DNA of 64,000 nucleotides, taken from NCBI GenBank assembly GCA_040357565.1, contig JBDODJ010000016.1. One strand, given 5' to 3'. Both the position numbers and the translations under genes were made by a program. Shown here piece after piece: positions 1 to 64,000 of the stretch (within the stretch, counting starts at the first letter, position 1; each line of letters opens with the position of its first letter). This DNA is from Cercozoa sp. M6MM. Lineage: Eukaryota; Protista; Endomyxa: Ascetosporea. The notes under the pieces were generated by a model. It had not been told where the DNA came from. It did not search any database and saw only the letters and a program-made list of their open reading frames with translations.

Positions 1-1680
1 ACAGCTCGTCGCTTTCGCGTGCTGTCCGCACACCCACACATGCATGCATGCATGTCACTGACCCCTCTATTACCCCCTGCCCCCCATACCCAGGTGAGGC
101 GAGGCGCGCATCTGGCGCCACTCGGCGTCGTGGCACAGCAGCAGCGACAGCGTGCGGAACAAGTGCGTCAGCGTGCCACACAGTGCCTGTTCCGACGTCA
201 CCTTGGACCGACTGTCCTGACACTGAGTGCACACATACATATACCCCGTGTATACCTGGACGTACATTTGGGCGTACAATAGGACAGCATGGTACCTGGG
301 CAGGATCGTAGCCATAGCCGGCACAGCAGTCGGAGTCGACGGTGTCAGCAGTCTTGGCGGCAGGAGTGTCGACTTGCTCTGGCACAAAGGCCGCCTGCAG
401 CGATGGGTGCAGGTACCGCGCTGGCGTGCCTTGGCACAGACACACGTCGACGTCGGCCACCGTGCTGCGTAGGTTGTCTGCAAGCGGTAAACAGATAGGA
501 GTAGGGAGGTAGGCAGAAAGGGATAGGGAGATAGGTAGGCAGGGAGGGAGGTAGGCAGGAAGGTAGGCAGGAAGGTAGGCAGGAAGGTAGGTACGCAGGG
601 AGGTAGGTAGGTAGGTAGGAAAGTAGGTAGGTAGGGAGGTAGGGAGGGAGGGAGGGAGGTAGGTAGGTAGGGAGGTAGGTAGGGTAGTACCTGGACGAAA
701 GGAAGCACGCGCGGTGCGGCATCGCTGCACGGCCACACGTCGTAGCAGTTGCTGCGTCGTCACGTTCACGTACTGCGCCAGCACACGCACTGCGCCGCCT
801 GACAGCAAAGGGTTGTAGGGGTAGCACAGGTTCCAGGGGGTAACATGGGCTGACAAGAGGTACCAGCCAGCACGGCGCGATTCGGAGCAAAGTGCGCCAG
901 CAGCGTCACAATGCGCAGCGGCACCCAGATGCGTCCCTGTTCGGCTGCCTCGGTGGGCGAGGCACTCTCAAGGGCGCCTCCAATGTACCGTTCCACCAGT
1001 GCCTCCAGGATCTGTCGCGGTGTGTGTGCACACTGCCGAAACGGGTAAGGACGTGGATAGGGCATACGGCATAAAGCTTGAATATGAAGCACGGAACAAA
1101 GAGTACCTGGAGACGTTGTGCTTGTGCTGTTGCACGTGATTCGCCCAGTTGCAGGTGTGTCTACGACACAGGGCAACACACTCGGAACAAGCACACACAG
1201 GAGAACAAAGCAGTACCTCAACAATGTGCTGTCGCAGCAGTCGCTCGAACTTGTGCCACGCAGCGTCGGTGCCGTGGGGAGCTTGCTGTGCCTAAGTGTG
1301 CACGCAGTAACTGCATTTAAATCGTGCAAGCGAACATGCAAAATACCTCCTGCCAGGCCTGCGTCAGTGCCGGCGTCAACACAAAGTTGCCGTTCAGCTG
1401 GATCGTTCTAGCACGCGGCAGCGCCTCCTGCGTGCAGACACACAAGTCCTTTGTGTTGCATACGAGTGAAATGTGCGTTAATGTGAATCTACCTCGTCGA
1501 TGAGAGCGCCGTACAACACAGACCATCTCTGATTGTCCTCCTGCATATGCAAAGTGATATCTAGGGCTCCAAGACAGCGGCAGAGGCAGAGACACAGGAA
1601 ACCTCTTTCTTAGTTGAGGCGGGTGTCTCTTCTTCCGCCTTTCGTGAGCTCGGCCAGCGCAGGCGCTGGAAGAAACTCAT
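1..1680 (-). CDS. Hypothetical multi-exon protein, 5' part only (runs off the left edge)
   Basis: ATG at 1680 (MSFFQRLRWPSSRKAEEETPASTKKE|gt), then a chain of phase-compatible GT-AG exons (EDNQRWSVLYGALIDE; EALPRARTIQLNGNFVLTPALTQAWQE; ILEALVERYIGGALES...LLAHFAPNRAVLA). Helical, Leu/Ala-rich; no family recognised. Confidence 0.6.
499..685. repeat. Intronic degenerate tetranucleotide microsatellite (AGGT/AGGG/AGGC)n
   Basis: Directly visible; lies between a GT donor (~689) and an AG acceptor (~478) of the minus-strand gene. Confidence 0.9.
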
Positions 1681-2001
1681 GCCTCCACGCTGCCGCTCGG
1701 CCACACTGGGACGAAAACTACAACTGCAATCAACAAAACTCCCTGTGTTTTCGTTCCAAGTCGTGCGGCCCACCCCTCACACTGTGCTATTAGCACACGT
1801 GTGCAGCCTTTTCTTTACTGTGCTCACTACTAACCCGCCCCCTTAATATAAAGTAGTAAAAATGAAATTCGATCTTCTGCCGGCACTCTGACTGGAAGTA
1901 GGGAGGGAAGTTCTAATGTCGACGGCAACTCAGGCTGGAGGGATGATGTAAGTCCGTAAAACTACTCTAGATACTTCAGTTTTACTGGCCGGGAACTCAA
2001 T

Positions 2002-6433
<4,432 letters not shown>

Positions 6434-7516
6434 GCTGCACAGACGCCGAAATACAAAGACACCCAACGATATGTCAGAAACCGGATGAACATCGTACCCC
6501 AAAAATAAATTATTCAAGTGTGCTCAGAGTGCAGCACAGACGGGCAAGACCCTGAGCTCGTGCCGAGACGTTCCCGAGCGTCCACACACCTGAGGGCCTC
6601 AGTGACACACCTGTAACAACCGGCCAGAGACAGTGAGTCGGGTGGTCCGTTCTTTTTCACTGCTTTGATCGGTTATGACTTCCGAACTTTTTTGAGGCGT
6701 GGGTGGAGCTTTTTGAGCGCCCATGTGATTTTTACTTTGGGCCCGCGTGCATCATTCGCCTGAAGCAGTTTAGGCACAACTGTATAAGCTAAACGAAATA
6801 CAGATAACTCTGGTGGCAAGCAACGACTTCCATGGTGCTGCCCGTGACAGCGATCGATGTCGCGCGACATCACGTGCGGTGCTGAGACCGGTCACTGCCA
6901 CGGTGCCGCATGTGCGAACGTCTGCAACCAGATAACGTGGTGTGTTTGCCGATCATATTTGTGGACGAGTGCAGCCTCGGCGGTGCGCCAGAAAAATTGA
7001 AGAAAACTAAGTTTACTTCAATCCGGTCAAGCTGAGACTGCGTCGCGTTGTTGCACAATGAATGATGTCGCAAACCACGCGACAGCTAGCAGGGACAAAC
7101 GAATTAAAGTGTCTGGCAACCTTTCTTTACATGATTTTCGTTGTAGCATCTGTTCCCAAGCGAAACCACATCCCAGGTGTCCACTGCCACACTCCGCCTC
7201 CATGGTCTAATAAATAAGGCACTCTCGCGAGAGCACTCCGATTCGTCAAACGCGCCATGAACCTGCGGTGTAGGTTCTTGCACCTAACTCATATCGTGTT
7301 GGATATTTCCTCGGCGGTCTAAGGTTGTCGGTTTGCACCTCACCCCACATTAGCATTACGAGGATGACAATTTGCTTGTGTCCGTGTTCTTGATACACTT
7401 TAATGAAAATGGTTCTGAGCTGCTCTTGTGCGTTGCGTACATTTCGTGTGCCTTGCCTGTGTGCATGACTGCTCGCTGCCATGCCAGTTTGATTCCGCAT
7501 TTAATTCCCGAGCTCT

Positions 7517-7940
7517 CTAACTAGAAGCCGTTGGGGCGTACTGAGGATTGAACGGAGGCGGCTGGTACATTCCCTGTGGTTTCGGCTGCTGATGCTGCTG
7601 CACAATCTGCTGCGGGTATTGCGTCTGGAATGGCGTGAGTTGCTGGACTTGCAACCTGTGCACAGAATGTTGACACGATGTTTCCCCTCCCTTAGGATCA
7701 AAGCTACCGCAAATGTTGGAGTTGCGATTCCTGATGCGCCATGTGTTGCTCTTGCTGCCGCACTTGCTGTTGTAACCGATCACGCTCTTGTCGCAGATTT
7801 TGCAGCTCGCGGTTGTTTCGATGCCGTCCAAATACTGACAACAACTTCAGTTTTGCCCCCCTTACCTTTAATTTCAACGTACCGCAAACGACCGACACAA
7901 CAATGATAGTGGCCATGACGAAAAACCCACCGAAAAATCT
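7517..7940 (-). CDS. Small hypothetical protein: TM helix, coiled coil, Gln/Pro-rich tail (5' end unresolved, probably upstream toward ~8240)
   Basis: Phase-compatible exons FFGGFFVMATIIVVSVVC | VFGRHRNNRELQNLRQERDRLQQQVRQQEQHMAHQESQLQHLR | LQVQQLTPFQTQYPQQ...MYQPPPFNPQYAPTASS*, with GT-AG introns. Confidence 0.5.
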
Positions 7941-8313
7941 GCCTCATAACATATCTTTAATGTCTCGAAAAACTCAAAACGATCGCTTGCACAAAAGGAA
8001 TTTACACTGCTAGAAACGCCGACATGTGCAAAGTTAGAACGCCCGCAGGTGCCCACGCTCAAAAATCTATACGTAGAGTGCGATTGCAACAATGCCGAAA
8101 ACGCCTGGCTACAGTAGCGAATCCCCTTAAAAGATAAGATACTACGATTTGCACATTCACCGACAGCCGACACTGAGCAGTAGCCCGTCAAGTGGTACAG
8201 TACACTCACTGTACTTGTACAGTGCAGGAATAATAACAAATTCGATACTGCAAAGAGTACCTACTTTTGATACCCTCTGGTCTTTGGAGCGAGGTCCGGA
8301 GGTGACACGTTCG

Positions 8314-10014
8314 ATGGGTGTTTGCGCTTCGCAAACTGCATTCAAAGAGAACAACGTACAGTAGGTTTGTTGCTTGTGCCCCTGACCGTGGTCAGCCTTT
8401 GATCTGCGCACAAAAAACACTGACAGGGTTTGGTGTGGTATAGCGTGAGGTAGCGGCCACGCGCACCGAGAAGCTACTGCTTCTTGGCACGAGTAATTTA
8501 CACCACTGCTTCCTCGACTTGTCCTCACAACAGTGCACTTATTTCGTTCTACCCCTGGTGGCAGGTGAATCAGGCAAGTCGACACTGTTGAAGCAGATGA
8601 TTTCCCTGTACGGCGAGGGTTTCTCCGATGAGGATCGCAGACAGTACGTGCATGTCATCTACGGCAACGCTATCGAGGTGCACCTCACCGTGGCAACTGC
8701 GCTGTGTTGATACAAGATAAGAACTTGGTCTGAGAAGAGCATGCTTGAGCTGCTGGCGCAGACCAAAAAGCTGCGCGATGAGTTGGGTATGTAATGCACA
8801 ACAAATATCGTGTGCCCCTCATTACCGTTATGTGTGCTGCCGGAATAGAACCTCAGGGCGAGAGCACAGTGGTGTCAGAGGCCAAGGCAACATTGCAAAA
8901 CGTTATCGCAGCCACCACCGCACAAGCTTTTGCCGACATTGATCAATCCGAGAAGGAAGCTGTATGAACATCATGCACCCTTTTGTGCTTGGGCGGAGTT
9001 GCACTTTGTCGATCCTTGCTGCCTTCAGGTAGCCAAAGCAATCCGCATACTCTGGGGTGACGAGGGCGTGCAAACGGTGTACGAGCACCGCAGTGAGTTT
9101 CAGCTGGTGGACTCGGCCAAGTACTACTTCGAGAACATGGATCGCATCGTGCAGCCCACCTATGTGCCCACCATGCAGGTAGTTCTACTGAACATTTTTG
9201 ACCCGCGTATCTATATCGAACTGCAGGATGTTCAGCGTGCGCGCACGCGTACGACAGGCTTTGGGGAAACACGGATGCACGCGAACAACACCGATTTCGT
9301 TTTGATCGACGTCGGCGGTCTGCGCAGCGAACGCAAGCGGTTTCCTTTCCATAATTCCACTTCACCTGTTGTATCTGGTTACTTTATCTTGCATGACAGT
9401 GGATCCACTGCTTTCAGAATGTTGCGACTGTGATTTTTGTGGCTGCTATCAGCGAGTATGACCAAATGCTGTTCGAGGATGAGAAAGCCAACAGACTACA
9501 TGAGGTAGTGGCTGTTTCGTCCCTCGAAGCATCTGCTCTATATGCAGCAGGCGTTGCATGTTTTCGACGAGGTCAGCAACTCGCGTTGGTTTCGCAACGC
9601 CACGTTGGTTCTGTTCCTCAACAAGCGCGACTTGTTCGAGGAGAAGATCAAGAGGATACCGCTCACGGTGTGCTTTCCCGAGTTCCCTGGTACGAATACG
9701 CCGACCATTTTTCTTTGTTTGTAAAGTATGCCACTTTCAGTTGTGTAACGGTATAAATGTATCCAGGACCACAACTTGAGTACAATCCGGCAGTGCAGTA
9801 CATACAGCAGCGATTTGAAGCACTGCACCAGGACAAGGTGTTGCTCATTTGTAGATTACGTTAGATTAAACCTTTCCTGAACTATTTGGTGTAGAGCAAG
9901 GCCATTTACACGCACGTAATGTGCGCGCTCGACACCGCCGATGCAGACTTGGCTCGGACATACCGTGCTTTTCTACCGGCATACCGCGAACTCTCCACTT
10001 GCCCGCTGCTCTAG
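8314..10014 (+). CDS. Heterotrimeric G-protein alpha subunit, atypical (predicted GTPase-deficient)
   Basis: MGVCAS N-terminus (myristoyl/palmitoyl-type); KLLLLG(TS)[11 protein letters not shown]; [28 protein letters not shown]; switch I RARTRTTG; [16 protein letters not shown]; [24 protein letters not shown]; [13 protein letters not shown]; [11 protein letters not shown]; 25-residue tail ending LSTCPLL* at 10014. Confidence 0.95.
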
Positions 10015-10176
10015 CTGGACGGTTCCGTCACGCTTAGTTGGGCGCCGCGTTTGGCTGAACTTACGTTAGTAGATCGTTCAGTGTTACAGACTGACTCACG
10101 TCAGAAACCCACGTTTCAATTTCTCAGCCTTAGGTTTTTCCGTTCATTTGGGGTTCGGTTGCTTATCATTACGCTG

Positions 10177-10293
10177 TAAGTACGGTTGACTATCGTTAAG
10201 CCCTTCTAAGTACGGTTGACTATCGTTAGGCCCTTCTAAGTACGGTTGACTATCGTTACGTCCTTCTAAGTACGGTTGACTATCGTTACGCCC
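10177..10293 (+). repeat. 30-bp tandem minisatellite, about 4 copies (TAAGTACGGTTGACTATCGTTANGYCCTTC)
   Basis: Units start at 10177, 10207, 10237 and 10267; head-to-tail with no spacers. Confidence 0.95.
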
Positions 10294-10894
10294 ACGTATG
10301 TTAATGTGAGATTGTCAATTTTAGTGAAGGCAACGATTAAGTAAGAATGTAAGGTCGTTTAATTTAGTGTTCGTTCGACGTCTCAAAAACCGAAAGATAA
10401 CCGAAGAGAGAAGGTTACCCCAAGGTAGGGCCGTCGTTACAGTTTAAAGTGTTGAGAGGCTTGTTCGTTGATAAACAAACGAAAACCCTCTTGCCTGCTC
10501 AAGATAGAGCAAGTCAGTTGCTTTGGTCACAGCAGCACCACAGGCGCATGGCTGGACCAACAGTACGGTCTTTTCGCGCCATGTACCCTCGTTCTATGAG
10601 GTAGCCAAGTGCGAGCTTGCCGAGCACACGTATGCTTGTGTCTTCCTGGAGCTTGCGTGTCGGTACCTGTGTGTCAACAAGCACGGTATCATTTGAGGTA
10701 CCTGGTATTGGAAAGAGGGCCTTTTTCCCTTCTTGCAGCAGTTTCGAGCTGCCACCAAACACAAGGTATGCCAAGCTAGGCAGCACTCAATTGCTAGGTT
10801 ACCAGCTCTCAACCTTAGCAAAACACTTCAATTCTAATTTGGCATGACTGATAGTTGTTCCACGCGGAGCGGGCGGTCAGCCGAGTAGGTTGTT

Positions 10895-11323
10895 TGTTAC
10901 GAAACGGTATTTTCCATCCGGCCGCCAGTCAGATCTGTCTGAGTTCTGGTGTTCCGCGCGGAAGAAAGCTATTCATTAAGCACTTTGAGAAGTGTGGTGT
11001 ATTGTGTTTGTCTGACTGAGCCCGAAAGAGCAAGACTTTGCTCCTTTCCTGAAAAGGCTCTCTACTCACCAGCACAGAGAGCCTTTCTTTTTCTCCTTAC
11101 GTCCCTCCTTCTCCTTCCTTCCTTCTTCTGACTGCCGGGCCTCTCTTCCTTCCCGACCAGCTACTTCCTGTACTTTGCCGACCCTATCTTGGGGTAACTA
11201 CATCACTACATCTACTGACTCAATTCTTCTCCGCATCGATTCCATTTGTTTCTTTAGCCTTTTTCCTGGCATAGTCCTCTTTTGCACTCCCAAAGCCTCA
11301 ATTTCTGAAAGGCTGCGGTAACA
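10895..11323 (-). mobile_element. Solo LTR family B, copy 1 (429 bp), nested in element A
   Basis: TGTTAC...GTAACA termini; 4-bp target-site duplication TGTT (10891-10894 / 11324-11327); reverse-complement homolog of 19767-20309; the empty site is preserved in A copy 2 (~19006-19022). Confidence 0.9.
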
Positions 11324-11353
11324 TGTTTGATGTTGATAGCTATGCTAGTCGGT

Positions 11354-13892
11354 TTAGCTATCGTACTCCTCGTCGCTTTTCTCGTCATGCTCATCGACGA
11401 CCTGAGCTTCGGCACGTTGCGCCTTCTCCTGAATTACCTCGCGCGTCATTGCGGCCTAGCAACACAAGACAACAAAAAGACAGTACACGGAGAGTGCACA
11501 AAAAACCACACACAAACTGTCACAAAAACGCGAGGCACCTTGAGATGTGCGTGCACGTGCTCGTATACAACGAGAGCATCCTCGTGTCGCTGTTTCTGCA
11601 CGAGCATATCACCGAGTCCTTCGCTCAGAGTGAGCGAGCCCTTCTCGCTGCAAGAACATGTCGTAACTAGGGCATGGCAACACACGCCGGTACTGCACAC
11701 AGAAAGCGTACTGGGCGGCGTCGTAGAGTGGAACGTCGTCCGTACTGTACACGAGAGTGAGACGGCTGCACGGCACAGGAGTAACAGAGAATAGAACACG
11801 TGACAATGCTCTTTTAGAGCTCAGTACCTTTCAGTGGCGGTAAGGACATCTGCATCAGCGGTGAGGTACACGATGTAGGGTCCACACAGCTTGAACTGGT
11901 CCAGGAGCTGGGCCACCTGTCTCAGAAAGTAACAATGAGCACGACACCACAACGTCACTCAAAGGGATGCGGTTACAGCATCGCGCGCAGCCACATGCGT
12001 CGGGTCGTGCACATTGTCGAACACGCTGAGCACCTCGGACGGCAGCTGAGCCAAGAAAGAGCCGGCGTGCCGGTTGAACTCAGCCTCGTCTTCCGTCTGC
12101 ACAGTGCACACAGTGCACACACGGCGAACAACGTTGTAAACAGCACACAATGTATAGTACGTGTTGCGAAGCGAGACCAAGTTGCGTGCAAAGACGCATC
12201 AGACGAGAGAACGTGTCGGACACCTGCAAACAAAACCAGTAGATTCGAAACGACATAACGGTCGGAAAGTACATGCTGCTGTTCAAGCGCAAAGTCGCGG
12301 TCGATCTTGCGAACCTCGTCAACCATGGCCTCAATATCGTTCAGCGTTGTCACTGCGCAGAGTCACAAGGTACACACATTGTATTTTTTCGACGATAAGG
12401 CATCGTACCATCCGGACGCTCAACAACGAGTTCATTCAGCACCAAAGAGTGAGCCTACACATCTCAGATGGAACAGAAACAAACCCAGTGCAGTATTGCT
12501 GTACTTGCGAGGTGCGGCATAAATGTCGCAGCATCACGCGCAACAGACTGACTCCCACTTGCGACAGTGAGCTGCAAACCCAGTCATGGAATGCTCTTCC
12601 GAAACACACCGAAAAAAGAAAAGGCACACGCCACGCACGTCCAGGTGCGCAATCTCGCCTTCCTCCGTCCTTCAATTTGCGCATATAAGCTAAAGCAAAA
12701 AGATGACGCATATGAGTACAGTTGCACGTCCATGTGTCTCGCCATGATGCACAACTACAATGCCTCAAGAGAGGGCGTACACTGACATTGCACAAAAACA
12801 AGAACACAACAACCAACCGATCCGAGAGCAAATGTCTGCGCCGATGCCGTCGGGCGCAGCTGGAGTGGCGGCGTGCGCACCCTAAATCAGACAGTGGTAC
12901 CATGCTACACAACATAAGAGCCGAGTACGTCTGGACGCCGGCATCTTCGTCCGCGCGGAAGCCCAGAATAAACGCCGACGGCGCGTTACGCACTTCCTCT
13001 TGGTCTGAGGTGAAGACCATCAAGAGATGCAATGTTTTAGAAATACGTGTAGTGTACCATCAGCACGGAGAGCAACAGTCACCGCGCTAACCCCTGCAGT
13101 CCAATCGATGTGCACACTCATCGGTATGCGTAGAGTTAGGACGCAACGGTACAGGAAAGAGGGGCACGCAGGCTGAGTCGAAGCGGGCCAAAGCGTTGCT
13201 GGCCACCCTCTAAACACAGTGAAGTCCAGTCAAGCTCCTGCGACATCCCTGAAGGAACTGCCTTACCCTCCGACTCGGTGGCCGCGCAGCGCCAGAAACG
13301 ACGCGTGTCTGGCGACCGCAGCGCTTGGTGCAACACTTCGTCCGACTCGTTTTCACTGTGCACACGCATGCAAGCGTAAGACTCGGTGTGTACCACCACA
13401 GAACACTTATACAAGAAGACGGCGTCGGCAAGTGACGCAGTCCCGCGCTCGTTCAGTCGCTTGGCGTCGGCGTATACTCGCATAGCCTCGCCGGGCTGTG
13501 TGTTTTAACGACTCAACGGTCCAACAACGATACAAAAAGAATGGAACCGCGGTACCGTGCAAATGAGTGACTCGTGCTGAAGGGCTTCAAGCGGAATCAC
13601 AAAGGCACAGTTCTGTCCAAAAGATCGCAAATATGGGCACACCGGACGCAGAGTGAGATCGTCAATCTACGCTCGTGAACTGCGCATGCAGACGCCGCAG
13701 CCACAGAGAGGCGTCCAAAGCGGCCACGCACAGAGGACGGCACGTCTGGGCCGCGTGCGCGATCGACTCTATCAGAAGAAAGAACAGGCGCAGTAAAGAT
13801 CACACGTGCTGTTCAAGTACTCTACCATCGTCGCAAAGCAGCAACACGCGCTCCAGCAGCGCTGGCGTCTCAAGAACCGTGCGCAGCGCCAT
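11354..13892 (-). CDS. F-box domain protein with uncharacterised C-terminal region
   Basis: First two exons splice to MALRTVLETPALLERVLLLCDDESIAHAAQTCRPLCVAALDASLWLRRLHAQF, matching the F-box pattern (P..L..V...D..S....A..C..........LW). Many further GT-AG exons, ending ...DEKSDEEYDS* at 11354. Confidence 0.7.
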
Positions 13893-14210
13893 CTTTGAGC
13901 TCTAATCACTGACCACGGCAGCCTGCAGCCTGCAAATATTGAAACAGTTTTTGTTCTTCTGTAGCCAATACTGCTGTGACAAACTTTCCAGCGCAAAATA
14001 CACTTTGCATGTAGCTGTGGTTGTGGTCGAGCTTAGAAAAAGTAAGGAGTTGTTGCCTGCCTGCACCAGAACCACTTTGATGCGGCGTGAGTGCGGGCGG
14101 TAGACACGGCCATGCTCTTGTGACCCACCCCAGGCTGGTGCAGGGGAACTACATAGTTGGTTTCCAAGACTCAACTAACTAACGAGTGCAGCCGTTCAAA
14201 TCGAAGTCAC

Positions 14211-15217
14211 CTAAATTCCGTAGGCACCGCCATGCTCGTCGCCAAAGGCACCGCCGAACTCAGACTCGGCAGGAGGCTGCGTCTGCTGTTGATCCTCTTG
14301 CGGCACTGACGGCGCCTCCCTACACAGACGGGAAGAAAAATACGTCTACCATGTGCGCAATATAGAAGTGAGAGGTTCGCTGAGGTACGGGGCAGGCTGC
14401 ACAACATCAATTTCGCCAAACGAATTGGCCGCGTCGTTCTGGCCGAAAGCGTCGCTGTAGGCAGCGCCCGAGTCTTCGCCATAGGCGGCCTCACCATAGG
14501 CACCTTGCACGTCACTCGCGTCCAAGTCGCCCACGCTAAACGGGCTATCCTGCTGGTCGAAGGCGTTATCCTGTGATAGACAAAAATATAGCGACATTGC
14601 ACGTGCACAGAAAGCAGCTGCCGTACCGACGCGAGCGGCTTTGCGTTCTGCTGGCCGAAAGACGACTTTCTCTCCTGTGTTGGTACAGACATGAGGATGA
14701 AAAAACGGCACTTTGCCTCACAAAAAAGGTACCAAAGCAGGCGGTGTGTAAGAAGAGCGTGCATCTTCGATGTCACCTGACCCGATGGCGCCTTCCATCC
14801 CAGAGTCCTCGCCGAACACTCCCTCTGTTCAACATGTTCTCAAAATGAGAGCACACAAACAGATACTCTATCTAGGAGCACACACGTATCTACAACAAGC
14901 ATACCTCTGCCATCGACAGAGGCCTTGGGACGGTGCGGCGCGTACAGGAAGGACAACGTCAAAGTCACCAAATAGGCCAGGTAAAACACACTGCCGGCGT
15001 CCAGCAATGTCACCGTTACGAAGTGTCCCTTCTCACACCGCAACGACGCACCTGGCGGTGTGTACTGTCCCAGCAACTTGTCTTTCTTGCAGAACTTGCT
15101 GCCACCTGCAACAACTCTTGCGATGCCCTTTCTTCAAACTTTCAAAAGCACAGCGAATACCATCGACCATGGACGCATCTTGAATCATCAGGTAAAAGTA
15201 GAAGCCCGACAGAGCGA

Positions 15218-15312
<95 letters not shown>

Positions 15313-16012
15313 ATAGNNNNNNNNNNNNNNNNNNNNNNNNNNNNNNNNNNNNNNNNNNNNNNNNNNNNNNNNNNNNNNNNNNNNNNNNNNNNNNNNNNNN
15401 NNNNNNNNNNNNNNNNGGGGGGGGGGTACCGATCGATGCAGCAACAAAACGCAGTGCACTGTCGCTGAAGCCGTTTTGCAGGTAGTCCTCATCGTCACCA
15501 ACGTAGCTGAAAAATATAACGGTGCATCGCGTGTTTATACTAGACAAAGTGAAAGCTACACTCGGAACGGCTTGCGGTAGAACGGACTGTCCTCCTTCGG
15601 CACATTATCACCTGCGGTCACATAAAGAGGCTTAAAAAAAAACAAAATACGACGGACGGATGTTGTACCCGGCAGAATGAGGGAAGAACGAGACGTCTTC
15701 GCTGTAGTTTTTTGCGTGAGCGCAGAGAACACAAGGACCGCCACTTGCAGCAGTATGCTACGCAACTAAATCCTGACAAGGAAGAGGGCAGCAAGGTGGG
15801 TACCCAAGCACGTGAGCCACAGTCACGGTAAATTTGCGCGGACGGCGGAACCACATCCTCCAGCAGCACGACAGAAACTTGCCGCACGGTCCCTTGCCTG
15901 CATGGCACAGAACAAACAACGTCGTACTTTTCACCCACCAACTATTTGCAAATAGACCATTGTTGTCTGCATGAGATCGGCCACTCTGCTCTTCGCTAAA
16001 GCTAGTGCTCAT
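14211..16012 (-). CDS. Hypothetical multi-pass membrane protein with acidic Gly-rich C-terminal tail
   Basis: ATG 16012 (MSTSFSEEQSG...); hydrophobic segments (FTVTVAHVLG/VAVLVFSALT; ALRFVAASI/LSGFYFYLMI; VFYLAYLVTLTLSFLYAP); tail DNAFDQQDSPF...GGAYGI* at 14211. LSFLYAP weakly recalls the last helix of Wntless/TMEM181 proteins (unverified). One intron spans a 100-N gap. Confidence 0.6.
15220..15416. other. (AC)n microsatellite followed by a 100-N assembly gap (15317-15416)
   Basis: Visible directly. Smaller 10-N gaps inside (AC)n runs occur at ~31833, ~44106 and ~49282. Confidence 0.97.
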
Positions 16013-16228
16013 TTTGCCCCACTGCGCAAGAGCACTGAACTATGAGGCTAATCACAGTCCTGCGTCGTTTCAAGGCAGAAGGTGCAGCAGTGCGGTCGCT
16101 AGCTGGAACGCCGGTTGCAGACCGATCAGAAAAATAAATAAGTGTCCAATCACTGCTTAGCGCAGCTTACTGCGATTATTTGGGTGATACCGACGACAGA
16201 CACATTGTGACGCACACTCGCAGCAACA
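16013..16228. promoter_or_regulatory. Probable bidirectional promoter between divergent membrane-protein and DDX49 genes
   Basis: Only about 216 bp separate the two inferred divergent start codons; inferred from gene arrangement only. Confidence 0.5.
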
Positions 16229-18834
16229 ATGGTATGTATTCTTAAAAATGTGTGGTCCACAATCACATTTTCCTAGTCGTCGCTCGAACTGGTGCGCGAG
16301 AAGAAGTTTAGCGACCTCGGCCTGTCCAAATGTATAAGCGTAGATTCGTTGGATTGTTTTCTCAAGGGACACACAACATATTTAGGGCTCGAAAGGAACT
16401 GCGGAATGTTGGGCATGGAACATCCCTCCAAGATCCAAGATCTGTGCATCCCAGAGGTGCCTTGCTTGGGTTGTGTGCGTGTATGTTGATCACTCGTGAG
16501 AAGCGCGTGTTTTCATAGGTTCTCAAGGGTCGTGATGTCATTGGTCGCTCGCATACAGGCAGTGGTGCAGTCATCATCAGCATGTTGACGCTGTGAGGTA
16601 GATCCGTTTTTCTTTAGGCAAGACGGCGTGTTTCGCACTGCCGCTGCTCCAAAAGCTGAGCGAAGATCCATACGGCGTTTTTGGCGTCGTTCTTGTACTT
16701 TTTGTTTCTTTGTTTCTTCGATGATTGAGAGCTCGGTGTGTGCAGACGCCTGCACGCGAGTTGGCCTTCCAGATTGCTCAGCAGTTTGACGCCTTTGGAA
16801 AGTACACAAACGTGCAACCATCCCAAATAGTAAGTACCATGTATACCATTGCTGGGTCAGAACCATGAACTGTGACGTTGCTTGTATCACCGGCGGTGGT
16901 GACTTCAACAAAGAGGTATGCGCCGAGTTCGATGATACTCTGTAGTCTATACCTGGGTTTTTAGGCCCGCGCGCTCGAGCAGCGACCGCATGTGATCGTG
17001 GCGACGCCGGGCCGATTGGCTGCGCACCTGCGCAATGCGACGCCCGAGGAACGGTACCCAGACGTGTTATGAGTTTCCTGCAATTTAACTCGCATACTCA
17101 GGGAGGAGTGGTTCGAGTACACGCGCTTTCTTGTGCTTGACGAAGCTGACCGGTAACGACTTAACTACTCACTGTATGTGCACGTGCACTATACGCCCAT
17201 GCTTTGAGCAGTCTCCTCGAAGGTGGCTTCCGCAAGGACCTCGATGTGATTCTCTCTGCCTGTCGCAACTCGCAAGATGGCGAAGAGGACACTGATGACA
17301 GCGAGAGGTGCCTTTTTGTACAAACGTGTTGTGGTGTGAGGATGTGGCTGTGCGTATCACAGACTGCAAGTCTTGTTGTTTTCTGCGACAATGTCGACCA
17401 CCATGAAGGTTCCTTTACCTCTCAATGCACAAATACCCTGCCAGTTGTGTTTGCAGGAGATTGGCGATGTTGCGATGAAGGACGCACTTCTGCTCGAGAC
17501 GACCAAGCAGGCATCTCTTGACTTCGTCCTGTGTCCTTTGGGTGATGTTTGTGGTTTGCAGGAAGAGCACGCCACTCCAGACTCGCTGGAACAGACGTAC
17601 ATTTTCGTTCCTCCCAGTACATTTGTCTTTAGTGTATGCAATGTGCAATCCCACATGCATTCTGTAGAGCTGAAGCTGGCGAACGTGCTAGCTTTGTTGA
17701 AGGAACACACAGAAGATTCCGCCATTCTCTTCGTCAACACGCGAAGGTAGTTGCCATCTCATTACTCCCCTATTTTACACCCAAGTGTCCTGGCAGGAAA
17801 GCTGCACTATTGACGGAGACGCTGAGACAGTTGGTTAAGGACATGCCCATTAGCGAGAACGACGATGCTGTTCAGACCGCTGAGGGATCGAAGGGCGACT
17901 CTGCCGTGTTGGGTGGAATTGAGTCACTGCACGGTGGCATGGAGCAGCGCCGACGACTCGCTGCGCTCGGCAAGTTCCGCTGCGGCAAGGCGAGGTGCTT
18001 TCTTTCGCAAATTTTTGCCTACCTGATGCAAAATGCATTCATTCGCTTACCTTAGAATACTGGTGGCCACCGACGTTGCTGCGCGTGGTCTCGACATTCC
18101 TCAAGTTGGTCTTGTTATCAATGTCGATGTGCCACGCAAGGCTACGGTACCTTCAAATGACACTGTGTCATCCGCGCTTTGTAACATCTTATGTGCTCCA
18201 CAGGATTACGTGCATCGAGTTGGTCGTACTGCTCGTGCAGGAAGGTGTGTTTTGTTCCTGAAAACGTTAAACAAAAACTAGAGCTGATTTGCAGAAAGGG
18301 CAAGTCGGTCACTCTGCTGACTCAGTACGAAGTCGAACTGTTCCAAGAAGTAGTTTTTTGTTTTTGCTGACATTTTTTTGAAAGCACTTCTGTTTTATTT
18401 ATGCACAGATGGAAGAGTTGATCGACCGCAAGATACAAGAGCACGAGTTTGACCAACATGATGGCGAGGCTATCCTCGACTTGGTGTGTCTCTTGTCATG
18501 TCCGTTTCCAGGTGATAACTTTTTTGATCAGGTCAAGCCGGTTAACACGGCCGAAAAACTGGCGGCTCTCAACCTTCAGCGCTACGGTAATTCTCATCTC
18601 TTCGCATTTTGGACTGGGAGTTTCTGAATAATATGTTTGATTTCACAGAGATGAAGGAGCAGCAGCGTATGTTCCGTGACACGTACGATGAGACAACACT
18701 GCTGACGAAGCGACCTCGTTCTCAACAGGTGTGTATCGCTTTTCCATTCTTCGCGTTGGAAATTTGCGTATTGATTTAAACGCAACGTGCTTTCTTAGGT
18801 TGATGAGCGCAAGACGAAAAAATCGCGTAAGTGA
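16229..18834 (+). CDS. DDX49: DEAD-box RNA helicase DDX49/Dbp8 (18S rRNA maturation)
   Basis: [10 protein letters not shown]...[62 protein letters not shown] (LSEDPYG is the DDX49/Dbp8 signature); [44 protein letters not shown]; stop TGA 18834. Confidence 0.9.
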
Positions 18835-18995
18835 CATGAATTTACATTTTCCTACGCGACGCGTCGACGTCAGTTTGCACCAATTGGGTACCGGAGCCCT
18901 CTCAGATAGGAACCAGGCCTTGGTAAATTGAGGGTACTCCAGTGACACAAAAAAAAACTAAGGAACGTATGAAAGTCTGTTCTTAGAGGTAGAGT

Positions 18996-19558
18996 TGTTA
19001 CTGTAAACATCAAACAACCTACTTGGCTGACTACTTGCTCCGCGTGGAAGCAACTATCAGTCATGCCAAATAAGAATTGAAGTGTTTGCTAAGGTTGAGA
19101 GCTGGTAGCCAAACAATTGAGTGTAGCCTAGCCGTAGCTTGGCGAGCAGCTCGAAACTGCTGCAAGAATGGAAAAAGGCCCTCTTTCCAATACCAGGTAC
19201 CTCGAAGGATACCGTGCTTGTTGACCCAAAGCAACTGACTTGCTCTATCTTGAGCAGGCAAGAGGGTTTTCTTTTGTTTATCATCGAACAAGCCTCTCAC
19301 CACTTTCAACTGTAACGACGGCCCTACCTTGGGTAACCTTCTCTCTTCTGTTATCTTTCGGTTTATTGAGACGTCGAACGAACACGAATTTAAATCTTCA
19401 TCCGAGAAATAAGAGTAACACAGTGGCAGGTATACCGTCAGCAAGCCGCGGATCTCGTGCAAAACATCGTCTGAGGCCACTACCTCACGCCGAGCTTGCA
19501 GCAGACGTAGCCGAATCTGCCCAAGCCGACAAAGCCACTAAAGCTGACAATCTCACAG
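18996..19558. mobile_element. LTR-like element family A, copy 2 (inverted relative to copy 1), carrying a captured DNA-PKcs fragment
   Basis: Starts TGTTACTG at 18996, preceded by purine-rich AGAGGTAGAG (PPT-like); homologous to 10305-10894; 19392-19534 is a copy of 58956-59098; truncated on the right. Confidence 0.75.
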
Positions 19559-19616
19559 TTCGAGAGAGTGAGTTACCCCACCGGTCTAGTTGCGTCAAAG
19601 TACTAGTAGACGAAGT

Positions 19617-19689
19617 TATTACGGCACTGCGTTTCTCGTTGTCATCTGACTGCTCGTAAGCGCGGACGATCAAATCTGACCCAGTATGG
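19617..19689 (+). mobile_element. Fragment of LTR-like family C
   Basis: TATTACGGCACTGCGTTTCTC...CTCGTAAGCGCGGACGATCAAATCTGACCCAGTATGG matches the first ~90 bp of 29489-29731. May extend across LTR B toward ~20408. Confidence 0.65.
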
Positions 19690-19766
19690 TTAATAGCGAA
19701 GGATTTGTTTTGCTAGGTATCTCCGGCCTTACATCCTGAGGCTTCGCTTCTACTCGTACTTGCATT

Positions 19767-20309
19767 TGTTACCGCAGCCTTTCAGAAATTGAGGCTTTGG
19801 TAGTGCAAAAGAGTACTATGCCAGGAAAAAGACTAAAGAAAACAAATGGAATCGATGTGAAGAAGAATTGAGTCAGTAGACGTAGTCAGTTCAGAGGTAG
19901 TTACCCCAAGATAGGGTCGGCAAAGTACAGGAAGTAGACTGGTCGGGAAGGAAGAGAGGCCCGGTAGTCAGAAGAAGGAAGGAAGGAGAAGGAGGGACGT
20001 AAGGAGAATAAGAAAGGCTCTCTGTGCTGGGAAGACAGCAACAAGGGATTCCGTGAGAGTGCAAGGGCTGGAGCCTGGAGAGGTGCTTTACCTGGTGAGT
20101 AGAGAGCCTTTCAGGAAAGGAGCAAAATCTTGCTCTTTTGAGGTCAGTCTACCAAACACAGGGTAAGGAGGTTAGCAACACTCTCGGAGAGGTCAGGGTA
20201 CCAGACAAACACAATACACCACACTTCTCAAAGTACACAATAAATAGCTTTCTTCCACGCGGAGCACCAGAGATCTGACTGGCCGGATGGAAAATGCCGT
20301 TTCGTAACA
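19767..20309 (+). mobile_element. Solo LTR family B, copy 2 (543 bp)
   Basis: TGTTACCG...TTCGTAACA termini; 4-bp TSD CATT (19763-19766 / 20310-20313); AATAAA at 20239-20244 near the 3' end; homolog of 10895-11323 with two extra internal blocks. Confidence 0.9.
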
Positions 20310-20549
20310 CATTGCTAAGTGTTGTGCAGATCTGACTTTAGAGCTTGGGTCAAGCTTTCTACTGCTCACGATCTCTTCTGCGGAGCAGCGAACTGCTCAC
20401 AGTAAACAGTACAGTACGTAGTCCAGTGCTGGCACTGTACAAGGAAAAGAGCTTAATATGTCTGTTCACAATCAGTTTTGTAGCCACTATTCAAAGAACG
20501 CGGTCGAAAGAACGTATGATACAACTCCCGTAGGTCCCGTTCATTTCGT

Positions 20550-21427
20550 TTACGTCAGAAGTAAGTTGAAGAGCGAGTCAGCGGAGCTGGAGGCGCCGGC
20601 CCTGTGTGATACCACGTAGATGCAAGTCCAACTCATTAAATTAGAGTTTACGGTGGGGTCGTGGCGGTTGTGGCGATACGTGATATGAGTGCGCGCGTCC
20701 AGTTTGTGGTCTAAATTTACACACCAAAAAGTTGCCTTCAATACACGCTTCGGTACTACAGAGCAGGGCACGTGTGCGATGGCAGTGGCGAGCGCGCTAG
20801 ATGTCACATACACACGCGCACTGAGCGAACAAAGAAACAAGACTGTGTGCTGGGTAAATTTACAAGGCGGCGGCGGTGGTCGGAAACGACTGGGCGAGGG
20901 CGGCGTGACATCACCGGACTAGACCGATAAGAAGATAAAGGTCTGCAGCATTTTCTGTACAATATCTGAAGGGTACGGCAGGACGACGTCCGCGTGGAGG
21001 GGGTCTTGGTAGCGATGACTAAACACACGTACAGTGCAACGTTAAAAGAATCGGTATCATTATACGTACCAAGATATCATCGATGGTTTCAACTGGTGCT
21101 GGCGGAACCGGCTTCTTCCTGGCCTATAAATCAATGACGAAAAGCTGGAGTATGGAAGGAAGGCAACACGAAAAGGCTACAGGAGGCGGCGGCACAGCAC
21201 GATGCTGCGTGCTGAGACTCACGCTGCGCTGCAGCAGCGGCGAAGGCGCGCGAGGCGACGGAGTGCCCAACGGTGTCGTTGCTGACGCTGTCGCTGACGA
21301 AGACTGCTCCAGCAACGAGAGTGCCTCGTCGATGTGTTGAAACACAAAGGTCACGGCGTCGCCTTCCTCCTTCATACCTTGCATCGACGCCAGCTGGTTG
21401 TCTGCACACACACAAACACACAAACAC

Positions 21428-21474
<47 letters not shown>

Positions 21475-23524
21475 CACACACACCATTAGCCTATACTCTT
21501 TCTGCCCACTCTATAAGAAAAGTACCAGAGGCCGACCGCAGCATGGCAGGCGCCAAACAAACACTGAGATTACGCGGCGCCATCTTGGTCGCCGCCAGAC
21601 ACTCTAGGTACCCAAGGACAAGTCAAATGAACAGGTCCAAAGGTCCAACAGATAGGTCAAGTGGACAAACTGCAAAATGGACTACCAGGTGACAGGAGAC
21701 ACTGCACGAACAGCAGCAGTTCGCGCAGCGTGGCCTTGTGCGTCGCACTTCGTGTCTGTCGCAACGCCTCGGCAAAACCGTCGAGTGTCTGCGAGAGAAG
21801 GTTCAACGTGCCAACAGTGCGAGATTAGAGTGAGTGAACCTGCTCAGTGGCCACGCGGCAGAAGGCATTGCGTGCGTCGAACGGCACCAGCGGCACTGGT
21901 AGGCCGCGCAGCCACTCCTTCAACAAGGCGGCGCACGTGTGCGGCGACGTCAATTTCGCGTCGCTTTCGATCGCATAGTCACCTTCTGCCAGCTGCGCAC
22001 CGCGAAGAGATACAATCTTAAGATAAAGACAGAGGGAAAGCAACCTTGCGTCGCAGGTACTTGAGGTCGGAAGCACCGGCCGAGAGTCGAAAGATACCCT
22101 CGGTGTGATGTCCGTCGAGGTGCTTGATTCCGGAAATCAAACGTGTCACCAGCAGCGGCACATACGGCACGTCAGGTCGGCTGTTCTCTCTGTCGTCAGA
22201 AGAAGTGACATTGGTATCACAAGGAGGTAACACGCAAGGTAAAAGGTACGGCAGTGACACGACGTCATCCAATGATGACCGAAACAGTGCACTCGACAGT
22301 TCCGGAGGTAGACCCCAGTCTGCCTCGCCTTCCTGTCAAACAGACTTAGGAGGACCATTCCACAGCAAAGTATTCGACGCACCTCGAGTGCGGCAGCAGC
22401 AGCGGCGTGTGACTTCTGCTGCTGCGTCAGAAAGAGCGCCACTCGCTTGCGCAAAGCTACAAAATTAGACAGGTACAACTCCGATGTACTGGCGTACAAC
22501 AGAAAAAAGAAAGATAGAGAGGTGATACTCAAATTGTACTCGTCGCGCAGCTCCGTCACAGCCGTGATGAACTCTTTTTGCGCAGCCTCGTAGGCGTCCA
22601 GTGCCTAGACAACCAAGTTACTTGTACTGAGGAAGTAGGCCAAGTACAGTACCTGGCGTTTCTCATACGCAAGTGCAACTTTTGCAACGGCATCGTCGTA
22701 CTCTGCGCGTGACCAATACATAGTGCACAGTCACAAATGCAGTCTAGCCATCGACGGAGTACGCAGGTGCGTCGTGTCCAACTTGCGTCGGAGTGCCTTG
22801 GAACGCTTGATAGATTGCTCGTACATTGACAGCGGCACTAGCACCTACAGCACACACAAAGTCTAAAAAGGAGCGAGCAAAGACAAAAGGCGCACCTCGT
22901 TTTGGAACTGTTCAAGCAACTCGTTGATCGCCGTGTCGGTCACAGTGCGCATGCCAGCTGCAGGAGAACGAGGGCCGGGGTAAATAGAGGGGCACACACA
23001 AGATGAGTGTACACTCGGTAGCATTCAACGGTGGCGGCAACGACGAACTGTTAAACACATATTAGCTGCACGGAGAAACTGCTGTAAAGAGAATCGGTAC
23101 AACATGCTGCAGAGGTCCTGGCCAACTTTCAACGTTCGACGCAGCTGCGCCTCAAACGCCTTGGCTGCAGTGTCGTATACATGTGTATTATAAGAAACAA
23201 CCATATCTTCAGTACCCTTGGCCAGAACGCCATCAAAGTTCTCCACCGCCGCTTCAAGCACAGTCTGCCAAAAGTCTTATACACGACACGACACGAATAC
23301 CTCAGGATAGAGGCGAGGCACCTTCAATTGCGATATCTCGGGTGAGTCTTGACTGCCTTCGCGGCGCCCGGTCTTCTGCAACGCCTGTTGCCGCCAGGCT
23401 TTGCTCTGAAGCACACCATGAGGGAAACAATAATACTTCACAGCTATCAAAACGGTCCGAGCCCGGCAGCAGCTTGACCACATCGACTCACCTTAGCTTT
23501 GAACGAGGCCTTGAACGAGCTCAT
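20550..23524 (-). CDS. BAR-like coiled coil + RhoGAP domain protein with Pro-rich tail (3' end approximate)
   Basis: MSSFKASFKAK|SKAWRQQALQKTGRREGSQD; BAR-like helices (LLEQFQNEVLVPLSMYEQSIKRSKALRRKLDTT, ALDAYEAAQKEFITAV); GAP motifs VPLLVTRLI..IKHLDGHHTEGIFRLSA (Arg finger), CAALLKEWLRGLPVPLVP, TKMAPRNLSVCLAPAML; several PPPP motifs. Confidence 0.85.
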
Positions 23525-23754
23525 CCCTATCTATACAGAGCCACGCCTCCAGCTCACTGTGTCGGAGAGCTCGATCGTGCGCTACTTGTGCACCCGAAAG
23601 TTGTATAGCTTATTATTACAATAATAATAAACAACGGTGTCTCGTCTATTTGGACGGTACAAGTGAACGTTGAATATTCGACAAACAATTAAAAAACAAG
23701 GTGGCCCGAGAGAGTCTTAACAGTCGTTCAAGTGTGTGTCAAGTGTGTAGCACA
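23525..23754. promoter_or_regulatory. Probable bidirectional promoter between RhoGAP and UPF1
   Basis: About 230 bp, with an AT-rich core (TTATTATTACAATAATAATAAA), between divergent ATGs. Confidence 0.5.
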
Positions 23755-25525
23755 ATGTCACAATTTGAAACACAGGATTTAGACGCCTTTTCAGACTACG
23801 GTAGCTTCTCAATCCACATGTTTCATTCAAATGAAAAATGTGGCTTGTAGACTTTCTGAGTGACGTCTCTCAGTCCCAGTCGCAGTCGCAGACACAATCA
23901 CAGGTGTTTTTCTTTTAAGCTGTGTATTTTGAGCTGCCTGATACAGCTCTGGGTGCAGTCTCAGTTCTCGCAATACGAGTTCGACGGCGATCACGACGAC
24001 GAGTACGACAACTCGGTAGTTTCGCATGTAGAACCTTGCTTTGGTAGATTCTATAATGCCGCGGTTGACAGACAGAGTACCTGGAAGAGGAACGTGACGA
24101 TGATGATGTCGAACACGCCCATCTGGAGGTGTGTTCCTGTCTTTTTGATGGGTGTTATTCGTTGTAGTGTTATTCGCGGTAATGTTGAATGTGGTGACCG
24201 CAGGAACTAGAGTTCGTGGAGAACGAAGAGGACCAGAAGCTTCCGCGTGACTCTCTAGTCGATGAACAGCTTGAATACGACTTGCGTGAGGTAACAAGGT
24301 GCACTGGGGGGTATAACTACGGAAGTATGGCTGGTGTGTGTAGCTTCCGGACCAACACTGCGAGTACTGTGGCATCCACGAACCTGGTACTCGGTCCTTG
24401 TTGTCCTAGACTGGCCTTCTGTTTTCTTTTTGTTTTACCTATTGTTTCCTAGACGCCGTAGTGCAGTGCCGTGTGTGTCGCAAGTGGTTCTGCAACTGGC
24501 GCGGTGAGTCATCGACGGCACACATCGTGCACCACCTGGTGCGGTCAAAGCACAAGCAGGTACAGCCGTCCAATCGTAGTGCTTTTGGTGACTACACAAT
24601 AACTGTATAGGTTGTACTGCATCCTCAAGCACAACTGCGCGGCACTCCTGTCGAGTACTCTCTACCTAGACTATACTTTTAGCAAGCAAGAGTGTGACGT
24701 ATGGCGTGCATAATGTACAGGTGCTACAACTGCCGCTGTCGCAATGTGTTCCTGCTCGGTTTCGTTCCGGCACGCAACGAATCCGTCGTCATGGTAGAAG
24801 CCTTTCCTGGCTTTCCTCCTGTTTGCGGTTAAGCATGATGCATCCACTGTGTAGATGCTGTGCCGCGAGCCGTGTCTGACGCACCCGTCGTTGGTGGCGA
24901 TGGAGTGGAATCCGTCGCAGTGGGAGCCGCTCATTCAGGATCGTCACATCATCGACTGGCTGGTGCGACGGCCCGACGGTGAGCAACTGGAGCGTGCTAT
25001 CCGGTCGACGTCGACGCAGATGGTCAAACTGGAGGAGGCGTGGTTCAACGGACGCGAGGACGTAGACTTTCCCTTCTGCCTTTGTTTTTACTCTTGACCC
25101 CCCCTCTCCCCGTAGGCGACGTTGTACGACCTGGACGAACCCGAGTTGAACACAGACCCTGAACCAGTGTTGAACCGCTACGAGGATTCGGCACACTACC
25201 GCTCGATCATGTCACCGCTGGTACAGATGGAAGCCGACTACGATCGCAAGATCAAAGAGTCGCAGACACGCGATGGTGTCACTGTTGAGTGGCGGTATCT
25301 TTGTGACATTCTTTCCGTTCCCACCTTCTGCCACCTGGCTTTTGTAAATTTGATTTCTTCCTGCAGTTTTTCGGAGGAAGACGACACTCTGGCGGACCAT
25401 ATCTATGCCACCTACGAGGGCGGCAGTCATGCTGCGCATGCTGCCAACAACGTCAACAACAGCAAAAACACGGTTTACGCAGTGTTCCGTTTCGCGTCCA
25501 CCAACGTGTCGGGTCAGGTGCTTTG

Positions 25526-25599
<74 letters not shown>

Positions 25600-28500
25600 C
25601 TGGCAGGAGCTGCACGTGGTGCCGGGTGACCAGTTGCGTCTGTGTCACGACGGCCTGCTGTGGCAAGGCCAGGGCCAGGTCATGAAGGTCACCGAGAAAG
25701 AGGATATCATCCTCGAGGTCTCTGACAGTCGGCATCTCACACTCGCCAACGAGGACGAAGATTACGTGCGCTTTCTGTTTTTTCCTTTCCTTTTTTAAAA
25801 TTTTACTCTCACCTTTTGCAGGAACGAAAGGACATGCGCGACGAAAAGAAAAAGCCCGTCCCGACCGACTGTCAGACTGGCTTCCGCGTGGAGGTATCCG
25901 AAAAATGCCGGAAATACCACTGGACCGGTGTCTCATTTTATCCTTTCTTGTAGTACGTGTGGAAAAGTACGACGTTTGACCGTCAACTGGTGCGTTGTTC
26001 TGTTTTAACCTGGAGTGTTGTGTTCGAGGCAATGTGTTGTTGTTTTAGGCGGCGTTAAAGGCGTTCACGACGGACGCGCGCGGAGTGAGCTTTTGGTGTT
26101 TGCTTAAGGGTGAGTTTTGCGTCTAAAAGTTTTGTTTTGTGTTACTGCAGCACCCGCGAATGGCCAACGTCATTCGCTGCGCTTTGCTGGTGCCACTTTC
26201 TCTTGCTGATCCAGTTTCACTTTGTCCCTCGCTTGAAGTGGTGTCAACCAGGGCCATGGACATGACGATGCGCTGCTGCCGCCGGACGTTGCGTCGCCGC
26301 TGCCTCGTGTGAAGAAGGACACACTCGTGGTCGCTAGTGGTGCCGCGCCACTTTCCTCACCTTTGACGTTGTGTCACAAACGATTTGGTTATTTACCCTT
26401 TGGTGGGTGGATGGACAGGTGTGCAGCAGCCGCCGAAACTTCCGTCGCTTAACGCGTCGCAGCTGCGTGCTGTTTCTGCTGCAGTCGGTCGCTCACTTTG
26501 TCTCATCCAGGTGCGTGCTTGCGTTTCTTTCTGTCGGACTGTTCCTCGATCCCGCGGTCTCTTTGCACCCTGTTTACTTGCCACAGGGTCCTCCTGGCAC
26601 GGGCAAGACAGTCACGTCGGCCACCATTGTGTACAACATGGTGCAGCAGGCTATGGCGGAACGAAAGGCTATGGTACTCACTGTTTGCCCCGTTGTGCTT
26701 GCATTGCACGTTTACCTTCTCTCCTTGCAGAAGAAAATCAAGGCCGAACACCGACCGCGCGTGCTCGTGGTGGCGCCATCCAACATCGCTGTTGATCAAC
26801 TGGTAGGCTTCTTCCACCTCCCTGCTTGTCTGTGTTGTTTATTTGTTATGCTTGTTCAGACTGCGAAACTACACCGTGCTGCACTCAAGGTAATGATACT
26901 TCTGCTTTTGTTTATTTGGTCAACTCTCGGTACGTTTTTTAATGATACAGGTCGTACGCGTCTGCAGTCGCACGCGCGAGAAGGTTCAGTCTGACGTAGA
27001 CTTCCTGACGCTGCACCGTCTGATGTACCCTCTCACTCATAGTCACACCGTCGGTTACGACATGTGCGTGTCTGTAGGTACCAGTTTGCCGAGAAACAGC
27101 GAGGACCGTTGTTTGACTTACTTCGGCGAAAGGAGATGTACGACCGCGATGAGGTTTGCCTCTCACCCCCGTCTTTACGTCTTACTTTACTTTTCACCAT
27201 TACACCTTGTTTTATAGAGCAAGCGATGGAGCAAGAAAGATCAGAACAAGCTGCGCAAACTGCAGGTATGTTTATCTCTGTAAGAACAATGTTTCTCTCT
27301 GAGTAAGAACACTTTTGGCAGAACGCACTGGAGAAGGAGCTGCTGTTGAATGCTGACGTCATCTGCACTACGTGAGTTTTGACTTTCCCCTGTGTACCAC
27401 TCTTATTTGCTACCTGTCATCCTTCCTATCTTGTGCAGTTGTGTCGGTGCCGGCGATCCGCGACTGAAGGACTTCATGTTCACGCGGGTGTTGGTGGACG
27501 AGTCGACACAAGCCACAGAACCGGAGGTAGCTCGGTTCTTTTGTTCTGGGGGGGGGGGGGTATATGTATGCATGCCTTGTAGTCTCTAATCCCGCTAGTG
27601 AAAGGCGTGCGACAGTTGTGCATGTAAACGATTTCCCTTACTTTTCGACTCGGTGTATGCATCGTCTGTACATGCGTGGTGTTCTTGCAGGGTGGGCGAC
27701 CACTGTCAGTTGGGTCCAGTCATTATGCACGCGCCTGTTGCAAACGCCGGCATGCAGCGCTCTCTGTTCGAGCGGTAAGTCACCTCACTTCTCTTGACCT
27801 TATTCCTTTTAACCTTCACGTGCGCATATCTGTAAAACAGACTCATCGTGCTTGGCGTGAAACCTGTGCGTCTGCAGGTGCAGTACCGTATGCATCCGGC
27901 ACTGTCGCAGTTCCCGAGCAACACCTTCTACGAGGGTACTCTGACTGCACCACACGTTTAAACAGAGAAACTGATAGGTTTCAAACAGGCTCGTTGTCCA
28001 ATGGTGTCTCGGCGGAAGATCGGCCGCCTCCGCCATCGCTGCGCGAGTTTTGTACTTCCTTTTTTAAACCCTACACCAACCCACCCCACCCCTTTCTTAC
28101 TGCTCCCGCCCCATGTGAACAGGGCCGTCGCTGACGTCGCCGATGATGTTCTGGGTGGCACTCGGTCAAGAGGAGGTACATACCGATTCTTTGAACCTGA
28201 GATTTTTACCCCACTGTCCCCGTAGTTTAGCAGCAGCGGCACGTCCTTCCTGAACCGTGTTGAGGCCGCGCAGGTCGAACAGGCCGTGACCTACCTGATG
28301 AGCAAGGGCGGCGCCAGACCCGATCAGATTGGTGTCGTCACACCCTACGAGGGCCAGCGACACTTCATCCGCGCGCACATGCAGGTGTCTATCTGCCTTT
28401 TTTATTTTTCTGAGTGTCTTTTTTGTTTTTTGCCCTGCACGTGTCCTTTCCGACAGAGAGCCGGTCAGTTGCCGCACCGCGAGTTGTACGACGAGGTTGA

Positions 28501-29452
28501 AGTTGCCTCGGTCGATGCTTTCCAGGGTCGCGAGAAGGACTACATCATCCTCTCATGTGTACGCAGCAACGAACATGCTGGTAGGCAACCTATCTTCCTT
28601 TTCTTCCTTGCTTACCTGCTTACCTCTTTCCCCCTGCAGGCATTGGTTTCCTCAAGGACCCGCGTCGAATGAACGTGGCGCTGACGCGTGCCAAGTATGG
28701 TCTCATCGTGGTCGGCAACGCTCGCGTTCTGTCGCGACACCAGGTCCCACCCTCGCTTTCCCTGTGCTTCTTCCCTGTCCGTGTACCCTCGTCTACTGCC
28801 AATAGGTTTGGAACAACCTGCTCTTCCATTTCAAGCGACGCAACGTGCTGGTTGAGGGCCGTATCCAGGTTCACTAATACGCACGTATCTATATACACAG
28901 TGTATGTACGTCTGGGTGTTCCACAGGAATTGCGCCAGAGCAATGTGCGTTTCTCCAACCCGCGACGGTTTCACAACGACCGCCTGCAGCGTGATGGTGC
29001 CTTTTTCGCATACATGTATCCTGTGCATACAGGCTTACTCTTTCCTTTTAGAGGATGACGACACCTACGGTGGTCCCATGCTGTCTTTGCAAAAGCAAGA
29101 TGACGGCGATGATACGCGCAGCAAAAACGACGACGATCTCTTGACTGGTACCACTGGTCTGCACGCTCCTACCTTGGAAACAGCTTAACTTATCTGTGTC
29201 GGTGGTTTAGGCTACGGTCTGACATCGGGTGCCACCTTCGGTGGTGAAATGTCGCACACAGGCGGCGGTAGCGCCTTCTGGCACGCTTCGTCGTCTCAAT
29301 TCCACTCACAGCTTGATGATGTACCTTGCTTCTTTCTGCAAACGTTCGTGCAGGGTGCACGTGTGTAAGGTGTTAATATTGATGGACAGGCCGCACTGAC
29401 GCAGTCGCAGTCGCAGATGTCGCAGTTCTCGTCGCAAACGCTTGGCTACTAG
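23755..29452 (+). CDS. UPF1: UPF1 / regulator of nonsense transcripts 1 (SF1 RNA helicase), about 40 exons
   Basis: CH zinc domain [25 protein letters not shown]...[38 protein letters not shown]; [14 protein letters not shown]; [19 protein letters not shown]; [10 protein letters not shown]; [11 protein letters not shown]; GDHCQLGPV; [19 protein letters not shown]; [21 protein letters not shown]; [11 protein letters not shown]; SQ-rich termini; TAG 29452. Confidence 0.97.
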
Positions 29453-29488
29453 CGAGTATTAATTAGCGTCGCGTCGCATCATCCATCC

Positions 29489-29731
29489 TGTTACGGCATA
29501 GCGTTTCTCAGTCAATCAAGTCTGTAATCTGACGTGACTACTCGTCAGCGCGGACGATCAAATCTGAGCCAATATGGGGGAACAAAAAGAGGGGAAGGCG
29601 GGTTCGGTTTTTCCTCGAAAAACTTCGCCATACCCGTTTGACCAAGTTGGTTGAGGACCGGACTGAACGACGCGCCGCCCGCGCACTAAGACTGAAGTTT
29701 TATACTAACTCTCGTTTCAACGTCGGTAACA
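29489..29731. mobile_element. Short LTR-like element family C (243 bp) between the UPF1 and DNA-PKcs stop codons
   Basis: TGTTACGG...CGGTAACA termini as in families A and B; 5' part repeated at 19617-19689; no TSD detected. Confidence 0.65.
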
Positions 29732-29803
29732 GGAGACTCGATCAAACTGAATCAAAATCCGCTATCGCGAGGTACGTTCGTTGACACGACGACCGAATAC
29801 TGC

Positions 29804-59202
<29,399 letters not shown>

Positions 59203-59287
59203 GTCGCCGCGCGTTTTTTGGCAAATGCCAAAAAATTATATTGACACCAAAACAATCACTGAATCGTGTCTCTGTGCCGCAGTTGTA

Positions 59288-61021
59288 ATGCAGATGAAAT
59301 GCTCACAACAGTGCGCCGTATGTAAGTCTTGAAAACCTCTGTCTGACTTTTTTAGTTGTTCATGAACAGGCAGCTGGTATGTACTGGACAGTGTATAGTC
59401 CCAGCTGTTTTGCTCGTGCGATACTGCATTGAGCAGTTCTACTATCTTCGTGCGCCGGCAGGGAGAAACAAATGGCCAGCGAAGCTCGCCAGAACTGGAG
59501 GCAGACAGCTCTGGACCAGTGTACCTGCCGAGAACCCAGATCCTCCCCAGGGCTCGGTCAGGGCACAAGAAGAAGCTGTCCATGCTTTCCATTGAATCCG
59601 GTGACTCTACGCAAGATGTGTCATCACAATGCTAAACCAACTTGAAGTCTGAAAGTCCGAAATGTTCAAGGTATGCACGAGAGTCGTTTGCTTCGGGCAG
59701 GTAGGTTTTCGTTGTGTCACAGAGTTTTTAGTTCACAGACAAGAATGGGAGAGCTGGCTTCCGAAAAGTTCGGCCAGCGCGAGGTCTTCACCTCACCTGC
59801 ACCGGTGAACCAGGTGTGAAATGGGGGTCGAGTATTTGCAACCATCATGTGACTTTTGCGCTCGCAGAAACCGCGAAAGGAGCGATCGAAAAAGAAATCA
59901 CTCGCACTAACGCCAGCGAACCCGCAGCCTGTTGGGAAGTTAACATCTTCTTCCGCGTACGATACTGCAAACGCCCCAAACACAAACAAAACTCAAAGTG
60001 GTTCTACGAGCGCCCAACGACAACCCTCTCGGAACAGCTTCGTCGCGGTGCGGCAGACAACAGGATCGATGAACGCTGCGAAATCGCGGAGTCAACAAAA
60101 CACACCGGACGTACAGATAATGCAGGTACTGTATTCGAGAATTCTTTGCCCTTGTGAACAAAAAATGCGCTGCCCAGGTTACTCGTCTCCTTCCGACTCT
60201 GTCCGATATCAACAACGTTCAAAAGGCATCGGCTTCCCTCGCTCACGCACAGAATCGAGACAACTGCTCCTTTACAGCGACCCAGACAGCAGCTAATATT
60301 ATAGGTACGTCCTCCCCAAGACACCAACGCTAGCACTTAACTCATGAGGTACAGGTGATAGCGAGCCGGAGGACCTTTTGCTGTATGGCGGTGGTGCCGA
60401 GACTGCCTCGCGTAGAGCGCAACTCAGCTTCGCGCTGCTTACTGTTCTCACAGGTGCGTTCAAACAGACAGGACAATGGAAGTGTCGATCAGCTCATCGC
60501 CCTTGTGCACGGCAGTTGTGCTTGTGATCTGCAACATGGCAACAGTGACGTCGCTGGACCACGTGATGTCGCTGTCCCTGCAAGCACAGCCATTGTGCCT
60601 GTCTTTGTTCTTGCTGCTGCCGCTGATGACTGCAGCTCTCGCTTCTGCGCTGCTGCAGGCACCCGACAACATGTTCTTCCTGCGCTACGCCTTCTTTTCG
60701 ATTATGTAATTTTACCTTCAGTTTCCTTTTTCCTGATGTACAGTGTGGATTCCGAATTTACTGGTCTGGCGGTATCCAGCTTGTTGAGTGGATTCTCTGC
60801 CGTCGCTGTGCCTCTGCTGCAGGAGGTGTTGCTGTTGTCAAATTGGCGCATGTCGGTGTTCTCCTTACAACAGGCCAGCAACGCCTTCGTGGCTGCCTTT
60901 TCGACCCATGTAAGTTTACGCCTTGATAAACCCCACTGATGACTCTGCTCTTGAATACGTACCCGTCGTGCAGGTTGCACACGAGTACTGGCTCGCCTCG
61001 GTCACCGGCGCTGATTATTGA
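59288..61021 (+). CDS. Hypothetical protein with hydrophobic C-terminal region (5' structure uncertain)
   Basis: 3' exons splice plausibly (PLCTAVVLVICNM...LCLSLFLLLPLMTAALASALL; ...NAFVAAFSTH|VAHEYWLASVTGADY* at 61021). The start and upstream exons could not be resolved. Confidence 0.4.
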
Positions 61022-61205
61022 GTGAAATTGACCCAAAAGGCAGACCACGCGGCCTGCTGTAGTTCTCGCTGATCAGATGTGATTGTCAGTTCAGGCAGTT
61101 AAATTGTAACGAAAGGCAGCTGGCATGATTGCCTTGCGTCGCCTGATTTGCTAACATAAGACAATGGTCTAAAGTGGAGTCAGTCGACTACCCACGAGTA
61201 TGAGT

Positions 61206-64000
61206 TTAATGCTCGCTCGGCCACAGCACGAGCGCCAATGGACGAACCTGTTTCCATGCAGTCAACAACAAATCAGACATCAAGATGCAGGTGCAAAATT
61301 CACTGCTCTTACATAATCATCGAGGCGTGCGCGCGGAGTCGCCAGCTTGCGCAGAGGCACCTCGAGCTGTTGTCATACTCAGGAAGTTAAGTATGTAAGT
61401 TTATATATAGATGAGCCAATTATCTACCTTCGCGTAGGCAGTGTCTTTGTTGCCTATGCACGAGTAGATGTAAGGTTTCAAGAGAGCAAAAAACATGATG
61501 GGAATGTGCAGGCAAGAGAAGCACCAGGCACTCCAAAGACGGCGATGCGATCGACGCGTTTCGTAGCTTTCGCCGGAAGAACTTTGGTGAGTTCCTGCGG
61601 CTACAGACACAGAGGGGGGATAGAGTACAGCCTGTGGACATAAAGTAGGCTTGCCAAGACATCCTCGCGTGTGCGAAAGGCGCGAACATGTGCATCTCCG
61701 ACATCTGTTCATTCAACATTAAAAGAGAGATCGTTGGGTGAGTTGACTGGTGTGCACGTGCAGGTGCACGTGGTACCAACGAGTGGTGCACTGACGATAC
61801 GCCGGTTCCACACGACGCGATCACCGTCGTTCATGCGCGAGGTGTCGGTCAGAGTCTCCAGCATGCCACTTGTACCTGCATAGGAGGGATTTAGAGTAAT
61901 ACAAGAGTAGCAAGGTGAATGGGGGGGAGGAGGGTAAATAGATGTATAACCAGGCACAAGAGCGACAGGCGTGTGATCAGTGACGGCGTCGATGTCGAAG
62001 CCACGCAGTGCGACGTCTTCTTTGGCTACACACGTGTACCCCTCAGTCAGAAAGTGTCACTCCCAGTGCGGCCACGTGTCACTGGCACGTGTCACACTGG
62101 CAGTGTCAGGGGGGGGGGGGGGGGTAAAACACTACAGGCATGCTGCTGCACGCCAAAGTCGTTGTCGAGAATGTGTCGCGTGCGACTTTGCTGCGTCTCG
62201 GTCATCTACAACACGTGCAGATGATACCACTTTCCACGTGGCTCAGTGACCACGTGGCACAGTGACCACGTGGCACAGTACAAGTGGTACCGGCGGAGAC
62301 TGCCGTAGCCACTGGTGCATGCACACGACGCACAGCACGAGCGCCGTGTCGCCCAGAGTCGTGGCGCCCTGCTGCGAGTCCAATGATGCCACCGCCTGCG
62401 CCAGTGTCGGGTACACCGTCACGTAGCCTGTGCCACGTGCCAAGAGTCACAGGCGACGGTGCAGTGATCAGTCTGACTGGTACCGTCTTGAGGACGTCCC
62501 ACTTTGGCACCCGATCTCTGCGCACGTGCACACAATTTCCGACTGATTGATTGACTCACTCACTCACTCAGTGGGTGGCGGTTACCCTGAAACCACCGTG
62601 TCGCAGCATCACGTGCGCCTCGTCGCTAGGAGTAAGGGTTAGGGGGGGGATAAAAGTGGGGTATCAACTCAGGTACCGAGTGGTCACGTGCCACGCCAGC
62701 AGCGCCTTTTTGTTGCCGGCCACTCTGCTCACAGCACAGTGTCAAGTGAGACACGTGCCTCTAGTCAGACACGTGCCTCCAGTCAGACACGTGCCTCCAG
62801 TCAGACACGTGCCTCCAGTCAGACACGTGCCTCCCTCTCAGTCAGACACGTGTGTGCCTCAGTGGTACCCTCCTGCACCGCCGCACGCGAGTGGCCACTG
62901 CCGACTGCGTCGTCGTCGTTCTTCCGGTTCCTGTCACATAGCACTCGGTTCAGTTCCAGTGGAGCACGTGCTCACTGGTGCCAAATGATCCCAGCGATCA
63001 CTGATCAGGATGGGAAGGTACCAGTGCCAGTGAGAGCGCGCGACGTCGCAGTGCAAACACGGCGAAATTCGCCTCCTCCAACTGCGTACCGAGGTCCTCT
63101 TAGAAACAAAAAACAAACAACGGTACATTTGGACCACGGTCCGTCCGTACGGATCGCTCCAGATGGACCAGTGAATGGACTGGACTGATTAAAGAACCGG
63201 TACGTTCGATGACGCCCGTCGACGTGAGTGCCTGCAGTGCCGCCGCGTGTTCTGCATCTCGCTCGATACGAACTGCGCCTGCGGGGGGGGGGGGGGGTAA
63301 AGGGGGTAAAGTGGGATACAAGGGGTAAAGGAGTAGCAAAGGGTGAAAGTATAGGGGATTCAGGATGGGGTAACGAAGACTAGGATACCAGCGCCGATGT
63401 TGGTGGACTCAGTTGCAACTGTGCATGGGGCAGGGAGTAAAACGAGGTAGGTGCTAAGGAGTTAAGGGAGTTAAGGGGTAAAGGGAGGTTAAGGAGGTTA
63501 AGGGCTTAAGGGAGGTTAAGGGGCTTAAGGGAGGTTAAGGGGGCTTAAGGGAGGTTAAGGGCTTAAGGGAGGCTAAGGGGTTAAGGGGGCAGGGGGGTGA
63601 AACATACGATGTACTGCCGCTCAGCGAATCGCCAAGCAATCGGCGCAAGCAGCACGGCATCCTCAGGCGATGCACTACCACGACAAATGGACGGTACAAA
63701 ATGAACGGTACAAATGGACGGTACAAAATGGACGGGACAAAAAAGGACGGGACAAATCATATCAGTCTCCCCCTTAACTAAAACAGCAGTTACCGCGACA
63801 CCTGCATGTGCAGGAAGTTGTCCAACACGTTGGTCAGTGCCACGGCTTCGTTCAGTGCCTCCACCTGCCCTCAGGGGGTGGGGGGTTAAAGGTGTAGGGG
63901 GTAAAGGTGTAGGGGGTAAAGGGTATAGGGGGTAAATGATATAGGGGTAAAGGGTATAGGGGGTAAAGGGTATAGGGGGGAGGTAAAACACCATCTGCAG
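61206..64000 (-). CDS. Partial gene (3' part) with a divergent PARP/ADP-ribosyltransferase-like region
   Basis: Phase-consistent exons give NFAVFALRRRAL...NKKALLAWHVTTRDEAHVMLRHGGFRRSGAKVGRPQDGYVTVYPTLAQAVAS...TALVLCVVCM and a last exon VRPLALVLWPSEH* (61206). The gene is well supported; the fold assignment is by eye only. Confidence 0.5.
62749..62850. repeat. Intronic 18-bp minisatellite (AGACACGTGCCTCCAGTC) x~5
   Basis: Directly visible; each unit contains the palindrome CACGTG. Confidence 0.93.
63455..63590. repeat. Intronic telomere-like degenerate repeat (TTAAGGG + GC/AGG spacers)
   Basis: Repeated TTAAGG(G) cores; related GGGGTAAAGGGTATA tracts at ~63285-63360 and ~63874-63985; a ~14-bp AAATGGACGGTACA repeat at ~63683-63756. 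Confidence 0.85.

Follow-up and report, generated by a model that had tools for sequence, protein, structure and literature searches.

Substitution of leucine for the catalytic glutamine of switch II gives the GTPase-deficient subunits G-alpha-i1 Q204L, G-alpha-s Q227L and G-alpha-q Q209L. The slow-hydrolysing G-alpha-z has Thr-Ser at the two P-loop positions that read Ala-Gly in GAGESGKS. In G-alpha-i1 G42V, a side chain takes the place of the second P-loop glycine, and Q204 is reported to be misplaced and hydrolysis strongly reduced (10.1101/795088). In plants, XLG2 is a G-alpha homolog without the catalytic glutamine and the canonical P-loop residues that acts as a nearly nucleotide-free decoy, and the XLGs work independently of nucleotide and sequester their partners (10.1101/795088; PMC8584482). 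Natural substitutions at the equivalents of G12 and Q61 are also found in kappaB-Ras1/2, Rnd and RhoH, which belong to another branch of the GTPase superfamily than the G-alphas and are regulated otherwise than by cycling. kappaB-Ras1 has a natural leucine (Leu65) at the Gln61 position, yet hydrolysis of GTP persists in kappaB-Ras, whose binding of nucleotide is weak (PMC12314375). The change from glutamine to leucine is therefore not to be equated with a "locked" switch, and loss of the catalytic glutamine need not abolish hydrolysis.

The gene considered here comes from Cercozoa sp. M6MM, that is Lemnamoeba sinaloensis (Rhizaria, Apofilosa), a marine amoeba, and lies in a 64,000-nucleotide stretch of contig JBDODJ010000016.1, hereafter the window. 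The draft genome of 23.6 Mb in 2235 contigs was assembled from 10X/Illumina short reads and shows good k-mer agreement (PMC11069148, PMC13746701); its annotation was produced with funannotate, trained with RNA reads (PMC11069148). The strain has been in culture since 2000, and the dinucleotides of its introns are GT/AG in 99.5% of cases, GC/AG in 0.2% and other in 0.3% (PMC13746701). A profile scan of the contigs gave at least 16 G-alpha loci, with the locus in the window matching G-alpha profile positions 24–285. Exon by exon, the gene matched PF00503 with 38, 53, 30, 53 and 56 bits (hmmscan), the inserted helical domain included, as expected of a member of the G-alpha family. The public model of the locus, MES1908236.1 (MHM6MM_001209), is a "hypothetical protein" of 220 amino acids that likewise carries PF00503. 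The analysis of the gene was based on its exons taken singly and on this public protein.

The gene has its closest relative within its own genome: the paralog MHM6MM_004476 (369 amino acids, locus L017 on contig C213), hereafter the sister, with 73% amino-acid identity across 318 aligned residues. In a phmmer search of the whole protein library with exon 6, the gene found only its own public model at 100%, all other matches being at most 64% identical, and a word-based search that started from the switch region returned no relative. Among 5.8 billion proteins we found no ortholog and no close relative bearing the leucine.

The gene occupies positions 8314–10014 of the plus strand and has 11 exons. 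It shares with the sister its exon–intron layout, including the intron within the P-loop and the one after switch II, as well as the MGxCAS start, the helical domain and NKRD. Exon 1 (8314–8355), in which the Gly2/Cys4 lipidation motif is retained, has 24 nt less than exon 1 of the sister; exon 2 (8444–8492), which is 9 nt shorter, ends on the first base of a serine codon. The N-terminal helix has 11 residues fewer than that of the sister and the other paralogs. Intron 2 (8493–8564; GT..AG, 72 nt, phase 1) interrupts the P-loop, and exon 3 (8565–8677) finishes the serine codon (A|GT) before continuing into ESGKST, the remainder of the P-loop, and alpha1. The helical domain is encoded by exon 4 (8738–8786), by exon 5 (8849–8961), which has 12 nt less than in the sister and stays in frame, and by exon 6 (9029–9178; 53 bits to the Pfam G-alpha model), which reaches into linker 2. 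Switch I and switch II lie in exon 7 (9227–9339), one base shorter than its counterpart in the sister. Exon 8 (9400–9504, 53 bits) starts with WIHCFQNV, and exon 9 (9548–9689, 56 bits), at which we also noted an alternative NAGNAG acceptor at 9551, contains the G4 motif. Exon 10 (9767–9837) is followed by an exon 11 whose homologous part (9895–9936) holds the G5 loop.

The residues of the nucleotide pocket agree largely with a preliminary description, which had read the gene as a G-alpha carrying both classic activating substitutions. The codon CTG at 9320–9322 places a leucine at the catalytic glutamine site, the G3 motif reading DVGGL, and the same leucine stands in the public model. The P-loop reads GTSESGKS across intron 2 (GGC ACG A | GT GAA), with the threonine codon ACG at 8489–8491 within exon 2; the public model has the same junction, and an intron matching in position and phase is found in two paralogs, L004 and the sister. 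In the DNA of the sister, the P-loop codons are GGA GCA G|GT, as against GGC ACG A|GT in the window, and the switch II codon is CAG, as against CTG. The general motif GxxxxGK[ST] is kept, with Ala-Gly changed to Thr-Ser, and the gene has substitutions at the equivalents of both G12 and Q61, namely glycine to serine in the P-loop and glutamine to leucine in switch II. We looked for the same leucine among the other G-alpha paralogs of the genome, at least 15 in number, and found none: every other locus read across the site has DVGGQ, the glutamine codon being CAG or CAA, and the leucine is thus unique to the window copy within the genome. Retention of intron 2, which is in frame and stop-free, was considered and rejected: the same effect is seen in the sister, and the read-through was accordingly put down to the acceptor ...gcag|GT as a by-product.

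Switch I has its catalytic arginine and its Mg-binding threonine intact, as had been described, with RARTRTTG of the window aligned to RTRVRTTG of the sister, and NKxD is present as NKRD in the translation of exon 9. The CAxDT motif, also described as intact, was so only in part. Cys-Ala-x-Asp-Thr is there, but the loop reads MCALDT and not TCATDT, and no alpha5-like sequence follows; in G5, Cys-Ala is kept and both threonines are lost, one to methionine and one to leucine. MGxCxS, GKS, DxxG and the alanine of the guanine loop are also kept. The radical changes are concentrated around the nucleotide pocket (P-loop TS, TTGIVE to TTGFGE, glutamine to leucine and TCAT to MCAL), and many of the remaining replacements are conservative (V/I, L/V, E/Q). 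Of the two genes, only the sister has GAGESGKS, DVGGQ, TCATDT, a normal alpha5 ending in GLL, a full N-terminal helix and an intact frame.

The frame of the window gene had been described as open, and this is wrong for the sequence as assembled. Where exon 7 ends, AAG AAG|gtttac of the sister stands opposite AAG CGG|tttcc of the window, which has one base less. The lesion site, CGG|TT at 9338–9341, offers a sole GT at 9340–9341, one base early for the frame. Four paralogs, the sister included, have a phase-0 GT..AG intron at the position of intron 7. Because exon 7 is one base short, the only GT–AG splice (9340–9399) removes 60 nt where 59 nt are needed and shifts the frame; exon 8, although conserved, is then read out of frame. 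The canonical splice product runs into TGA at 9431–9433, 10 codons past the junction, and is 220 amino acids long, without NKxD and the guanine loop, the G4 and G5 motifs both being downstream of the frameshift. The public model, which this TGA closes, consists of exons 1–7 and the frameshifted tail, exactly as canonical splicing predicts. Spliced canonically, the assembled gene has no way of encoding the latter half of the Ras-like domain, with NKxD and CAxDT.

We listed every GT or GC donor close to the exon 7 boundary and every AG acceptor early in exon 8; none of them restores the frame while keeping WIHCF. An in-frame join of the two exons would require a 59-nt intron bounded by TT..AG or GT..CA. 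One continuous frame over canonically spliced exons does not exist in the gene, in which 9 of the 10 introns are GT..AG with the right phase and 19 of 20 splice dinucleotides are intact. A U12-type intron 7 was also considered: the donor GTTTCCTTT resembles the U12 consensus, but the paralog introns at the site are ordinary. U12 and U6atac snRNAs were not found in the genome, a weak negative as the controls were unmatched too. If the assembly is correct, the gene bears the disabling lesions of a pseudogene, a missing base and a premature TGA, with alpha5 lost. That a G is missing from a GG(G) run could be an artefact of the assembly or of haplotypes; errors in homopolymers are not to be expected of a draft built from Illumina/10X short reads.

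Homology to the sister, and to G-alphas generally, stops after CALDT at 9936. The remaining tail of exon 11 (9937–10014; 25 codons and TAG) has no detectable homology to alpha5 in any frame, and the gene lacks a recognisable form of this C-terminal helix, to which receptor coupling and support of the guanine loop belong. Searching the whole window by tblastn with three G-alpha C-termini gave no alpha5-like coding sequence, nucleotide alignment with the last exons of the sister gave nothing above shuffled controls, and Pfam had no match in exon 11. A frameshift-tolerant protein–DNA alignment scored 14 in comparison with a shuffled mean of 17 +/- 3. The nucleotide and frameshift-tolerant alignments speak against a frameshifted alpha5, and the resemblance of the terminal RE.L....LL* is not significant. 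Truncation of the 3' end by a transposon was rejected as well: positions 9880–10295 are unique in the genome, and a dispersed, transposon-like repeat family begins only at about 10296–10305, some 285 bp downstream of the gene. The tail has the length of a normal alpha5 tail, and its amphipathic moment lies in the top 2.5% of shuffles, a hint that it might serve as a working replacement helix.

Comparison with the sister gave dN/dS of 0.22 (dS 0.71, dN 0.154), with 0.225 in exons 1–7 and 0.207 in exons 8–11a. The 333 codons contain no stop, while simulations with the roughly 85 neutral substitutions of the inferred excess divergence stayed stop-free in only 5.5% of cases, and the three other deletions relative to the sister, of 24, 9 and 12 nt, all preserve the frame. 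These numbers are not those of neutral evolution, for which dN/dS near 1 and an accumulation of stops and frameshifts would be expected. With dN/dS of 0.22, no stops and in-frame indels, any pseudogene state must therefore be recent; as the downstream exons have no further lesion, the frameshift is either very recent or not real.

The window copy has nevertheless changed more than the sister. With nine paralogs as outgroup, the sites on which at least 80% of them agree had changed 13 times in the window gene and once in the sister; at a threshold of 60%, the numbers were 25 and 5. Polarised synonymous and nonsynonymous changes are up by a similar factor (27/12 and 38/15), so that part of the excess may come from a loss of codon bias and not from a change of function. 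GC3 is 0.70 in the window gene and 0.83 in the sister, the paralogs ranging from 0.56 to 0.92. Judged from these comparisons, the pattern is that of a paralog apparently kept as a protein with the constraint of the GTPase cycle relaxed, not of long neutral decay.

The explanation that we think rather probable is that of an atypical G-alpha, kept for long, probably GTPase-impaired and receptor-uncoupled, and recently disabled. The gene arose by DNA-level duplication of the canonical G-alpha gene MHM6MM_004476, after which the window copy evolved several times faster than the sister at conserved sites. It lost the catalytic glutamine, the Ala-Gly of the P-loop, TCATDT, 11 N-terminal residues and a recognisable alpha5, its reading frame and splice sites remaining under selection through most of that time. 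The predicted product is a slow or dead GTPase, uncoupled from receptors and perhaps also from G-beta-gamma, and such a lipid-anchored copy may have acted by its abundance, as a constitutive signal, effector binder or decoy, and not by cycling. The one-base lesion would be real and recent, making the locus a young pseudogene or a null allele, the latter possibly fixed during the more than 20 years of culture.

The earlier reading of a naturally GTP-locked G-alpha holds as far as the substitutions are real and the frame has been under selection; it is weakened by the broken frame, by the replacement of alpha5 with unrelated sequence and by the changed threonines of the guanine loop. Since both substitutions arose in a lineage whose frame was under selection, a naturally GTPase-impaired G-alpha probably once existed at the locus. 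The alpha5 helix holds the guanine-binding loop. With the G5 loop altered and alpha5 missing, stable GTP binding is uncertain.

That the gene is instead intact and expressed, either with the missing base as an artefact of assembly or allele or with intron 7 among the rare noncanonical introns (TT..AG or GT..CA), seems to us possible but rather doubtful. The product would then be a lipid-anchored protein of about 333 amino acids that binds GTP and hardly hydrolyses it, with coupling to receptors and G-beta-gamma lost via the short N-terminal and the rewritten C-terminal helix, and would correspond to the GTP-locked G-alpha of the preliminary description. The exons behind the lesion speak for this, being stop-free, with intact splice sites and as constrained as those before it (0.207 vs. 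0.225), and the 0.3% of the species' introns annotated with other dinucleotides give it room. It is further consistent with the retention of MGxCxS, GKS, the switch I arginine and threonine, DxxG, NKxD and the guanine-loop alanine, with the amphipathic tail of normal alpha5 length and with the natural leucine of kappaB-Ras1. However, a one-base indel error is improbable in a short-read assembly with good k-mer agreement, and a usable GT one base upstream would be the choice of the spliceosome; the U12 and U6atac snRNAs were not found, although this negative is weak, and the RNA-trained public annotation gives the truncated model. An unrecognisable alpha5 and the altered TCAT make tight GTP binding doubtful, and 5.8 billion proteins contained no ortholog or leucine-bearing close relative. 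On this evidence, we consider it unlikely that the frameshift is unreal or bypassed and that a full-length, lipid-anchored G-alpha has been selected for lost hydrolysis, lost receptor coupling and loss of part of the G-beta-gamma helix. We would be as hesitant to see in such a protein an abundance-controlled counterpart of Rnd, RhoH and kappaB-Ras with a new amphipathic helix, arisen independently of the plant XLGs. The undamaged exons after the lesion nevertheless weigh against our own explanation, since an intact gene would explain them just as readily as a very recent lesion.

The same lesion could belong to a pseudogene long dead, in which the leucine, the serine and the other changes would be neutral decay without functional meaning. 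The lost alpha5, the short N-terminal helix and the 13:1 rate at conserved sites would fit, as would a GC3 below that of the sister and the transposon-like repeat about 285 bp downstream, but we hold long decay to be improbable: dN/dS of 0.22 is not near 1, the absence of stops from 333 codons has an expectation of 5.5% for the inferred excess divergence, the three other indels are in frame and 19 of 20 splice dinucleotides are intact, and many replacements are conservative, with the radical ones around the nucleotide pocket. A functional role of the 220-amino-acid fragment itself, as a lipid-anchored scaffold or decoy reaching from the N-terminal helix to switch I/II and binding no nucleotide, appears very improbable to us. 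It is the product of canonical splicing and the one reported by the public annotation; on the other hand, half of the Ras-like fold is absent from it (beta4–beta6, NKxD and the guanine loop), and from what is known of G-alpha structure a stable fold is unlikely without that half. Nor would the downstream exons then have stayed conserved and splice-competent. A recently disabled atypical gene is more likely than a working "always-on" switch.

What the locus means depends on which protein is made. If it is the full-length one, nature would have run a rare experiment: selection would have kept a G-alpha that had acquired the two changes which render G-alpha subunits oncogenic in humans and had lost the receptor-coupling helix as well, and the case would show how, outside plants, a G-alpha can do without the GTPase cycle. 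Should the gene be broken, which is the more likely, it illustrates the ordinary shedding of a diverged member from an expanded family of at least 16 genes in a 24-Mb genome. The case also shows that "activating" residues read from exons can mislead unless every splice junction is checked.

Among the known systems, the window gene shares the leucine at the catalytic glutamine site with the GTPase-deficient G-alphas and, with G-alpha-i1 G42V, a side chain in place of the second P-loop glycine. The engineered and oncogenic G-alphas and G-alpha-z, however, come from intact genes and retain the N-terminal helix, the guanine loop and alpha5; in the window gene all three elements are altered and the frame is broken. 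The XLGs form a conserved plant family of long standing, carry a large extension at the N-terminus and have retained binding of G-beta-gamma, whereas the window gene is a duplicate in one species, and the helix that would bind G-beta-gamma is shortened in it. Predicted G-alphas with DVGGL exist elsewhere, in Pilobolus umbonatus (P0254), Lobaria immixta (P0276) and the fish Parambassis ranga (P0231), and our literature searches found no published study of these three proteins. The Pilobolus protein also has GASESGKS, with serine at the same P-loop position as the window gene. A conserved natural family with glutamine replaced by leucine was considered and rejected, as a search from the Pilobolus protein gave relatives with glutamine and one other singleton. 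The three proteins are singletons from unrelated lineages with glutamine in their nearest relatives, and they keep TCATDT and alpha5, unlike the window gene. The window gene thus adds one more to the atypical or decaying G-alphas already known and is not a new kind of system.

The second intron of the window gene (8493-8564) is 72 nt long, free of stop codons and in frame, and reading through it gives a peptide (13 residues, not shown) that resembles a canonical beta1/P-loop. The sister gene, the canonical paralog MHM6MM_004476 on contig C213, has the same read-through look-alike, IVAGESGKS. The resemblance comes from the acceptor, ...gcag|GT, whose bases look like codons for Ala-Gly. Comparison of the 3' parts of the two genes (window 9767-10014 vs positions 2333-2588 of the sister locus L017, contig C213) showed that the intron preceding SKAIY (9838-9894) is present in the window gene and absent from its sister, while an intron inside alpha5 is found in the sister gene and not in the window gene. 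Introns have turned over between these two close paralogs. Exon 9 of the window gene begins at a NAGNAG tandem acceptor (cag|cag, 9546-9551), the alternative choices of which differ by one Gln.

Our scan of the 23.6-Mb draft genome (loci L001-L030) found at least 16 G-alpha loci, and the set is a lineage-specific expansion. Weaker matches on contigs C286, C102, C292, C608, C1040 and C958 may represent further divergent or fragmentary copies. Downstream of the window gene, four tandem 30-nt units (10177-10296) lie immediately ahead of a copy of a dispersed repeat family (about 10296-11323) represented genome-wide by at least 40 copies with 75-94% identity; another member of this family, in inverted orientation, lies about 8.7 kb away (19085-20279). 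The window also contains two long (AC)n microsatellites (15221-15338 and 21405-21486), one of them adjoining a run of N, in agreement with a comment in the literature that the M6MM draft assembly is broken up by AC:GT repeats.

Leu at the catalytic Gln position is also found in public predicted G-alphas of Pilobolus umbonatus (P0254), Lobaria immixta (P0276) and Parambassis ranga (P0231). The Pilobolus protein, in addition to this Leu, has the P-loop Ser and carries Glu at the catalytic Arg position, but its TCATDT motif and alpha5 are normal.
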